Shown here piece after piece: positions 1-64,000 of a DNA stretch of 64,000 nucleotides. Under the pieces are notes generated by a model, which was not told where the DNA came from, did not search any database, and saw only the letters and a list, made by a program, of their open reading frames with translations. Each line of letters opens with the position of its first letter. Position 1 is the stretch's first letter. The stretch is from the NCBI GenBank assembly GCA_018819225.1, contig JAHJQN010000004.1:287302-351301 (forward strand). Direction: 5' to 3'. This DNA is from Candidatus Micrarchaeota archaeon (GTDB taxonomy: Archaea > Micrarchaeota > Micrarchaeia > Norongarragalinales > SBBD01). The translations under genes and the position numbers were made by a program.

Positions 1-72
1 TGTCTTGTAGGGATGGTTAGAAACGCGTTCCAAGAAAACAGGAGGTCGCGAGTTCAATTCTCGCCGGAGGCT
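1..72 (+). tRNA. tRNA-Thr(UGU), 5'-truncated by window edge, with 27-nt canonical intron (10..36)
   Basis: tgt-CT-TGT-A|intron|A-acagg anticodon arm; BHB helix CTTG/CAAG; T arm gcgag-TTCAATT-ctcgc; acceptor 3' strand cggaggc. Confidence 0.88.
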
Positions 73-304
73 TCCGGAAATAATTATTTTCTGTTTTTCT
101 TTCTGGAACATGACCTCGCCAGTTTGAGTGTGACCTTCGCCGGTTTGGCTCCAACCGTAATTGACTTGAATTCGACGCGTTGAATGAGAATTTCGTGTGC
201 AACGCGTTTCCGCACTGCGGGTACGCGACATCCTTTTCAATCGAACGCCATTTCCGCACAGGACTAAAAAACGGCTTTTGGGTTCGATGAGGGAAACCAG
301 AAAC

Positions 305-1126
305 CTATGCCGTGTTCTGCACGCACGCGTAGTCCGCCTTGACTTCCTCAGGGGAGAGAGCGCGGCTATAGAGCACGACCTGGTCCACGTCGCCGATGTC
401 AAATCCATCGAACAGCACGTTGAACGGATAGTTCTCGTTGTGGTCGGGAATCCAGTCCGTTCCAGGGTATGCTTGCGTGGCATCTTGCATGCCGTCCAAG
501 TATAAGGAAACGGTGTCGGCGTCAAAGTCATAGGTTAAGGCAATATGGTGCCATTGGTTGATTGAAATGACGGTATTTCCAACGAGAGCTGTTCCCGTCA
601 CTCCAACGATTGCGCCAGCGAGTTTCCCATCAACTGATCCGAGGATATACTCGTCCACGAGGGCGACAAAGCTTGCGCTCCCGCCGGCATGTGGTGCCAA
701 GGGATGAATCCATGCCTCTATTGTAAATGATCGTTCGTTGAGGTAGAGCGATTCGTCTCGAGGAACGTCCACTGAAGCGTAGTCGAATCCTGCCCCGGTT
801 TCAAGGTGTATTCCGTTGCCGGATATCCCTGGAACCCAATAGGGGTTCGGCGCGTTCCCATGGACGGTCATCACGCCGTCGCTTCCGCCTGTCGAATCCT
901 TGGCCGTCGCACCGACTCCTTCGTCGAACTTCCACCAGTGAGCCGGCCTTTCCCCCATATACGTCGGAAGGCACGTGAGGCTATTGAACACGCCGAGATT
1001 GCTTTCAATGCCCTGCTTTCCGGCAAAGAGCGTGCTCCTGAGAATGATAAACGTCAGGGCGACAATAAGCAGAACGCCTGCCACAAGCAGAACGTACTCA
1101 AAGGCACCCTGCCCGCGTTTCAGCAT
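305..1126 (-). CDS. Class III signal peptide (pilin-like) protein with LamG/concanavalin-like domain
   Basis: N-terminal KRGQ-GAFEY plus hydrophobic helix; LamG motifs WWKFDE, FTIEAWI, WHHIALTYD, IDQV..YSRALS. Confidence 0.8.
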   Translation of the reverse strand: MLKRGQGAFEYVLLVAGVLLIVALTFIILRSTLFAGKQGIESNLGVFNSLTCLPTYMGERPAHWWKFDEGVGATAKDSTGGSDGVMTVHGNAPNPYWVPGISGNGIHLETGAGFDYASVDVPRDESLYLNERSFTIEAWIHPLAPHAGGSASFVALVDEYILGSVDGKLAGAIVGVTGTALVGNTVISINQWHHIALTYDFDADTVSLYLDGMQDATQAYPGTDWIPDHNENYPFNVLFDGFDIGDVDQVVLYSRALSPEEVKADYACVQNTA

Positions 1127-1236
1127 GCATTCGGTAATGGGTCAGACGCTTTTTATACTTAATCTCGCCAGTATGAGCTTTGTCAAGGAGAAAACCATCG
1201 AAAAAACAATAGAAAGAGTCAGATCCCGTGAAAGGG

Positions 1237-1274
1237 AGGCGGCTCATGTGAGCCGCCTAGAAAAAAGAAAAAAA
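1237..1274 (-). terminator. Hairpin and T-tract downstream of 1277..3088
   Basis: AGGCGGCTCA-tg-TGAGCCGCCT inverted repeat (1237-1258); A-run 1261-1274 is a T-tract on the minus strand. Confidence 0.5.
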
Positions 1275-1276
1275 GG

Positions 1277-3088
1277 TTATTTCTTCTTGCCGCTCTGCTG
1301 ACTGTAATAGTAGTATCCCACTATGGCCACGAGAATCACAACGACAATGATCCAAATCGCGTAGTCAGGTCCAGCAGCTGCTGCCGGAGCAGCCGCCACC
1401 CCACCCGTTGAAGCGGGGCGTTGCGTCGGAATGGCCGTCGGCTTTACCCCATCATCTGCAGGAGTGGTTGCCGCTTTCGTCGAAGGCGCTTGGAACTCCT
1501 CCAATACGCTTTCATCAACGCCCTTGCGGACCGTTACATCCGCTTTGAATTCCTGGTTCGCAGCCAAATTGACATCCCACACGGCGATCAGACTACCTTC
1601 TTCCACATGCGAAGGAGCCGGACTCAATGAAATGACTCCGCTCACGTAGTCCGCGTAATCGAAAGGCAATCGGAACGAAACCGTTCCACGGAAAGCGCTC
1701 GTGGGCTTGTACGACAAGGTGAACGTGGCACGCGAGGCGCCAAACGATCCCTTAACGGATGCACCAGAGCCAATGGTCTTTGTCGACGAACTCAATTCAG
1801 GTTCTTCCTCGTCTTCAGGTTGAACCGAAGGAGCCGATGTCGGAACAGGCGTGGACGTCGAAGTCGAGCAGTCCGGATCCGTTCTTCGGGCGCGTACACA
1901 TAACTCGTTGCAACTTCCGTCGTCAGCACAAGAGGTGGAAAGACCCAAGCAATAGCCTGACGGACAATATGATCCAACCGGACATTGGGTATCCAACGTG
2001 CAAGTAACTCCGGAAGATCCTCCGGTAGGCGTCGGGGTTCCAGAAGACGTGCAGTTGCCAACCGTCATGATGGTTGCGTTGATCGCAAGAATGTGTTCAG
2101 AGTACACGGAGATGTTGGCTTGACCCGTAGAAATACCGGTACCGTTAATGATCACGGCCGTCGTACCATTTCCAGAATAAACGGTAGCCACGTTCGTGTC
2201 ATTGGAAGCCCAGTAAAACTCACCCGTCGTATTCGTATTACCTTGCGCGTCCAATCCATACGCCCCAATCGGCGTCGGAATCGAACAGCCCCCGATATTG
2301 AAATACGCTTGCGTGTTGTTAACGTATACCAAGGTAATATTGCCTGCAGTAACCGTTACAACCGTCGAGTTGGTCGCAGACGCGTTATCCGCATGGAACA
2401 CCGTAATCAATGCCTGCCCCACCAACGTCCCGTTGACGGTCACCTCCAGCGAATTGTTACCAGCAGTCACTTCAGAAACCGTGGATGCGTTCGAAGACCA
2501 GTCCAAATTAGTCGTGCTGTTGACGTTACCATACTGGTCCAAAACAGATGCTAAAATGCGGCTGGAATTCCCTGCGGTAACATTTAACGCGGTAACGTTA
2601 ACGTTTATGGAGTACGCGTTGCCTGCCGTGGCCGTATACGTACCGGTACCACTATCCACGAGATCCGTACTCGGGGTGTCCGTCATGTTATAGGTATAAG
2701 CGGCAAGCGTGTGCAAACCGGTGGTCGTGTTAATAGTAATACCAGCAATCTCCAGCGACACATTCGTGTCTGCTGCAAAACTGGTGTTGGCGAAGTTGTA
2801 GGTCACGTTTTGGCCGCTTACGGCTACCGTACCCGAGCTGGGGATGGTAATTGTTGAAATTACGCTGGCACCGGAGACGGTATAACCAGTCGGGAATTCG
2901 ACGGTAATGTTAGACATATTCAAATGCGCGGTAGGTACGTCAAGCGTAATGTTGAACGCGACATCGCTCGTTCCAACAACCGTGGAGTTGGGGGTCACGT
3001 TCACGGCAGTCAAGGCTGCAGCCGAAGAAAATGAGGCGAGGGTGACTAGCATTAACGAAAACAAAAACACTTTGAACAATGGATTCAT
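1277..3088 (-). CDS. Secreted, C-terminally anchored surface glycoprotein (Ig-like repeats, Cys-rich segment)
   Basis: Signal peptide, many N-x-S/T sequons, WSSN..V Ig-like repeats, Cys cluster, P/T linker, C-terminal TM followed by KKK. Confidence 0.7.
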   Translation of the reverse strand: MNPLFKVFLFSLMLVTLASFSSAAALTAVNVTPNSTVVGTSDVAFNITLDVPTAHLNMSNITVEFPTGYTVSGASVISTITIPSSGTVAVSGQNVTYNFANTSFAADTNVSLEIAGITINTTTGLHTLAAYTYNMTDTPSTDLVDSGTGTYTATAGNAYSINVNVTALNVTAGNSSRILASVLDQYGNVNSTTNLDWSSNASTVSEVTAGNNSLEVTVNGTLVGQALITVFHADNASATNSTVVTVTAGNITLVYVNNTQAYFNIGGCSIPTPIGAYGLDAQGNTNTTGEFYWASNDTNVATVYSGNGTTAVIINGTGISTGQANISVYSEHILAINATIMTVGNCTSSGTPTPTGGSSGVTCTLDTQCPVGSYCPSGYCLGLSTSCADDGSCNELCVRARRTDPDCSTSTSTPVPTSAPSVQPEDEEEPELSSSTKTIGSGASVKGSFGASRATFTLSYKPTSAFRGTVSFRLPFDYADYVSGVISLSPAPSHVEEGSLIAVWDVNLAANQEFKADVTVRKGVDESVLEEFQAPSTKAATTPADDGVKPTAIPTQRPASTGGVAAAPAAAAGPDYAIWIIVVVILVAIVGYYYYSQQSGKKK

Positions 3089-3263
3089 AGTATAACATCA
3101 CCTACGGATTGTTAGAGTGAGAAAGTGTCAAGGCCTATAAAAGCATTTGCATTGCAAATAGCAGGACGTGTAGCCTCCAACATCCCCGTCGAATAACCCA
3201 TTCCATTAAACGCAATAGATTAAAATAGAGGTTAAATAGAAGAAGTTAAGAAGGTGATTACGA

Positions 3264-3494
3264 ATGGCGCGAATGATTATTCACGAGGCAAAAGGTCCCG
3301 TGGAACTCAGAGTAGGGAATGAAAGCAAGTGGATTTGTAAATGCGGTTTGTCCAAAAACACGCCGTACTGTGACGGATCGCATAAAAAGACGGCCGATGA
3401 ACCCGAAGGAAAAGTATTCAAATACGCTGAGGATGGGACGAGGAAAGAAGTCTGGCAGGAAGGGAGTAACCGAAAAGCTATTGCAAGTGCTTGA
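3264..3494 (+). CDS. CDGSH iron-sulfur domain protein
   Basis: [17 protein letters not shown] motif; GGTGA SD upstream. Confidence 0.9.
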
Positions 3495-4209
3495 CCTTCG
3501 GGAATTCTTTCACGCCCACTTCTCGGTCAATAACGAAAGGAACCATGTCGCCCACTTGGCATTGCTCCATGATCGGGGAAACGAATTCCTTCTCCTTTTC
3601 GCTTCGCGTGACGTCGAATCCGGAAGCCAACGGTGAAAGCGAAGGCAGTACGATCAGCGTTTGATCGCGGTACTTCCCGCGCAGCAAGCACTTGAACTTG
3701 TGCGCCACGCCTATTTCATCGCGTATGCTGACCGCGGGATGCACGTGACCGATGACCAGCGTGTGAAACGGTTTCCAGCGCCTGAAGCCCGGGTAATCGC
3801 TCAAAAGCCGGTGCCCGTGAACGAACAAATATCCGGATTCTTGATACGCGTCCACAAGCCTCATTTCCTGATCGCGAAGAATCTTTCCAAGAAACGCATC
3901 GTGATTTCCGCGGACGAAAATCGTTTGAACGCGCTTGGACTTCAGAAACCGGAGCAACGACAACACTTCTTCCCACTCCTGTTGATGCGGACGCGAAAAA
4001 TGGTGTTTCACGTCCCCATTGATCAGAACGCGCTTCGCATGCGTCGCGCGAAGCATATCGCGCAAAGCAACTTCCACTTCAGCATATTGAGAAACCGGGA
4101 CGTGGATGCCTTGCGCTTGCAGTACCGCCTCGTATCCAAACTGCAGATCCGAAATCGCGAGCAGATCCATCTCCTCAAAAAAGACGCCCGCCTGTTGGAG
4201 AACCCGCAT
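3478..4209 (-). CDS. Calcineurin-like metallophosphoesterase (Lhr-associated type)
   Basis: DLQFG, NGDVKH, RGNHD, HGH and GHVHP motifs; same strand as lhr. Confidence 0.85.
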
Positions 4210-4605
4210 TCAGTGATCCACCTCCTTCACCAAAGCGCGCACGCGTTTCTCGAGTTCGTCGCGCGTTTGCCGATAGCTATCCAGACGGCCATACGGACAA
4301 CCCACATCCCATTCCGCAACGTGGGAACCCTTCACTTCAAACCTCGCGCCGCCCATGACAATGACGTTATACGCGGCCGAAAGCAGGTGTGGAGTCAACC
4401 GGCGCGGGACGTGGGCACGAACATCCAACCCCCGTTCCTTCATCACGACAACCACTTCCGGTTTAATGGAGGAAGAGGGATCCATGCCCGCGCTCTCCGC
4501 ACGCGAATGCCGAGCCCATTGATTGAAAAATGCCTCGGCCATCGGACTCCGAATCCCGTTATGCGAGCAAACGAATAAGACGATGCGTTTCTTCATCCCG
4601 TCCAC
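4210..4605 (-). CDS. Low-molecular-weight phosphatase / ArsC-like protein
   Basis: LFVCSHNGIRSPMAEA P-loop (CX5R); SAG motif. Confidence 0.8.
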   Translation of the reverse strand: MDGMKKRIVLFVCSHNGIRSPMAEAFFNQWARHSRAESAGMDPSSSIKPEVVVVMKERGLDVRAHVPRRLTPHLLSAAYNVIVMGGARFEVKGSHVAEWDVGCPYGRLDSYRQTRDELEKRVRALVKEVDH

Positions 4606-7370
4606 CTCGGCCGTTTTCGGGGAAGGCGACGGCTCGGCTTCAACGGATTAAAGGGTTCCGGCGCCTCTTTTTTTCGCTCGGGTTCCAAATTCACGGGAGC
4701 CTCAGGCACGGATTTACCCAATCGTTTGAGAACCAAAGAATGCAGGCGTTCAAGTATGGCGCGCCGATCCGCCAAGAGCACGACGTCGGAAATACCTTGC
4801 GTAATAAGCAATTGAGCAAACGGAGACGGAAGATCGTAAGGCTTCAGAATCGAAAGCTGCAATTCATTTTTGCGCAAGCGTTCCTGGATGACGCGCGCGT
4901 TGCGCAAATCCATGTGGTCCTCCAAGATCTCGCGAAACGTTTCCTTCACGACCGGAAAATTCGCGAGACGGGACGAAATACCGAACAATACGTGCGCGCT
5001 CATCTGCATTTTGCCCACGGAACGCTTTCGCCCCATATAATTACGAAGAATCATGAACGAACGGACGGCCACATGCCGGAATTTTCGCCGCAATGTTTCC
5101 GTGCGTTGAATCGCCTCCATGGCCTCCTCATCCAAATGAAGCCGCGCAAACATAAACAGTTGTTTCTTGATATCCACGTGCACGGCCCGCGTACACGTGA
5201 GCACGAATCCGTTGTCATTAAAGGAGATGAGCACGTTGCGGTTGATTTCGTGCGAAATGCGCTTCGCAAGAATCTTGCTCAACACTTCGTTGACGCGCCT
5301 CCCGAACAACGCGTGAAAGATAAAATGCCTTCGCCCCTCGGACTGGAACTCCTCCACAATCAAGCGCTCGTCCGAATGAAATCCGTGAAAGCCCAAGAGC
5401 TTGAAAAACCCCATTTGCTCCGCAAAATAATGGTAAATGGCTAGCGCCGCATTTTCATTGCACGAGCATTCCTTTCGAATATAGGCGAGCACCTCTGGTT
5501 GCCCCTTGTTTTGCATCGCCAACGCCAAGTTCCCCCGGAAACGGCCGATCGCGGACGCCAAATCAAACGAAAGCGGAAGCATTTCCGAAAACCATTGGGG
5601 AATCGTCGGTCGCATCCCTCCCGCCTTGGAAACGTAACACTGCATGCCCCTCGCATACTCGAATTGATACGTCTTCCCGCCCAGAACAAAACGGTCTCCT
5701 TTCTTCAAACGCTCCAGAAAATCCTCTTCAATATTTCCAATATGCATGCCCGCCGGATGCAAATTCACGCGAACGGAAACCTCGTCGGGAATCGTTCCGA
5801 TGTTGGTGCAATAAATGATGCGAACGAGTTTCCCGCGCTTTCCAAACGCGTTCTTCTCCTCGTCAAACCAAATTTTGCCATACACGCGATATTTTTCCAG
5901 CTGACCGAAACCCCCCGATAGAAATCTCAATACATTCAAGAAATCGTCGCGGGAAAGATTCCGATAACAATAACTTTGTTTCACGAGCTGAAACGCCTCT
6001 TCCACGTCCCACGGCTTCTCGATCGCCAACCCGACCACGTGCTGCGCCAATACATCCAACGCGTTCTGCGGAATCTGCACGCGGTCTATATGCCCTTTTT
6101 TCGCCTCGGAAAGCATCACACCCATTTCCACGACGTCATCCCGATCCAACGCGATGAGCTTGCTTTCCGAGACCTTGTAAATATCGTGACCGCTTCGACC
6201 CGTCCGTTGGAGCGCTCGCGCAACGCTCTTCGGCGAACCCACCTGCACCACCAAATCAATATACCCGATATCAATGCCCAACTCGAGCGACGTCGAACAC
6301 ACGACCGCTTTTAACTCGCCGTTCTTCAAACGATTTTCCACTTTCTGCCGCTCCGAACGCGACAACGAGGAATGGTGCGCCTCCAAGCCCTCCCCGTACG
6401 TCCCCGGAAAATAGTTTTTCAAATGATGCACGATGCGCTCCGTTCCCGCCCGCGTGTTCGTGAAAATCAACGTCGTGCGATGCGATCGAATCAATTCATC
6501 CAGAATTTTATACGAACGTTTTTGAAGCTGGTCTTGCGTCACGTACACGAGATCCGGAGACGGAGAAAGGAGTTCAATATCCATTTTTTTGGAGAATTGG
6601 GCGTTCACGATCGTGCAATCCCGACTACGACCGTCCTGGTAACCCACGAGAAATTCAGCGACGTCTTCGAGAGGGGCTATCGTCGCGCTTAAACCGATGC
6701 GTGAAAACGTTTTTTTATTCAAGCGCTGCAATCGCTCGATGCTCAACGACAAGTGAACGCCGCGCTTGGAATTGCATAGCTCATGGATCTCATCCACCAC
6801 CATCCATTGAACGGCCTGAAAATTCTCGATGAATTTCGGGGACGCGAGAATGATGGCGAGCGACTCCGGGGTCGTAATCAAAATGTGAGGCGGTTTTTTA
6901 GCCATGCGCGCGCGCTCCGCCGGCGGGGTATCTCCCGAACGCATCGCCACGCGAACCCCGTGCGTTTTGCCCGTGGCTTGCTGGAAAGCCGCTTCCATTT
7001 CCTTCAACGGCGCACTCAAGTTTTTCTCGATGTCGGCAGCCAAGGCGCGCAACGGCGAAACGTATACGCAGTACACGCGATCCTCCAACTTCTTTTTCTC
7101 CGCCAGTTGCACCAACTCGTTGAGAATGCTCAAGAAGGCCGTGAACGTTTTCCCGCTTCCCGTTGGCGCCGATATCAACGCGTTCTGGCGGTCGTGGATC
7201 AACGTTACGCCGTACTGTTGAGGCAGCGTGATTTCCTTGAATTGGGAAAACCACTGGGCGACCGTAGGATGGAGCAGCTGCAAAAGCTCTTTTCGGGTAG
7301 ACGCGTGATGGGCTTCCGTCAACAATTCGAATGACAACTCCTCCCGCGAAAAGCGGAAGCCAGATATCAT
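4593..7370 (-). CDS. lhr: Lhr-family ATP-dependent SF2 helicase
   Basis: APTGSGKT, TTPESL, DEIH, GLSAT, HHSSLS, SLELGIDIG, QRTGRSGH motifs. Confidence 0.92.
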   Translation of the reverse strand: MISGFRFSREELSFELLTEAHHASTRKELLQLLHPTVAQWFSQFKEITLPQQYGVTLIHDRQNALISAPTGSGKTFTAFLSILNELVQLAEKKKLEDRVYCVYVSPLRALAADIEKNLSAPLKEMEAAFQQATGKTHGVRVAMRSGDTPPAERARMAKKPPHILITTPESLAIILASPKFIENFQAVQWMVVDEIHELCNSKRGVHLSLSIERLQRLNKKTFSRIGLSATIAPLEDVAEFLVGYQDGRSRDCTIVNAQFSKKMDIELLSPSPDLVYVTQDQLQKRSYKILDELIRSHRTTLIFTNTRAGTERIVHHLKNYFPGTYGEGLEAHHSSLSRSERQKVENRLKNGELKAVVCSTSLELGIDIGYIDLVVQVGSPKSVARALQRTGRSGHDIYKVSESKLIALDRDDVVEMGVMLSEAKKGHIDRVQIPQNALDVLAQHVVGLAIEKPWDVEEAFQLVKQSYCYRNLSRDDFLNVLRFLSGGFGQLEKYRVYGKIWFDEEKNAFGKRGKLVRIIYCTNIGTIPDEVSVRVNLHPAGMHIGNIEEDFLERLKKGDRFVLGGKTYQFEYARGMQCYVSKAGGMRPTIPQWFSEMLPLSFDLASAIGRFRGNLALAMQNKGQPEVLAYIRKECSCNENAALAIYHYFAEQMGFFKLLGFHGFHSDERLIVEEFQSEGRRHFIFHALFGRRVNEVLSKILAKRISHEINRNVLISFNDNGFVLTCTRAVHVDIKKQLFMFARLHLDEEAMEAIQRTETLRRKFRHVAVRSFMILRNYMGRKRSVGKMQMSAHVLFGISSRLANFPVVKETFREILEDHMDLRNARVIQERLRKNELQLSILKPYDLPSPFAQLLITQGISDVVLLADRRAILERLHSLVLKRLGKSVPEAPVNLEPERKKEAPEPFNPLKPSRRLPRKRPRWTG

Positions 7371-7415
7371 GCTTATGAATAGATAAAAGCGTTGCGTTGA
7401 ATACCCCGGTTTCTA

Positions 7416-8987
7416 TTAAGGAGTTCCGCGGAATTGCGAAGGACGGAAGGGACGGTCGGAGGAATCCGTCGGTTCCGAAGGTCCCATGGTCTTAGGAGCC
7501 GACGAGGGCGGTTTCTTGGCCGGATGCGCATCCGTGGCCTTTTGGATAAGCTTCGGCATCAGGATCTCGGAATAGAATTTCTGCATAAACAAGTTGACGT
7601 CTTCAATGCGATGAATATTCTTCTCCACCAAATAACCGAGCAGTTGAGAGCGCTGTTTCATCTCGTTATTGATTTCAGGAATGGACAGGCCCACCATCTT
7701 CGACAATTTTTCTTTGGCTTGCGAAGGCAGCGACGTCTCCTGCACGCGGAACGTATCCAAATTGAAATCAAAAATCTCGTTCACCGTGACATTGCCTTCC
7801 AAGCGCGACAATTCCGCCACCTGCGTAATTCGGCGAATGAGTCCTTCCTTCTTGCTATTAATGCGGTGCTGCACCACCACGATATCGACCAACGGAATCA
7901 AGTCCGGAGACACTTCCATGGGATAGCCTTTCAAGCGCTTCACGGAATCCTTCGCGTCCTCGGCATGCAACGTAGTGAGCATGCCGCGATGACCCACATT
8001 CATGGCCGTAAACAACGGCAACGCCTCTTTTCCGCGCACTTCCCCGACAATGATGCGGTCCGGACGCATGCGAAGCGAGTTTCGAACCAATGATTCCAAA
8101 TCCATTTCCTCCGTCGTCCGCGTCGGAATCCAGTTCTGCATTCCATATAAATTCAATTCCCGCGTATCTTCCATGCTGACGATTCGCTCGGAAGGCGGAA
8201 TGAAACTGCTTAATGCATTCAACGTCGTTGTTTTCCCGCTCGCCGTCGCCCCGACAATCATGATGTTCAACGGATGCAAGCGTAATCCATCAATGCATAC
8301 CCAAAGAAACGAGGCCAAATCAACGGAAAACGTGTGGTTCTTGATTAAGTCCACAATACTGAAAGGCTGCACGCGAAACTTTCGAATGGTTACGGAAACG
8401 TGTTTCGTGGCCGGCGGATGCAGAATATTGGCCCGGCTGCCGTCCGGCAACCGCAAATCCTCATACACTCGCCCGCCTTGCGACGTCATTTGTTGCAAGA
8501 AAAACTCGAATTGACGTTCACTCGAAAACTCCAAGTTCGTTTTGCAAATGCCCAGCGTTCGATGAAAAACGTAAATTTCAATCGCGTTATTGATCATGAT
8601 TTCTTCGAGATCCCCGTCTTCGAATAACGGTTGAACCACCAGGAAACCGAACAACCGATCCATGATCTGATACGCCAAGACTTTTTGCTGCAAGGGATCT
8701 GACACCAGTTTGGAGACCAAGAGCTCCAGGCTTTCGAGCACGTGCCGACGCTCCTCCACTTCCAAGGGCTTTCCAATCTTCGTTTCATCGATCGTCGCCA
8801 GAAATTCTCGGAAAAACGATTCCTCCGATTCGGCGCGGTATTGCTGCAAAAAAGCCTCGAGGGCCGTTTTACGCCCGACCATGGAAGCAAATGACATGAT
8901 CAACTGCTCTTGCTCCGCATTCAGGTCCGGCTGTTTCACGATATATTTAGAAAACGGATAATCCACTTCCACAGTCGCATTGAACAT
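7416..8987 (-). CDS. Type IV pilus / secretion ATPase (VirB11/CpaF/TadA family)
   Basis: GATASGKTT, EDTREL, LRMRPDRIIVGEVRG, TTLHA. Start placed at ATG 8987 because the longer ORF overlaps the divergent gene. Confidence 0.88.
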   Translation of the reverse strand: MFNATVEVDYPFSKYIVKQPDLNAEQEQLIMSFASMVGRKTALEAFLQQYRAESEESFFREFLATIDETKIGKPLEVEERRHVLESLELLVSKLVSDPLQQKVLAYQIMDRLFGFLVVQPLFEDGDLEEIMINNAIEIYVFHRTLGICKTNLEFSSERQFEFFLQQMTSQGGRVYEDLRLPDGSRANILHPPATKHVSVTIRKFRVQPFSIVDLIKNHTFSVDLASFLWVCIDGLRLHPLNIMIVGATASGKTTTLNALSSFIPPSERIVSMEDTRELNLYGMQNWIPTRTTEEMDLESLVRNSLRMRPDRIIVGEVRGKEALPLFTAMNVGHRGMLTTLHAEDAKDSVKRLKGYPMEVSPDLIPLVDIVVVQHRINSKKEGLIRRITQVAELSRLEGNVTVNEIFDFNLDTFRVQETSLPSQAKEKLSKMVGLSIPEINNEMKQRSQLLGYLVEKNIHRIEDVNLFMQKFYSEILMPKLIQKATDAHPAKKPPSSAPKTMGPSEPTDSSDRPFRPSQFRGTP

Positions 8988-9047
8988 GTGTAACTCATTC
9001 CGGCAGTCTATAAAAAGCTTACCTGCTTTAAACGATCGGTGGTTCGC

Positions 9048-9431
9048 ATGCCCGGTATGACGGCAAAAGAAGCTTATCTGGAAGGACGCATTATTGGTTT
9101 GCATAACCTGATTAACGTGTTAAAAGAATCCGTGGATTCCGATGACAAAGTCGAAATGACGACCATCGTCAAATCCATGGTCAACCACATCGCGGACGAA
9201 ATGGATGAAATCATCAAGGAAATGCATAACGTTCATTCGGAAGCCGGAACGGAAGTCCCTCCCATGCTCCAAGACGTTCAGAAGAAAGCAGCAGTCATTC
9301 GAAGGGAGGCACCCGAAATCGAAGAAAATCCAGAAGAGGCGCCCCAGCAAGTCAAGAAGCACGTCAACCAATCGGACGACTTGATGAACAGCCTCATGGA
9401 GCTCCGAAAGAAAACCGCGGGAAGAAGTTAA
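9048..9431 (+). CDS. Hypothetical acidic helical protein
   Basis: ORF with GGTGG SD before ATG 9048; no recognised motif. Confidence 0.6.
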   Translation: MPGMTAKEAYLEGRIIGLHNLINVLKESVDSDDKVEMTTIVKSMVNHIADEMDEIIKEMHNVHSEAGTEVPPMLQDVQKKAAVIRREAPEIEENPEEAPQQVKKHVNQSDDLMNSLMELRKKTAGRS

Positions 9432-9481
9432 GCCCATTCGAAGGCCTTAAAAACGTCCAACCCGCTAATTTTGAATGCAGT

Positions 9482-9728
9482 CTCCAAGCTGGCCGGGGAG
9501 CTAGAGGTTCCCTATCATCGCCAATCCTCTTTACGGCGAGCGGTGGTTGGAGCGAGGAAAAGACGTCAACGTGCAGTCCGGTCAACGCCGTCGATGTCTC
9601 GCCTCATGTTATGTTTTTGAGTACGAATGGGCCAGGCCGGAAGGAGCAACCCTAAGCACTGAAGAGCATGCTCATGAGAACCGAGGCGGAGGCAATGATT
9701 GGAGTCCCTGCATGCGGACGTTTTTTTC
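9482..9728 (+). ncRNA. Signal recognition particle RNA (large, Alu-containing)
   Basis: Helix-8 signature GGG-CCAGG-CC-GGAA-GG-AGCAA-CCC (9629-9652); long helix pairing 9557-9601 with ~9682-9728; 5' domain closed by CTCCAA/TTGGAG; ends in T-run. Confidence 0.85.
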
Positions 9729-9769
9729 AAAGCCCAACGTGCTCGGAGGCTGCACTCTTTACACTCGCG

Positions 9770-10558
9770 TCAACCGAACTCCACCGTTCCCGGCAGCAGA
9801 CGCGAAATCTCGTCCTGCACTCCCGGAATATGTTCCGCATCCAACTTTTTGGCAATCGTTAACGATGCGGAATGCTTGCTCCGTGAACCCGGCACCAATA
9901 ACACGTTTTTCGTCGAAGCGGGAACGGAATGCGATTCTGGAAACACTACAAAACGGCGGTCATCGCGAACGAGTCGTATCTTGAGCGGCACGTGCCGATG
10001 AAAATTCTTTTTACCGTAAATCATGAATCCACCTTTCGCCACAAATTCACCGTGCGAATACTTGCTGACTTGCTGGGGATTCGCGGAAAAAACGTCTGCG
10101 ATGGCGTGCTGGGCTTTCCATGCGCTCGAGAAACAAGCCGCAAACTGGGCCGCCTCATTTTTTTCTTCCTCGCTCGCGTGTTGGCCTTCTTTCAACACGA
10201 CGGCCGAAGCCCCGTGAACATCCGCGTGAAAGAACAGGTCTTGAGCATCCATGTGTTTGGCGACTAATAGCTCGTTTTGCTTCGCGTCACGACCGGCCAA
10301 ACACCGTTTTCCCCCGCTCGTGATAAAATGATGGAATTTCTCGAACCACATGCGTTCCCGAGAAACTTTAATGGTTACCCTCTTCTCCGATTTCGCGTAT
10401 TTCAAACGGTTTTCTTGACTCCGGATTTTTTTCCGCGTGACCTCTAGAGCTTTCACCAATCCCTCGCGCTTTTTCTTCAGTTTTTTTGCCTGCTCGTAGT
10501 ACTTCGCCGCGTTTTCTTCCAGCGACTTCGAGGCATCGAGAATGATTTCCAGAGACAT
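9770..10558 (-). CDS. NFACT RNA-binding domain protein (C-terminal part of Rqc2/FbpA family)
   Basis: ENAAKYYEQAKK coiled coil; WFEKF, AGRDAKQNE, FFHADVHGAS, KGGFMIYGK. Confidence 0.85.
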   Translation of the reverse strand: MSLEIILDASKSLEENAAKYYEQAKKLKKKREGLVKALEVTRKKIRSQENRLKYAKSEKRVTIKVSRERMWFEKFHHFITSGGKRCLAGRDAKQNELLVAKHMDAQDLFFHADVHGASAVVLKEGQHASEEEKNEAAQFAACFSSAWKAQHAIADVFSANPQQVSKYSHGEFVAKGGFMIYGKKNFHRHVPLKIRLVRDDRRFVVFPESHSVPASTKNVLLVPGSRSKHSASLTIAKKLDAEHIPGVQDEISRLLPGTVEFG

Positions 10559-10604
10559 GAAGTCATAACGTAAACAACGCTTTTAAAGCATGAAATCCTA
10601 GTCA

Positions 10605-11222
10605 GTGCTCATGGACTTTGACCTCATGAAGGAACTGTTCCCGATCAAGAAGCCCGTGCACAAACTGAAGTGGGGGATTCCGGAAGCGCGGTTTACGGCT
10701 CCCATTGACGACGCTGAAAAAATCGTGTCCACGATTAGAAAACAAGCCATTTTCTCCGGCGGCGGGGAATTCCTGGAAGAAATCCATTTCAAGGATTACG
10801 GGAACAACATTTACGCGTACTATATTCTGAGGACGGACAAGCGCTCGCAAGAGGAAACCGTGCATTTTGACGGCTATATGCTGCAGGAAAAAGATCGCAT
10901 TGGAGTCGATGTCACGGATGCCGGAAAAGTTTCGAGAGACCTCGACAATCTAGGATACGTATACGCCTTCAATCGGGAAATAGAAGTATGGAGCTTCCGA
11001 AGTCTGACGCGCGTCATCGCCGTGTTCAGCGTCACGGGACTCGGCGATTTTGTCGAAGTCGCTTTACCCGAAACCAAGATCGCGAAACAACGGGATAAAG
11101 ACTCAACGTGGGGGGAAAAATTTTTTGCGCGCTTGAAAATCGATCCGAAAGACATTATTCCGACGGACTTGATTACGCTGCAGCTGGTTTCGATGCAACA
11201 GCCGCAGGAACCGAAGGCTTAG
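10605..11222 (+). CDS. CYTH-like (class IV adenylate cyclase / triphosphate tunnel) protein, degenerate
   Basis: EARF near N-terminus, L..LGY, VTGLGDFVEV. Confidence 0.5.
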   Translation: MLMDFDLMKELFPIKKPVHKLKWGIPEARFTAPIDDAEKIVSTIRKQAIFSGGGEFLEEIHFKDYGNNIYAYYILRTDKRSQEETVHFDGYMLQEKDRIGVDVTDAGKVSRDLDNLGYVYAFNREIEVWSFRSLTRVIAVFSVTGLGDFVEVALPETKIAKQRDKDSTWGEKFFARLKIDPKDIIPTDLITLQLVSMQQPQEPKA

Positions 11223-11655
11223 AAGACACGGGAGCAATAGACGTTAATTCTTTAGCCGTCTTTTCAATGAACTTGCGGCCAGCCGGAGACAACACCCGGC
11301 CCGCTTTCTCTTTTTTGATGAGGCCCGCTTTCTCCAATTGTTGAAGCGCTAAACGGATGCCTTTACCACCGGCTTTCACGTGATGACTCTTAGAAACGAC
11401 GTGCACTTGTCTGCCACCGAACTTGTGGCGCAAACGTTGAACGCCCACCGCCTTCGAATTCAAGGAAATCGTTCTCAACAAAGCGGCGCAACGCATGAAC
11501 CAATAGTTTTCTTGTTGAGGAACGCGTTCGGTATGTGCACTGCTTTTGACGTTCAACACCCAAACCGGCGCCTGGATTTCGGGAACGCTTTTCAGCGCCT
11601 CCGCTAACTTGGCCACCAGTTCCGTGGGCGAAACCGCGAGTGCATTCATTACCAT
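11173..11655 (-). CDS. rps19e: 30S ribosomal protein eS19
   Basis: P.W...VKS....ERVP....WFMRCAALLR, VGVQRLR, IRLALQQLEKAGL, GRVLSPAGR; start trimmed to ATG 11655. Confidence 0.93.
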   Translation of the reverse strand: MVMNALAVSPTELVAKLAEALKSVPEIQAPVWVLNVKSSAHTERVPQQENYWFMRCAALLRTISLNSKAVGVQRLRHKFGGRQVHVVSKSHHVKAGGKGIRLALQQLEKAGLIKKEKAGRVLSPAGRKFIEKTAKELTSIAPVSSKPSVPAAVASKPAAA

Positions 11656-11662
11656 AGACGGA

Positions 11663-11989
11663 TCAACTCGATCGTTCTTTCCTGCGCAATAGGCGTTCAG
11701 CTTTCTCTCGCATGAACGGAAAAGAAGCGGGATGGTTACAGGAAAGACAAGTATATAAAACCCTTCGTTGGCTCGAAGAAACCCGCGTTTTATACGTGGT
11801 TCCGGACACCCAAACCACGCCGCATTTCTTGCAGAAATCCTTGCTGCCCAAAGAAAAACGGTGGCGCATGGCGATCTTGCGGGCAAGGGAAACGTAGCGC
11901 TTGGAAAGAACGGGATCCGGTTCCAACAGGTCTTTCGCTAGCGATAGCAGCTTACGACAGCGTTCTCTTGCAATGGCATTCAGATTCAT
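11663..11989 (-). CDS. rnp4: RNase P protein component 4 (Rpp21)
   Basis: IARER..L, RYVSLARKIAMR, FCKKC...CLSC zinc ribbon; upstream of rps19e. Confidence 0.9.
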   Translation of the reverse strand: MNLNAIARERCRKLLSLAKDLLEPDPVLSKRYVSLARKIAMRHRFSLGSKDFCKKCGVVWVSGTTYKTRVSSSQRRVLYTCLSCNHPASFPFMREKAERLLRRKERSS

Positions 11990-12009
11990 TTTCTAAACCA
12001 GATTAAAGA

Positions 12010-12630
12010 TCATATGGATACGGAACGCAACAATCCGTTTCTTCCGAATAATGTGCGTAAGCGAGATAGATCCGCTCGATTCGTTTTGACCAAACGCAAC
12101 AGATTTCGATTGCGGATATTCCGAGAGGATTCCAGAGAAACAGAGATACCGGCTCGTTCGAATAAGGGGGTAGCCTTCTTCAAAATCCGTTCAATTTCGG
12201 GATCGCCTTTTCGCACCAATAATCGAACATCGCCCTCGCGTGCAACGACTCGCAACATCTCCAACGTTGACTGGCCAAAAGGGATAAATCGATTGTAATA
12301 ACCCACGGAATTCGTCGAATATACGTGGTGAAATTGTTGATCTCTAAATGGGAGGGACTCTGCTTTCGCGCGAACACTTCGTTTACGGGCCATGGGCGTC
12401 GGATGAGGGGAATACGCTCGTTTACCCAGAATCGGATCCGCTCCATAAACGCGAGGTCCCCAGTTTAACGTGGTTCCCGCATGTCCGGCGCCCACATCCA
12501 AAAAACGCTTTTCAGAAGAGAAATCATGTTTTCGAAAACCCAGCGCCCGGAAACCCATATTCCATCCAGAAGTTAACAATACCGTTCGTTCAATGACACC
12601 GCGTTCATGATTCGGCCGAATTTTTGGCAT
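12010..12630 (-). CDS. Class I SAM-dependent methyltransferase-like, very basic
   Basis: FLDVGAG, YGADP, AESLPFRDQQF, EMLRV. Confidence 0.7.
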   Translation of the reverse strand: MPKIRPNHERGVIERTVLLTSGWNMGFRALGFRKHDFSSEKRFLDVGAGHAGTTLNWGPRVYGADPILGKRAYSPHPTPMARKRSVRAKAESLPFRDQQFHHVYSTNSVGYYNRFIPFGQSTLEMLRVVAREGDVRLLVRKGDPEIERILKKATPLFERAGISVSLESSRNIRNRNLLRLVKTNRADLSRLRTLFGRNGLLRSVSI

Positions 12631-12668
12631 AGCGCAGCATATGATTGCACTAAATTTAAAGAGGTGCG

Positions 12669-14234
12669 CTAATGACGGAAATGCCGTTCTCCCGTAAAAA
12701 CCATGGCCATGCCGTGCTCGTCGGCAGCGGCGATCACTTCCGGATCTCGCTTGCTGCCGCCCGGTTGAACGATCGCGGTAATGCCGACTTGAGCGGCAAA
12801 ATCAACGGTGTCTCGGAACGGGAAAAACGCTTCCGAAGCCATGACCGAGCCCTTGACGCTCAAGTTCGCGCGTTTCGATTTCTCGATCGCTATCTGGCAC
12901 GCATCCACACGTGATTGTTGACCCGTACCACACGCGATCAAACGGTCACCCGTTGCAAAAATCACGCAATTGCTTTTAGGCACTTTCACCAGACGCCACG
13001 CAAACTCTAACGCCTCCCATTCTCCACCCGTAGGCTGGCGTTTCGTCGGGATCATTAAATGGTCTCGTTTGAATGATTGGCCGGAATCCGGAGACTGTAC
13101 TAAAACGCCGCCCACCACGTCGCGAATACCGTCCTTCTCATACAAGTTCTCGTTCAGCAGGCGAGGGACCTCCAACACGCGAAGATTCCTTTTCTGTTTC
13201 AGGACTTGAAGCGCATCGGTCTCAAACCCGGGAGCCAGAACGATTTCCATGAACGTTTTAATGAGCTCTTCCGCGCACGGCTTGTCCAACTTTTGATTAA
13301 AGATGGCAATGCCGCCGTAAGACGATAAGGTATCGGCTTCGTGCGCTTTCCGGTACGCATCAAGCAACGTCGCGCCCTTTGCAGCGCCCGTCGGACTCGC
13401 GTGCTTGAAAACCGCTGCGAACGCCTTGGATTCGTCACGGAAGTCATGGGCCAGTTCAAGAGCCGCCTGGGCATCCAGCACATTGTTGTACGAAAGCTGT
13501 TTTCCGTGCAGCTGGTTCATGTCCTTGAAGCTCAGCACGGAATCCGTATAACGGTACAACGCCGCTTTCTGGTGCGGATTCTCGCCATAACGCAAATCCT
13601 GAATTTTCTTTAAGGAAAGGAATAGGCGCTCGGGATAACCTTCTGCTGAATCCAATTCAGAGAAATAATTCTGAATAGCCGCATCGTATTCGGTCATAAG
13701 TGAAAAAGCGTCGGCCGCCAGTTGTCTTCGAAACGCCTCATCATCCTGACCTTGTTCCAATGCGTCCAATACGGAAACGTATTGATCGGGCGAGGTAACG
13801 ACCAGAACGTCCTTGAAGTTTTTAGCTGCCGAACGAACGAGTGTCGGACCCCCAATATCGATGAGCTCCAGCGCTTCATCCAGCGACTTCTTTTTTTCCA
13901 TGGCCTCAAAAAACGGGTAAAAGTTGACGCAAATCAAATCAATCGCGCTCTTGCCTGCTTGCTTGACGTGATCGGGATCCGAACGCTTGAAAAGAATTCC
14001 TGAAAGGACAGCGGGATGCATGGACTTGACACGTCCGTTCAGCATTTCCGGAGATCCCGTAAAGTCGCTGACCTCCCGAACGGGAATACGGTTATCCCGA
14101 AGTAAGCGAGCCGTTTGTCCGGTGGAAAGCAATTCGTAGCCCAGTTTATGAAGACCGGTAGCGAAATCCGCGATTCCCCGCTTGTCAAAAACGCTTACCA
14201 GCGCTCTAGGAGCCATGTTTTTTGGAAAACCCAC
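12669..14234 (-). CDS. purH: Bifunctional AICAR transformylase / IMP cyclohydrolase (bacterial-type PurH)
   Basis: [64 protein letters not shown]. Confidence 0.95.
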
Positions 14235-14276
14235 AGCGAATGCAATAGAAACATTTATATATTACTAATGCGAATG

Positions 14277-14351
14277 TGTCATGACAGTGTCGTGACAATA
14301 ACATGATGCTTTCGCGACAATCTCGCGAGACCATCGGTTTGCGTCATGACA
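14277..14351. promoter_or_regulatory. Array of 10-bp palindromes (TGTCRYGACA) phased every 11 bp
   Basis: Copies at 14277, 14288, 14299 (degenerate), 14310, 14321 and 14342, between divergent purH and a wHTH gene. Confidence 0.7.
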
Positions 14352-14388
14352 AAAGGGTTGAGCGAATCAAAGTATTTAAACGTGATGT

Positions 14389-14817
14389 TTGGTGGACGAA
14401 AAAAGCGAATTCGAGGTCACGCAGGAAGAATTCCGGCGCTTCCGGGAACACATGAGGGACCCGCTAGTGCTCGGAGCCTTGATGCACAAGCTCTCGGAAG
14501 AACGCGCGTCATCAAATCTCGTACTCAAAGAAATTAACGCTAAACTCGACCGACTTCTTTCGCTTGAGGAGCGTCTTATCCAAATGGAGACGCGCATGAG
14601 TCGTGCGCCGACGGAAGAGGCGCCGTTGGCGGAAATCGATGAAGACATCGTGAAATTCGTTGCGAGAAAGAAGCGCGTGTGCGCCGATCAAGTGCAGAAA
14701 CAGTTTGGCTACCGGGGATCGAATGCGGCGTCCAGTCGATTGAATCGCATGGTCCGCGAAGGCCGTTTAAAAAAAATGCAGGTGGGACGAAAAGTCTTCT
14801 TCATGACCTTACACTAA
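14389..14817 (+). CDS. Coiled-coil plus C-terminal winged-helix protein
   Basis: Heptad segment LKEINAKLDRLLSLEERL; C-terminal ADQVQKQFGY..NAASSRLNRMVREGRLKKMQVGRKVFF. Confidence 0.65.
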   Translation: MVDEKSEFEVTQEEFRRFREHMRDPLVLGALMHKLSEERASSNLVLKEINAKLDRLLSLEERLIQMETRMSRAPTEEAPLAEIDEDIVKFVARKKRVCADQVQKQFGYRGSNAASSRLNRMVREGRLKKMQVGRKVFFMTLH

Positions 14818-14874
14818 TAGATAGCCATTGGCTTTGATCTTCTTGATGTGATAAGCCGACGGTTCAACCCACAC

Positions 14875-14896
14875 GTGGGGGGCTTCGGCCCCCCAC
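14875..14896. terminator. GC-rich cUUCGg hairpin between convergent genes
   Basis: GTGGGGGGC-TTCG-GCCCCCCAC, perfect 9-bp stem. Confidence 0.5.
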
Positions 14897-14904
14897 ACCC
14901 CTCT

Positions 14905-15669
14905 TTACGATCGCTTTCTATGTTTTTTCAACTCCGCTTTTTCTGCCGTCATCATCAAGCGATACGGGCCGTGCGTCCACTCGGCGGTTTCGAGCACCCG
15001 AAACCCTTTTTCCTTTGCGACCGAACGAAAAACGCGTTGCTGCTCTTGAACGTTTCGGGCTTTCTGGTGGATGCTGAACACGACGCGGTTCACGTTCCGA
15101 TCCAGCGCGTCCTGAAAAACATGACTCAGTAAATGCTCCCGCCACTGCCAGTACTTGGATGCCGTGCCCCGGGTCAGCGCGCTGGCATGCTTCTTGATGA
15201 AGCTGCCCTCCAGGTCATGAACCCAAAGGTAGTCAGGGCTTCGTTCGTTTTTCCAAAAGGGTTTCAATAAACGCTTCAGCCAATCCGACGCACGCATCAT
15301 GCGCATGTCCCGCACTTGCACCGTGCCCACCGAGCCGCGCAAGAATCCTCCCGGGGCGCTCGTACGAATCTCCAAAGCACTTGAGGCGAAGGGATACGCG
15401 TGTTCGAGCTGGGGGTAAAATGCAAGCACGCGATTACGGAAGCTGTGTTCTTTCCGACGATTCGTGTCCGTCGGATTCGCGTGTAAATCGAAGTAGAAAA
15501 GAGGGAAGGTTCCGGCTGCTTCTGCAATCAACCCGCGGCCGACTTGTTTCAGTGGCTGAACGGACCAACCACCCGGGGTGATTACCGTTCCTTTCTTCCA
15601 GAGATCCTTCACAAAATGAGTGACGGAGGCGCGAATCCATTCCTCGTTATTGAGCATGTCTTCAAGCAT
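14905..15669 (-). CDS. Hypothetical basic protein
   Basis: 254-aa ORF filling the gap between neighbours; no motif recognised. Confidence 0.55.
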   Translation of the reverse strand: MLEDMLNNEEWIRASVTHFVKDLWKKGTVITPGGWSVQPLKQVGRGLIAEAAGTFPLFYFDLHANPTDTNRRKEHSFRNRVLAFYPQLEHAYPFASSALEIRTSAPGGFLRGSVGTVQVRDMRMMRASDWLKRLLKPFWKNERSPDYLWVHDLEGSFIKKHASALTRGTASKYWQWREHLLSHVFQDALDRNVNRVVFSIHQKARNVQEQQRVFRSVAKEKGFRVLETAEWTHGPYRLMMTAEKAELKKHRKRS

Positions 15670-15731
15670 GGATTTGCGCGATTATTAAGCCGCGTGGGTG
15701 CAGGATAAGCAGGCCACCCCAAACCTTTTTA

Positions 15732-15779
15732 TTGCCACTAATAGTGTATGATTGGCTTCCTAGACCCCAGATATTGTGG
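15732..15779 (+). promoter_or_regulatory. Tandem NrdR boxes
   Basis: ttgCcActaaTaGtgt (15732) and accCcAgataTtGtgg (15764), 32 bp apart, right after TATA-like TTTTTAT and upstream of nrdR-nrdJ. Confidence 0.65.
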
Positions 15780-15804
15780 GTTCGGGAATGGAGGATGGCA
15801 ACGC

Positions 15805-16260
15805 ATGAAATGCCCGTATTGCGGACACGCGGACAGCAGCGTACTGGATTCCCGGGACGCCGAAGATTTCGAGATCACGCGTCGGAGAAGAGAATGCAGC
15901 AAGTGCGGCAAGCGGTTTACGACTTACGAGCGCGTCGAAATGGTGAACTTGCTCGTGCACAAGAAGGATGGGAAAAGCCAGCAATTTGAGCGAAATAAAC
16001 TGGAAGGGGGTATTGTGCGGGCGTGCGAAAAACGGCCCGTCACCCGAGAACGCATCGGGCAATTGGTGGACGAAATCGAACGCGAGCTACGGCGCAAGAA
16101 AAGCACGGAAATCGCGAGCAAGGAAATCGGGGAAATCGTGATGCGCAAGCTCAAAACAATCGACAAGGTCGCGTATATTCGATTTGCCTCCGTCTACCGG
16201 GAATTTGCGGACGTCGAGGACTTTGAAGACGAATTGCATAAACTCTTGAAGAGGAAATGA
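15805..16260 (+). CDS. nrdR: Transcriptional repressor NrdR
   Basis: MKCPYC..SSVLDSR...RRRRECSKCGKRFTTYE, ATP cone, DKVAYIRFASVYREF. Confidence 0.95.
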   Translation: MKCPYCGHADSSVLDSRDAEDFEITRRRRECSKCGKRFTTYERVEMVNLLVHKKDGKSQQFERNKLEGGIVRACEKRPVTRERIGQLVDEIERELRRKKSTEIASKEIGEIVMRKLKTIDKVAYIRFASVYREFADVEDFEDELHKLLKRK

Positions 16261-16264
16261 ACGC

Positions 16265-18439
16265 GTGAAATCCATTCAACGCATCAGGAAACGCGACGGC
16301 AGCATCGTTCCATTCAATAACCAACGCATTGAAAACGTCATTTTTAATGCGGCGCAATCCGTGGGCGGCAAGGACCGGAAGATGGCCGAAAAACTGGCGG
16401 GAAAAGTCGTGGAAGAGTTGGTCAAGCGTTTCGATGAAACGCGTATTCCCGCCGTGGAAGACGTTCAAGATACCGTTGAAAAAATTCTGATCGAAAACGG
16501 GCACGCCGCCACCGCGAAAGCATTCATATTATACCGCGAGAAACGACGCGAAATGCGTCAAACGAAAATGGAGGTGGCAGGCAAGCCGTTCAAGAGCCCG
16601 ATCAGCGTCAACGCCATGCACATTCTCAAGGAACGCTATTTGTTGAAGGATGCGGAGGGGACGGTAATGGAAACGCCCGACGAGATGTTTCAACGCGTCG
16701 CGCGAGATGTATCGCAAGCGGATGCGTATTACGGTGCGAATGAAAGCCAGCGAAAACAAACCGAGGAGCGTTTTTACATGCTCATGCAGCGCTTAGTGTT
16801 CCTCCCAAGTACGCCGACGTTGATGAACGCGGGGACGTCACAACGCATGTTGAGTACGTGCTCCGTGATCCCCGTCGAGGATTCCATGGACAGCATATTC
16901 AGCGCCTTGAAAGCCGGGGCGCTAACGCATCAAGCCGGGGGCGGCACCGGATATGCATTCTCTCGTATTCGTCCGAAGAAGGACCGCGTGCGGGGCAAGC
17001 ACGGGGTAGCGAGCGGACCCGTATCATTCTTACACGTGTTCGACGCCAGTTCGGACGCGATTCGGCAAGGAGGAAAACGTCGAAGCGCCAACATGGGCGT
17101 GTTACGAGTCGACCACCCCGATATTCTGGAATTCATTTCCATCAAACACAACGGAAATCAATTGCAGAGCTTCAATTTATCCGTCGGATTAACGGACGCG
17201 TTCATGAATGCTTTAAAGAAGAAAACGGAGTACGCCCTCGTTAACCCACGAAACCAAAAAGAAGCGGGGAAGATGAATGCGGAAGAAGTGTGGCAGCACT
17301 TGGTGAGCGAAGCATGGCTGACGGGAGATCCCGGCGTCATATTCTTGGATGAGATCAATCGAACGAACCCGACGCCTGCGCTGGGACGCATTGAAGCCAC
17401 GAACCCGTGCGGGGAAGCGCCGCTTTTGGCCTACGAGCCGTGTCCTTTGGGCAGCATCCGCGTCTCGTCCTTTGTGGATCAGAAAGAATTGAATTGGAAG
17501 GAATTGAAAAAAGCCGTTCATGATGCGATTCACTTTTTAGATAATGTGATTGATCGGACGCAATACCCCTTGCCGCAAATGGGTGCGATGACGCGAGGCA
17601 ACCGAAAAATTGGGTTAGGCATCATGGGATTCGGCGATCTCCTGTACATGATGCGCATACCCTACAATTCAACAGAAGGGATCGCATTCGCCGAAAAACT
17701 GATGGCATTCATTTCCATGGAAGCGGACGCGGCATCTGAAAAACTGGCCGTAAAACGCGGCGCATTTCCGAACTGGCGTAAAAGCGTTTATTCAGCGAAG
17801 GGAAGAAAGCTGAGAAACGCGACGCGTACCTGCATTGCGCCGACGAGAACCATCGGAATGATTGCGGATTGCTCTCCGGGAATCGAACCCGTTTACGCGT
17901 TAAGTTACGAGAAGCACGTACTGGAAGGAGATCGATTGCGATACGCGAACCCGCTTTTCGAGGAAGCCGTTCAAGAAAAAGGGCATGATCTCCCGAACGT
18001 CTTAAAACAAATTTCGGCTACCGGAAGCTCCAAAGGAGTGCGCGGTTTGTCCCCTGCATTGAAACGCGTGTTCGTTACGGCACGGGGTATCGCACCGGAA
18101 TGGCACGTACGCATGCAGGCCGCGTTCCAGAAGCATACGGACCTCGGCGTATCAAAAACCATCCACTTCGCTCATTCCGCTACCCCGAATGAGGTAGGGA
18201 AGGCGATGCGTCTCGCATACGAATTGGATTGCAAGGGCATTGCCGTCCATCGAAACCAAAATCGGCTGGATCAAGTGCTTCAAACGGGTTCCGACGAGGA
18301 ACCGGTAATGGAAAGAACGGAAGATAAGGAAATCAGCGAAGAAAAACGAGAACCGTGTCCGAACTGTCGGAATGTTATAGTTTACAGGGGGAATTGTGCC
18401 ACCTGCAATAAATGCGGGGCGGTATTCTGCGTATCGTGA
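16265..18439 (+). CDS. nrdJ: Class II (AdoCbl-dependent) ribonucleotide reductase with N-terminal ATP cone
   Basis: KRDG ATP cone, PTLMNAG, GGGTG, TNPCGE, IGLGIMG, C-terminal CxxC..CxxC; no nrdB nearby. Confidence 0.88.
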   Translation: MKSIQRIRKRDGSIVPFNNQRIENVIFNAAQSVGGKDRKMAEKLAGKVVEELVKRFDETRIPAVEDVQDTVEKILIENGHAATAKAFILYREKRREMRQTKMEVAGKPFKSPISVNAMHILKERYLLKDAEGTVMETPDEMFQRVARDVSQADAYYGANESQRKQTEERFYMLMQRLVFLPSTPTLMNAGTSQRMLSTCSVIPVEDSMDSIFSALKAGALTHQAGGGTGYAFSRIRPKKDRVRGKHGVASGPVSFLHVFDASSDAIRQGGKRRSANMGVLRVDHPDILEFISIKHNGNQLQSFNLSVGLTDAFMNALKKKTEYALVNPRNQKEAGKMNAEEVWQHLVSEAWLTGDPGVIFLDEINRTNPTPALGRIEATNPCGEAPLLAYEPCPLGSIRVSSFVDQKELNWKELKKAVHDAIHFLDNVIDRTQYPLPQMGAMTRGNRKIGLGIMGFGDLLYMMRIPYNSTEGIAFAEKLMAFISMEADAASEKLAVKRGAFPNWRKSVYSAKGRKLRNATRTCIAPTRTIGMIADCSPGIEPVYALSYEKHVLEGDRLRYANPLFEEAVQEKGHDLPNVLKQISATGSSKGVRGLSPALKRVFVTARGIAPEWHVRMQAAFQKHTDLGVSKTIHFAHSATPNEVGKAMRLAYELDCKGIAVHRNQNRLDQVLQTGSDEEPVMERTEDKEISEEKREPCPNCRNVIVYRGNCATCNKCGAVFCVS

Positions 18440-18445
18440 GAGCGA

Positions 18446-18835
18446 ATGAAATTTTACTTTTTGGTACTCGCCGTTCTTTTGATAGGATGCATTCAACCGC
18501 CTCCACCCGAATCAACCGAAGAATGGATTGCTGTGACCATCGTGATCGATAACGGAACGCTATCGAAAACGGTTATGGATGAAGTGATACCGGGAACGAC
18601 GGCGTTGGAAGCGTTCCAGAAAGTGGCGATTCTGCATACGAGAGACTATGGAAACTTGGGAGCGTATATTGATGGAGTCGATGGATTGATGGAGAATGCG
18701 GGCGGGAACGGAAAGTTCTGGCAATATTACGCGGATGGGGAGTACGCGAAAATCGGGGTTTCGCAGTACCCGATTCGCGAGCCGGTGACACTGGTACTCA
18801 AGTACGAGTCCCAACAAACGCAGGAATTCGAATAA
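18446..18835 (+). CDS. Lipoprotein with DUF4430 (transcobalamin beta-domain-like) domain
   Basis: LLIGC lipobox; TALEAF, YG.LGAYIDGVDG, FWQYYADG...IGVSQY. Confidence 0.75.
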   Translation: MKFYFLVLAVLLIGCIQPPPPESTEEWIAVTIVIDNGTLSKTVMDEVIPGTTALEAFQKVAILHTRDYGNLGAYIDGVDGLMENAGGNGKFWQYYADGEYAKIGVSQYPIREPVTLVLKYESQQTQEFE

Positions 18836-18836
18836 A

Positions 18837-19439
18837 CTAGTTTAACCAGTTCAACGCAGCTGCCCATGCTCCGCGTTCGGACAGCACGCGACTGGGGCCG
18901 TAACTCAATACCAATGCATCGCCGTTCTGGGCGGAAATGGAGTCCAGAAGCGATTTCGCTAACGGATCGCCCGACGATTCACGCGTACCCGGAAAGAACA
19001 GCCGGTTCTTCTCAACGACTAAAACGGTTGCGCCCAACGCGCCTTCACGGATTGCGGCATCGCGTTCCTCCAAACCCCGTTTAACCACCGACGCGGCTCC
19101 GGAAACCATCAAACCATAAGCCGGCAAATGAAACGTCAACGGGCTTTTCGGTGCATCTCCCATCCAACGCAATTTTTTCATCATCCGATACCAATACGAT
19201 GACCCTTTTGGAGTCAAACGGCAACCGGCCTTAGTCATACGTACAAAGCCCTCGCGGGAAAGAATGCCGAGCAGAGTCCGCATGGATCCTTCCCCGACTC
19301 CCAGACGTTCACTCAAACGTTTTCTACCCAATGATTCAAGAGAAATGAGTCTCAGAGCACGTAAAAGATCGACGCCCACGAAAGCGGGGCGCGGGCCATA
19401 CGCGCTCGGAACCGCCTTTTTGATGAGAGAAGAGAGCAT
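18837..19439 (-). CDS. Archaeal wHTH protein (DUF2111/DUF4443-like)
   Basis: LGRKRLSERLGVGEGSMRTLL, GCRLTPKG, GLEERDAAIREGALGAT. Confidence 0.7.
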   Translation of the reverse strand: MLSSLIKKAVPSAYGPRPAFVGVDLLRALRLISLESLGRKRLSERLGVGEGSMRTLLGILSREGFVRMTKAGCRLTPKGSSYWYRMMKKLRWMGDAPKSPLTFHLPAYGLMVSGAASVVKRGLEERDAAIREGALGATVLVVEKNRLFFPGTRESSGDPLAKSLLDSISAQNGDALVLSYGPSRVLSERGAWAAALNWLN

Positions 19440-19502
19440 GAAGGGGTTGGATGGAAAAAGGAATATAAAGATGTTGGATGATACATCCAACCCGAGATTC
19501 TC

Positions 19503-21080
19503 ATGGATTGGAAAAGTTTCGGCGCAGTCTTTGTCGCGCTTTTTTCGCTGGCTTCAGCCGGCGCCTTGGAGAATGCAACCGAATGGCTTTCCATTCACCA
19601 GAACCCGGACGGAAGCTGGGGAAACTTCAATTGTTGGGAGCCGCTTTGCACGCCGTGGGCTTCGCATGCGCATCAGAACACGTACGGAAACACGAGCAAT
19701 TTTTCCTCTGCACTCGTCTGGATGATCAGCGATCTGGAAAACGGGGAATCGTGGAGCTGGGCCGAAGCGGATATCCCGGGAGCGGAATTGTACGCGATTG
19801 CGCGGTCCGGTAATTTCTCGGACTTGAATCTCACGAACGTTTCAACTCGATTAAGGGGCATGCAAGCGGATAACGGGGGTTTCTCGGGCTGGTGGACGGA
19901 AAACGGAACGATTGCAGATAGCGTGGACACCGTGTTTGCACTACGAGGGCTCATGGCCGCCAACGAAATCAATGAAAGCAACGTCTCTTCCGCCACACAG
20001 TTTTTGCTTTCTCTTCAAAACGGGGACGGGAGCTTCAACCATTCTCTTGAAATCGCGGAAACCAACCTGAGTTCCCTGGGTCCTGACCGCGCGACCACCA
20101 CCGCTCTCTCCGTAATCGCATTATTGGAAAGTGGTTTGAACGCCTCGGATTCATCCATCCAAAACGCGTCCCGATTCTTAAAGGAAGAAGCGCGTGCGTG
20201 TTTCGGGGAAAACGGTCACGGCTACACCGCTTCATGGAGCGCGCAAGCGCTTTATTCAATAGGAGAAGAGGAATACGCGGAAGCCATCCTGCGATATTTA
20301 ACGACGCTTCAGAACGTGGATGGAGGGTTCCGCGACAGCTACCGGACCGGAAACGAGTCCAATGCGCTGGATACCGGACTAGCCATTTTGGCGCTGACTC
20401 AAAATCATTCATCGAACGGGTCCGTTTGTTTCCCGTTAGAGACGCCGATCCTTTCGTTCATTCAAACGCTTTACCCGGGAGAGCAGCAAAACATCTCCGT
20501 AAACGTTTCTGAAATCCCGCTTTCGATCACGGGAAATATAACGACGCCGGAAAATGCGACGCACAACCTTTCCTTCACGTTCAATGCCAACCGTTCGCAA
20601 TATACTGCCTTATTCAATGAAACAAACGGAACCGGAAATTACGTTCTCGACGTGCGAGTAGATTATATTGGCAATACATTCGAACTCGAGGGGACATTTC
20701 AAGTGGAAATGCAGCCGACTCCCACGCCCGAACCGCCTCCCGTGCCCACGAATCCGCCAGTGTACAACACCGGGTATTATAGCAACCCGTACTTGACGCC
20801 GACGAGCACACCGACGCCAACCAATACTCCAACACCTACCCCTCGAATCCCGTTCGTTTCCATTGTGAATGAGACGACAACCCCTATTCCGTCCGCAACT
20901 TGGGCTCCGACCAACAAACCGACTTCGAGTCCCTCACCATCCATCGATCCGTCACCCACACTTCAACAGACCACGGGTTTAGTCGGTGCAGGATACGATT
21001 GGGGATACGGACTCGTGTTCATGGCAATGATTTTATTAATCGCTGGCATCTTTCTGGTACGCAAGCAGGTGAATCCGTGA
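19503..21080 (+). CDS. Secreted, membrane-anchored alpha/alpha-barrel (prenyltransferase/QW-repeat-like) protein
   Basis: Signal peptide; repeats QNPDGSW, QADNGGF, QNGDGSF, QNVDGGF; PT linker; C-terminal TM. Confidence 0.75.
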   Translation: MDWKSFGAVFVALFSLASAGALENATEWLSIHQNPDGSWGNFNCWEPLCTPWASHAHQNTYGNTSNFSSALVWMISDLENGESWSWAEADIPGAELYAIARSGNFSDLNLTNVSTRLRGMQADNGGFSGWWTENGTIADSVDTVFALRGLMAANEINESNVSSATQFLLSLQNGDGSFNHSLEIAETNLSSLGPDRATTTALSVIALLESGLNASDSSIQNASRFLKEEARACFGENGHGYTASWSAQALYSIGEEEYAEAILRYLTTLQNVDGGFRDSYRTGNESNALDTGLAILALTQNHSSNGSVCFPLETPILSFIQTLYPGEQQNISVNVSEIPLSITGNITTPENATHNLSFTFNANRSQYTALFNETNGTGNYVLDVRVDYIGNTFELEGTFQVEMQPTPTPEPPPVPTNPPVYNTGYYSNPYLTPTSTPTPTNTPTPTPRIPFVSIVNETTTPIPSATWAPTNKPTSSPSPSIDPSPTLQQTTGLVGAGYDWGYGLVFMAMILLIAGIFLVRKQVNP

Positions 21081-21622
21081 ACTCCATTTCCAGTATAATC
21101 AAATTCATCATCGGCATCGTGTTCACGATGTTGTTTCGATTGCTGCACATGCCGCTGCCGAACCTGGAACCCATCATGGGTACCACGATTCCGTTCGCGC
21201 GGAAAATGGGTAAGTACGCCGGAATGACGTTTGCGTTCCTCGCATTGGTTTCCTTCGACTTCATTACCGGACGAATCGGAGCATGGACCGTTTACACGGG
21301 AATCGCTTATTCCGCCGTCGGTTATTTCGCTGCCGGTTATTTTGCTAAAAGAAAATTGAAGCTCAAGAACACGATTCCGTTTGCCGTGGGAGCGACATTG
21401 TTCTATGATGCTTTGACCGCGGTACTGTTCGGATGGCAGTTCGGTCAACCGCTGAGTATTACGATGATGGGCCAAATACCGTTTACGCTTTACCACCTGC
21501 TCGGGAACATCGCGGCCGTTGGGATTTTGACACCCCTCATCAACTCGGCGATTGTCGAAAACAAGGCGTTGGATGCCGTTTTAGATCGCTGGATTCAAGG
21601 AGTTAAAACCGCAGTCTCGTAA
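21077..21622 (+). CDS. ECF-type S-component-like membrane protein (putative cobalamin uptake)
   Basis: RLL...PNLEPI motif, about 6 TMs, C-terminal GQIPFTLYHLLGN; GTG overlaps upstream stop. Confidence 0.65.
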   Translation: MNSISSIIKFIIGIVFTMLFRLLHMPLPNLEPIMGTTIPFARKMGKYAGMTFAFLALVSFDFITGRIGAWTVYTGIAYSAVGYFAAGYFAKRKLKLKNTIPFAVGATLFYDALTAVLFGWQFGQPLSITMMGQIPFTLYHLLGNIAAVGILTPLINSAIVENKALDAVLDRWIQGVKTAVS

Positions 21623-21664
21623 GGCTTAAATACTTAGAAAAGTAATATTCCGTTGAGGAGGCCT

Positions 21665-21919
21665 ATGTTTAAAATAAAGTCAATGACCCTAGAAGTACTC
21701 AAACCAAGCGAGTTGCAAACCATCGAATTGCTGAGAGCACTCGAAAAGGTTCCGAATGCGACACGAGTGGAAATCTCGTTAACCGATTTCGAGCGCAACA
21801 CGGAAACCTTGAAAGTGATCGTGGAAGGGCAAGGCGTCAATCCGGACAAGCTCGCAAAAGTCATTCATGATTACGGCGGGGTTGTCCAGAACATCCAGCA
21901 CGTGCTGGGAGAACGGTAA
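21665..21919 (+). CDS. DUF211-family protein
   Basis: LEVLKP, ETLKVIVEG, I..YGGVVQNI; paired with VIT1-like gene. Confidence 0.75.
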   Translation: MFKIKSMTLEVLKPSELQTIELLRALEKVPNATRVEISLTDFERNTETLKVIVEGQGVNPDKLAKVIHDYGGVVQNIQHVLGER

Positions 21920-21925
21920 CGAGAA

Positions 21926-22477
21926 ATGCTCGAACGCATCCAACGTTTTTTCTCCCATGCTAGATACATCACGCTCGGAATGATGGATGGAGGGCTGGCC
22001 ACGTTAAGTGTCGTAACCGCAGCGTATTTTACCAGTATTGAGAGCACGACGGCGTTGATACGCGTTCTGTTAGGAGTAGCCATTGGAATCTCTGCATCCA
22101 ATTTCTCAGGAGCTTATTTAGCGGAACAAGCAGAAATCAACAAGGATCGAAGGAAAATCGAGCGGTCCATGGGTTTGAAATCCGGGCATTTACAGCATAC
22201 GCTATTAGGCTATCAACTGAGAAAGAAAGTCATTATTCGGGCACTCACCAATAGCGGGGCCGCGTTTCTCGGAGTACTGATCAGCATTCTCCCCTTATTG
22301 TTTTTCCCGTATTATTCCGGAATCTTTGGCTCGATTCTCGTTTCCATGGGCCTATTGTTTTTACTAGGAGTCTATTTAGGCCACTACAACAAGACGGACT
22401 TGTTCTTGAACGGAGTGAAAGTATTGTTGATCGCATTACTTGTACTCGTGGTCAACGTACTGATTTCGTACGTTTAA
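21926..22477 (+). CDS. VIT1/CCC1-family membrane protein
   Basis: LGMMDG, SGAYLAEQAE, about 5 TMs. Confidence 0.8.
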   Translation: MLERIQRFFSHARYITLGMMDGGLATLSVVTAAYFTSIESTTALIRVLLGVAIGISASNFSGAYLAEQAEINKDRRKIERSMGLKSGHLQHTLLGYQLRKKVIIRALTNSGAAFLGVLISILPLLFFPYYSGIFGSILVSMGLLFLLGVYLGHYNKTDLFLNGVKVLLIALLVLVVNVLISYV

Positions 22478-22478
22478 A

Positions 22479-22949
22479 TTACTCTCTCATATTGATGACC
22501 AAATCCGCCGTGTTCTTGAGCGCGGACGAAAAATCGGGCTCCGTTCCCACGACAATGGTTTCTTTGCCGTGCTTTTTCGCAATCGTCAGAAGAGGCTTGT
22601 AATCCGAATCGCGGGAAACCACGACAATCACCTCGATATTGGGATTAAACACGGATTCCGTGGCATGAACCGCCAACGCCACGTCAACGTCCGAAGGAAC
22701 GATAATCACTTCATATCCTTGATTGGTGACGGCTTCAATGAGTTTGTCGGAAGCGTATTGATCCAAGAACACTTTCGCGACTTTAATGGTGCCGTGCTTC
22801 TGCAACCTCTTCCGCACTTTACCGAGATCAATACCCAACTCCTTGCGAATCATGTTCGGGCCATCCACAAAACACGCCAAGCCTTTCTCGCGCTTGGCTT
22901 TCGCTACCATCGACTTGAACTGGTCTAACACATTCGGCATCAAAACCAC
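22479..22949 (-). CDS. NYN-domain protein (TIGR00288-like)
   Basis: FVDGPNMIRKE, DVDVALAV, SRDSDYKP, SSALKNTAD. Confidence 0.88.
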   Translation of the reverse strand: MVLMPNVLDQFKSMVAKAKREKGLACFVDGPNMIRKELGIDLGKVRKRLQKHGTIKVAKVFLDQYASDKLIEAVTNQGYEVIIVPSDVDVALAVHATESVFNPNIEVIVVVSRDSDYKPLLTIAKKHGKETIVVGTEPDFSSALKNTADLVINMRE

Positions 22950-23091
22950 CTATCAAAATAATCAAAGGGAATAAAGGCCATGTTACCAGCGAACTATTTA
23001 AGTGCTTCGGCCATCCATGAAAAGGGATTCATCCTTTCAGGAAAAGGGTTAAATACGGCGCAAGCGTAATGCGGGAAGAGGGAAACGCGTT

Positions 23092-23844
23092 ATGGAGAAA
23101 ACCACCAGCGGCATATATGGACTCGACCCCTTATTGGGCGGCGGATTGCCTACGCGGCGAACCATCCTCGTGTCCGGAGCATGCGGAACCGGTAAAAGCA
23201 TTTTTTCCATGCAATTTCTGTACCGCGGCGTACTCGAAACCGAAGAACCAGGCGTATTCGTGAGCTTCGATGAAATGCCGGATAAGATTCGCGCCGACAT
23301 GCTCAACTTCAAGTGGAATCTGAAGGAATTGGAAGACAATGAGCTGTTGGCGATTGTGGATGCGACGTCGGCGCGAGCCGGTGTCCCCAGCGAAGAAGAA
23401 CATGCGATTCTACCCGGCCAACTCGAACTCGACAAATTGTTGGTCGACATATTGGGTGTTGCGCGGTCCATTGGCGCCAAACGATTGGTGATTGACTCGA
23501 TTCCCGCCATGGCCGCTCAATTAGATACCGAGGCCGCGATCCGTAAAGCGATTCTGAAAATCTCATACATTCTGTCGCGATCGGGACTCACGAGCATCAT
23601 TACCTCCGAAATTCCGGAGCAAACGTTGGGTAGCGGCACCTCCATGCAGTTCTCAAAATACTCCGTGGAGGAATACGTGGCGGATGGCGTGATCCTGCTC
23701 AACTTTTTAGGAGTGGGAAGCGGGGCCACGCGCACGCTTTACATCCGAAAAATGAGGGGCTCCGCGCACAGTATGGAAATCCATCCCATGGAAATCTCGG
23801 ATAAAGGCATTACCGTCAAGAAAGTAGAGGATGTCTTCAAATAA
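23092..23844 (+). CDS. KaiC/RAD55-like RecA-superfamily ATPase
   Basis: GACGTGKS, RLVIDSI, EEYVADGVI, KMRGS. Confidence 0.9.
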   Translation: MEKTTSGIYGLDPLLGGGLPTRRTILVSGACGTGKSIFSMQFLYRGVLETEEPGVFVSFDEMPDKIRADMLNFKWNLKELEDNELLAIVDATSARAGVPSEEEHAILPGQLELDKLLVDILGVARSIGAKRLVIDSIPAMAAQLDTEAAIRKAILKISYILSRSGLTSIITSEIPEQTLGSGTSMQFSKYSVEEYVADGVILLNFLGVGSGATRTLYIRKMRGSAHSMEIHPMEISDKGITVKKVEDVFK

Positions 23845-23864
23845 TCGTTTTCCTGAAACGGATT

Positions 23865-24596
23865 CTAGGAAGGACAAGCGGCCATCAATTTCTCGGTTAA
23901 ATACGCGATGGGTTCCGTTTCCATTTGCAGCAATAGCGACTCCTGCAACTTATGATCAATGAATACCATGACGCGGTATTGATCGTCATGACAGAAGAAC
24001 ATCGCCGATTGACCTAAGCTGAACGGAGAAGGAACGTACTCGCTGTATAACGAGACGTAGTACGGCCGGGCATCCAAAACACCTTCGCGGCGATAAAACG
24101 TGGATGCCGGTTTGTGTTCATACCGCAATTGCATTCCAAATTTCGCGGCCTGATTAATATCCGTTCCTCCAACGGCGATTGAAACCGTCACGTCATGCTC
24201 GACTCCAAACTCGCGCGCATTATTCAAGCGGTCCGCATCCCACATGTCCATGGAAAAGGGAGCGTAATCTACCGTGAACGGCGGGAGGGCCTCGTTGCCA
24301 ATATCCTCGAGTTCGGCCGTGATCGTGAAAAGGATCTCGCTGACATTGTACGTGGGCACGGGAGTCGGCGTACTCGTAATATACGCTTGCTCGGTAGGAG
24401 TCACGTTCGGGGCATCCGTTGGAATCCATGTGGGTTCTTCCGTGGGTTCCGGAACCTCGGAAGGAGTAGGCTCAGGAGTGGATGCGGGAGTCACGGTTAA
24501 CGCGGGCGTTGAAGTCGGTACCGGTTCCGGAGGCGCCTGAGTGCAACCCATGATCAGAAAAGCGATAAGTAATAGTGATACGAGCACTTGTTTCAT
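23865..24596 (-). CDS. Lipoprotein with P/T-rich linker
   Basis: LIMGC lipobox followed by PT/PE repeats. Confidence 0.65.
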   Translation of the reverse strand: MKQVLVSLLLIAFLIMGCTQAPPEPVPTSTPALTVTPASTPEPTPSEVPEPTEEPTWIPTDAPNVTPTEQAYITSTPTPVPTYNVSEILFTITAELEDIGNEALPPFTVDYAPFSMDMWDADRLNNAREFGVEHDVTVSIAVGGTDINQAAKFGMQLRYEHKPASTFYRREGVLDARPYYVSLYSEYVPSPFSLGQSAMFFCHDDQYRVMVFIDHKLQESLLLQMETEPIAYLTEKLMAACPS

Positions 24597-24708
24597 TGAA
24601 ATCCCTCCAATATAGTGGATGGTGCGACACTATTAAAAACAATCGTATGCGCCGAGACGTTTTTTCAAGAGATAACATTTATTATCGCGAACGCGCACAA
24701 ACGATACA

Positions 24709-25506
24709 ATGAGCACGCGAAACACTAGGAGAAAAAGAAAAGCAGAGGCGAAACGAAAACTCGAAGAAAAAACGGACGAGATTCTGCGAGTGTTTGCCCG
24801 AACGAAGATGGTGAAGGCGCCGCCCTCCAATCCCGAGTTATTGCGAGGTCATATTCACAGCGGGCTTCATAGAAAACGCCCCCTTCATCTCGTGGTGTTT
24901 TGGGGAGGATCGCGACAAGGAAGAAGGAAAACAGCAGGGGGATCTGAAGGGCACGCTTTAAGGACACTACACCAGTTTCGCGAGCTAATCCATAAAAAAG
25001 GGTTAGAAACGGAAGTGCAGTTACTATTAATGGATACCTATTCACGACACGTCAATAAACGTCCAGACAGCGAAATTCAAGCCTATGAGAAAAGCATGCG
25101 GCGCGTAGTTCGCGATAGCCGGTATGCCGGAGTGTCCATTGGAAAAACAAGCGATCACGTCAATTTCGTTCCATTTCCAGAAAAGGCGCGAACGCCTTCT
25201 CAGTACAAGTGGGCGCGAAGAGCTGAAGAAATTCACAGAAGAATCATGAAAAATCCAGGCGTACTTGAAACCTTGCAGAAATTAGCTACATCGCATGGGG
25301 GAAGCACCCATGCATTATCCGATTATATCCGAAGACATGCCTATGAGGATCCCATGCTCGCGCGACGTTTTCCGAGATCCGTATTCCTTTCATTCGGTCA
25401 TGACCAGGCTCAACGAGCGATCTCAAACTTGCCAACGGGTTTTCTTTATTACCGAAAGGAGGCGGGAAAAATCGGGATTCGAGGCGTTCCATGGTTCAGG
25501 GAATGA
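24709..25506 (+). CDS. Hypothetical basic protein, possibly a remote HUP-fold enzyme (PvcA/Dit1- or CDPS-like)
   Basis: PLHLVVFWG...E.HAL..L..F...I....V.LLLMD pattern; weak resemblance only. Confidence 0.4.
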   Translation: MSTRNTRRKRKAEAKRKLEEKTDEILRVFARTKMVKAPPSNPELLRGHIHSGLHRKRPLHLVVFWGGSRQGRRKTAGGSEGHALRTLHQFRELIHKKGLETEVQLLLMDTYSRHVNKRPDSEIQAYEKSMRRVVRDSRYAGVSIGKTSDHVNFVPFPEKARTPSQYKWARRAEEIHRRIMKNPGVLETLQKLATSHGGSTHALSDYIRRHAYEDPMLARRFPRSVFLSFGHDQAQRAISNLPTGFLYYRKEAGKIGIRGVPWFRE

Positions 25507-25508
25507 AA

Positions 25509-25629
25509 AGCGGGGGACGAGAATCGAACTCGTCTAATCCGCTCGCTGCAAAAACCCCCATTCTAAGATAAAATGGATATCGAACGGGTTTTACTGCAGG
25601 CGGATGCATAACCAATCTGCCACCCCCGC
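25509..25629 (-). tRNA. tRNA-Cys(GCA) with 50-nt canonical intron (25544..25593)
   Basis: Acceptor gcggggg/cccccgc, U73; tccgc-CT-GCA-G|intron|A-gcgga; BHB CTGC/GCAG; T arm acgag-TTCGATT-ctcgt. Confidence 0.92.
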
Positions 25630-25664
25630 ATACGCTTAGTAAAAGGAAAGGAATGCATTTAAAG

Positions 25665-26507
25665 TTAGTTGCGTCCGCGACCCCGCTTTCGTTTCCTTCC
25701 CGCGATGCCACGAATCAAAGAAATAAGGTAATCACCCAACTCAAGGTACTCTTTGCGACTCGCCATCATTTGTTTGCGTCGGAACAAGTACACGTACAGC
25801 AAACCAGCCAGCACGCCGTAAATGTGAACGAATAAGTCCGTGGGCACGGATTCCTCACGCGACTTCCCTTCCTGCGTCGTCTCCAGTTTTTTATCGGTTT
25901 GATGCAGGCTCGAATTCAATTGCTGAACGTGCATCTGCAATTCCGCCGATCGATTGTATTGGGATGCGTTGAGCGCCGTGGCATATTGATTTCGGAGTCG
26001 CTGTTGGTCGCTCTGCAAACGCCCGGCGTACCAGTCATCCACGTAGGTTGCTCCGGGAATCACAATGAAACTTAACAGGAACGGAATGGCCAACAGCACC
26101 ACCAAGGCTTGTTTGGGTTTTAACGCGAGCGCAGCACCCAACAGACCGGATATGCCGGCGCTGGCGCCAATTAATGCGATAAACGGATTCGTCAGCGCGA
26201 AAATGAAGGACGCCAGGATACCCGAGAAAAGGAATACGGAGACCACGTGCGGCCAGGCCACCGCCATTTCAAAAACAAGCGCGAACAAGATCAAAGGAAT
26301 TAAGTTCCCGATAAAATGCAGAATGCCGACGTGCACGAACAAGTGCGTGACATAGGAATAGGGGTTGAGGTTCGTCAACGCGTATTCGTACAACGAAGAA
26401 GATGGGATGTACGTGGTTTCTTGGGACAAAAGGACATAGACGATAATCAATGAAAGCGCCAAAATAAGGGTTCCCCAAGGAAAACGCTTGAATTCAACGA
26501 ACGGCAT
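25665..26507 (-). CDS. Rhomboid-family intramembrane serine protease with soluble insertion
   Basis: THLFVH..LHFIGN, IGASAG (Ser), VHIYG (His). Confidence 0.8.
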   Translation of the reverse strand: MPFVEFKRFPWGTLILALSLIIVYVLLSQETTYIPSSSLYEYALTNLNPYSYVTHLFVHVGILHFIGNLIPLILFALVFEMAVAWPHVVSVFLFSGILASFIFALTNPFIALIGASAGISGLLGAALALKPKQALVVLLAIPFLLSFIVIPGATYVDDWYAGRLQSDQQRLRNQYATALNASQYNRSAELQMHVQQLNSSLHQTDKKLETTQEGKSREESVPTDLFVHIYGVLAGLLYVYLFRRKQMMASRKEYLELGDYLISLIRGIAGRKRKRGRGRN

Positions 26508-26697
26508 GCTCCTTTTTCACACGATCAGCATATAAAGCTATATTCGTTCGGAAAACCCCGAATATTAGCGCTTGAACAATACAGATGAATCTAAAATCAT
26601 ATAAAAACAATACAATTGTCTTAATAATTAGGAAAAGGTATTTATTTGCGAATATTTTTATCCGTATCGACTAATACGTTTAAATAGAGAAGGGGGT

Positions 26698-28167
26698 TTG
26701 CCGATGGAAATGAAAACAGTCCAGCAGTATAAAGATCGGGATAGTACATCGCTAGAAGTGCTTCGAAAAGCCCGCCATCTTGAAGTGAAAGTCATCGACT
26801 TCAAGTTTACGGATTTGCTGGGAAAATGGCATCATAAAAGCGTGCCCGTACGCGAACTCACCACCGACGTTTTTGAAGAAGGCGTGGGATTTGACGGCAG
26901 CAGCATCCGCGGCTTTCAAAACATTCACGAAAGCGACATGCTGCTCATGCCCGACACGAAAGGAACGTTCATGGACCCGTTCACCCAACAACCCACGCTC
27001 AGCATCCTATGCGATGTAGCCGAACCCGGAAGAACGAAAGACCGTTATGCGAAAGATCCACGCCACACGGCCCAAAAAGCGGAAGCGTACCTGAAGCGAA
27101 CCGGTATAGCCGACACGAGTTATTGGGGTCCTGAAATCGAATTCTTTATCTTCGATAATATCAGTTACCACAACAACAACATGGAAGCGGGTTACCGAAT
27201 CGGAATCGGCGAAAGCCACGAAACGGGCGGTACGAGCAGTCTCGGCCACAAGATCCGGCCCAAAGAAGGCTATTTTCCAGTCCCTCCATCCGACACGCAC
27301 ATGGACGTGCGAACCGACATGATCCTCGAAATGGAAAAAATCGGTATTGAAGTGGAAACGCATCACCACGAAGTCGCGCCGTGCCAAGCCGAAATCGACA
27401 TGCGGTACGGCAAACTCACGGAAATGGCGGACAAGTCCATGAAATACAAGTATATCGTAAAAAATGTCGCCGCCCGACACGGAAAAACCGCGACGTTCAT
27501 GCCGAAACCCATGTTTGGAGACAACGGAAGCGGCATGCACACTCACGTCAGCTTGTGGAAAAACGATGCGACCTTGTTTTACGACGAACAAGGCTATGCG
27601 GAACTCAGCGAGCTCGGCTTGTACGCCACCGGAGGCATTCTCCGGCATATAAACTCTTTGCTGGCGTTCTGCGCACCCACCACGAATTCGTACAAGCGAT
27701 TGGTCCCTGGATATGAAGCGCCCGTAAATATCGCGTACGCTCAACGCAACCGCTCTTCCGCCATCCGCATCCCCGTGTATGCGTTCGGCCCGCAAAACGC
27801 GAAAAGCAAACGCATCGAGTTCCGGTGCCCGGATCCCTCCAGCAACCCATACTTCGCGTTCTCCGCCATCCTCATGGCCGCCATTGACGGTGTCAAAAAG
27901 AAAATAAATCCCGTCAGCGAAGGATTCGGTCCGTGGGACACGAACATTTACAGTCTCCCGACCGCCGAACGCCATAAGATAAAAAACGTTCCGGGCTCCC
28001 TCGACGCCGCGCTAGACGAACTGGAGAACGATCAACAATACCTGTTGGAAGGCGGCGTGTTTTCAAAAGAATTACTGCAGGTTTGGACGGAAGTGAAACG
28101 CCAGGAAGCAGAAAGCGCGCGCATCCGACCCAGCCCGTACGAATTCCACTTGTATTACGACGTGTAA
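26698..28167 (+). CDS. glnA: Glutamine synthetase type I
   Basis: FDGSSI, GPEIEFF, HHEVA, TFMPKP..GDNGSGMH, SYKRLVPGYEAP, RIEFRCPD. Confidence 0.96.
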   Translation: MPMEMKTVQQYKDRDSTSLEVLRKARHLEVKVIDFKFTDLLGKWHHKSVPVRELTTDVFEEGVGFDGSSIRGFQNIHESDMLLMPDTKGTFMDPFTQQPTLSILCDVAEPGRTKDRYAKDPRHTAQKAEAYLKRTGIADTSYWGPEIEFFIFDNISYHNNNMEAGYRIGIGESHETGGTSSLGHKIRPKEGYFPVPPSDTHMDVRTDMILEMEKIGIEVETHHHEVAPCQAEIDMRYGKLTEMADKSMKYKYIVKNVAARHGKTATFMPKPMFGDNGSGMHTHVSLWKNDATLFYDEQGYAELSELGLYATGGILRHINSLLAFCAPTTNSYKRLVPGYEAPVNIAYAQRNRSSAIRIPVYAFGPQNAKSKRIEFRCPDPSSNPYFAFSAILMAAIDGVKKKINPVSEGFGPWDTNIYSLPTAERHKIKNVPGSLDAALDELENDQQYLLEGGVFSKELLQVWTEVKRQEAESARIRPSPYEFHLYYDV

Positions 28168-28186
28168 TACACGACACCAACGCTTT

Positions 28187-28215
28187 GGAACCCGCCATCA
28201 AAAGGGCGGGTTTCC
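28187..28215 (+). terminator. Hairpin downstream of glnA
   Basis: GGAACCCGCC...GGCGGGTTTCC. Confidence 0.55.
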
Positions 28216-28279
28216 TATTTCTCAAGCCCAAAGCGGTCCAAACGCTTTATATTCCTTAAACTTCCTTTGTTTTTCAGAT

Positions 28280-28416
28280 GGCGTGGGTCGTCTAGTCTGG
28301 TCTAGGATTGGGGACTGTGGTTTTTGCGCCGTAAAGCAAAAGCAGAAATCCCCCGACCTGAGCTCCTCTCCTTTAAACGAAAGAAGAGGGCAGGAATTCA
28401 AATCTCAGCCCACGCC
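28280..28416 (+). tRNA. tRNA-His(GUG) with two introns (37/38: 28321..28347; 53/54: 28363..28396)
   Basis: G-1 and C73; acceptor gcgtggg/cccacgc; gggga-CT-GTG-G|..|A-tcccc; ctgag|..|TTCAAAT-ctcag; BHB helices CTGT/GCAG and CCTG/CAGG. Confidence 0.9.
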
Positions 28417-28442
28417 CTCATACCCTTAAAAGGCGAACGACC

Positions 28443-29759
28443 ATGGAAGAAAAAATGCTTTCAGCACCCAGAGGAACACGCGACTTTCTCCCCGATGAAA
28501 AACGCGTGCGCGACCTAGTCGTAACCAGTATTCGAAAACAATTCGAGCGATTCGGATTCGAGCCCCTTGAAACGCCGGCCATCGAACGGTTCGACGTACT
28601 GGCCAACAAGTTCGCGGGCGGGGAAGAAATCTTGAAAGAAGTGTTCCAATTCCAAGATCAAGGCGCCAGAGCGCTCGGACTCCGATACGATTTTACGGTG
28701 CCGATGTGTCGCGTCGTGGCGGACAATCCGCGCATGCCCATGCCCTTCAAACGGTATCAAATGGGACCCGTATGGCGCGACGGCCCGCTGAAAGCCGGCC
28801 GCTACCGAGAATTCACGCAATGCGACGCGGATATTTCTGGCAGCAAATACATGATCGCGGACGCGGAAATCATTGCGCTAACCAAACAAATATTGAACAC
28901 GTGGTTCAACCAGAAATTCGCGATCCGATTAAGCAACCGGAAAATTCTGTCCAGCCTGCTGGAAAGTTCCGGCATCCCCAAAGAAAAAACCAATACGGTC
29001 ATGCTTTCCCTCGATAAACTCGAGAAAATCGGCCTATCCAATGTCATCAAGGAACTAAAGGAAAACGGGATACCCGTCAATACCTCGGAAAAAATCGTGG
29101 CGCTGACTTCCCTGAAAGGAACGAATGAAACCATTCTAAGCGAATTGGGAAAAAACGCGAAAACGGAGCAAGGAAAAGAAGGCGTTCGCGAATTGAAGGA
29201 AGTCATGGAACTCGCAAAACAACTGGGAGCCGGTGACGTCATTCAAATAGATCCCTCCCTCGCCCGCGGACTCAACTACTACACGAGTACCATCTTCGAA
29301 GCCTTTCTCAACGAAGGACCCGTTACATCTTCCGTTGCAGCGGGCGGGCGTTATGACGACATCATCCAAAAGTTTACCGGAAAGCAATCCGTTCCCGCCG
29401 TCGGCATTTCATTCGGGCTCGACGTGATCTGTGAAATCATCAAACAAACGCCATCCCTACCTGTTTCCGAGAAAACGAAGGTATTCATCATCCCCATCTC
29501 CAAAGAACCCGACAGCAAAGCCCTCGCATTCTCGCTTGAAATCGCTCGAACGCTTCGAACGCTTGAAGTCAACACCGCCATCGACCTCATGCAACGCAGC
29601 CCCAGCAAGAACCTGGATTACGCGAGCCGCAAAGGATTCAAGTACGCCTTACTCATCGGAGAAAAAGAAGCGGCCCAACAGAAAGTCACCGTCAAAGAAT
29701 TGGCGACCGGAAAAGAAGAACTGCTTCCCGTCAAAGACGCGTTGCGCCATTTGAATTAA
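28443..29759 (+). CDS. hisS: Histidyl-tRNA synthetase
   Basis: PRGTRDF, LRYDFTVP, GRYREFTQCD, LARGLNYYT, AGGRYD. Confidence 0.96.
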   Translation: MEEKMLSAPRGTRDFLPDEKRVRDLVVTSIRKQFERFGFEPLETPAIERFDVLANKFAGGEEILKEVFQFQDQGARALGLRYDFTVPMCRVVADNPRMPMPFKRYQMGPVWRDGPLKAGRYREFTQCDADISGSKYMIADAEIIALTKQILNTWFNQKFAIRLSNRKILSSLLESSGIPKEKTNTVMLSLDKLEKIGLSNVIKELKENGIPVNTSEKIVALTSLKGTNETILSELGKNAKTEQGKEGVRELKEVMELAKQLGAGDVIQIDPSLARGLNYYTSTIFEAFLNEGPVTSSVAAGGRYDDIIQKFTGKQSVPAVGISFGLDVICEIIKQTPSLPVSEKTKVFIIPISKEPDSKALAFSLEIARTLRTLEVNTAIDLMQRSPSKNLDYASRKGFKYALLIGEKEAAQQKVTVKELATGKEELLPVKDALRHLN

Positions 29760-29767
29760 ACGGTAGT

Positions 29768-30685
29768 CTATTCCGAAGGCCACAAGCACAATCGCAGCAC
29801 GAGATTCAAGCTCTCAAAACCTCCGCGAGGATTTCGGGAATTACTGGAATCCAGTGCTCCCACAATAATCTTAAACGGGCTGCGGAGCACGAGCAATTGA
29901 TTACTATCAATCTTCGCGCAATCAAACGCTTCTAAAGGAGGCCCGCTACCCGTTTCCAGGAACGGCGCATACTCCAGACCCGTTCCTTCGCCCGGGCGGT
30001 AAAGATACATGAAATCGCTCGCATAACCCAGATCATTCGCTATGTACGCCGGCGGAATGGCGACATCCAAAATGGCAGCGCCCGCTATTTCCGTTGAACG
30101 GGTGACCTCGGACATATAGTGATATCCAGAAAACGTGAACGGCTTCATGATCTCTTTCATGGAACAGCGCAACGCGGTTCGCCCGCGTTGATTTGAATGG
30201 CCGTAATGATCATCCAAGAAAGTGCCGGTTGCCGAATCAGTGGTAAAGGACTCGTCTAGTATGATTCCACCCACAATCGGAGAAACGTCTTTTTTCAACA
30301 AATCGGCTACGGTAATCAAGTTCGAGTAATCGGTCAAGGAAGGGCAATCAAACGTATCAATGCTGCTTCCATCAGATAATGTAAAACGATCAAACCGATC
30401 GTTATTCGATGCAAGAGTTTTACAGTAACGTTCCGAGTTTGCGCCACCCAAGTCCGCGCAGTACGTCTCAACGTCCCCTAACGTGTTCACGTCAATGAAA
30501 TACAAGGCTTTCGCGGTGCTTTGAAGATAGTTCATGAAATACGCGCTGCGCAACGCCCGATCCTGCGAAACCGTGTACGAGTTTAAGGTCACGAAGATCA
30601 TGGCCACGCTGAACACGACGACCATGAGGAACAGGATCCCGTCAAAGAACGACGCTTGGGCTTTTCTGGAACGCATCATCTCCAC
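29768..30685 (-). CDS. Class III signal peptide (pilin-like) protein
   Basis: RKAQ-ASFFD followed by hydrophobic helix. Confidence 0.65.
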   Translation of the reverse strand: MEMMRSRKAQASFFDGILFLMVVVFSVAMIFVTLNSYTVSQDRALRSAYFMNYLQSTAKALYFIDVNTLGDVETYCADLGGANSERYCKTLASNNDRFDRFTLSDGSSIDTFDCPSLTDYSNLITVADLLKKDVSPIVGGIILDESFTTDSATGTFLDDHYGHSNQRGRTALRCSMKEIMKPFTFSGYHYMSEVTRSTEIAGAAILDVAIPPAYIANDLGYASDFMYLYRPGEGTGLEYAPFLETGSGPPLEAFDCAKIDSNQLLVLRSPFKIIVGALDSSNSRNPRGGFESLNLVLRLCLWPSE

Positions 30686-31206
30686 CCGGCCACGCTAATG
30701 AACGCCAGACCGCGCTTTCCGTCACCGCAATCCGTTGCCATTGGAAAACTCATGATCACCGTGTTCTCATCCCCAAATTCGATATCTCCGCTTCCCACGG
30801 AATCCATATCCTCATGACGAGTGAAACTGGAACAAACGCGGGCTGGATAACTACCGAGAGCCGGATTAACCGCAAAGAATTGGTTCACATTCACGGGGCC
30901 GCAAAACGGCTTCAAAATCATCGTGAAATTAAGCTGTCTTTTTAACGCGATCTCTTTCACCAGCGAGCATTTCAAATCGAAGTCGCTCGCCAGATCAGGA
31001 ACGCGGCTCATATAACCTTTCTCCGTTGCCACGTATGAAACCTGGAGCACGTCGTCCCGCAAATCAATGTATTCGTTGCGCGCATTAATCTGGCTTTGAA
31101 TAAAACCAATGGAGATCAAGAAAATGAATATTCCGGCGATGATCGGAAATAGGCTCGGAATGTCGTCACCAATTGGGCCAATAAATCCTTTCTTATGCAT
31201 ACTCAA
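30676..31206 (-). CDS. Class III signal peptide (pilin-like) protein
   Basis: KKG-FIG followed by hydrophobic helix. Confidence 0.6.
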   Translation of the reverse strand: MSMHKKGFIGPIGDDIPSLFPIIAGIFIFLISIGFIQSQINARNEYIDLRDDVLQVSYVATEKGYMSRVPDLASDFDLKCSLVKEIALKRQLNFTMILKPFCGPVNVNQFFAVNPALGSYPARVCSSFTRHEDMDSVGSGDIEFGDENTVIMSFPMATDCGDGKRGLAFISVAGWR

Positions 31207-31209
31207 TCC

Positions 31210-31926
31210 CTATGGAATGGGAGTCGGGAAGCCGCAAATGCCGATAGCGTTGATCGCGTTATCGGTAACCAGATTAATACAGGTATTCACGTTGTCATTA
31301 GCGCAATCCTGAATCCATAAATGCCGTTCTTGCGCGGGACCCGGAGGGATATACTTGTTCGCGCACTTAATGATAATCAAATACTTTGAACGGGAATTTA
31401 GATCGCGATCCGATGGACTTAAATGAAGGCTCGTGCGAACAGGAGGCGTCGAAATATCATCCAATAATCGATGCGGATTATTTTCAAAATGAATCATGTA
31501 ATTCTGGAACGGGATACTGGAACCGCGTTCGCAGGTGCGTTCTCCCACGGGAGAGGCATTCACGATTAGCTTGCCGTCCCCCCGAACCGTCTCATAATTG
31601 GCTCCCGAGTCATGAAATAAGGTTATGTCTACTAGATATCTCGTACGGTCATCCCGGCCGAGTTCAAGGGCCAAAGGGAATGCGAAAGCGCGCTGTTCAT
31701 CCTCCGCAGGAGACTCGAGAACCTGTTCGATTCGGCCGACAATCGCACTCGTAATCACTTGGGTTTGATCCGAGCAAATCTGGCGCTTCGCGTTCACTTG
31801 AAACATGAACACGATGGCGGATAGCGCGATAATAAAGAAGATCATGCCGAACTTGGTCAGCATCCAAAGCTCGATCTGACCTTTACTGGATTGGATTGGC
31901 ATACGTTGGAATAAAGAAAAGGGCAT
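31210..31926 (-). CDS. Class III signal peptide (pilin-like) protein
   Basis: SKGQ-IELW followed by hydrophobic helix. Confidence 0.65.
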   Translation of the reverse strand: MPFSLFQRMPIQSSKGQIELWMLTKFGMIFFIIALSAIVFMFQVNAKRQICSDQTQVITSAIVGRIEQVLESPAEDEQRAFAFPLALELGRDDRTRYLVDITLFHDSGANYETVRGDGKLIVNASPVGERTCERGSSIPFQNYMIHFENNPHRLLDDISTPPVRTSLHLSPSDRDLNSRSKYLIIIKCANKYIPPGPAQERHLWIQDCANDNVNTCINLVTDNAINAIGICGFPTPIP

Positions 31927-31950
31927 TTAAATGCCTGCGCTTCATTCTTT

Positions 31951-32535
31951 TTGGTTCCAATGGAGTTGTTAGCCTCGTTCATCAAATCGTTCGTGCTCTT
32001 GTTCGCCATCATGGACCCATTCTCGTGCATCCCCATCTTCGTTTCCTTGACCTCCAAGTTCAAAGAAGTCGAACGGAGGAAAAGCGCTAACGAAGCCATT
32101 CTCGTCGCGGCCCTCTTGATTGCAGTCTTCGCCTTGTTCGGGACCTCGCTGCTGGACTTGCTCGCTATTCGCATGAGCGACTTCATGGTCGCCGGCGGAC
32201 TCGTCATCGGCCTTCTGGGACTGCAGCTCATGTTCGCCGATGAGACGCCTAAAAAGGCCTCGAACTACCAGCTTGCGGCCGTGATCATTGCGACACCCAT
32301 GCTCACCGGTCCCGGAGTCATCAGTACGGTCATCGTGCTCACCGTTTCCGAGGGCTTGCTGGTGACGCTGGCAGCTGCTTTCGCTTCTCTGGCTCTCGCT
32401 TGGATTATCCTGCGGAAATCATACGCGTTCATGCAATTACTCGGGAAGGAATTCATCAGCGTTTTCTCGCGTATCATGGGATTGTTGATCGTGGCTTTGG
32501 CCATCGGTTTTATCCGGAAAGGATTAGGAGCATAA
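31951..32535 (+). CDS. MarC-family membrane protein
   Basis: LFAIMDPF..IPIF, ATPMLTGPG, SRIMGLL. Confidence 0.9.
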   Translation: MVPMELLASFIKSFVLLFAIMDPFSCIPIFVSLTSKFKEVERRKSANEAILVAALLIAVFALFGTSLLDLLAIRMSDFMVAGGLVIGLLGLQLMFADETPKKASNYQLAAVIIATPMLTGPGVISTVIVLTVSEGLLVTLAAAFASLALAWIILRKSYAFMQLLGKEFISVFSRIMGLLIVALAIGFIRKGLGA

Positions 32536-32688
32536 CGTGCATGCGCCGGAAAGGAATCCAACCAGGAAAGCGGTCAGGGGACGCGTAACGGCAAGCTCGT
32601 TAACTGCATATCACGTTGCATCCCATGGAAACAGGTATTTGGACGAGGAGCAATGGGTCCATGAGCAAATGACGTTCCCGAACGCGGA

Positions 32689-33825
32689 TTACGGTAGGAA
32701 GTCCTGGTTCTTGATTTTTTCAGGCAAATACGTGCTGCTGATATACTGCAAGTTCTTGCTGCTCAACGCCTGGATTTCCGCCTTGATCTTCTTATCCAAG
32801 AACTTGTCAATTTCTTTCTGCCACGGTTTCGCCTTGAACCAATCGTAATTCCGCATTTCCTGCGCCCGCTTGATGTCCACGTCCTTCGCGCGAATCGTGA
32901 CATTCCGCAAATTATAATGTTCGATATCCGATATACTCATACCCAAGAACTTCATTTCACGCGATCCCAAGCGTTCGCTCTCGTGCGCCAACGCCATGCT
33001 CCCATACTTCATCGTGCTGTAAATATACCACCCGTACGGGTCCGCGTCCGTCAAACAATAGATGGGGAGCTTCAATTCCGTACTCAAACGTTGAAGCAAT
33101 CGACGCGTTCCGCGAGCCGCTTGACCCGCGGTAGTCATCAACAAACACTTGTTGCGCTTCCAGTACTCGTCTTCATTCAACCGATCGAAAATCGCGTTTT
33201 TCTCGGCCACGAGCACATACTCCAAATCGTAATCAACGAACTCGATCTGCTCCACAATGCTGGGAATCGCCAACCCGCCACTTCCCAACTGGTCCAACTT
33301 AATCACGGAAGCCTTTTCTTTCACGAAGTCGCGAATCGTCATGGTTCCCGCCATACGCCCCTTGGGTTCTGCACGCAAATGCAGACGCTCACGGAACGTG
33401 TCCAAGGCGACCTCGAAATCCACGATCGCCAAGTCACTTTCCTTTTGTTCATCAATGGTTTCTTCCTTCGTTCCAGCAATCGTCCGCTTCTTGGCATAAT
33501 ACAAGTCTCGAAGCGTCGCCGTCAAATTATTGTCCAGCAAATCCTTTTTCACATACGAGGCGACGAGCATGGTCTGCATGAACCGACGCGCATGGGAGAC
33601 ATTGAACAAAAACCGTTTGGCGACTTTGCTTCCCAAAACGATTTTCTTCTCCTTCTCGTCAAATGCCACGTTGCTCGAACCGCGAACCGGAATATCGATA
33701 TGCGGATTATCGTTCCGATCAATTTCCTTAATGAGTTCGTGCGCGAATTTCTCGATGCGCATCTGAATCTCTTCCCGATCCTTCCGACGCTTGTCCGCCT
33801 GCGATGTTGGTTTGTCCTTCGCCAT
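32689..33825 (-). CDS. top6A: DNA topoisomerase VI subunit A
   Basis: LRDLYY (catalytic Tyr), AEKNAIF, TDADPYG, KAEIQAL. Confidence 0.95.
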   Translation of the reverse strand: MAKDKPTSQADKRRKDREEIQMRIEKFAHELIKEIDRNDNPHIDIPVRGSSNVAFDEKEKKIVLGSKVAKRFLFNVSHARRFMQTMLVASYVKKDLLDNNLTATLRDLYYAKKRTIAGTKEETIDEQKESDLAIVDFEVALDTFRERLHLRAEPKGRMAGTMTIRDFVKEKASVIKLDQLGSGGLAIPSIVEQIEFVDYDLEYVLVAEKNAIFDRLNEDEYWKRNKCLLMTTAGQAARGTRRLLQRLSTELKLPIYCLTDADPYGWYIYSTMKYGSMALAHESERLGSREMKFLGMSISDIEHYNLRNVTIRAKDVDIKRAQEMRNYDWFKAKPWQKEIDKFLDKKIKAEIQALSSKNLQYISSTYLPEKIKNQDFLP

Positions 33826-33835
33826 ACCCTATCAC

Positions 33836-35572
33836 TTATTTCGACTCCTCTTCCAATTCCTTGGAAGCCGCTTTCTCCATCTGCTCCAGTTCTTCCTCGG
33901 CGTCCTCCACCTTATCCGCTTTTTCCTCCATCGCCGTCCGCACTTCCGCAATCTTTTGAAGCTTGTTCTTCAATACGGATTGTTCTTTTCCGGTGAGCTC
34001 GCCCAGCGCTTGCGCCACTTCCCCGATATAACGGAAGAACAATTGGCGGCGGCGCTCCTGGTCTTCAATGCGCTGCATGGAATGAAGATAATGCGAAATG
34101 TCTCGCGCGCACTCCATCAGAGCCGCTCGAATCTCAGTGACAATCTCCTCTTCCGCGGAAATCGCGAGCTTTCCCGCACCGGTATACGGAACGTATACGC
34201 TCACGAAATTCACAAAAATCGTGACCGGCTTTTCCTCCCAATCCTTCAAATCATACCGCGCCCAATCAATCGTTTTTGCGGCCTCCGAAATCGCGCACGA
34301 GCCCGCGTCAAACAACAACGGAACGCGATTCGAAAAACGAAGCAGTTCTCCGCCCGGTTGATTCCCTTTAACGGCCCCCGCATTTCCTCCGTAAGCAATC
34401 CCGGCCTCCACCAGAAACGGAATCCCTCCACGAAACACGCGAGGCCTGCGTGCCACGACTTTCAACGCTTCCGGCTTTAAAAGGTTCTTCAGACTCTTTT
34501 CCAACTGGAGCTCGCCAATCGGTATCAGTGTGCTCGTTTCGGGAGAAATCCATTTTACGGTCTGAATGGCTTGCACGATTCGCTCCGCTTCATGCCACTT
34601 CAAGGAACCCGGAGAACGATTGAAGTCCACGAAATTGTGGGGCGGCTCCGTATTCTCCTTGGGATTCAACTTCGCATTCACGAGCGCGTCCAACTCTTTC
34701 ACCTTATCGTTACTCACGCGAGAAAATTCGGTGACCAAAAATGAAGAAATTTTTCGCGCTTTGGAAATAGCCGCCATGTCCATGATGTCCGACGTCGTCA
34801 ATCCCAGCGGATGCGGCAACGTCGGTTTGGGTTTCGGCGGAATTTGAGTAATGGCTCGGGGAAACACGACGATCTCCTTCGTCGGCTCGATCAGCGACAG
34901 CTGCACATGCGGGTTCGCGAGCGCCGTACGCCGCAAATACTCATACACACCGTACTCCGAACGATTGTAAGTCACTTCCGCGAACTCGGCGGCAATGCGC
35001 ACGCCCCTAAAATTCTGAGAAAATTCTTTTCCGTTCGTGATCACCGGCTCGTTCGTTTTCACGTCTATGGCCACGTCCGCCTCAAACGCCTTGTAATTGC
35101 CGATACCCGTTTTAATGTGCGTGGGCTTGCCCGTCGTAATCTGAGAAAAAAGGGTCGCATACGCCGCCCCGATTCCCTGCTGACCCCTCTGCTGGCGTCG
35201 CTGGCTAAACTTCGTACCGGATAACAGTTTCCCGAACGCCTGACCGATCTTGCTTTTCGGAACTCCGGTCCCGTTATCTTGAGTAATAATCTTGATGTGC
35301 GAATTCAACTGCTGTACTTCCACGGAAATTTCGGGAGGAATATTCGCATCCTCCGCGGAATCAATGGAGTTCGTCACGTATTCATGAACGATCGTGGTCA
35401 ACGAACGCACTTTACCGCTGTAACCCAACATCTGCCGATTCTTCTTAAAGAATTCCGCGACGGAATACTCCTTAAAGTCCTTCGCCATGACGCGCTCCGT
35501 ATCATCAAACGACGATTCTTTTGCCGAATCCGCGGTCTGACCAGTTTCAATGGGTTTCGGTTTTTCCGTCAT
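33836..35572 (-). CDS. top6B: DNA topoisomerase VI subunit B
   Basis: SVAEFFKKN, EYVTNSID, DNGTG, RGQQGIG, RFSNRVPLL. Confidence 0.95.
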   Translation of the reverse strand: MTEKPKPIETGQTADSAKESSFDDTERVMAKDFKEYSVAEFFKKNRQMLGYSGKVRSLTTIVHEYVTNSIDSAEDANIPPEISVEVQQLNSHIKIITQDNGTGVPKSKIGQAFGKLLSGTKFSQRRQQRGQQGIGAAYATLFSQITTGKPTHIKTGIGNYKAFEADVAIDVKTNEPVITNGKEFSQNFRGVRIAAEFAEVTYNRSEYGVYEYLRRTALANPHVQLSLIEPTKEIVVFPRAITQIPPKPKPTLPHPLGLTTSDIMDMAAISKARKISSFLVTEFSRVSNDKVKELDALVNAKLNPKENTEPPHNFVDFNRSPGSLKWHEAERIVQAIQTVKWISPETSTLIPIGELQLEKSLKNLLKPEALKVVARRPRVFRGGIPFLVEAGIAYGGNAGAVKGNQPGGELLRFSNRVPLLFDAGSCAISEAAKTIDWARYDLKDWEEKPVTIFVNFVSVYVPYTGAGKLAISAEEEIVTEIRAALMECARDISHYLHSMQRIEDQERRRQLFFRYIGEVAQALGELTGKEQSVLKNKLQKIAEVRTAMEEKADKVEDAEEELEQMEKAASKELEEESK

Positions 35573-36081
35573 TTCAAACTCAGCCTTTTCTCGCGGTTCC
35601 GCTTCTCCAGGTACGCGAAAACCGTTGAGTGGGTTGCTCCTTCCAATAACCGCAGAATCCCTTCCTTCGCGTCCTGCAGATCCTCGAATTCCCCGAGTAT
35701 CGCGACATCCTCATCCGAAATCGCGATGAATGCACCGCTCAATTCTTCGATCGTGCGTTTGGCTTTTCCCTGAACGCCAATAATCCGGCCCTTGTAACGC
35801 GTAATCGCTTTTTCATTACGCACAAGCAGCTTGAGATTAAGCACTTCGATGAAAAAATTATCGTTGAAAAGTTTAAAAGCTTTCTGCGGCGGAAACCCCC
35901 AATTCATGGCTTGCAATACTTGTTTCGCCGCCCACACATCTCCCGGCTCGCCATCCAATTGCAGTCCATCCGAAGACCAGGACATGGAAACGCGGCCCTG
36001 TTGCTCCAACTTGCGCTGCCAAATGCCATCGTTCTTCTTCAATTCCTTGGACGCGAAAGGGATAACCGAAATGAAATCCAT
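35569..36081 (-). CDS. KH-domain RNA-processing protein (Dim2/Pno1-like)
   Basis: GFPPQKAFKL, KGRIIGVQGKAKRTIEELSG, GATHSTV. Confidence 0.88.
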   Translation of the reverse strand: MDFISVIPFASKELKKNDGIWQRKLEQQGRVSMSWSSDGLQLDGEPGDVWAAKQVLQAMNWGFPPQKAFKLFNDNFFIEVLNLKLLVRNEKAITRYKGRIIGVQGKAKRTIEELSGAFIAISDEDVAILGEFEDLQDAKEGILRLLEGATHSTVFAYLEKRNREKRLSLK

Positions 36082-36206
36082 AAGCCGTGCGACCCTCTAA
36101 AAAAGGGAAACGTTCCAAACAAAGGTATTGATAGACCTCGAACAAAAGAATGAGACGTTGCATGTTTATATAGGAAACGCTTGTGCACCCCCGGTGATTA
36201 TCCTCC

Positions 36207-37436
36207 ATGCGATTTGAACCCGAACACTTCATCGTCGAAGAAATTATTCCAACCGGAGACGTGCTCAAAATAAACGAAGCGTTTACGAAAAAAGATGAGG
36301 ACGACCTCAAACCCGCCTACTACTTCACGCAATTCATCCTCCAAAAACGACTATGGACGACCGCACACGCCATTCGGGAGGTTGCGCGCCGCCTGCACCT
36401 GTCCCAAAAACGCTTGAATTACGCAGGCAACAAAGACCGAAACGCCGTAACGACCCAACGCTGTTCCGCTTTCGCCGTGGAACCCGAGCGCATCATGAAC
36501 CTAAGAATAAAAGATATCACGATTCTCGGCGCATGGAAAACAAAAGAAAAAGTGGCTTTAGGGGAGGTCATGGGCAACCGGTTCACTATCCGAGTGCCCA
36601 GCAAAACCTACGACGCGAAAACGATTCAAGAAAAAGCGCGCGCCGCCTCCATGACGATCCCAAACCTATTTGGACCCCAACGATTCGGAAGCGTTCGCAA
36701 CATCACACACGAAATTGGAAAACGACTGGTGCAGGAAAAATATGCGGAAGCGATCACCCATTATCTCACCGCCCACGATGAACAGGAACATCACGCGGAA
36801 GCGCGACACGCTCGAAAGCGGTTAAAGGAAACCATGGATTACACGGAAGCGCTCCGCACCTTCCCGCAGCACCTGCGAATCGAGCGCACGCTCATCGCCC
36901 ATCTCGCGAAACAACCGAACGATCATTTGGGCGCGTTCCGAAAACTGCACCGCAGCATGCAACTCCTCTTTGTCCACGCATACCAAAGCCACTTGTTTAA
37001 TCAAGTGACTGAACGACGAAAAAGGGCAGGCCATTTACTCCACGCGAACATCGGGGACGCGTATGCGTCATTAAACGAAAACGGTTTTCCAAACCTCGAA
37101 ACCATGCATCGAATAGAGGATGCAGAACAAAGAGAAATGGCGCAAGAAAAGGTGAATGAACGCAAGGCCGTGCTCTTGGGACGCCTCATCGGATACGAAA
37201 GCGATCTCGGAGAAGCCGAACAGAATCTCCTCGCCGAAGAAGGGATTTCGCTTCAACAATTCCACCTGCGCAGCTTGCCTGAACTCAGCCCGAAAGGTGG
37301 CTGGAGACCCTTGTTCCTATTCCTGAACGATTTCCAGGCGAATGAAGAGAATGACTGGTCAGTACTTCGATTTTCCTTACCTGCCGGAAGTTATGCAACC
37401 GTCGCCCTACACGCACTCGGAATCGCGCCCGAATAG
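36207..37436 (+). CDS. truD: tRNA pseudouridine synthase TruD/Pus7
   Basis: YAGNKDRNAVTTQ, GNRFTI, PNLFGPQRFG, HAYQSHLFN, FSLPAGSYAT. Confidence 0.93.
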   Translation: MRFEPEHFIVEEIIPTGDVLKINEAFTKKDEDDLKPAYYFTQFILQKRLWTTAHAIREVARRLHLSQKRLNYAGNKDRNAVTTQRCSAFAVEPERIMNLRIKDITILGAWKTKEKVALGEVMGNRFTIRVPSKTYDAKTIQEKARAASMTIPNLFGPQRFGSVRNITHEIGKRLVQEKYAEAITHYLTAHDEQEHHAEARHARKRLKETMDYTEALRTFPQHLRIERTLIAHLAKQPNDHLGAFRKLHRSMQLLFVHAYQSHLFNQVTERRKRAGHLLHANIGDAYASLNENGFPNLETMHRIEDAEQREMAQEKVNERKAVLLGRLIGYESDLGEAEQNLLAEEGISLQQFHLRSLPELSPKGGWRPLFLFLNDFQANEENDWSVLRFSLPAGSYATVALHALGIAPE

Positions 37437-37477
37437 CAAGCCATTTAAAGATAAATGAATCGAATAATTCGAGCCAA

Positions 37478-37592
37478 GGGCTCGTAGCTCAGCCGGCAGA
37501 GCGATCGGCTCTTAACCGATAGGTCGAGGGTTCGAAACCCGTTTTATTCCCGTGAAAAATAAAGCGCTTATGCGAAACTCCCTCCGAGCCCG
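37478..37592 (+). tRNA. tRNA-Lys(CUU) with 42-nt T-loop intron at 59/60 (37537..37578)
   Basis: gggctcg/cgagccc; atcgg-CT-CTT-AA-ccgat; gaggg-TTCGAA|..|T-ccctc; helix TTCG/CGAA. Confidence 0.9.
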
Positions 37593-37594
37593 CT

Positions 37595-39514
37595 CTATTT
37601 TTTGAATAACCGGCGCACGCGATACGAGGCGCGCTGCTTATTCAATGTTTCCAAACGGGACTTGATTTCCGTCAACTTCCGCTCGTTCGCCAACATCTTG
37701 GAACGATAAACGTCTTGCGACACTTGACGCTTCAACAAACGGTACTTGAGATCCTGCTTTTCATTTTCCATACGAACGCGTTCGGCCTCCAAAAGTGCGG
37801 GTTCCTTCGCACGCTTCCGGTACGAACGCACGCTTTTCAGGAAACCATACCCCAGCAAGCCCGCGACCGCCAATAGCGCCCCATAAACAATATACGCATT
37901 CGGACGAGGAGGAATATAGACCGTATACAAAAAGGCTTCCTCTCCCGGAATTAATCGCGCCACGAACACTCCGGATTCGTTTAAGGCATTCGATAAACGG
38001 ATGGCGTACGTCCCATTCACGGGAGGAAAAATCTCGCAAATGAAGTTGGAATGCGTACCGTCAAATGGGGGGCGGCAAATGCACGTGGACGGTCCCTTGC
38101 AAGGTAAATTGAATGCCAGACGAGACTCGCTATCCGTGAACACGAACACCCGCGTCTTGCGCGTCGAGTCAATGACCTCGGGAGAAAAATAGTACTCCAG
38201 GACGAGAATGGAGTTAATGATTTCTTCCAGTTCAGGAATAATGGTGGGCCGCACCTCCTTTTTCACCGCCGTATTAGGAGGCAACGGCGTCGCATCCCAC
38301 GTCGCAGAAGGAAGAGTGTACGTCGAAGGGGCTGGAAGCGCTCCAGGATAGAACGCGGGATCTTCCGAAGGAGGCAAGGGAGCTACCGTGATGCCCGGTT
38401 GTCCCGTTAAACATCCTCTGCCTCCAGAGGTCCACTGCCATTCCAAACCAACGCGTTCGCAGGAATACCCGATTCCCCCGCAATTAATGAACTGGCACGA
38501 ATTACCCGAATTGCACGTCCACTCCCGGTAATTGCATGAAGAAGAAACGGATACCGCCGCGCAACCCAAACATTCTCCGGCAATTTTAAGCTGTTGCGAA
38601 GTACACGAATCCTGACACGCCCCCGGTACCTGCGAACAACCTTTAACGGGATCGCAAACCGCACTGCAACAACCCGGCGACCGACACCGATCGGATTCCA
38701 ACGAACAACCCGCCTTGCCCTCCGTAAACGCATAATGCCATGACCCTCCCCCTACCGAAACGCACGCGTTGCCAGGACACACGGGCTGACCCGCACATTG
38801 AGAACCATCCAAACTCCATTCAAATTGAGCGCTCGTTCCATTAAACGTGCACGCGAACAACCCGCTCCCACAAACCCCTTGATCGCAATACGTTTCCAAA
38901 GTACACGGGGATACGGTTGCCACGCATTCACCGCCTTGGCACGTTCCATGCGTGGAAAGATTCTGAGCGCCGCAAACGTCGTTACAAACCGTTCCATTCG
39001 CCAACGGTTCGCATAACCACGTTTGATTCGAACAAACATAAGACGTATTGATTCCGCAAGCCCCGCATTCGGACGGGTAACCACTGCAGCCGCCGCTACA
39101 ACAAAACGCGTCCTCTCCGCACGAGAAACCGGTTTGATCATTGCCGCAAGATACATCGACGGTAGCTACCCCGCATTCCAACGAAACCGCCGGAGCCTCC
39201 AGCGATGCATTCGCAAGAAATTCGCCGGACGCGTTATAGGTGCAATTCGCGTAAAAGAGTTCCGACGTATACCCGCAGCTTTCTTCCGAACGAATGAGCT
39301 CGTAAACATCCGGCAAACCTTCATTCGCGCAATCCATTTCTATTGAAATGGAACCGCACACGTGAGACACGTTAATCGACAAGGAAATCGTCGTCTGCAC
39401 GTCTCCCGAGTACTCGGAGGGAACCAACGCACAAGCTGGAGGCAACTGAATGGGAGGTGCTGCCAACGCGTTCACGGCCCAAAGGATGAGCAGAACACTA
39501 AACAGTAACCGCAT
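37595..39514 (-). CDS. Cys-rich secreted single-pass membrane protein with cytoplasmic coiled-coil tail
   Basis: Signal peptide, long Cys-rich ectodomain, TM, basic coiled-coil C-terminus. Confidence 0.7.
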   Translation of the reverse strand: MRLLFSVLLILWAVNALAAPPIQLPPACALVPSEYSGDVQTTISLSINVSHVCGSISIEMDCANEGLPDVYELIRSEESCGYTSELFYANCTYNASGEFLANASLEAPAVSLECGVATVDVSCGNDQTGFSCGEDAFCCSGGCSGYPSECGACGINTSYVCSNQTWLCEPLANGTVCNDVCGAQNLSTHGTCQGGECVATVSPCTLETYCDQGVCGSGLFACTFNGTSAQFEWSLDGSQCAGQPVCPGNACVSVGGGSWHYAFTEGKAGCSLESDRCRSPGCCSAVCDPVKGCSQVPGACQDSCTSQQLKIAGECLGCAAVSVSSSCNYREWTCNSGNSCQFINCGGIGYSCERVGLEWQWTSGGRGCLTGQPGITVAPLPPSEDPAFYPGALPAPSTYTLPSATWDATPLPPNTAVKKEVRPTIIPELEEIINSILVLEYYFSPEVIDSTRKTRVFVFTDSESRLAFNLPCKGPSTCICRPPFDGTHSNFICEIFPPVNGTYAIRLSNALNESGVFVARLIPGEEAFLYTVYIPPRPNAYIVYGALLAVAGLLGYGFLKSVRSYRKRAKEPALLEAERVRMENEKQDLKYRLLKRQVSQDVYRSKMLANERKLTEIKSRLETLNKQRASYRVRRLFKK

Positions 39515-39574
39515 GAGGATACAGACGAGTCCCAGAGAATAAAAGTGTTGTGGAAAAGAGTGAACAGAAGGGAT

Positions 39575-39901
39575 TCAGATGCGCAGCAGGCCCTTTTTAA
39601 CTAATTGCTCCACTTGCGGCCGCGTATACCGGTACGCAATATCCGCTTTCTCGTCCGATTCAACGACCCACGGGGTAATCAGCACGATGTCTCCGGAACG
39701 CATCCAGAGCTTCATGCGAATGCGTCCAGGAATGCGGCACAAGCGTTCCTTGCCGTCTTCACAATTAACAAATAAACGAGAACCCCCCACCAATTCCCGC
39801 ACGACTCCGAACAGTTCACCCTCGCGGGGCAGACGCAACCGGAAAGGCTGGTCGCCACGGTTTTGTTTCTTCTTGTGTCGCGGCTTTCGGTAAAATCCCA
39901 T
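39575..39901 (-). CDS. eif1a: Translation initiation factor aIF-1A
   Basis: GGSRLFVNCEDGKERLCRIPG, WMRSGDIV, IAYRYT. Confidence 0.93.
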   Translation of the reverse strand: MGFYRKPRHKKKQNRGDQPFRLRLPREGELFGVVRELVGGSRLFVNCEDGKERLCRIPGRIRMKLWMRSGDIVLITPWVVESDEKADIAYRYTRPQVEQLVKKGLLRI

Positions 39902-39905
39902 GGGA

Positions 39906-40310
39906 TCACACTAATACGGGCGATCGCGCACCACACGCCTCGCAAATCAATATTTTCGCGCTTCGCCCATGCGACTCGATCGACGTATCCGGCTTATGGC
40001 ATTCATGACAGATCACGTGCGTCTGGGCGTACAAACCGATTTTTTCATTAATCAAGCGGTCACTGACCTTGGTTTGCAACAGCAAACGCCCGCCTTCCAT
40101 GACCCCCGGAACGGCCAGTTCCCGAAACAAGAACTTCGCCAGGTCTGCGGGCTTGCGACGAAGCGTTTGGCAAATCGCGTCAAAATTACGGATTAACGTC
40201 TTATTGCCTTCAATGAATGCGTCCGCGATAGGCACTTCAAAACGTTCGCCGGAAGACTTCTTCTCGGGAAGGGACGCGTAAACCTCTGTCAACATGTTTT
40301 CGTAGTTCAT
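39906..40310 (-). CDS. eif2b: Translation initiation factor aIF-2 beta
   Basis: ERFEVP, GNKTLIRNF, ICHECHKPDT, CEACGA; start trimmed to ATG 40310. Confidence 0.93.
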   Translation of the reverse strand: MNYENMLTEVYASLPEKKSSGERFEVPIADAFIEGNKTLIRNFDAICQTLRRKPADLAKFLFRELAVPGVMEGGRLLLQTKVSDRLINEKIGLYAQTHVICHECHKPDTSIESHGRSAKILICEACGARSPVLV

Positions 40311-40375
40311 GAAATGGAAACCACTCGCTCTCCAGAAACGGAGAAGTAGGAAGTATACTACCGTTTCCCTCATTT

Positions 40376-40645
40376 TTAAGGCTTTCTTCCCGGCGCACGA
40401 CTCACCAATCGCTTGGAAGTTAGACGCTTGATGGGGGAAGGCGCGTACGCTTTTTCGGGCTTTCGCAGCAACTGCATGAGCACGTAAGCGAACTGCAGCG
40501 ATATTCCTGCAGCAACAAGTAATTTCGCCCAAAAGAATACCGTGCTTTCATCCGGATATTTCTGCAGGACGCCCGCAAGAAATAATAGAACGCCGCCCAC
40601 GATCGCTGCGGCGCCCGTTCGACCCAACAGAAATTTGGTGACCAT
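40376..40645 (-). CDS. Small two-TM membrane protein
   Basis: Two hydrophobic segments, basic tail. Confidence 0.5.
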   Translation of the reverse strand: MVTKFLLGRTGAAAIVGGVLLFLAGVLQKYPDESTVFFWAKLLVAAGISLQFAYVLMQLLRKPEKAYAPSPIKRLTSKRLVSRAPGRKP

Positions 40646-40711
40646 AACCGAATATTCAAATACCGGTGCCTAATAATGCTTGGGGGAACGCATGAAAAGA
40701 GGTGCATGGGA

Positions 40712-41080
40712 ATGAAGAAGAAAACGCTTTCACCCGAACAACATCGCATCCTAATGGAAAAAGGCACCGAGCCCCCTTTTTCCGGTAGGCTGCTGAACCA
40801 CAAGGAAAAAGGGGTTTACGAGTGCGCGAACTGCGGTAGTTCGTTGTTCTCCTCCGAAACCAAGTTCGATTCGGGGAGTGGATGGCCGAGTTTTCATGAT
40901 GTCATCAATAATAAAAAAGTAGTACTAAAAACGGATGCGAGTCTTGGAATGAAGAGAGTGGAAGTATCGTGCAAGCAATGCGGAGGTCATTTGGGGCACG
41001 TGTTTGATGACGGCCCGCAACCCACGGGAAAACGCTATTGCATTAATTCGCTGGCGCTCGAGTTCAAGAAAAACCGTTGA
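40712..41080 (+). CDS. msrB: Peptide methionine-(R)-sulfoxide reductase
   Basis: GTEPPF, KFDSGSGWPSF, HLGHVFDDGP, RYCINS. Confidence 0.95.
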   Translation: MKKKTLSPEQHRILMEKGTEPPFSGRLLNHKEKGVYECANCGSSLFSSETKFDSGSGWPSFHDVINNKKVVLKTDASLGMKRVEVSCKQCGGHLGHVFDDGPQPTGKRYCINSLALEFKKNR

Positions 41081-41299
41081 CTAGCTTTTTCTTGTTGTCT
41101 TCAAGTATTGCGTCCGAAAAACGAAGGCCACGAGCATGATTCCGGAAGCCAGCCCTAATGGAAACGTCCCAGACGAATTTCCTCGCAAGGAGGAATCAAT
41201 AGCCGAGACCCCGAAAACGACTCCCGCAATCAGATACGGATAAGGGGAATAGAGGAATCGGTTGAAGGCGTCTTTTTTCTGAACTCGTCTCTTTTTCAT
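41081..41299 (-). CDS. Small two-TM membrane protein
   Basis: Basic N-terminus and two hydrophobic helices. Confidence 0.5.
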   Translation of the reverse strand: MKKRRVQKKDAFNRFLYSPYPYLIAGVVFGVSAIDSSLRGNSSGTFPLGLASGIMLVAFVFRTQYLKTTRKS

Positions 41300-41331
41300 A
41301 ATAAAAGTTAGTTGACGGTTTATAAAAAGAT

Positions 41332-41373
41332 AGTGCAGGGGGAGTAAGCGCAGCCGTGGGCTTGAAGCAGACC
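41332..41373 (-). repeat. att-like repeat L1
   Basis: AGTGCAGGGGGAG..AGCC-gtg-GGCT..GCAGACC. Confidence 0.75.
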
Positions 41374-41403
41374 ATCGGAATCCTTGTCCGAAGAAACATT
41401 TAA

Positions 41404-41435
41404 ATATTTATCAGTTGATATATTTATCGGTTGAT
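41404..41435 (+). promoter_or_regulatory. Tandem 16-bp repeat, putative antitoxin operator
   Basis: ATATTTATCAGTTGAT / ATATTTATCGGTTGAT immediately before ATG 41440. Confidence 0.55.
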
Positions 41436-41439
41436 TAAT

Positions 41440-41724
41440 ATGGAAAATATCTTCGTTTCGTTCAAGCCCCGGAATTTGGACCGCTATCCCCGGCTGGATA
41501 CCGTACTCATGGTGGAAAAGGAACTCTTCAAGCACCGTAGCGACAAGACGATTACGGAAATCTGGAGAGGACTTCCAAGGAAAGTCCTGTGGACGACGTA
41601 CACCACCATTCTTGATTACTTGGAATATTCGGGCAAGATCCACATCGAGAAGGACAAAACGATTACGTGGCTCTGGAACCCCCAGCTATTGGAGCGAATA
41701 AAACGAGAGGGCATCGAAGCATGA
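41440..41724 (+). CDS. Putative wHTH antitoxin
   Basis: PRLDTVLMVE..LPRKV..ILDYLEYSGKI; homologous to 43599..43874; stop overlaps toxin start (ATGA). Confidence 0.65.
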   Translation: MENIFVSFKPRNLDRYPRLDTVLMVEKELFKHRSDKTITEIWRGLPRKVLWTTYTTILDYLEYSGKIHIEKDKTITWLWNPQLLERIKREGIEA

Positions 41725-42071
41725 ACGATTCCCGCACTATCCGCGTGCGCTTTGTAGACAGGAAGCTATACGAGACATACCTCAAGTTGAAGGCGGGAAA
41801 AACGGAAGAAAAGAGACTGGCGGAATACTTGGAACGAGCCATCCAAGACCTCAAGAAGGACCCGTTTTGCGGCATCCAAATCCCCCGTAGACTATGGCCG
41901 AAGGATTACGTGCGAAAATACGGCATCAACAACTTGCGGAAGTACGATTTGCCGAACGGCTGGCGATTAGTTTACACGCTGGTCGGCAACCAAATCGAGA
42001 TTGTTTCCATCCTCTTGGAATGGTTCAAGCATAAAGAGTACGAAAAACGCTTTCATTACAAGGTAAGATAA
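41721..42071 (+). CDS. RelE-like toxin
   Basis: LKKDPFCG, YGINNLRKYDLPNGWRLVYTL, HKEYEKRF. Confidence 0.7.
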   Translation: MNDSRTIRVRFVDRKLYETYLKLKAGKTEEKRLAEYLERAIQDLKKDPFCGIQIPRRLWPKDYVRKYGINNLRKYDLPNGWRLVYTLVGNQIEIVSILLEWFKHKEYEKRFHYKVR

Positions 42072-42083
42072 CCATTTTCACGT

Positions 42084-42128
42084 CTGAGTGCAGGGGGAGG
42101 GCAGCGAGCCTATGGCTCTGTGCAGACC
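42084..42128 (-). repeat. att-like repeat L2
   Basis: CTGAGTGCAGGGGGAG..GAGCC-tat-GGCTC..GCAGACC. Confidence 0.78.
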
Positions 42129-42195
42129 GGCTTGTCGTGTATTCGTAGTCATATTTGTAGAAACCTTTATATATTTGTAGTCACCTAAGGATCGT

Positions 42196-43137
42196 ATGCA
42201 TATCGAGATTCGCACGATCGGCAGGAAAAAGAAATTCTACCTTGCTCATTCGTACCGCCGGCAAGGGAAAGTAGTTAAACTGCGGGTTTATCTGGGGTCT
42301 GGCCTTTCCTCAGACGAATTGGCTGCAAGGAAGGTCCGTGCTGAAGAGCGTCTCAGTTTTCGGATTTCGGCAATAGGCTCAATCCGAGATCCGTTTCAAA
42401 CGGCTCTCTCCGCCAGCGAACTGCGGGAACTTGAAACACTCGAAACCAGGGGGGAAATCGCAGTAAGGTACCTGTCGGAAGAGGACTGGCGCAAATTCAC
42501 CGAAGCGTTCGCATTCGACACCAACGCCATCGAAGGCTCTTCGGTTCTTGCAAACGAAGTCGGCGACATTCTGGAAAGGGACAAGTGGCCGGACAAACCG
42601 AAAGAAGACATTTCCGAGACTTACGGGGTTGCCAAGGCAATCGAATTCATACGAAAGACCAAAGACCCCGTTTCCATTCCCCTCGTACTCGAACTCCACC
42701 GGCTGGTCTTCCGGAATTCGAAACCGTTTGCTGGAAGGCTGCGCGGTCGAGGTGTCGAAGTGGTAATCGGCGACGGGAGAGGCAACGTCATCCACCGCGG
42801 CGCGCCTTCCACGCAGGTGCGTAGCCTACTGGGCAAGCTAGTCAAATGGTACGGTGAGAACAAGAAAAAATATCCTCCACTGGTACTGGCCGCCGTGGTG
42901 CATAACCAGTTCGAGAACATCCACCCGTTCCAGGACGGCAACGGCCGAGTCGGAAGGCTGCTATTGAACAACATCCTCCTCAAGCACGGCCTTCCCCCGC
43001 TAAACATCGAGCTCCGCAACCGGCAGGAATACTACGCCGCCCTGCAGGAATACGAGCGCAGCCAGAACATCCGGCCGACAATCGAGCTGATGCTTAAGGA
43101 ATACCGCGCCCTCAAGCGGCTGCTCAAGAAAAGGTGA
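42196..43137 (+). CDS. Fic-domain protein (class II, N-terminal inhibitory motif)
   Basis: HPFQDGNGRVGR active site; TNAIEG fits (S/T)xxxE(G/N); basic beta-rich N-terminal domain. Confidence 0.92.
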   Translation: MHIEIRTIGRKKKFYLAHSYRRQGKVVKLRVYLGSGLSSDELAARKVRAEERLSFRISAIGSIRDPFQTALSASELRELETLETRGEIAVRYLSEEDWRKFTEAFAFDTNAIEGSSVLANEVGDILERDKWPDKPKEDISETYGVAKAIEFIRKTKDPVSIPLVLELHRLVFRNSKPFAGRLRGRGVEVVIGDGRGNVIHRGAPSTQVRSLLGKLVKWYGENKKKYPPLVLAAVVHNQFENIHPFQDGNGRVGRLLLNNILLKHGLPPLNIELRNRQEYYAALQEYERSQNIRPTIELMLKEYRALKRLLKKR

Positions 43138-43186
43138 CTACAAACCCGCAAGCGTAGTCACCCAATGCGCAAACCCCTGGAACTCA

Positions 43187-43240
43187 CAGCCCAAGGCTGA
43201 GTGCAGGGGAAGTAGCTCAAGCCAACGTCTTGCTGCAGTC
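43187..43240 (-). repeat. att-like repeat L3
   Basis: CAGCCCAAGGCTGAGTGCAGGG matches 44020-44041 at 21/22; followed by CAAG..CTTG hairpin and GCAG. Confidence 0.8.
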
Positions 43241-43245
43241 TCTGA

Positions 43246-43602
43246 TCACTTGCGTTTGTAACCGAACCGCTTATCGTATGTCCCGTGAGGACTGATTTCA
43301 AGGACGAAGGCAACAATTTCAACTTCTGTTCCCCCTTCGGTCAGCGAATACAGCATTCTCCAGAATTGAGGGAGTTCTACGCGGAACAGGTTCTTGATCC
43401 CGTACTTCCGCTTGTACTCGTCAGGAATCTTATCTTTAGAGATGGGCTCTCCATAATGAATGTTGGCCTTGATCAGCTCGACTTTTTTATTGATTGCGTT
43501 CAGGATGCTCCTGTCGCGTTTTGACTTGGGTGCTCGCTCATTCAAATACCGGTACACTTTCTCAGCTTCCGGCGAGAGAACGACTCGGACGGTCTTGTTC
43601 AT
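43246..43602 (-). CDS. RelE-like toxin
   Basis: YGIKNLFRVELPQFWRMLYSL, HGTYDKRFGY; homologous to 41721..42071. Confidence 0.7.
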   Translation of the reverse strand: MNKTVRVVLSPEAEKVYRYLNERAPKSKRDRSILNAINKKVELIKANIHYGEPISKDKIPDEYKRKYGIKNLFRVELPQFWRMLYSLTEGGTEVEIVAFVLEISPHGTYDKRFGYKRK

Positions 43603-43874
43603 AGCTCAAGGCCTCTGGCAATGGCTTTCCTGAGAGCAGGATTGTCATTGGCGATCCATGAAATACCTTTCAGGGAAACAGCGATCTTGTTGCTGGCCTC
43701 CAAATATTCTAAAATAACCATCAAGGTATAGTGGTTGACCTGCTTCGGAAGCATTCTTTTCAGTTCGGCAATTGTAATGACGCTCTTCTTCATGTTTGCC
43801 AAAACCTCTTCCACCATGATGACGGTTTTCAAGTTCGGCGCATGCGCAAATTCCACGTTATACATAGTCATCAC
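43599..43874 (-). CDS. Putative wHTH antitoxin
   Basis: PNLKTVIMVE..LPKQV..ILEYLEASNKI. Confidence 0.65.
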   Translation of the reverse strand: MMTMYNVEFAHAPNLKTVIMVEEVLANMKKSVITIAELKRMLPKQVNHYTLMVILEYLEASNKIAVSLKGISWIANDNPALRKAIARGLEL

Positions 43875-43971
43875 TTTATTTTACAAATTCATAACCTATT
43901 TGTATTTATTAGTATATTTAAGCCTTTCGGTACCTCGTTTTAACTAATCAAAGGAAATAGGTAGAAGCGTA

Positions 43972-44009
43972 CAGCCTATAGGGGAAGTCACCGTAGACGA
44001 TTCTACAGC
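43972..44009 (-). repeat. Degenerate att-like repeat L4
   Basis: CAGCC..AGGGGAAGT as in L3, plus hairpin ACCGTAGA-cgat-TCTACAGC. Confidence 0.45.
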
Positions 44010-44034
44010 TGGGCACTTCCAGCCCAGGGCTGAG

Positions 44035-44179
44035 TGCAGGGAGAGGGATTTGAACCCTCGAAGCTTCTACAGCACAGGATTTCCTAAAACCCTTTCTTTT
44101 CTCGTCGAGGTCTTTTCTTTACAAAAAGAAAAGAGGTCGCTTAAGTCCCGCCCCTTTGACCGAACTTGGGTACCCCTGC
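44035..44179 (-). tRNA. tRNA-Leu(UAA) with 59-nt canonical intron (44081..44139)
   Basis: gcagggg/tccctgc, A73; cggga-CT-TAA-G|..|A-tcctg; long variable arm; gaggg-TTCAAAT-ccctc. Confidence 0.92.
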
Positions 44180-44261
44180 GTAAACCTTTTTTTAATGAAA
44201 GCTTAAAAGCGTCATGGATACGCCTAGATGAATGAACTCATAGGCGTTAATGCGCCGCGGA

Positions 44262-44426
44262 TTACTTGCCTCCGCCCTTGGCTTCCTTTCGGCGCGCGCG
44301 CTTGGGTCGCAAATGAGGATAATTGCACTTGCGGCACTTCACCGTCCCTTTCGGATTGCGCGTCTTGCATTTCAAGCAAACGACGACCGATAGAAACGCT
44401 TTGTCAGCTAAAGGAAACTTGCCCAT
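44262..44426 (-). CDS. rpl40e: 50S ribosomal protein eL40 (absent from ORF track)
   Basis: Hand translation: MGKFPLADKAFLSVVVCLKCKTRNPKGTVKCRKCNYPHLRPKRARRKEAKGGGK*. Confidence 0.9.
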   Translation of the reverse strand: MGKFPLADKAFLSVVVCLKCKTRNPKGTVKCRKCNYPHLRPKRARRKEAKGGGK

Positions 44427-44547
44427 ACTGGTTCACGAAAACTTCTGTAAAAGAAGAGAATACTGGTATGGCTACCAACGTTTTTAAAGGCTATTTTGTC
44501 CTAAGAAAGAGGTAGCTGCTTCTTTACCCCGATGGTTGATTTGACAT

Positions 44548-44708
44548 GCCTCCGTAGCTCAGTAGTAGAGACGGAACCTTTTCTTTTTTAATAGAAAAGC
44601 TTCACCAAAAGAAGAAGCGAATAAAAGCGCCTCCGTAGCTCAGTAGTAGAGCGCGAACCTTTTCTTTAATAAAGAAAAGCTTCACCAAAAGAAAGCGCGT
44701 ATTCCCAT
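44548..44708 (+). repeat. Two ~80-bp units, each a tRNA-Thr 5' fragment plus a U/A-rich hairpin element
   Basis: GCCTCCGTAGCTCAGTAGTAGAG at 44548, 44629 and 44709. Confidence 0.9.
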
Positions 44709-44780
44709 GCCTCCGTAGCTCAGTAGTAGAGCGCTTCCTTGGTAAGGAAGAGGTCGCGGGTGCGATTCCCGCCGGAGGCT
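44709..44780 (+). tRNA. tRNA-Thr(GGU), intronless
   Basis: gcctccg/cggaggc; cttcc-TT-GGT-AA-ggaag; T loop TGCGATT. Confidence 0.88.
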
Positions 44781-44793
44781 TGAATTCTTTTTT

Positions 44794-46881
44794 TTAATTT
44801 CGTATCTTCTTGTGAATGACGCGTTTACGTTTGTCGTGGAAGAACCAAGCACTCGCTACAGCCACTGAAAAGAGTAGAATAAGCCAGACGCTGTTAGAGA
44901 AAAGACCTCGTTCCTCTTGACGACGTCGATATTCTTGTTCAGCCGCAAGATACCCTGACTCTCCCCGCAAAACGGTTTGTTTCGGAATCCCCACCATCAA
45001 TGGACTGCCACCAGGAGGCCAGCGAGTCGGAACCGGTGAAGGAGTGACCGTGGATTCGGGCTCGCCCATTCCAGAAGGAACGTACTCCAGATCATTCGTT
45101 ATCAACAGCTTGTCTAATTGCATTCCATCCTCACGGTTGCGAACCGTCAACGTATGGAAACCAGCGGAAAGATCAAACGCAAGAGGATCCAAAGGAGGAG
45201 AACGGCTGTTCGCGACATCCCACCGCCACACGTTGCCGCCCGCCGTATCCCAAATATATTCTGCACCGCCATCCATGCGAATGAACACGCTGTCTGCTGC
45301 CGTGTGAGGAGACAATTCACGACCCCAAACGCGATATTCTCCTGAAACGGGAACCTCGAAAGAATAGGTCAAGAGGTCGGCGTCGCCGCCTGCATTGAAC
45401 GGAACGAGCACGAATTCGCCATTGGAAGCGTCTTCATCCACATCAATGACCCACGCTCCGAGCAAGGACGAAAAGTGTTCGGCCTCCACCCAATAATAGG
45501 AGTATCCCGGAACAGCCGTAGGAGAACATGAACCCAAACAACATACGCCGGACCCGCAATACCCTTCATCCTCCAAGAAACAATCATCGTAGAAACCGCA
45601 GTTGGCGCGACACGACCCACCCAATGCTTCGCAAGGAACGGGTGTCGGCGTGCTCGTGCACGATCCGATACAGCAGATTCCAGTCGAACAATAACCCTCG
45701 GCATCCCAAACGCATTCATTGAATTGACTACAATCCTCTAAACATTGTCCGCCCAAATCCTCCTCGCAATAAATATCCGAGCCGCCGCCTTCAAAAGTCA
45801 GCGTGGCCTGGATGAGATTGAAGGAATCGAACGATCCTTGTCCGGAAAACACGAGCCAAACCGTTTCTCCATTCGCGCTGATCCACTTGCTCGGAAAATT
45901 GTAAAAGAATGAAGGCTCGTAATCCCAAGAATCAAAAATGGCTACGGTATACCAGGGCCCCCAAGGATTCGGTGCCTCAAAAATAGACATGCCGCTACCT
46001 GAAACCCCGCCGTTGTCTCCCACGTGGTGATCGCCGACCAATAAGTACCTCCCCGAAGGAGAATGATACGTGACAACCGGAGGTGCCCAACCCACATTCT
46101 CTTTAATGAAAACGGGTTGTCGGAGAGTCAAGTCATTCGTCCATTGGTTTAAACCAGTCGAGAATTCATACTGATCCCGATCCCAAATGAAATCTTTAGG
46201 AACGCGCATTAAATCCACTTCCCCGGGAACCTGAACCTTGAGACCGGTAGCATCCTTCAACCGCGTCGCGTACATATACACGAATCCATCCGGCGACGCC
46301 GCATCCTCCCCGTACTGCGAGATGCTGGGTAAAATCAATTCGTTTTCTTCAGTGAACATCCAATTGTTTTGAAGTTCCCAAGTTGCCCCATGATCGTACG
46401 AACGCGCCAGCCTCGCATTATCGTAATTCATATTATTGGAACCCGGACTGACCCACATGTATAATACGCCATCAATGGAAACGATCCCGTAAGACTTGCC
46501 GGTAAACGTAGCGGGATTTTCTGCAGCACACGAAGCAGGAGGCGCATGTTCTGGATTTTCGCAACTGCCGTCCCCCAACGCATGGCACCCCCATAAATTG
46601 ACGGGCACGAAATCGACGGCATCCCCTTCAATGCGAGTTAAACCCAAACTAGCGCGACAAAGGGTATTGGATCCTTCAAAACCGCCTCCGTCACCCCAAC
46701 TCGTGTATTGATGACCGTCATCCGCCCAAGTCATCGGAAAATTATCGCTTCCTGAAGCGGCATTGAAATAGGTCGCAGGATTAAACGAGATGTCGGTAAT
46801 GACGGTGCTTGACGGATACGCCACGTTCAGCGAAAGAAAACATATGAAAAAAACAAGAAAGGTACGGAATGCCCCTCGCAT
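44794..46881 (-). CDS. Secreted membrane-anchored protein: DUF4185-like beta-propeller/glycosidase-like domain, Cys repeats, CBM-like domain
   Basis: Signal peptide; SDNFPMTWADDG, Asp-box SYDHGATW, EAPNPWGPW; two C..LGG.C repeats; EAE...REDG...D jelly-roll motif; C-terminal TM. Confidence 0.65.
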   Translation of the reverse strand: MRGAFRTFLVFFICFLSLNVAYPSSTVITDISFNPATYFNAASGSDNFPMTWADDGHQYTSWGDGGGFEGSNTLCRASLGLTRIEGDAVDFVPVNLWGCHALGDGSCENPEHAPPASCAAENPATFTGKSYGIVSIDGVLYMWVSPGSNNMNYDNARLARSYDHGATWELQNNWMFTEENELILPSISQYGEDAASPDGFVYMYATRLKDATGLKVQVPGEVDLMRVPKDFIWDRDQYEFSTGLNQWTNDLTLRQPVFIKENVGWAPPVVTYHSPSGRYLLVGDHHVGDNGGVSGSGMSIFEAPNPWGPWYTVAIFDSWDYEPSFFYNFPSKWISANGETVWLVFSGQGSFDSFNLIQATLTFEGGGSDIYCEEDLGGQCLEDCSQFNECVWDAEGYCSTGICCIGSCTSTPTPVPCEALGGSCRANCGFYDDCFLEDEGYCGSGVCCLGSCSPTAVPGYSYYWVEAEHFSSLLGAWVIDVDEDASNGEFVLVPFNAGGDADLLTYSFEVPVSGEYRVWGRELSPHTAADSVFIRMDGGAEYIWDTAGGNVWRWDVANSRSPPLDPLAFDLSAGFHTLTVRNREDGMQLDKLLITNDLEYVPSGMGEPESTVTPSPVPTRWPPGGSPLMVGIPKQTVLRGESGYLAAEQEYRRRQEERGLFSNSVWLILLFSVAVASAWFFHDKRKRVIHKKIRN

Positions 46882-46925
46882 GGAACCACCTATTTCTTAC
46901 TAGTCTTCCTCGGTTTTAATAAGTG

Positions 46926-46969
46926 CGGGCTTTGCACCTTTTGGGCGAGCCACGCCGGAGGCTTACGGA
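46926..46969 (+). repeat. att-like repeat T1
   Basis: 39/44 identical to 47517-47560; contains tRNA-Thr 3' end CGCCGGAGGCT. Confidence 0.85.
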
Positions 46970-46993
46970 AAAGCATGACAAAAAGGCGATCGA

Positions 46994-47236
46994 TTAGGAA
47001 TAAATATTCTGACGGTGCCCCGCGTCATGCAAGCGAACGGCGTTCTTGCTTAAAGAGTAAATGATCCGGTAGTCGCCGACCCGCAAGCTAAAGAAATTCG
47101 ACAGGCGCCCGTGAAGCCGTTTGCCCGCGCGAGGAAATTGGCCAAGAAGCGTAACTTCACGGAGCAGCCGCACCCGAATATTGCGAGGCAACTTGCGGAA
47201 AGACTTTTGGAAGTGATTGGAATAAAGCACTTCCAT
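46994..47236 (-). CDS. RelE/ParE-family toxin
   Basis: FQKSFRKL, GKRLHG, SLRVGDYRIIY, GHRQNIY. Confidence 0.88.
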   Translation of the reverse strand: MEVLYSNHFQKSFRKLPRNIRVRLLREVTLLGQFPRAGKRLHGRLSNFFSLRVGDYRIIYSLSKNAVRLHDAGHRQNIYS

Positions 47237-47241
47237 GCGAA

Positions 47242-47436
47242 TTACACCTTCAGATTAACAATGGAATGAAATCGGCCATCCGAAAAATCCTTCTCAGATG
47301 AACGAATTCCTTTTAGTAGTTTCTTGTCTGCGAGGACTTCCAGCGTTTCCTGCAAAGATTCGAAAGCATCCCTGGCTTCTTCAAAGCTCTTCTTCGCTGC
47401 GTTCAATTCCTTCCGAATAGATGAACCGACGTACAT
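47242..47436 (-). CDS. Putative antitoxin
   Basis: FESLQETLEVLADKKLLKGIRSSEKD (YefM/RelB-like C-terminus), upstream of toxin. Confidence 0.65.
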   Translation of the reverse strand: MYVGSSIRKELNAAKKSFEEARDAFESLQETLEVLADKKLLKGIRSSEKDFSDGRFHSIVNLKV

Positions 47437-47516
47437 TCTAAGTCCCTTACAACAGCAGTAAAACGAGCTTTATAATACTTGCTAGACACGAGCGCCATTG
47501 GATTTGTCTCGAGGTA

Positions 47517-47560
47517 CGGGCTTTGCACCTTTTGGCCGAGTCCCTCCGGAGGCTTCCGGA
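47517..47560 (+). repeat. att-like repeat T2
   Basis: CGGGCTTTGCACCTTTTGGCCGAGTCCCTCCGGAGGCTTCCGGA. Confidence 0.85.
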
Positions 47561-47636
47561 TTTTTAGATTTCAACGGCAGCATACCCTTCCGAAAGGAAT
47601 ATATATGGACTTAGTTCATATTGATATGGTGATAAC

Positions 47637-47867
47637 ATGGTGCATGCATTAGTCAATATTTCGGAAGAAGCAAACCGCGTGTTGAACGTGATTAAAGCGA
47701 AAAAGAATTTGCGAACCAAATCAGAGGCGATTGAGGAGATGGCGCGAGAGTACGAGCAAGAACTCTTGGAACCCGAACTTCGACCGGAATACGTGGAACG
47801 CATTCGGAAAATCGGCAAGCAAAAAACGATTACAGTGAAGGACTTCGAAAAAGAGTTTCTGAGCTGA
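47637..47867 (+). CDS. DUF2683-like antitoxin
   Basis: NRVLNVIKAK..L..KSEAI, LEPELRPEY. Confidence 0.75.
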   Translation: MVHALVNISEEANRVLNVIKAKKNLRTKSEAIEEMAREYEQELLEPELRPEYVERIRKIGKQKTITVKDFEKEFLS

Positions 47868-47874
47868 TGGCGGC

Positions 47875-48141
47875 ATGTATGGTCTCGAAGTGTCTCCGGA
47901 AGCGTATGCCCGGTTCAAAAAGATGCGAAAAAAGAACCGCTGGCTACTCGAAGTCATTGGCAAGAAGGTCCGGCATATACGCGAGCGCCCCCATCATTTC
48001 AAACCGCTTCATTTCCCCCTTCATAACAAACGACGGGTCCATATTGCGGGATCGTTTGTACTCGTCTATGAAATCAGGGAAAAAGACAAAACCGTTGTCA
48101 TCATAGACTTCGACCACCACGATAACGTTTACATGAAATGA
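47875..48141 (+). CDS. RelE/StbE-family toxin
   Basis: HFKPL, RRVHIAGSFVLVYEI, FDHHDNVY. Confidence 0.85.
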   Translation: MYGLEVSPEAYARFKKMRKKNRWLLEVIGKKVRHIRERPHHFKPLHFPLHNKRRVHIAGSFVLVYEIREKDKTVVIIDFDHHDNVYMK

Positions 48142-48188
48142 CGGAATCGGTTTAAGCGAACGAATGGATGGGGGTATATCGTTTGAAT

Positions 48189-48205
48189 GAGTCCGGCCGG
48201 AGGCT
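48189..48205 (+). repeat. att-like repeat T3 (distal, degenerate)
   Basis: GAGTCC-G-GCCGGAGGCT, followed by a T-tract at ~48219. Confidence 0.6.
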
Positions 48206-48261
48206 CTGAACGTTCCGCATTTTTTTTATTCTTGGTTCAATGGGGATTGCGAAAACCGCGG

Positions 48262-49326
48262 TCATACCCACTTTTGTTTCCGGAAATAAAACAGCATGAC
48301 GAATGATATCGCGATCATGAACATCCAGAGAATCGGATAGGCTAACGGCCAATCCAACTCGGGCATGAAACGAAAATTCATGCCGTACACTCCGACAATG
48401 AACGTCAGCGGAATAAAGAGAGTGGCAATAACGGTTAAGGTCTTCATGACCTCGTTCATCCGATTGCTGATGCTGGACATGTAGAGGTCCATCATCCCGG
48501 ATAAAAGATCGCGGTACGAATCGATGGAATCAATGGCGTGGATGATGTGGTCGTAAACGTCCCGCAAGAACACGGCGGTCTGGTTCTTGATCAGCTTCGA
48601 TTCGTTCCGCTGGAGTCCGCTGATGACTTCCCTCAATGGCCACACGCCCTTCCGCAAGAACACCAAATCCGTTTTCATGGCGTGAATGGAATGCAGCGTG
48701 GACTGGGACGGGTTCGCCACCAGTTCTCCCTCCAATTGCTCTATGCGTTCCCCCAATTCCTCCAGAATGACAAAATAATGGTCGACGACGGAATCGATCA
48801 ACGTATAAAAAAGGTAATCGGCGCCCATCCTCCGAATCCGTCCTTTTCCCTTGCGAAGACGTTCGCGAAGCGGATCAAAAACGTCTCCGGGTTTTTCCTG
48901 AAAAGAAATCACGTACTGCTTTCCAAGAATCACGCTGACTTGTTCGGACTCCACCCTCTTTTTTTCCCGATCAAAATAGAGCATTTTCATGACTAAAAAA
49001 AGGTGGTCCCCGAAATCCTCGAGCTTGGGGCGTTGATCAGTATGGACGATATCCTCGATGAGCATCGGATGAAAACCCAAACGATCTCCCAGTTTCTGGA
49101 TCCCTTGCGAATCGTGCACGCCGTCCACGTTAATCCACGTAATCGAGGGCGCGTCTTTGATCGGAAAACACGCATCAAACGAGTCCGGTTTAAGTTCTTT
49201 CACGTCATCCGAAGTAAAATTAAAAAGCGTGATTTCCACGCGATCCGTTTTCTTTTCGCCCACGAATACTGCCGTACCCGGACTCAACCCCGCTTTCTTT
49301 GAAGCCCTTTTGAAATACCGCGACAT
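48262..49326 (-). CDS. corA: Magnesium/cobalt transporter CorA
   Basis: QRPKLEDF, NEVMKTLT, YGMNF..MPEL.W. Confidence 0.95.
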   Translation of the reverse strand: MSRYFKRASKKAGLSPGTAVFVGEKKTDRVEITLFNFTSDDVKELKPDSFDACFPIKDAPSITWINVDGVHDSQGIQKLGDRLGFHPMLIEDIVHTDQRPKLEDFGDHLFLVMKMLYFDREKKRVESEQVSVILGKQYVISFQEKPGDVFDPLRERLRKGKGRIRRMGADYLFYTLIDSVVDHYFVILEELGERIEQLEGELVANPSQSTLHSIHAMKTDLVFLRKGVWPLREVISGLQRNESKLIKNQTAVFLRDVYDHIIHAIDSIDSYRDLLSGMMDLYMSSISNRMNEVMKTLTVIATLFIPLTFIVGVYGMNFRFMPELDWPLAYPILWMFMIAISFVMLFYFRKQKWV

Positions 49327-49458
49327 CTCCCACTACCCCGTTAAAGAAGATGGCTAAACCCATTAAAAACCCCTCTTGACTGAAGCTAATCATTCCCGAA
49401 CGGGAATAAGAACTTGTTCAACATTAAGTTAAATAATTGGATCGAACTCAATGGCGTC

Positions 49459-49641
49459 ATGGCCAAGAAAAACCTGAAGGAAAGGATTTCCCATCCAAAA
49501 TTTCCGACGCTCGAACAACGAAAGCGATTCGCCTCGGGGGACATTCACGCTATGGGAATCAGAAAAATACGGTACGGGGTTCTTCCACCGAGATTAAGGG
49601 AAAGGGTGAATGAGCACCTCATCGAAACCCGACTCACGTGA
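49459..49641 (+). CDS. Small basic hypothetical protein
   Basis: ORF MAKKNLKERI... after an AT-rich promoter-like stretch. Confidence 0.35.
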   Translation: MAKKNLKERISHPKFPTLEQRKRFASGDIHAMGIRKIRYGVLPPRLRERVNEHLIETRLT

Positions 49642-49766
49642 ATAGCTTCGGATGCTCCAGCCGACAAGAGACAAGAAGAGTAAGAGGCGCACGAAACCCT
49701 CTAGAGCGGAATCAACCCAAGTCTTAAAAGCGCTCAGGAATAGAAGGTTTTGAAAGAGGGGTCGTC

Positions 49767-50486
49767 ATGGAATTCAAGGGAAAAAAAGCATTGATTACCG
49801 GAAGCGCCGTGCGATTCGGAAGACATGTGGCGCTCGAGCTCGCGAAACAAGGTGCGGACGTCGCCATCCACTACCGAGACAGTGAAAAGGAAGCGGAAAA
49901 AGTCGTTAATGGAATCAAGGAAATGGGGAGGAAAAGCCAGGCGTTTCCCGCGGAGTTGACAGACGCAAAGCAAGCCGTGAAAATGGTGCGGGATGCCTCC
50001 GAGTTTTTGCACGGACTCGACATTCTTGTGAACAACGCCTCCTCGGTATACGTACATAAACACGTGACGGAAGTGCAACCGGATGAATGGAAGCGCGTGC
50101 TCGACACGGATTTGAACGGGGCGTTTTACTGCACGCATGCCGTGCTCCCCATCATGCACATGCAAAAATACGGGCGCATCATCAACATGGGAGCCGTCGG
50201 TTGCGGAATCATTCAAGCCAAACCCCTCACCACAGCATATTCCGCAGCGAAAACCGGTTTATTGATTCTAACAAAAAGCGTGGCTGCATCAGAAGTGCAA
50301 AACGGGATTACCTGCAACATGGTATCTCCCGGCATCATGGAAATCAGCGAAGAAAAACGAAACGTTCCATTGAAACGATACGCGAAATACGATGAAGTGT
50401 TGCGAGCGGTCTTGTTCCTCGCCAGCGAGAAAAGCGCGTATATCACGGGACAAAACATGGAGGTCGCGGGTGCGTACCAGCTGTGA
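49767..50486 (+). CDS. Short-chain dehydrogenase, FolM/pteridine reductase-like
   Basis: TGSAVRFG, AIHY, NNAS, YSAAK; overlaps folE start. Confidence 0.8.
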   Translation: MEFKGKKALITGSAVRFGRHVALELAKQGADVAIHYRDSEKEAEKVVNGIKEMGRKSQAFPAELTDAKQAVKMVRDASEFLHGLDILVNNASSVYVHKHVTEVQPDEWKRVLDTDLNGAFYCTHAVLPIMHMQKYGRIINMGAVGCGIIQAKPLTTAYSAAKTGLLILTKSVAASEVQNGITCNMVSPGIMEISEEKRNVPLKRYAKYDEVLRAVLFLASEKSAYITGQNMEVAGAYQL

Positions 50487-50968
50487 AACGAATCATCAAG
50501 CCCCAAAAACTCGCGGAAATGCTGGAATTCTTTAATGAAGGGTATGAAACGAATTGGAAAAAAGTACTGAAAACCAGGAAAAGCGGCGAACACGGGGAAG
50601 TGGTATTCCGAAAGATTCCGTTCCACAGTTTATGCGAACACCACGGCCTGCCGTTCCACGGGGAATGCACGATCGCGTACTTGCCGAACGGGAAATTGCT
50701 GGGGCTTGCGAGATTTCTCCAACTCGTGGAAGCGTTGAGTCATCGAATGCAGATTCAAGAAAAACTGACGCGCGAGATCGCGGAAAAGCTGCAAAAATAC
50801 GTCCGGCCTAAAGGCGTTGCGGTTTTTATGAAAGGAACGCATTTCTGCACCGTCATTTCCAGCGGAAAAACAACGGATATGGAAACCGCGTTCTTTACGG
50901 GCGACTATGAAAAAAGCGAGGGAAGAAAAAACGCGTTTTTAATCCGAGCTGGAAAAAGAGGGAAGTAA
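50483..50968 (+). CDS. folE: GTP cyclohydrolase I, short N-terminus
   Basis: SLCEHH.LPF.G, YLP, QIQEKLT, HFC. Confidence 0.85.
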   Translation: MKRIIKPQKLAEMLEFFNEGYETNWKKVLKTRKSGEHGEVVFRKIPFHSLCEHHGLPFHGECTIAYLPNGKLLGLARFLQLVEALSHRMQIQEKLTREIAEKLQKYVRPKGVAVFMKGTHFCTVISSGKTTDMETAFFTGDYEKSEGRKNAFLIRAGKRGK

Positions 50969-51475
50969 ATGATCATCAACCGAGAACAAATATTGCAACG
51001 CATTCTCCAAGACCAATTGATCACCCATTACCAGGAAATTAAAAGCCAGTTGCAACCCGCCGGATTTGACTTGCGCGTCGAAAAAGTGTATTCGTTTGAA
51101 AGCCAGGGCGCCATTGACTTCGACAATTCCGAGAGGAAAATCAGCGACGCGAAAGAGATGGAGTGGGAAAGCAATGGATGGCTGGAGTTGAAGCCCGGAA
51201 CGTATAAAGTGCAGTTCGCGGAAGAAGTGCGTTTGCCGGCGGACCTGGCGGCGCACACCATTTTGAGATCTTCATTGATGCGGTGCGGATGCGTCATGCA
51301 CCAAGGGTTCTGGGACCCGGGATACAACGGCAAAGGCGAAAGCGTCATCATCGTGGGAAATCCGAAGGGATTGAAGCTCAAGAAAGGAGCGAAAATCGCG
51401 CAAATGGTTTTTCACAAACTGGCGGCGGAAACGGATGCGTTATACGAAGGCATTCACCAGAGAGAAAACCTTTAA
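50969..51475 (+). CDS. Trimeric dUTPase / dCTP deaminase family
   Basis: QPAGFDL, RSSLMRCG, WDPGYNG, IAQMVF. Confidence 0.85.
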   Translation: MIINREQILQRILQDQLITHYQEIKSQLQPAGFDLRVEKVYSFESQGAIDFDNSERKISDAKEMEWESNGWLELKPGTYKVQFAEEVRLPADLAAHTILRSSLMRCGCVMHQGFWDPGYNGKGESVIIVGNPKGLKLKKGAKIAQMVFHKLAAETDALYEGIHQRENL

Positions 51476-52557
51476 CGGAAAGGACGCGAGTGCCTGCGCA
51501 GTTTGAAAATGCTGGGCTGGAATCCTAAAGAAGATGCCACGCGCTTGTAGACCAGATCCATTTCCTTCGGATGCATGGCAGCCCGCAAATCCGCTTCAAT
51601 GAGTACGGGAGGGTACGCATATTTCGGGTTGTGCTTGCTTAACGAATAAACCAGGGAGGTGAGGCGGTTGACGAAGGAGAGAGGGTGCTTGGTTTCCTGC
51701 TGGGGAAGAAGGAAATCGATGCGTAACGGGCGATCGTATTTCACCGCCTTAAGATACACGCTGCAGATACGCTCGCGAAAAACCCCCAAGTCTTTAAGAA
51801 TCGGATGTTCAGGGAGAGCCGAATAGCGGAACGCGAACGTGCGTTGCTTCGGTTCCAGCAACGTGAAAATGAACGCGGTGTCGTTGGTGCGCTCAAGAAT
51901 TTGAGTTTGAGCAGCGGGAAGTGAAAGCTCGCGCTTCAATAGGGATAGAAAGTGCTTGCCTTTCGAATCCTTGATGATGCCCAGTAGCATGCAATTCTTT
52001 TCTTCGCATACCGCGTACAGTTCGAGAAGCTGTTTGACGAGTAGCCGGTAATCCGCGTATAACGGTGAATCATGCGGGGGCTTGTCGGAAAGTTGAGGTA
52101 CAATGGAACCGTCCAGAAACAACGCGTCAACGGAATGAATTTTCACGATCTCGAGCGCGCGGGAAATTTCGGAGTTCAAGCGCTTGAGGTTCTTGAACCA
52201 CGCGAACTCGTGGGTATCCAGAGCGGCCGGTGTAAACACGTCGTAAGGCGGGAACCCCGACGGAATAAACGAATAGGATTTGAGTTTGCTGTGCTCGTAC
52301 TTGAATACGACGGCTGCGCTGCGCACGAGCAACAAATCAAGGGAGTGCAGTTCTTCGGCGAGCAATCCGCCATCCACGGCAGAAATGGAGCCGTTGACCT
52401 CTGAATCCACTACGGGAACCATGAGCTTCGAGTCCAACAAATCGTTAGCGCCGAACTCTGGAGAATTTTTTTTTAAGTGGCTGGCAAAGGATTGAAGGCG
52501 CGATTCCGTTTCGCGAATATCGTGCACGGCTCTCTGAATCGCTTCCTCGTTGATCAT
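51472..52557 (-). CDS. nurA: NurA nuclease
   Basis: AVDGG, LDGSI, GIIKDS, YAYPPVLIEADLRA. Confidence 0.85.
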   Translation of the reverse strand: MINEEAIQRAVHDIRETESRLQSFASHLKKNSPEFGANDLLDSKLMVPVVDSEVNGSISAVDGGLLAEELHSLDLLLVRSAAVVFKYEHSKLKSYSFIPSGFPPYDVFTPAALDTHEFAWFKNLKRLNSEISRALEIVKIHSVDALFLDGSIVPQLSDKPPHDSPLYADYRLLVKQLLELYAVCEEKNCMLLGIIKDSKGKHFLSLLKRELSLPAAQTQILERTNDTAFIFTLLEPKQRTFAFRYSALPEHPILKDLGVFRERICSVYLKAVKYDRPLRIDFLLPQQETKHPLSFVNRLTSLVYSLSKHNPKYAYPPVLIEADLRAAMHPKEMDLVYKRVASSLGFQPSIFKLRRHSRPFR

Positions 52558-52569
52558 AAGTACTCGAAC

Positions 52570-52677
52570 TCAACGGCGCGGCCGGTATTGATAAAGGAAT
52601 CGGTGCGTCTTTTCCGATGGAGGAGCGCGTTCCTGCACCACGCGTTCCTTGACTTCCACCACGCGCGGTTTCTTCAA
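52570..52677 (-). CDS. 35-aa peptide (absent from ORF track)
   Basis: TTG start with GGTGG SD; MKKPRVVEVKERVVQERAPPSEKTHRFLYQYRPRR*; fills gap between E2 and nurA. Confidence 0.5.
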   Translation of the reverse strand: MKKPRVVEVKERVVQERAPPSEKTHRFLYQYRPRR

Positions 52678-52679
52678 TA

Positions 52680-53159
52680 TTATCCACCTTTCGTGACGAT
52701 GCGCGGCCGCTTGAACGCGTACTGGCCCTCAAAAGCCCGAGGATTCTCGTCAAAGAAGCGCGCGGCCTCAATGTTTAACGGAGAGCGAGGGTTCGGATGT
52801 CCTAACATGTATTGAATCGCGTGGCAAACCGATACGAGCGTTTGCGACGCCGCCCATTCGTTGACGAGTTGAATGCAGACTTTACCGTCATTCTCGCGGA
52901 TGTTGGGATGAAATAACGGGGTGAGCCAAACGAGCTCGAGACCACCCGCATACGGGTAATCGCGTTTCACGGTCATCCGCAAGCGATGCGAATGAATAGG
53001 GGTGACGCGGCCTTGCGAACGCTGAAAACCCTTTCCAGAGAAAGCGACTTCATACTCCGTGAGATCCGAATTGACGCGGAACGAGAAAGGGCTTTTCTGC
53101 ATTTGAGCGTGTTCGGACTCGAGTCGACGCTTGAACACGGCTTCCGGTAAAAACGGCAT
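52680..53159 (-). CDS. Ubiquitin-conjugating enzyme E2 (UBC fold)
   Basis: RRL..E, DYPY, TPLFHPNI....GKVCI (catalytic Cys), PNPRSPLNIEAA. Confidence 0.92.
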   Translation of the reverse strand: MPFLPEAVFKRRLESEHAQMQKSPFSFRVNSDLTEYEVAFSGKGFQRSQGRVTPIHSHRLRMTVKRDYPYAGGLELVWLTPLFHPNIRENDGKVCIQLVNEWAASQTLVSVCHAIQYMLGHPNPRSPLNIEAARFFDENPRAFEGQYAFKRPRIVTKGG

Positions 53160-53189
53160 GCGGTCCTCCCCCCTTACAAAAAAAGAGAA

Positions 53190-53432
53190 TTAACCGCCCG
53201 TGGGATCGGGCATGAGCAATAAAACGTCGTTCTCGTTCACTCCCGCTTCCGCAAGAGTCACTGCAGGATCCAGAATCTTGTTGTCTTGAGTCGCAAGAAC
53301 AAAACGATCCTTCAACTGAAGGGTTTCCGTGAGCACTTCCAGAATGCTGGCCACCGTGAAATTAGGTTCGACGGCAAGAACCGTCTCTTTCCCGGAAGTC
53401 GTGTGATTAACCGTGATATTGAATTCCGCCAT
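53190..53432 (-). CDS. Ubiquitin-like protein ending in Gly-Gly
   Basis: 80 aa; VEP..TV..I, ILD...TLAEAGV.END.L.L, C-terminal TGG*; AGGTGA SD. Confidence 0.88.
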   Translation of the reverse strand: MAEFNITVNHTTSGKETVLAVEPNFTVASILEVLTETLQLKDRFVLATQDNKILDPAVTLAEAGVNENDVLLLMPDPTGG

Positions 53433-53521
53433 GCACTTCACCTGTTGCCTCGACGAACGAAATATAGTGCGCAAAGCTATTAATCCCTTTCGTTATATGT
53501 AGGTTCAAAGGGGGATGAAGC

Positions 53522-53809
53522 ATGGCCGGAAAGCCGCGCGTCGTAAAAGTCACGAGCCAGAAGAAGCCCCGCGTCGTTCGGGAAGACGATTACAGTCTGA
53601 TGCTGAAATCGGAAGAGAACGAGGAGGAGCGGCCCAAGCACGTGGTCTTTGAAGGCTTGAATAAACAAGCGGGAGACGCTCCAAGAGACAAGCTGCGGGA
53701 AGAAGCACTGAAAGACATCACGCCACTCGAGAAAGGAAAAACGCTGGAGCAAGAAGGGGAAGCGCCCAGCCTCCAAAAACGCGTAAGAAAGTTCATGGGA
53801 ATGAAGTAA
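53522..53809 (+). CDS. Hypothetical charged protein with two KPRVV motifs
   Basis: First gene of divergent unit with JAMM and RING-like genes. Confidence 0.6.
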   Translation: MAGKPRVVKVTSQKKPRVVREDDYSLMLKSEENEEERPKHVVFEGLNKQAGDAPRDKLREEALKDITPLEKGKTLEQEGEAPSLQKRVRKFMGMK

Positions 53810-53810
53810 T

Positions 53811-54281
53811 ATGCCGGAATTCGACGTGTATATGGACGCGAAAGCGTTGCACGCCGCAGAAAAACACGTGAGGCACATGGCGCGCGAAGGAAAAGAAGGC
53901 ATGGGCTTGCTGATCGGAAACCGGTATTCGTGGGAAGGAGAAGAGTACGTGTGCGTGGACGAGTTCATTACGGCGAAAAACCAGGCTTCATCTGCCAGCG
54001 TGCAATTCGCACGCGAAGCCTTCCCGGAACTCGCCAAAAAAATCAAGAAGCGATTCTCGAAAAAAATGGTGGTGGGATGGATTCACTCGCATCCCGGCTA
54101 CGGATGTTTTCTCTCTTCAACCGATATCGGGACTCAGAACGCGTACTTTAACGAATCCTATCACGTGGCATTCGTGATGGATCCAACCAAACAAGAGAAC
54201 GAGCGCCTGCTGAACCGAGCGTTTCGCGTAAATGAGGAAGGGTATTACGCAGTATCATTCGTTGTAGTCGAAAAAATGTGA
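53811..54281 (+). CDS. JAMM/MPN+ metalloprotease (Rpn11-like)
   Basis: EGMGLLIG; VVGWIHSHPGYGCFLSSTDI. Confidence 0.93.
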   Translation: MPEFDVYMDAKALHAAEKHVRHMAREGKEGMGLLIGNRYSWEGEEYVCVDEFITAKNQASSASVQFAREAFPELAKKIKKRFSKKMVVGWIHSHPGYGCFLSSTDIGTQNAYFNESYHVAFVMDPTKQENERLLNRAFRVNEEGYYAVSFVVVEKM

Positions 54282-54287
54282 CGCATT

Positions 54288-55217
54288 ATGGAAGAACCGT
54301 TCGGGTTACCGGAAACGCCGATGGCAGAGGAACCGCATATTGAAAAAACGGGGGCGAAACCCCGCAAGAGGAAACTGAAAAAGAAAAAAACGAGTAAGCC
54401 CAAGCTGCAAAAATTCGACGTGGTTCTGCTGCAATTGCTGAAGGAAGGCGTCAGTTCGTTGGAAGAACTTCAACGAATATTTAATGTGCATGAAAGAGAG
54501 TTTTTGAAACGATTGCAGACGCTTATGAGACGCAAACTCATCGTCATGGATGAGGAAAAAAAGGGGTTGAAGCTCTCGATAGCAGGAGTCAATGCGTATC
54601 AACCGCGCTGGAAAGAAGCCGCGGACGCGTGGCTGGAACGCAAAGCAATGGCGTGGGTGCCGGACGTGGAAGAAGAAACCACCAGTATACCCGTGGAGGA
54701 AACGCCGCCGAAACTCGAACCAGAAAAAACGAATGAGATCATCGAATTTCCTGAAGAACCGCCGAAAGAAAAGAAAACGGAACTGGATTTGACGGAATTA
54801 ATGGAAAAATACGGGCCCAACGAAGCCCAGCGCATTCGGAACAGCAAACAAAGCCCGTTTCTGGAACGTCACGTGAAAAAAAGAGCGGAGAAGAACGAAC
54901 GCCCGCGAATTGAATTAAAACGTCCTGAACCCGTCGTGCAACAAACCGTGTTCAGTCAGAAGAATATCAGGATGGATCATGAAAAAAGGGAGTCGTGCGA
55001 GTTATGCAAGGGAACGTTCGTCACGAGCGTGAATTCGGCAAAGAATCGCCCGAAGTACGGGCATTGTTTCTGCGGGGCCGCGTATCATAAAGACTGCTTT
55101 GAAGCGATCGTGCAAGGGGACAAGCATTGCATTAACTGCGGAAGAAAGCTCGCGCTCGCATTGGACATGAAAGCGGAGGAAGCCGTGAAAGATCTCGAAG
55201 ACTTGTCGGCCACATGA
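54288..55217 (+). CDS. wHTH plus C-terminal C4HC3 RING-like zinc-finger protein (putative E3)
   Basis: CELC...CFC-x4-HKDC...CINC; N-terminal wHTH-like segment. Confidence 0.7.
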   Translation: MEEPFGLPETPMAEEPHIEKTGAKPRKRKLKKKKTSKPKLQKFDVVLLQLLKEGVSSLEELQRIFNVHEREFLKRLQTLMRRKLIVMDEEKKGLKLSIAGVNAYQPRWKEAADAWLERKAMAWVPDVEEETTSIPVEETPPKLEPEKTNEIIEFPEEPPKEKKTELDLTELMEKYGPNEAQRIRNSKQSPFLERHVKKRAEKNERPRIELKRPEPVVQQTVFSQKNIRMDHEKRESCELCKGTFVTSVNSAKNRPKYGHCFCGAAYHKDCFEAIVQGDKHCINCGRKLALALDMKAEEAVKDLEDLSAT

Positions 55218-55258
55218 AATCCGCAATGAACGATATCATCGATAAAAAGGTCTTCTCG

Positions 55259-55942
55259 TTATTGGTGGGCTTTTTTAATTAGATGGGTCAAACGACGCAC
55301 TTCAGATGAAGCGATGCGGTCCCACAGCCCAAACTTTCGTCCTAGAACACGTTTTTGTAATACACCTAGAGCCGTTTCGGTTACACCATGTCCTAGAGTA
55401 AAATGATCGAATTGTTCCCGAGTGGGCTCCGGAGAACTAAATTTGTTCTGTAGCTTTCGCTCAAATTCATTCAAACGGCCCCAACCGCCGAAACCGACGT
55501 GAAATCGATTTTCAGGAGGAAGGATGCGGGAATATGATCGATTGGTAAACGGTAACCAACCCAATACTCTTGGCCATCGATTAATTCGATTCCAACGCTC
55601 GCCTGCTTTCGTTCGTGCAGGGGTGGGAAGCGCCCATAATTTCTTCGTATTGCGAAGAACCTTCAACAAATTGGTCCGATGTTGCTCCACATTAGGTAGA
55701 CGGGATTCCCGACGCTGACCGATGCGACGCTCGATACTATTTAGTTCAATCTGATTGTGCAATATTTGCATCAAGCGGTTGCGTTGAGCGTTATGTAATC
55801 CAAATCGTTCGTGTTCACCGATGCGGCCCATTAACTCGCGCTGGGCCCGATCCATGTGTTCCCCGAGATCTGGACGTCGAGTCGATTGAACGATTCTTTC
55901 GAGTTCTTGCGATTCAAACAACTGGGACGTTCTTGCGGGCAT
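55259..55942 (-). CDS. Hypothetical Arg-rich protein
   Basis: 227-aa ORF with its own TATA-like upstream region. Confidence 0.5.
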   Translation of the reverse strand: MPARTSQLFESQELERIVQSTRRPDLGEHMDRAQRELMGRIGEHERFGLHNAQRNRLMQILHNQIELNSIERRIGQRRESRLPNVEQHRTNLLKVLRNTKKLWALPTPARTKAGERWNRINRWPRVLGWLPFTNRSYSRILPPENRFHVGFGGWGRLNEFERKLQNKFSSPEPTREQFDHFTLGHGVTETALGVLQKRVLGRKFGLWDRIASSEVRRLTHLIKKAHQ

Positions 55943-56002
55943 AACCGGTTATCACTAAATAGTTATTACGAAAAAAGAAGTATATATGGCTTTGTTTCCC
56001 CA

Positions 56003-64000: not shown

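What the first reader, a model, noticed from the sequence alone, without database searches (positions are those of the whole stretch)
41332..48205. Candidate new system: integron-like arrays of integrase-free mini-cassettes anchored on tRNA 3' ends
Seen: two divergent tRNA genes (Leu-UAA minus strand, Thr-GGU plus strand) are each followed by three small modules of about 0.6-2.2 kb. Each module ends in a short repeat carrying the last ~9-11 nt of that same tRNA, usually preceded by an imperfect hairpin. The two arrays use different repeat sequences matched to their own tRNA but share this architecture. Cargo is four RelE-type TA pairs, one Fic gene and one surface protein, in either orientation. 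No integrase, transposase or replication gene is present. Known: tyrosine integrases target tRNA 3' ends and leave displaced 3' fragments; integron cassettes are small, integrase-free, TA-rich and use folded attC hairpins. Inference: a hybrid arrangement in which a trans-acting recombinase stacks one- or two-gene cassettes behind tRNAs, using hairpin-plus-acceptor-strand sites that mimic a T arm and 3' end.
Basis: partly seen in the sequence, partly recalled or inferred. Interest (0 to 1): 0.92.

Follow-up and report, generated by a model that had tools for sequence, protein, structure and literature searches.

The report
Integrase-free cassettes stacked behind archaeal tRNAs
Six small gene modules, mostly toxin-antitoxin pairs, are stacked behind two tRNA genes of a tiny uncultured archaeon, and they appear to use the docking sites of an ordinary tRNA-targeting integrase carried by a larger island of the same organism, not a new integron-like hairpin mechanism.

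Summary
In detail: tRNA-Leu(UAA) and tRNA-Thr(GGU) of a Micrarchaeota archaeon (order Norongarragalinales) are each followed by three integrase-free units of 0.6-2.2 kb, each ending in a copy of the tRNA's last ~11 nt. The mechanism proposed is not supported. The six sites fold no better than shuffles and lack attC boxes. The Leu sites look like dyad att sites: inferred 7-bp overlap (tRNA positions 63-69) between ~20-bp inverted arms. The same anatomy and the same 11-nt identity limit mark 14 integrase-bearing islands and 39 integrase-free units across Micrarchaeota. A second assembly of this organism holds a full-length 369-aa tyrosine integrase, missing from the binned genome, whose own att junction has the Leu overlap and similar arms. 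Close homologues of the Fic and one TA cassette recur as Leu-bounded units in other genomes at other positions. Best reading: CIME-like accretion of minimal non-autonomous elements, probably mobilised in trans. The Thr array is more decayed and its enzyme less certain. No excision product or strain variation was seen. The scan noted similar arrays before in other archaea; new here are the candidate enzyme and the site anatomy.

The parts
44035..44179 (-). tRNA-Leu(UAA) with ~59-nt intron; its last 11 nt (44035-44045) are the att core
44013..44034 (-). right att arm of the first Leu unit (palindromic 11-mer starting 2 nt after the discriminator)
43599..43874 (-). antitoxin-like gene of Leu unit 1 (91 aa); 81-82% identical homologues in Leu-bounded cassettes of G001 and L128
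43246..43602 (-). RelE-like toxin of Leu unit 1 (118 aa); no Pfam hit, >1000 homologues, the named ones from DPANN archaea
43180..43240 (-). Leu junction 1: left arm, 11-nt core (43202-43212), right arm
42196..43137 (+). Fic gene of Leu unit 2 (313 aa, canonical Fic motif); same cassette, 72% nt, in a Leu array of G011
42067..42127 (-). Leu junction 2: left arm, core (42089-42099), degenerate right arm
41721..42071 (+). RelE/ParE toxin of Leu unit 3 (116 aa); 75% identical homologue at the far end of the tRNA-Phe array of G004
41440..41724 (+). antitoxin-like gene of Leu unit 3 (94 aa)
41334..41372 (-). terminal Leu site: left arm and core (41334-41344), then a T-rich flank taken as the original tRNA trailer
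44709..44780 (+). tRNA-Thr(GGU); last 11 nt (44770-44780) are the att core; no recognisable right arm follows
44794..46881 (-). 695-aa secreted or membrane-anchored protein (DUF4185-like), cargo of Thr unit 1
46923..46985 (+). Thr junction 1: conserved left arm, core (46953-46963), degenerate right arm
46994..47436 (-). TA pair of Thr unit 2 (64-aa putative antitoxin 47242-47436; ParE toxin 46994-47236)
47514..47576 (+). Thr junction 2: conserved left arm, core (47544-47554)
47637..48141 (+). TA pair of Thr unit 3 (DUF2683/RHH antitoxin 47637-47867; ParE toxin 47875-48141)
48165..48205 (+). terminal Thr site: core (48195-48205) with a divergent left arm

Best explanation
The six units are minimal non-autonomous integrative elements stacked by repeated site-specific integration at tRNA 3' ends (CIME-type accretion). 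Each unit is right att arm, one or two cargo genes, left att arm, closed by an 11-nt copy of tRNA positions 63-73. Inferred mechanism: a ~370-400-aa tyrosine integrase with a C-terminal zinc ribbon binds ~20-25-bp dyad half-sites on double-stranded DNA and exchanges strands across a 7-bp overlap (positions 63-69); the last four tRNA bases come from the element's right half-site, so the tRNA is restored and stays a target. For Leu the likely enzyme is the full-length integrase of a defence island of this same organism, acting in trans. For Thr the enzyme is probably a separate clade, like the integrase behind the orthologous tRNA-Thr(GGU) of G001; those units have largely lost their right arms and may be immobilised. 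The TA cargo plausibly stabilises the units. Shown: anatomy, shared registers, presence of the integrase, recurrence of cassettes as units. Inferred: cleavage positions, trans activity, order of events, current mobility.
For: Identity between flanking repeats is 1.00 at position -11 and 0.43 at -12 in 14 integrase islands, and 0.95 and 0.46 in 39 integrase-free units. Arms are inverted repeats in a fixed register (17 nt left, 2 nt right of the discriminator): mean 12.4 and 10.6 matches of 22 against 7.2 background; 23 of 39 units score >=10 where 9.5% is expected. A second assembly of this organism (99.99% identical to contig C1 over 10.4 kb) has a 369-aa integrase with intact catalytic motifs; its junction has the Leu overlap, forms a near-perfect dyad (z -5), its left arm matches the window's three left arms at 11-12 of 18 positions, and it is followed by further integrase-free TA units. 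In G004 one integrase island and five integrase-free units share arms behind tRNA-Phe. About 35 of 78 related integrases start within ~400 nt of a Leu core or a Leu or Thr tRNA 3' end. The Fic cassette recurs in G011 and the first TA cassette in G001 and L128, each next to Leu sites, at other places with other neighbours. The window's Thr left arm shares a 9-mer in register with the right arm of the G001 integrase island at the orthologous tRNA, the best match among 32 Thr flanks. No copy of the tRNA 3' end was found behind the orthologous Thr tRNA in most relatives examined.
Against: No excision junction or circle was seen, and the only other samples (depth 2) are identical where covered. No second genome of this genus exists for comparison. 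The window's Thr units score 6, 9, 6 for arm symmetry, not above background, and no intact Thr integrase was found in this organism. Window Leu overlaps differ from tRNA-Leu(UAA) at up to two bases. The right arms of the window match the integrase junction's right arm at only 7-9 of 18. The same TA family also occurs without att sites in four of five homologue loci examined. Repeats were picked by core match, so positions -1 to about -10 are selected; kin are not independent.
Confidence: 0.72

Rival explanations
1. Fossil remnants only: each unit is a once larger integrase island that shrank by internal deletion in place and no longer moves on its own (it can at most be carried along in cis by an adjacent island).
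For: Thr right arms and the third Leu right arm are degenerate. The organism's integrase at tRNA-Ser lacks its N-terminal ~120 aa. No excision seen. CIMEs are defined as such deletion derivatives (PMC7563491).
Against: Units carry no integrase or replication remnants and the arms lie within about 10-160 bp of the cargo genes. The same cassette with the same ends occurs in different families at different loci. Many units of 0.5-1.2 kb keep both arms.
Confidence: 0.15
2. One reading: an integron-like system in which a recombinase recognises folded single-stranded sites that mimic the tRNA T arm and acceptor strand.
For: Intact junctions are long inverted repeats that could extrude a hairpin with the core in the loop (z -5 for the integrase junction). 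Cassettes are small, TA-rich and in arrays.
Against: The six window sites fold no better than shuffles and have no attC boxes. Arrays also begin at non-tRNA sites with only the 11-nt core. The integrase scores 46.8 against the IntI cut-off of 265. Cargo lies in both orientations with its own AT-rich upstream region.
Confidence: 0.07
3. A serine recombinase, casposase-like Cas1 or HUH transposase built the arrays.
For: Earlier scan notes link similar arrays in bacteria to serine recombinases (unchecked). A Cas1 gene exists in the genome.
Against: No resolvase, large serine recombinase or Y1 transposase was found in the 90%-complete genome. Cas1 sits in an ordinary CRISPR-cas locus with an array. 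The arms are those of tyrosine-integrase islands.
Confidence: 0.04

Closest known systems
CIMEs and microCIMEs, site-specific accretion in streptococci (PMC7563491)
   Same: Integrase-free units that keep att sites, stacked in tandem at the 3' end of a target gene, sometimes beside an autonomous element; cargo-bearing 1.2-13 kb and gene-less 130-220 bp classes.
   Different: Archaeal host; no conjugation module seen on the helper islands; many units are smaller (0.5-1.2 kb) and are bare TA pairs; whole arrays without a helper in cis; use of several tRNAs and of secondary non-tRNA sites suggests trans mobilisation.
Archaeal tRNA-targeting tyrosine-integrase elements and their tandem arrays (PMC8371274, PMC6563490)
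   Same: 3'-end sublocation, att identity as short as 8-14 bp, tandem re-use of one site, integrated elements lacking an integrase.
   Different: A search combining Micrarchaeota, tRNA, integrase, genomic island and toxin-antitoxin found no paper. Extended ~20-bp inverted arms and a zinc-ribbon integrase clade that I could not assign to a named family.
Integron cassette arrays and CALINs, including archaeal ones (PMC9668308)
   Same: Arrays of small, TA-rich, integrase-free gene units separated by recombination sites; recombinase can be supplied in trans.
   Different: No attC boxes, no significant folding, no IntI or attI; each unit has arms on both sides; mixed orientation; anchored on tRNA 3' ends.

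Membership tests
Integron / CALIN | attC sites with RYYYAAC and GTTRRRY boxes 40-140 nt apart | tested here: not met
   none within 160 nt of any of the six sites, either strand
Integron / CALIN | sites fold into a stable single-stranded hairpin | tested here: not met
   z -1.0 to +1.3 for the six window sites; only the integrase island's own junction folds, z -5
Integron / CALIN | IntI-type integrase | tested here: not met
   369-aa integrase 46.8 bits against cut-off 265 for TIGR02249
Integron / CALIN | single-strand-specific recombination | not testable with these tools
   needs a recombination assay
CIME-type accretion | units flanked by att sites but lacking recombination and transfer genes | tested here: met
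CIME-type accretion | att sites related to those of integrase-encoding elements at the same kind of target | tested here: met
   Leu; Thr rests on one 9-mer in register
CIME-type accretion | tandem arrangement with an autonomous element | tested here: inconclusive
   not in the window; seen at another locus of this organism and in G004, G011, G022, L192, L208
CIME-type accretion | derivation from an ICE or IME and transfer only by cis-mobilisation | not testable with these tools
   no conjugation genes noted on helper islands; transfer route unknown
XerA/dif modules | chromosomal XerA acting on dif-like sites | tested here: not met
   110 bits against cut-off 220 for NF040815; integrases are patchy, island-borne, found in 19 of 31 genomes
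SSV-type suicidal integrase elements | att site splits the integrase gene | tested here: inconclusive
   not so for the Leu clade (att lies ~110 nt upstream of the start); the Ser and G001 Thr integrase frames run into the tRNA 3' end
Casposon or serine-recombinase cassette (SCC-like) | solo Cas1 with terminal repeats, or a large serine recombinase | tested here: not met
   genome is 90% complete

The most novel reading that the evidence does not exclude
Micrarchaeota run a shared gene-cassette pool: 0.5-1.2 kb units that are not just decayed islands but excise singly, travel between species and are re-inserted in trans at several tRNAs and at bare 11-nt secondary sites by island-borne zinc-ribbon tyrosine integrases. 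That would be a functional analogue of integrons built on compact (~55-bp) double-stranded att sites.
Probability: 0.35. Interest if true: 0.7.

Novelty: new variant of a known kind. Interest (0 to 1): 0.47.

Why it matters
DPANN archaea have tiny genomes and a poorly described mobilome. This gives a concrete route by which they gain TA, Fic, defence and surface genes, with a named enzyme and a defined site, so it can be tested in E. coli. A compact tyrosine integrase that needs only an 11-nt chromosomal match, and seems to tolerate overlap mismatches, could also be a tool. It is not a new recombination chemistry: tandem accretion at tRNA ends and integrase-less derivatives are known.

Tried and rejected
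Reads: only Logan contigs were available. No joint skips a unit exactly. The joint 44780 to 47518 is best explained by the paralogous Thr unit on C7 and was rejected as an excision product. Two low-depth runs from another study are identical where they cover sites 46963 and 48205, which is too thin to say anything about variation. The idea that the long Leu right arm encodes a displaced recombinase C-terminus (lead from scan notes e1-5078671, e1-5248317) was dropped: no integrase C-terminus examined resembles it, and in this organism the same arm follows a junction upstream of the integrase gene. I first called the integrase SNJ2-like; withdrawn, since that family is reported as restricted to Halobacteria (PMC8371274) and I did not test membership. 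The lone integrase of the binned genome (C2:97226-98143) is N-terminally truncated and Ser-associated, so it is not the Leu enzyme. The Thr left arm was found only in this genome among 401 and not in metagenome contigs; a Leu junction pattern was absent from viral contigs. Homologues of the last Thr toxin were too distant (32-59%, one 39-aa fragment 79%) to inform. The G001 Thr integrase has no close relatives. CRISPR spacers do not match the units. G025 and G060 share an identical stretch, probably a binning duplicate, and were counted once. Regex-based tRNA labels in the tree are unreliable where no tRNA was found, and the tree is a quick one.
Full report
Host and observation. The window is G000:C2:287302-351301 of a 1.37-Mb, 90%-complete genome. 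Named protein hits and named relatives place it in Micrarchaeota, order Norongarragalinales. tRNA-Thr(GGU) is at 44709-44780 + and an intron-bearing tRNA-Leu(UAA) at 44035-44179 -. Each is followed by three copies of its last ~11 nt, giving units of 833, 1113, 755 bp (Leu) and 2183, 591, 651 bp (Thr). Chance is excluded (about 1e-5 to 1e-7).

Site anatomy. Aligning Leu junctions from this and other genomes shows a right arm that starts 2 nt after the discriminator and a left arm whose reverse complement starts 17 nt before it; both fit AG(A/C)C-NNN-G(G/T)CT plus a few conserved bases. The centre of the 19-nt space between the arms is a 7-nt stretch at tRNA positions 63-69. In 14 integrase-bearing islands (3.3-15.4 kb) and 39 integrase-free units (0.47-5.5 kb), identity between the two flanking repeats is 1.00 and 0.95 at position -11 and falls to 0.43 and 0.46 at -12. 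Positions nearer the end were partly selected by my search, so the -11/-12 step is the informative part. Arm symmetry averages 12.4 and 10.6 of 22 against 7.2 for random pairs. The window's Leu units score 10, 12, 9; its Thr units score 6, 9, 6, no better than background. I infer a tyrosine-recombinase site with a 7-bp overlap and long dyad half-sites; the cleavage points are not shown. The hairpin claim fails: the six sites fold with z between -1.0 and +1.3 and have no attC boxes.

The enzyme. The binned genome has one tyrosine recombinase, behind tRNA-Ser(CGA), lacking its N-terminal ~120 residues, and no serine recombinase or Y1 transposase; its Cas1 is in a normal CRISPR locus. A second assembly of the same organism extends past the start of contig C1 (99.99% identity over 10.4 kb) and contains a full-length 369-aa integrase with intact catalytic motifs and a C-terminal zinc ribbon, inside a defence island with CARF, TIR and methyltransferase genes. 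The junction just upstream of that gene has the Leu overlap and is a near-perfect dyad (z -5); its left arm matches the window's three left arms at 11-12 of 18 positions, its right arm matches the window's right arms at only 7-9. It is followed by integrase-free units of 1843, 667 and 797 bp (TA pairs), a 17-kb defence unit and a 105-bp unit. The right arm behind tRNA-Leu(CAA) at the end of C7 is the inverted partner of this junction's left arm, so the island probably starts there, but the contigs are not joined. The protein is neither IntI nor XerA by curated cut-offs. It is 59-67% identical to a Micrarchaeota clade of which about 35 of 78 members start within ~400 nt of a Leu core or a Leu or Thr tRNA end.

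The Thr array. Its left arm occurs four times in this genome and nowhere else among 401 genomes. The orthologous tRNA-Thr(GGU) of G001 carries an integrase island, and its right arm shares a 9-mer in register with the window's left arm, the best of 32 Thr flanks. That integrase is sister to the truncated one of this genome, on long branches. So the Thr units likely belong to a second specificity, and with right arms mostly lost they may be stuck. This half rests on thinner evidence.

Modules as units. The Fic cassette recurs in a Leu array of G011 (another family), 72% identical at DNA level with matching ends. The first TA pair recurs between Leu sites in G001 and before a Leu site in L128. 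The third pair recurs just past the last mapped site of the tRNA-Phe array of G004, where one integrase island and five integrase-free units share arms. A Leu junction pattern hits 62 of 401 Micrarchaeota genomes, with few hits for the reversed control; G011 has nine. Several arrays and integrase islands start at non-tRNA sites holding only the 11-nt core, so a tRNA fold is not needed. Against this, the same TA family also sits without att sites in four of five homologue loci, most relatives show no 3'-end copy behind the orthologous tRNA-Thr, and reads gave no excision joint.

How it most likely works. An island-borne integrase recombines a circular unit's dyad site with the tRNA end or with an existing junction. 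The tRNA is restored and an 11-nt copy is left downstream, so units accumulate. Three Leu tRNAs of this organism carry units with the same arm family while only one integrase was found, which favours action in trans; passage of a helper island that later excised cannot be excluded. TA cargo would select against loss (established knowledge for TA systems, not tested here).

Comparison and novelty. This works like CIME and microCIME accretion (PMC7563491) and like tandem re-use of tRNA sites by archaeal tyrosine-integrase elements (PMC8371274, PMC6563490). It resembles integron arrays (PMC9668308) in outcome only and fails their defining tests. I found no paper on it in Micrarchaeota. The scan's own notes report similar arrays in other archaea without a named enzyme. 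Verdict: new variant of a known kind, interest 0.47; the trans-mobilised cassette pool (probability 0.35) would deserve 0.7.

Noticed in passing
window 44548-44708: Two extra copies of the 5' ~22 nt of tRNA-Thr(GGU), each followed by a T-rich/A-rich hairpin, at 80-81 nt spacing. Read depth of these pieces is 91 and 69 against 16 for the genome, so the tandem may be collapsed in the assembly.
   Followed up: partly
window 44081-44139 and genome-wide: The Leu(UAA) intron belongs to a hairpin repeat family also found in other tRNA introns, in 60-120-nt units that duplicate the 3' ends of nine other tRNAs and one orphan Leu end, and as a 47-nt tandem array at the C1 end and C6 start. It is not tRNA-specific and does not follow the 11-nt rule, so it looks like a separate element; already noted by the scan.
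   Followed up: partly
L269:12264-13373 (ENA contig of the same organism): Full-length tyrosine integrase and defence island (CARF, ThsB-like TIR, methyltransferase) missing from the binned genome G000.
   Followed up: yes
L269:10359-11450 versus G000:C1:194-206: 1092 bp (179-aa and 117-aa genes) present in the ENA assembly but absent from C1, between 13-nt direct repeats unrelated to tRNA ends; strain variant or assembly difference.
   Followed up: partly
G000:C2:95185-98143: N-terminally truncated integrase whose frame ends inside the tRNA-Ser(CGA) 3' end, followed by Ser-type units; a ~150-aa gene of this array recurs beside a Ser-type site in the tRNA-Thr(CGU) array at C2:195270, 55 bp from a Thr-type site.
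   Followed up: partly
G000:C5:140-4130, C6:34985-36823, C7:12538-14811, C7:35516-37412: Further 3'-end-bounded units behind tRNA-Asn, tRNA-Glu and tRNA-Leu(UAG), and an orphan Thr-type unit after ftsZ with no tRNA.
   Followed up: partly
window 42146-42187 and 43135-43163: Short GTAGTCAC-type inverted motifs at both ends of the Fic gene, conserved in the G011 copy; possibly operator sites of this cassette.
   Followed up: no
G000:C2:1-10346: CRISPR array with a Cas4-Cas1 fusion and Cas3, resembling type I-G, in a DPANN genome; spacers match none of the fetched loci.
   Followed up: partly
window 50213-59326 (L126): Near the array lie nurA, a ubiquitin-conjugating E2-like gene, a JAB gene and a 1980-aa protein with faint RHS/YD hits.
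   Followed up: no

Follow-up and report, generated by a model that had tools for sequence, protein, structure and literature searches.

The 3′ side of a tRNA-Leu(UAA) gene in this Micrarchaeota genome (an assembly of 1.37 Mb, 90% complete) is occupied by three compact cassettes bounded by four copies of a short core: a winged-helix gene with a RelE/ParE-fold toxin gene, a Fic gene, and a second, inverted winged-helix and toxin pair. Within the window, the whole 64-kb stretch of DNA that was analysed, the features are as follows, listed from the tRNA outwards (relatives carry G numbers, contigs C numbers).

44035–44179, minus strand: tRNA-Leu(UAA) gene with a 59-nt intron (44081–44139); Rfam RF00005 and sequence reading
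44033–44041, minus: core copy 4 (CCCTGCACT in tRNA sense), made up of the final 7 tRNA bases and 2 further ones; repeat count
44010–44032, minus: P′ arm of cassette 3 (CTCAG, a 13-nt palindrome and GAAGTGCCC); same arm family at C1:258 and in G001
43975–44009, minus: L4, decayed copy of the tRNA 3′ part and core; 71% similarity, clean 32-nt analogue in G011
43599–43874, minus: cassette 3 winged-helix partner, putative antitoxin, 91 aa; 44% identity to the 41431–41724 product, winged-helix family model
43246–43602, minus: cassette 3 RelE/ParE-fold toxin, 118 aa; AF2 pLDDT 90, best PDB matches YoeB/ParE/RelE
43209–43245, minus: P arm of cassette 3; arm alignment, arm model 38 bits
43200–43208, minus: core copy 3 (L3); repeat count
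43138–43199, minus: cassette 2 P′ arm with a terminator-like hairpin; the matching end of the G011 Fic cassette is homologous
42196–43137, plus: cassette 2 cargo, Fic-domain protein, 313 aa; PF02661 E=4.9e-19, 73% identical orthologue in the G011 array
42096–42133, minus: P arm of cassette 2; 34/39 bases match the P arm of the toxin-antitoxin cassette in G001
42087–42095, minus: core copy 2 (L2); repeat count
41721–42071, plus: cassette 1 RelE/ParE-like toxin, 116 aa; ParE_toxin E=1.7e-4, YoeB E=5e-4
41431–41724, plus: cassette 1 winged-helix partner, 97 aa; ORF, homology, winged-helix family model
41341–41378, minus: P arm of cassette 1; arm alignment, arm model 51.6 bits
41332–41340, minus: core copy 1 (L1), read as the displaced original tRNA end; repeat count
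41315–41331, minus: B′ flank, T-rich native-type tRNA trailer; sequence, like other trailers

The tRNA gene scores 38 bits against RF00005 (cut-off 29). ARAGORN run without introns calls no tRNA at 44035–44179, and run with introns it calls Ser(tga) with the intron placed at 34/35, a call that was set aside for Leu(UAA). With the intron at the canonical 37/38 position the anticodon reads UAA, and the exon–intron boundaries form a 3-nt bulge, a 4-bp helix and a 3–4-nt bulge; Leu(UAA) is the better call because of A73 and of an acceptor stem in common with the other three tRNA-Leu genes.

The 3′ end of this gene is the insertion site (attB/attL). The 9-mer AGTGCAGGG on the plus strand occurs exactly four times in the window, at 41332, 42087, 43200 and 44033, always in direct orientation, where 0.18 copies are expected by chance and four were reached in 0 of 100 shuffles; genome-wide the 9-mer has 20 copies, on par with the 21 of the control. 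A copy at C1:2359, which lies inside an ORF and has no arms, was taken as chance. The identity common to all four cores is 9 bp, limited on the 5′ side by CTCTCCC versus CTCCCCC or CTTCCCC and on the 3′ side by CTCAG versus CTATC, with the three displaced cores carrying the P-side variants CTCCCCC or CTTCCCC and the tRNA its own CTCTCCC. The overlap regions of tyrosine recombinases are usually 6–8 bp, and the 9-bp core identity is in that general range.

Each cassette is a single operon, 0.75–1.1 kb in size, between a P arm of roughly 38 nt and a P′ arm of 15–60 nt, with a TATA-like box 35–45 nt ahead of its first gene; before the cassette 1 partner gene this box lies at 41394–41406 and is accompanied by tandem operator-like repeats at 41399–41430. 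The cassettes contain neither integrase nor transfer genes, as judged from ORFs and Pfam, and are pared down to promoter, operon and arms, pseudogene debris being absent. In both toxin-antitoxin pairs the toxin and partner genes overlap by 4 nt, and the first-pass annotation was right to read them as homologous pairs in opposite orientation: the toxins are 37% and the partners 44% identical. A profile search of solved structures gave nothing significant for toxin or partner, and structure prediction was therefore needed for both small proteins. The toxin model (AF2 pLDDT 90) has YoeB/ParE/RelE as its best Foldseek matches (probability 1.00, TM by target 0.75–0.77), with a weak signal by sequence (ParE_toxin, 22.6 bits versus a cut-off of 23), and the partner is predicted to be a winged helix (pLDDT 75), all of its best matches being winged-helix regulators. 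By predicted fold and upstream DNA-binding partner, the pairs of cassettes 1 and 3 would be type II toxin-antitoxin systems of the RelE/ParE superfamily. The partner family has at least 481 homologues and no Pfam model, and is an undescribed antitoxin candidate.

The sequences that follow the cores are as the first-pass annotation gave them: in tRNA sense, CTCAG and a palindrome at the tRNA and at L3, CTCAGACG at L2, and CTATCTTTTTATAAA at L1. Of the four copies, only L1, the most distal, has a T-rich trailer after it, similar to those of the empty site in G007, of the distal Leu(CAG) and Leu(UAG) sites, and of G008 and G022. The order of flanks fits tRNA-core-P3′...P3-core-P2′...P2-core-P1′...P1-core-B′. 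On the other side of the core, the CTGC and small hairpin reported at constant spacing prove to be part of a wider pattern, CTGC-N4-AGNC-N3-GNCT-N7, common to 11 sites in 6 genomes of the arm alignment. In this alignment 79.5% of cells have the 4-bp stem paired, and 2 of its pairs show compensatory changes, which gives the hairpin modest support. Folding P against P′ gave inconsistent results across junctions (z −3.1 and −4.4 at some, near 0 at many), and a junction-wide P/P′ hairpin was dropped as a general feature. L4, which the first-pass annotation took for a collapsed, empty cassette, is a real degenerate copy: 43990–44020 is 71% alike to the variable-arm region of the tRNA (44054–44084), and ACTTCCCCT stands before a decayed core at about 43975–43983. 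It is possibly a collapsed cassette; the relative G011 has a clean 32-nt empty cassette, and a unit of 95 nt also exists.

The gene order aIF1A-aIF2beta-[variable]-tRNA-Leu-L40e is conserved among relatives, and comparison within the family supplies the empty site that serial insertion predicts. In G007 a stretch of 74 bp separates aIF2beta from the tRNA end, with the junction at the 3′ end of the tRNA, while the same interval is 1.1–6 kb in other family members and 23 kb in G001; joins unrelated to the core were not seen in family relatives. Together with the flank order and the distal T-rich trailer, this supports the earlier proposal that successive insertions pushed the original trailer outward. 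Exact-pattern scans gave one unrelated chance match each for the P′ arm in public genome contigs and for the predicted L1/empty-site junction in public metagenome contigs, and nothing for the P-arm pattern in viral contigs; these scans, which may not have covered the records of this genome itself, thus revealed neither a closer strain nor an empty site nor a free attP.

The array is one of several in this genome. All four tRNA-Leu genes have a common 3′ end, and the remaining three have insertions at the same point as Leu(UAA), with displaced tRNA ends at Leu(UAG) and Leu(CAG) and a P′-family arm directly after Leu(CAA). An orphan array stands at a contig end (C1:1), the contig break falling inside it; no overlap with other contig ends was found, and that it connects to the tRNA-Leu(CAA) locus at the end of C7 is only a guess. 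The tRNA-Thr(GGU) and tRNA-Ser(CGA) genes show the same architecture, and an integrase gene abuts the latter. This is the single tyrosine recombinase gene found with PF00589, 230 kb from the array; its product lacks the N-terminal domain, because it aligns only from about residue 115 of full-length relatives, and tblastn with those relatives found no such domain upstream. No integrase for the tRNA-Leu site was found with PF00589 in the 90%-complete assembly, which likewise has no match to a serine recombinase, an SSV-type integrase (PF16795) or a Y1 HUH transposase TnpA (PF01797), and tblastn with five full-length relatives found no integrase remnants in the arrays or flanking the cassettes. 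Excision, circular forms and strain polymorphism have left no direct trace, and the sole other assembly is identical.

Homologues of the one integrase are present in 29 of the 68 genomes of the order, and full-length proteins of about 400 aa are encoded directly 3′ of tRNA-Leu genes in G022, G013, G014 and G024. These genes are whole rather than split, and in G022, G013 and G014 displaced cores bound the integrase-bearing elements. At the G013 locus the distal site has the P-arm pattern of the window's sites and closes a toxin-antitoxin cassette beside the integrase-bearing element, the P′ arm beside the tRNA is of the same family as those at the Leu(CAA), Leu(UAG) and C1 sites here, and just distal to the integrase element a winged-helix and RelE unit lies between two copies of a ~70-nt P-arm repeat. 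In both G013 and G022 the integrase-bearing elements are tRNA-proximal and the integrase-free units distal. A model of the P arm and core finds sites outside its training set in 19 of 68 genomes, which represent 14 of 35 genera, and several of these sites adjoin RelE or Fic homologues or integrases.

Whole cassettes also recur. The array of G001 at the same locus ends in a P′-promoter-winged-helix-RelE-P unit with proteins 81–82% identical to those here, where aIF2beta, aIF1A and L40e are 63%, 65% and 75% identical between the two genomes; this toxin-antitoxin cassette is tRNA-proximal here and distal in G001, and the G001 toxin is frameshifted. The Fic cassette recurs in a six-site array of G011, a member of another family, with 73% amino acid identity, the same gene orientation relative to the arms, and 72% nucleotide identity over 829 nt from the core, including the core and P′ arm. 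The recurring cassette proteins are thus 73–82% identical versus 53–65% for translation factors, these factors having been compared with genomes other than G011, and the high identity could in part reflect constraint rather than transfer. Near-identical P arms (34/39 bases, 87%) flank unrelated cargo in two genera. An invariable association of the toxin-antitoxin pair with the arm was discarded as an idea: among 29 other toxin homologue loci inspected, a tRNA-Leu core lies within 130 nt in one (G012), a second pattern match in G025 being without an arm and looking like chance; G001 and G013:C27 are further toxin-antitoxin cases with the core. Since most homologues of the pair in the order have no tRNA-Leu core after them, the cargo also lives outside cassettes.

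We propose, with a probability of roughly 60%, that repeated rounds of site-specific recombination at the tRNA-Leu(UAA) 3′ end assembled the array from minimal cassettes, with an integrase acting in trans. The enzyme would be a tyrosine integrase with specificity for the acceptor end of tRNA-Leu, of the kind found full-length in related Micrarchaeota, and would recombine a circular P-core-P′ unit with the tRNA end inside the 9-bp identity CCCTGCACT. Every such event would leave the tRNA intact and place the unit directly 3′ of it, so that the newest unit would adjoin the tRNA and each newcomer would shift the older units, along with the original T-rich trailer, further away from it. For their integrase the minimal cassettes would rely on an element of the same att family that encodes one, and cassettes so dependent would make the array behave like an integron in which the tRNA end serves as attI. 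Both the compact form of the units and the recurrence of whole cassettes argue for transfer at the level of the cassette.

Serial integration could, however, have left relics only: larger integrase-bearing elements would have shrunk by deletion, the units would never have moved as cassettes, and the toxin-antitoxin and Fic genes would survive by resisting loss. Tandem integration and later integrase loss have been described in archaeal integrative elements (PMC8371274), CIMEs (PMC5704250) and tycheposon islands (bioRxiv 10.1101/2020.12.28.424599). The tRNA-proximal position of the integrase-bearing elements in G013 and G022, and the lack of a matching integrase gene in this genome, speak for such shrinkage, and L4, the 95-nt and 32-nt units and the frameshifted G001 toxin, like the truncated integrase, show decay rather than activity. 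We nevertheless consider this unlikely, if a serious contender, since relics would hardly be trimmed to promoter, operon and arms without debris, or carry the same cargo with the same arm end in other families at an identity above that of housekeeping genes; neutral relics should also diverge, yet the P arms beside unrelated cargo in two genera remain 87% identical, and the G013 toxin-antitoxin unit owns a pair of P-arm repeats.

Another enzyme might instead read the arm palindromes as folded single-strand hairpins, comparable to attC or IS200/IS605 ends, rather than as duplex att arms. The stems do vary while staying paired between cassettes of one genome (AGCC/GGCT, AGAC/GTCT, AGAA/TTCT), some junctions form the long P/P′ hairpins noted above, and units of 32–95 nt are too small for duplex circles. 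But a stem of just 4 bp with 2 covarying pairs, inconsistent junction folding, and the lack of both a Y1 transposase and attC R-box motifs make this improbable, and classical tyrosine integrases occupy these very sites in relatives. Finally, the homologous gene pairs in two cassettes and the contig break inside the similar C1:1 array could be taken to indicate no insertion at all, and instead local duplication or unequal crossing-over between tRNA-like sequences, or an assembly artefact. This we regard as very improbable indeed, as the pairs are merely 37–44% identical and inverted, the Fic cargo is unrelated to them, the arms differ between junctions, and G007 has an empty site; a second, independent assembly in ENA (a 709-kb contig) is 100% identical over 12.3 kb across the array, which is therefore not an assembly artefact.

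Returning to recombination by an integrase in trans, what stands out in these sequence comparisons is the apparent recurrence across the whole order of one-gene cassettes that have no recombinase of their own. We speculate, tentatively and at somewhat less than even odds, that the order runs a tRNA-anchored cassette system in which one-gene units, each framed by short arms with hairpins and by the final bases of a tRNA, are captured, stacked, excised and exchanged between lineages by tRNA-specific tyrosine integrases in trans, with tRNA 3′ ends as attI and stems read by shape, not sequence. DPANN archaea have tiny genomes, and their gene gain is little known; cassette exchange through tRNA ends, if true, would be a main entry route for toxin-antitoxin, Fic, surface-protein and transporter genes and would explain the clustering of variable genes behind tRNA genes. 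Such a system would be an independently arisen functional counterpart of the integron, and the array a compact natural case of integron-like behaviour from ordinary tRNA-targeting integrases. The 9-bp crossover region, the roughly 38-nt arm and the full-length integrases of relatives together make a directly testable recombination system.

In function the array resembles integrons, including archaeal ones (PMC9668308): these have mostly single-gene or toxin-antitoxin cassettes with an end site that includes a small conserved stem, the cargo is of toxin-antitoxin, Fic or defence type, and a circle could in principle be excised between any two junctions. It does not, however, belong among them. 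There is no adjacent IntI, the PF00589 gene lying 230 kb away and scoring 16.6 bits against the TIGR02249 integron-integrase model (cut-off 265); sequence reading finds no attC R″-L″...L′-R′ (GTTRRRY) boxes at the junctions, and an Rfam scan of 40000–46000 (E≤1) returned solely tRNAs and chance plastid matches. The cassettes have their own TATA-like boxes and stand in either orientation with no common promoter, whereas integron cassettes are mostly promoterless and co-oriented, and the insertion point is a tRNA end, tRNA being absent from PMC9668308. The array is also unlike IS200/IS605, as this genome has no Y1 HUH transposase, and unlike SSV-type partitioning elements, as there is no Int(N)/Int(C) split and no integrase fragments flank the cassettes. 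The relatives' elements, with an intact integrase beside the tRNA and a displaced 3′ fragment at the far end, are like archaeal tRNA-targeting elements with pNOB8-type non-partitioning integrases (PMC8371274; Islander, PMC4383910), but here the crossover lies within the 9 terminal bases of acceptor stem and trailer, and identity extends over just 9–13 bp. Among its 3919 islands Islander lists only 4 tandems with at least three members, every member having its own integrase (PMC4383910), whereas integrase-free units commonly form arrays of three to six here.

The closest known kinds are tycheposon-type island growth and CIME-type tandem accretion. Tycheposons of Prochlorococcus (bioRxiv 10.1101/2020.12.28.424599) share the tRNA-specific tyrosine recombinases, the streamlined host genome, the outward displacement of older material by newcomers, and partial tRNA copies that mark old events; they differ in having their own integrase and replication genes and partial tRNAs scattered in large islands, where the units here are minimal, integrase-free and equipped with conserved two-sided arms. 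CIMEs of the ICESt1 type in streptococci accrete at the 3′ ends of tRNA or protein genes, forming tandem stacks beside related integrase-bearing elements, and mobilisation by the integrase of a neighbour or an incoming element is expected for them (Pavlovic 2004 and Bellanger 2011, as cited in PMC5704250). The array shares with them units that are bounded by direct repeats holding the target-gene 3′ end (here four cores) and have no integrase or transfer genes, with related integrase elements on the same att site (G013, G022 and G014, with the same P and P′ arm families). Unlike CIMEs, which are decayed multi-kb islands, the units here are one-operon cassettes of 0.75–1.1 kb in an archaeal host; they are known from sequence alone, stand in arrays at four tRNA-Leu genes, a tRNA-Thr and a tRNA-Ser of a 1.37-Mb genome with no intact integrase, and recur with their arms across families.

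The genome under study (1.37 Mb in 8 contigs, 90% complete) is archaeal and, going by how close homologues are named in their sources, belongs to the Micrarchaeota. It contains a tRNA-Leu(UAA) gene followed by three small cassettes, which are separated by copies of the tRNA 3′ end. The components of the array are as follows.

41341–42086, cassette 1, genes on the plus strand: 97-aa and 116-aa proteins, genes overlapping by 4 nt
42096–43199, cassette 2: 313-aa Fic protein (PF02661, E=4.9e-19)
43209–44032, cassette 3, genes on the minus strand: 118-aa and 91-aa proteins, genes overlapping by 4 nt
44035–44179, minus strand: tRNA-Leu(UAA) with a 59-nt intron (Rfam, 38 bits)

The tRNA is not called by ARAGORN run without the intron option, and the Ser(tga) identity reported with that option depends on an unusual intron placement. 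With the intron read at the canonical position 37/38, the anticodon is UAA and the bulge-helix-bulge has the shape expected. Two further features favour Leu(UAA), namely an A at the discriminator position and an acceptor stem common to the other three tRNA-Leu genes of the genome. The core repeat, CCCTGCACT in tRNA sense (the minus strand), consists of the last seven bases of this tRNA and the next two, and occurs in the window at 44033, 43200 (L3), 42087 (L2) and 41332 (L1) and nowhere else there, where 0.18 copies are expected by chance; all four are direct repeats. The array and its surroundings are identical over 12.3 kb in an independent public assembly (a 709-kb contig).

The flanks of the cores are organized in a regular manner. 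Each displaced core is preceded in tRNA sense by a P arm of about 38 nt, comprising CTGC, N4, a 4-bp stem with a 3-nt loop, N7, and CT(C/T)CCCCTGCA. The first-pass annotation had described CTGC and a small hairpin at constant spacing here, and these recur at 11 sites in six genomes that align readily; support for the hairpin is real but modest, with stem pairing in 79.5% of cells compared to 70% in shuffles and 23–48% when slid, and with two positions that have changes on both sides. A P′ arm starting CTCAG comes after every core except the most distal one, and is continued by a 13-nt palindrome at the tRNA and L3 sites. The T-tract noted at the distal site is indeed particular to it, and CTATC with a run of Ts follows the core at L1 alone among the four sites. 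The resulting layout, tRNA-core-P3′...P3-core-P2′...P2-core-P1′...P1-core-B′, with B′ the T-rich flank at 41315–41331 and putative original trailer, is that expected of serial integration at the tRNA, as the flank pattern had first suggested. At the place where the tRNA has CTCTCCC, CTCCCCC or CTTCCCC is found at the displaced cores, and because CTATC is present only at L1, the identity common to the four sites amounts to nine bases; judged from these junctions, strand exchange must lie within them. Close to the tRNA, L4 (about 43975–44009) is a degenerate copy of the tRNA region from variable arm to end, and may be a collapsed cassette or else part of a long P′ arm; ten of its bases are also found in an arm of the related genome G001. 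A clean 32-nt unit of one palindrome plus core is present in a relative from another family, G011 (array at 1723–3544 within G011:C16:51000-56500).

Every cassette has a TATA-like box 35–45 nt upstream of its first gene and hardly any spare DNA. Cassettes 1 and 3 had been described as holding diverged homologous pairs in opposite orientation, and this holds, with identities of 37% and 44% and genes on the plus and minus strands, respectively. The larger proteins are predicted to have a RelE/ParE/YoeB fold (pLDDT 90, best solved matches YoeB, ParE and RelE), their sequence signal being just at the Pfam threshold. The smaller proteins, putative antitoxins, belong to a family with at least 481 homologues (62–81% identity among the 120 matches listed), which has no Pfam model and is predicted to fold as a winged helix. 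In cassette 1, two tandem 16-nt repeats (TTATC.G.TGAT-like) at 41399–41430 separate the TATA-like box from the winged-helix gene and are likely to be an autoregulatory operator; a similar repeat pair lies upstream of a 78%-identical homologue in an unrelated context (locus L086). The Fic gene is bracketed by a perfect 13-nt inverted repeat (42174–42186 and 43132–43144), with one arm in the promoter, where it is tandemly repeated (42151–42186), and the other right after the stop codon. Since this motif (GTGACTAC / GTAGTCAC) is also present in the Fic cassette of G011, it probably serves the cassette as an operator or terminator.

The gene order aIF1A, aIF2beta, variable stretch, tRNA-Leu(UAA), L40e is conserved within the family. 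The empty-site relative that had been called for is provided by G007, whose variable stretch is 74 bp and joined at the tRNA end; in other family members it spans 1.1–6 kb. G008 has a single displaced core there, with a P arm of the type in the window, and G001 has three over 15.6 kb within a 23-kb fill. The cassettes of G001, which belongs to another genus, (G001:C50:41000-56700) are about 5 kb, 9.7 kb and 0.8 kb in length, the 5-kb one encoding an S8 protease (1152 aa) and an ATPase, and a full-length integrase lies beyond L40e on its other side, probably at tRNA-Thr. In the window, msrB and a 72-aa membrane ORF (40676–41080 and 41081–41299) separate aIF2beta from the array; they are absent from this place in the family relatives, and in G024, from another family, msrB is about 2.7 kb from a tRNA-Leu(CAA) with an adjoining integrase.

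Similar arrangements are seen at other tRNA genes of the genome. The 3′ end is shared by all four tRNA-Leu genes found. At Leu(UAG) the tRNA is followed by a 95-nt hairpin insert, a displaced end, a 2.1-kb unit (ArsR, a membrane protein, DsrE-like and OsmC-like), a third core and a T-rich flank; at Leu(CAG) a 95-nt insert of this kind precedes a displaced end and a T run. These hairpin-rich inserts (C7:14718-14810 and C1:145500-145600) are protein-free, and the displaced tRNA end after each retains T-loop-like sequence. At Leu(CAA) an arm of the P′ family lies immediately 3′, with restriction-modification-like genes from there to the end of contig C7. Contig C1 starts inside another array (C1:1-1724; cores at 249, 916 and, with one mismatch, about 1716), whose toxin-antitoxin cassettes are bounded by the same arms. 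Small gene pairs, some of them ParE-type, make up its cargo, and a 70-nt P′ arm occurs in it as two repeats. This array could be a distal continuation of the one at Leu(CAA); no overlap was found between the C1 start and the C7 end. tRNA-Thr(GGU), on the plus strand 530 bp from tRNA-Leu(UAA) and divergent from it (region 44709–48210), has three displaced 3′ ends (46948, 47539 and 48190) with a T run after the last; its first unit encodes a 695-aa DUF4185 protein, and its P arms form a separate family whose stem is GTGC...GCAC. tRNA-Ser(CGA) (C2:95180-98253) has two displaced ends, C2:96101 and C2:95180, and the Ser core occurs a fourth time at C2:195265, where its flank is paralogous.

The sole tyrosine recombinase gene of the genome adjoins this tRNA-Ser(CGA). 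The gene ends within the tRNA 3′ end on the opposite strand, and the 306-aa product has a zinc-ribbon-like CxxC...CxxC C-terminus; because its alignment to relatives starts only at about their residue 115, it lacks the N-terminal domain. This 90% complete genome gave no match to serine recombinases, SSV-type integrases or Y1 transposases. Among 68 genomes from the order, 29 have homologues of the recombinase, and full-length integrases of about 400 aa are located immediately downstream of tRNA-Leu genes in G022 (UAA), G013 (UAG), G014 (CAG, twice) and G024 (CAA). In the first three of these the integrase-bearing elements are bounded by displaced cores, and in G022 and G013 there are more integrase-free units beyond them. 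The distal-site P arm and tRNA-side P′ arm of G013 belong to the same arm families as those of the genome under study, and just past its integrase-bearing element is a winged-helix and RelE unit flanked by two P-arm repeats of about 70 nt. The motif CTYYCCCTGCA occurs 8–23 times per family genome, frequently in same-strand clusters, compared to 0–6 times for a reversed control. A covariance model of P arm plus core matches sites that were not used to train it in 19 of the 68 genomes, which represent 14 of 35 genera. Among these sites are G011 arrays of three and six; they contain no integrase, and their cargo includes two Fic proteins, a large secreted protein and a TauE exporter. One G011 cassette (array within G011:C16:51000-56500) encodes a 300-aa nucleotidyltransferase of the PolyA_pol family (CCA-adding type).

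The observation behind serial integration at tRNA-Leu is confirmed and the interpretation supported, and the most likely mechanism, to which we assign a probability of roughly 0.6, is that a tRNA-Leu-specific tyrosine integrase acting in trans would integrate small att-bounded cassettes. That the cassettes probably move as units is suggested by three sequence comparisons. In the distal G001 cassette, P′ is followed by a promoter, the winged-helix gene, a frameshifted toxin gene, the P arm and the core. Cassette 3 is arranged likewise with respect to its arms, and in pairwise comparisons the proteins of the two cassettes are 81–82% identical, whereas between the same two genomes aIF2beta is 63%, aIF1A 65% and L40e 75% identical. 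The G011 array holds the Fic cassette too, in the same orientation and with 73% protein identity; nucleotide identity is 72% over 829 nt, a stretch that begins at the core, takes in the P′ arm and a terminator-like hairpin, and extends into the gene; two translation factors have cross-family identities of 53–61%, in a comparison of genomes other than G011. Finally, the P arm beside Fic in the window and that beside the G001 toxin-antitoxin pair have 34 of 39 bases in common.

Against movement as units, the cargo is also found without cores, a core lying within 130 nt in one of 29 other toxin loci inspected, and decay is seen at several places. The main rival is that the cassettes are decayed remnants of larger elements, which we regard as less likely. 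Neutral relics in such distant genera should not share so much of the P arm.

Insertion at tRNA ends, displaced fragments, tandem arrays and integrase loss are all well described (PMC4383910; PMC8371274), and for tycheposon islands it has been stated that later arrivals displace what was there before them outward (bioRxiv 10.1101/2020.12.28.424599). In the literature searched we did not find the minimal one-operon form of cassette, arrays behind each of the four tRNA-Leu genes found as well as behind a Thr and a Ser gene in one small genome, conserved two-sided arms with a covarying stem, or whole cassettes recurring across families of an archaeal order; the archaeal-integron paper (PMC9668308) mentions neither Micrarchaeota nor tRNA. 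The CIMEs of streptococci are integrase-free units that retain both att sites and are stacked beside related elements (PMC5704250), and the tRNA-Leu array has those of their features that were checked in sequence. It is set apart from integrons by having no integron-type integrase alongside, no attC architecture and cassettes with promoters of their own, although it would function much as they do.

Follow-up and report, generated by a model that had tools for sequence, protein, structure and literature searches.

Three direct repeats that end in copies of the tRNA-Thr(GGT) 3' end follow the intact tRNA gene on the same strand in the stretch of DNA analyzed here (64,000 nt, hereafter the window). 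They bound small gene units that break a conserved synteny and contain no recombinase gene in cis. We propose that this array was built by tandem accretion of att-bounded, CIME-like units without integrases at the 3' end of tRNA-Thr(GGT), and we assign this reading a probability of roughly 0.6. Repeated site-specific insertion is a known process; here it takes a minimal form, without a recombinase gene of its own, and the host is an archaeon. The host genome, from a DPANN archaeon of groundwater, is 1.37 Mb in size and 90% complete. The features of the locus are listed in Table 1.

Table 1 Features in and around the tRNA-Thr(GGT) array (window positions).
Feature	Position	Strand	Remarks
Tandem pair of tRNA-Thr 5'-end stubs (first 23-26 nt)	44548-44708	+	starts 44548 and 44629; hairpin spacer (M family) after each
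tRNA-Thr(GGT), intact, array anchor	44709-44780	+	ARAGORN; Rfam tRNA 71 bits
Cassette 1: 695-aa ORF	44781-46925 (ORF 44794-46881)	- (ORF)	hydrophobic N-terminus, Cys-rich repeats
T1: arm + copy of tRNA-Thr 3' end (putative attR-type junction)	46926-46969	+	39/44 identity to T2; 13/15 to tRNA core TCCCGCCGGAGGCTT
Cassette 2: ParE toxin (80 aa, 46994-47236) and upstream 64-aa partner (47242-47436)	46970-47516	- (genes)	Pfam ParE_toxin 30.7 bits
T2: arm + copy of tRNA-Thr 3' end	47517-47560	+	14/15 to tRNA core TCCCGCCGGAGGCTT
Cassette 3: DUF2683/RHH antitoxin-like (76 aa, 47637-47867) and ParE toxin (88 aa, 47875-48141)	47561-48179	+ (genes)	
T3: eroded arm + copy of tRNA-Thr 3' end	about 48180-48206	+	13/15 to tRNA core; T8 at 48222-48229 downstream
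Further lineage-specific DNA: CorA, short-chain dehydrogenase, GTP cyclohydrolase I	48262-50968		lies beyond T3; dCTP deaminase (50969) is the first syntenic gene after it

The T sites consist of a 24-nt arm unrelated to the tRNA, followed by 19-20 nt that copy the end of tRNA-Thr(GGT) from halfway along the T-loop to the discriminator. This tRNA-derived part is 17/19 identical from the T-loop to the end, and both T1 and T2 terminate in CCGGAGGCT, the last 9 bases of the tRNA. The near-identity of T1 and T2 claimed in the initial annotation was confirmed; the two sites are more similar to each other than either is to the tRNA. Their flanks are unrelated sequences on both sides, and each site lies antisense to, or between, the neighboring genes. 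The core of T2 forms the palindrome TCCGGAGGCTTCCGGA with its right flank, and the left ends of the cassettes have only T(A/C)CGGA in common. T3 was correctly described as the more eroded site with a T-tract behind it: 15/17 positions are shared with T2 over GAGTCC..CCGGAGGCT, and the rest of the arm is missing. The accompanying claim of erosion with distance is weakly supported. In the 15-nt core, mismatches to the tRNA number 2, 1, and 2 for T1 (the nearest), T2, and T3. As erosion is confined to the T3 arm, any gradient depends on one site.

The units are 0.55-2.1 kb long, and their genes end 13-76 bp from the cassette boundaries (13 and 44 bp for the ORF of cassette 1). Domain searches with the 695-aa ORF yielded a weak match to DUF4185 (38.7 bits, slightly below the cut-off) and a weak match to GH115_C; because these matches are weak, the term glycosidase-like is a hint only. 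No homologue of this protein was found across 67 genomes of the order, and four partial paralogues are encoded in its own genome. Cassette 2 includes a TATA-like box within the unit, and the GC contents of cassettes 2 and 3 are 0.468 and 0.451, respectively, versus 0.505 for the window. ParE homologues of cassette 3 occur patchily in the order, at 11 loci with identities of at most 53%; no intron-less tRNA occurs within 1.5 kb of any of these loci, and a single core-like match attributable to chance was found among them. The cargo had been read correctly as a minus-strand 695-aa ORF, a minus-strand toxin-antitoxin pair, and a plus-strand toxin-antitoxin pair. The claim that cargo is not limited to toxin-antitoxin genes held as well, given the surface-type 695-aa protein here and the 471-aa ORF of the contig C7 unit described below, which are mutually unrelated.

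The gene order aIF2-beta ... tRNA-Leu/tRNA-Thr ... dCTP deaminase is kept in five genomes of a sister genus. In the four that were measured, the DNA following tRNA-Thr amounts to 0.4, 1.5, 3.2, and 3.2 kb, compared with 6.2 kb here. A different ParE pair abuts tRNA-Thr in two sister-genus genomes and resembles the pairs of the present array at the family level only. The extra DNA reaches beyond T3, as CorA and two further genes (48262-50968) are also absent from the relatives' loci, where no match to this segment was found. Within the segment, neither a further copy of the core nor a repeat bounding the three genes was detected. Across the genome, 20 recurrences of the final 11 nt of tRNAs were counted up to 8 kb downstream on the tRNA's own strand, versus 2, 2, and 5 in three controls. 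Polarized insertion next to the tRNA, as had been suggested from the array, is supported by the interrupted synteny, by this polarity of end copies, and by the C7 cassette, but only weakly by erosion with distance.

A search of the genome and metagenomes for T1 and its association with tRNA-Thr showed that the arm is not scattered. Its 18-nt core was exact at three places in the genome only: T1, T2, and positions 35535-35552 of contig C7. The C7 copy closes a 1.9-kb unit whose opening copies the tRNA-Thr end at 21/22 positions and whose cargo is the 471-aa ORF without a Pfam match; the link to tRNA-Thr therefore holds for the third copy of the arm, too. Six relatives have no tRNA at the equivalent place, so simple integration into a resident tRNA is insufficient for C7 unless a lineage-specific tRNA copy was lost. 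In the 67 other genomes of the order, the arm core (up to 3 mismatches) was absent except for a single 3-mismatch match, which falls in what appears to be coding sequence, away from any tRNA, and was rejected. The metagenome_contigs collection gave no match to the arm. In viral_contigs, two matches to a 17-base pattern were obtained, which is by estimate no more than chance; matches to the core pattern there are probably ordinary tRNA-Thr genes. The arm was thus found on no other element beyond chance in the viral and metagenome collections.

No recombinase family was represented within 44781-50968. The single tyrosine recombinase of the genome, encoded at 97226-98146 of contig C2, lies at tRNA-Ser(CGA) with its own, different att repeats, and an integrase-bearing element with the att specificity of the array was not found in the genome. 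Searches of the 90%-complete genome for an SSV-type integrase, a serine recombinase, a Y1 transposase, and TnpB were negative, with no match to PF01797 and none above the cut-off to PF07282. An IS200/IS605 or REP/RAYT hairpin element was rejected on the absence of the Y1 (HUH) transposase from this genome. The only Cas1 is a Cas4-Cas1 fusion adjoining Cas2 and a CRISPR array with 36-nt repeats; with this CRISPR linkage and no common left-end repeat, a casposon was also rejected. An integron was dismissed in the same way: the integron-integrase model scored 16.6 bits against a cut-off of 265, on a distant gene, and the T sites fold at the level of shuffled sequences. Two groundwater sequencing runs contain the stretch, one being its probable source; in the other, this strain is present at about 2x and its T1 and T3 junctions are identical. 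In the assembled contigs of both runs, from which rare variants are dropped, we observed no excision joint, circular junction, or empty site; as only contigs were available, rare excision forms could not show. Two listed joints were accounted for by repeats on C7.

In the proposed mechanism, a minimum of three site-specific insertions, one after another, at the tRNA-Thr(GGT) 3' end would have left T1, T2, and T3 as attR-type junctions. The attachment site of an incoming unit would consist of a short arm specific to the element plus a tRNA-end copy that starts halfway along the T-loop. Recombination within the shared stretch would keep the tRNA intact and displace older units from the gene. Each unit is best regarded as one self-contained transcription unit without a recombinase, like streptococcal CIMEs. 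From this model we infer an insertion order and a recombinase that either acted in trans or has since been lost. The units may have moved as mini-cassettes, or they may be deletion remnants retained because toxin-antitoxin pairs resist loss.

The initial annotation had described T1 and T2 as able to fold into hairpins, which was not upheld. The z-scores of single-strand folding against dinucleotide shuffles were -0.8, +0.9, +1.15, and +0.6 for T1, T2, T3, and T4, respectively, so folding is not better than that of shuffles, and T1 and T2 have different minimum-energy folds. The difference between T1 and T2 in the supposed stem is a register-shifting indel, and the suggested check for covariation found three near-identical copies with zero compensatory changes. 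A conserved hairpin at the cassette left ends, as found after tRNA-Leu and tRNA-Val, was likewise not supported, with only the flank after T1 reaching p 0.04, and CTTCCTCGGT upstream of T1, though striking, is within chance. These data also bear on whether the T sites are functional tRNA-like elements, such as signals for 3' processing, terminators, decoys, or the 3' portions of a split tRNA pairing with the 5' stubs upstream. The T sites do contain the acceptor 3' strand, and there would be partial complementarity between the T arm and the 5'-stub spacer if both were transcribed from the plus strand; the organism also has unusual tRNA introns. However, neither an anticodon nor a T arm can be assembled from the roughly 20 tRNA-like bases of a T site. 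The regions upstream of T1-T4 are unlike tRNA (shuffle p 0.17-0.99), on which decayed full copies as well as split or trans-spliced tRNA pieces were rejected, folding is at shuffle level, T1 and T2 are antisense to or between their neighbors, and no relative conserves the sites. We regard a tRNA-like function as highly improbable.

A different origin is suggested by the spacers of the 5' stubs, which are the reverse complement of a hairpin module present after other tRNAs. At least seven tRNAs show the arrangement tRNA end, hairpin module, and second copy of the last 11-16 nt, and its mirror image (5' stub, module, and tRNA) occurs at three tRNAs including tRNA-Thr(GGT). Judged by alignment, the T arm resembles the linker of this M hairpin family, which is present at many tRNA ends in the genome (shuffle p about 0.001 for the inverted 5'-stub spacer and about 0.006 for the C1 copy, several comparisons having been tried). 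The cassettes might then have been inserted not by a classical integrase but by a transposition-like mechanism of the family itself that duplicates the target end. We consider this unlikely: the hairpin itself is missing from the T sites, and neither a transposase nor a solo Cas1 was found in the genome. In one relative, moreover, the module lies between two copies of the last 30 nt of a protein gene that differ at six sites, all synonymous, the distal copy being native-looking, which fits an imported replacement end rather than a duplicated target site that later drifted. Local duplication or gene conversion of one boundary sequence in a variable region, instead of separate insertions, would explain why T1 and T2 resemble each other more than the tRNA, and there are only three sites. 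Against it, the flanks of T1 and T2 are unrelated on both sides, an unrelated unit on C7 is closed by the same arm, and the orientation bias of end copies holds for many tRNAs, so that this explanation seems very unlikely.

Accretion of att-bounded units at tRNA-Thr, the reading we prefer, has counterparts in known systems. In streptococci, the units most distant from the target gene are CIMEs and gene-less microCIMEs (PMC7563491). As in CIMEs, att sites are found at both sides of the present units, and recombination and transfer genes are absent. Both kinds of unit stand in tandem at a gene 3' end without integrase or transfer genes, have sizes from a gene-less stub to a few kb, and include a most decayed member farthest from the target (PMC7563491). 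Streptococcal CIMEs differ in that an ICE or IME, detected in tandem with them, provides the integrase (PMC7563491). No cognate element was found in this genome; in addition, the host here is a DPANN archaeon, and any origin from a larger element is putative. In Dehalococcoides, 20-bp repeats separate the tandem islands at ssrA, and a conserved motif derived from the element lies immediately upstream of each repeat (PMC3146451). These islands are similar in their tandem position after a small-RNA gene, the roughly 20-bp copies of its 3' end, insertion in the T-loop region, the element-derived motif upstream of the repeats, and the lack of an integration module in some of them (PMC3146451). Unlike the units here (0.55-2.1 kb, no recombinase), they are larger and many have a serine recombinase module (PMC3146451). 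In archaea, an att site may measure no more than 8 bp, and integrated elements occur in arrays (PMC6563490). Elements inserted in archaeal tRNA genes by tyrosine integrases share the tRNA targets, short att sites (8-26 bp in Thaumarchaeota), and re-use of a site leading to arrays, but they normally encode their own integrase, which the present units do not (PMC6563490, PMC8371274). Integron arrays also consist of small, mostly single-function cassettes, often toxin-antitoxin, with uniform site orientation and a fixed anchor; in contrast, the tRNA-Thr array has no IntI by the anchor, no attC-type fold, units with their own promoters, and genes on either strand.

Toxin-antitoxin and accessory genes are thought to be spread by mobile elements, and many are found in genomes without a visible vehicle. 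Arrays such as that at tRNA-Thr consist of tight, promoter-carrying units with attachment sites and no recombinase, which makes the route of transfer testable. We speculate, as a rather unlikely extension, that the T arm and the hairpin element resembling it are recombination sites of a cassette-capture system whose recombinase acts in trans, from an unbinned plasmid or virus or as a host enzyme, and which stacks self-contained mini-cassettes at DPANN tRNA gene ends. If this were true, the system would be a functional, tRNA-anchored, integrase-remote counterpart of the integron, and its arm would be common to a family of elements which, in this lineage, also gives rise to tRNA stubs and tRNA introns. 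That the arm may be related to the tRNA-intron hairpin element touches on the long-standing proposal that mobile-element traffic at tRNA genes was the source of tRNA introns and split tRNAs. In this streamlined DPANN genome, new genes appear to enter mainly at the ends of tRNA genes.

In the window (C2:287302-351301), three repeat sites, T1, T2 and T3, follow tRNA-Thr(GGT) on the same strand and bound three gene cassettes. The near-identity of T1 and T2 reported in the initial annotation was confirmed (39/44 identical). Compared with the 15-nt core TCCCGCCGGAGGCTT, which belongs to the tRNA-derived part of the sites, T1, T2 and T3 had two, one and two mismatches, respectively; elsewhere in the window at least three were found, with the end of the tRNA-Thr(TGT) gene as the sole exception. 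The tRNA-like part of T2 and of T4, a third arm copy on contig C7, extends back into the T-loop (CCGAGTCCC.., 17/19 relative to the tRNA). Therefore, each good site comprises a 24-nt non-tRNA arm (GGGCTTTGCACCTTTTGG and a few bases) and approximately 20 nt of the tRNA end. The core and its 3' flank at T2 form the palindrome CCGG-AGGCTT-CCGG; an imperfect version of it follows T1, and an exact one follows tRNA-Thr(TGT). The 3' end and flank of the latter gene form a perfect palindrome, TCCGGAGGCTTCCGGA, as at T2, and no arm copy was found downstream of it within the window. The sites had also been proposed to form hairpins; this was not borne out, as folding z-scores ranged from -0.8 to +1.15 and the structures predicted for T1 and T2 disagreed. 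Split-tRNA pieces and decayed whole tRNAs were ruled out, since none of the sites is preceded by sequence resembling the rest of this tRNA.

Features of the tRNA-Thr(GGT) array and of related tRNA loci in the window
Feature	Position	Strand	Description
tRNA-Thr(TGT)	1-79		gene start C2:287275; anticodon-loop intron
tRNA-Lys(CTT)-like gene	37478-37590		~40-nt insert, 3' side of T arm
tRNA-Leu(TAA) array	41340-44179	-	three units; tRNA intron-bearing
Two tandem 5' stubs of tRNA-Thr(GGT)	44548-44708		first 23-26 nt; each followed by hairpin spacer with TATA-like loop
tRNA-Thr(GGT)	44709-44780	+	anchor tRNA
T1	46926-46969	+	ends in tRNA's last bases
T2	47517-47560	+	ends in tRNA's last bases
T3	~48180-48206	+	ends in tRNA's last bases; T8 tract next
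Cassette 1		-	surface-type ORF, 695 aa
Cassette 2		-	ParE + 64-aa partner
Cassette 3		+	DUF2683/RHH + ParE

Each of the three cassettes is one tight transcription unit, with boundaries 13-76 bp from the gene ends. By eye, a candidate AT-rich TATA-like box could be read 5' of the first gene inside each cassette. The GC contents of cassettes 2 and 3 were 0.468 and 0.451, respectively, compared with 0.505 for the window. Three other long ORFs of this genome, at C2:283500-286400 and C7:131000-136500, contain partial paralogues of the 695-aa protein (49% identity over residues 362-609, with common C-terminal segments in addition); the other 67 genomes of the order yielded none.

Comparison with relatives supported insertion at the tRNA end. 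Five sister-genus genomes have a common frame of aIF2-beta, tRNA-Leu(TAA, minus)/tRNA-Thr(GGT, plus) and dCTP deaminase. Between the tRNA-Thr end and dCTP deaminase lie 0.4, 1.5, 3.2 and 3.2 kb in the four relatives measured versus 6.2 kb here, and the content of this interval is different in each genome. In two of the sister-genus relatives, another ParE-like pair, with only family-level similarity to the pairs studied here, abuts the tRNA-Thr end. The last 11 nt of predicted tRNAs were counted genome-wide, with at most one mismatch, for recurrence within 8 kb: 20 recurrences lay downstream and two upstream on the same strand, and two downstream and five upstream on the opposite strand. The neighbouring tRNA-Leu(TAA) has its own array, in which the units are delimited by copies of CCCTGCACT preceded by a conserved arm (CTGC and a small hairpin) other than that of the T sites; Fic is present in one unit and a ParE/YoeB-like gene in another. 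In one relative (G039), the aIF2-beta gene lies only ~75 nt from the tRNA-Leu end.

The exact 18-nt arm core was present at three places in the genome, namely T1, T2 and T4 (C7:35535-35552), and neither the metagenome collection nor any of the 67 other genomes of the order contained the arm. T4 lies 1.9 kb 3' of T5, which matches the tRNA-Thr(GGT) end at 21/22 positions; the 5' flank of T5 has a collinear, statistically weak likeness to the remaining tRNA (p 0.12). The T5-T4 interval holds a 471-aa ORF with no Pfam match. Since this unit opens with a tRNA-Thr(GGT) end copy and only three arm copies exist, such sites are not scattered independently of tRNA-Thr, and the proposed link to this tRNA held. 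The C7 unit (L031, C7:35516-37470) is located 3' of an FtsZ/CetZ-like gene, at a place that has no tRNA in six relatives.

As the most likely mechanism, we propose that incoming units would bear an attachment site consisting of the arm and the tRNA-Thr end from the mid T-loop. Its recombination with the tRNA-Thr 3' end would regenerate the tRNA gene and leave an arm-plus-core junction behind the inserted unit, and repeated use of the same site would build a stack of units. The palindrome CCGG-AGGCTT-CCGG would suit a tyrosine-recombinase core site. The units may either move as mini-cassettes by means of a borrowed enzyme or represent deletion remnants, retained since toxin-antitoxin pairs resist loss; the tight cassette boundaries favour the former, and the absence of a cognate element favours neither. 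No recombinase was found within or adjoining the array. The sole tyrosine recombinase of the genome (306 aa) scored 55 bits against the XerA model, for which the cut-off is 220. Its gene (locus L030, C2:95190-98253) converges on tRNA-Ser(CGA) and overlaps the tRNA 3' end, copies of which recur 2.0 and 2.9 kb downstream, so that the locus resembles a classical integrated element. This 90%-complete genome (1.37 Mb, 8 contigs) yielded no SSV-type integrase, serine recombinase, Y1 transposase or TnpB. Cas1 occurs only as a Cas4-Cas1 fusion (558 aa), which adjoins Cas2 and an ordinary CRISPR array (L051, C2:33-3100, 36-nt repeat); another small array, at C7:14-250, is built from this CRISPR repeat as well. 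An integron, a casposon and an IS200/IS605-type system were rejected on the features tested. The stretch is present in two groundwater metagenome runs with an identical arrangement, and no excision joint was seen in their contigs, which are unable to display rare forms.

The tRNAs of this genome are intron-rich, and its relatives have small genomes, both of which point to a DPANN archaeon (Micrarchaeota). Behind many of its tRNAs, a hairpin module (cTTTGGTCGAG-CTTTCTT-loop-AAGAAAG-GTCG) occurs within 50-110 nt, and a second copy of the tRNA's last 11-16 nt comes next. A mirror layout (5' stub, inverted module, tRNA) was observed twice at tRNA-Thr(GGT), and also at tRNA-Thr(CGT), at tRNA-Leu(CAA) and 5' of the orthologous tRNA-Thr(GGT) gene of another genus (G045). 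The module also occurs within introns of tRNA-Thr(CGT) and tRNA-Leu(TAA). The arm of the T sites, which has no such hairpin, resembled the module linker in shuffle tests (p ~0.001 for the inverted spacer that follows the adjacent 5' stub and ~0.006 for a C1 copy); because several comparisons were tried, their kinship is suggestive. In one relative (G047; L071, C1 ~1455-1570), the module is flanked on either side by a copy of the final 30 nt of a conserved protein gene. Both copies encode VLQASGIEI-stop, and none of the six differences between them changes an amino acid; of the two, the distal one is nearer to the orthologue in the genome under study. Integrating DNA that imports a replacement gene end would predict this pattern; target duplication followed by drift would not. 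A tandem 47-nt satellite of module and linker occurs at C1:268170-268309 and C6:1-160, and these contig ends probably join each other. The tRNA-Lys(CTT)-like gene was missed by ARAGORN without the intron option, and its Rfam match covers model positions 8-63 only.

Streptococcal CIMEs (1.2-13 kb) and gene-less microCIMEs (130-220 bp) are always the units farthest from the target gene (PMC7563491). Dehalococcoides ssrA islands have 20-bp repeats with a conserved element-derived motif immediately upstream of each (PMC3146451), and archaeal integrated elements have att sites down to 8 bp and re-use one site (PMC6563490). The tRNA-Thr array fits this kind but lacks two usual features: its elements encode no integrase, and no cognate partner with an integrase was found. 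The tRNA-Thr(GGT) array is real and well delimited; arrays of its kind are already known, and what is new is this archaeal example.
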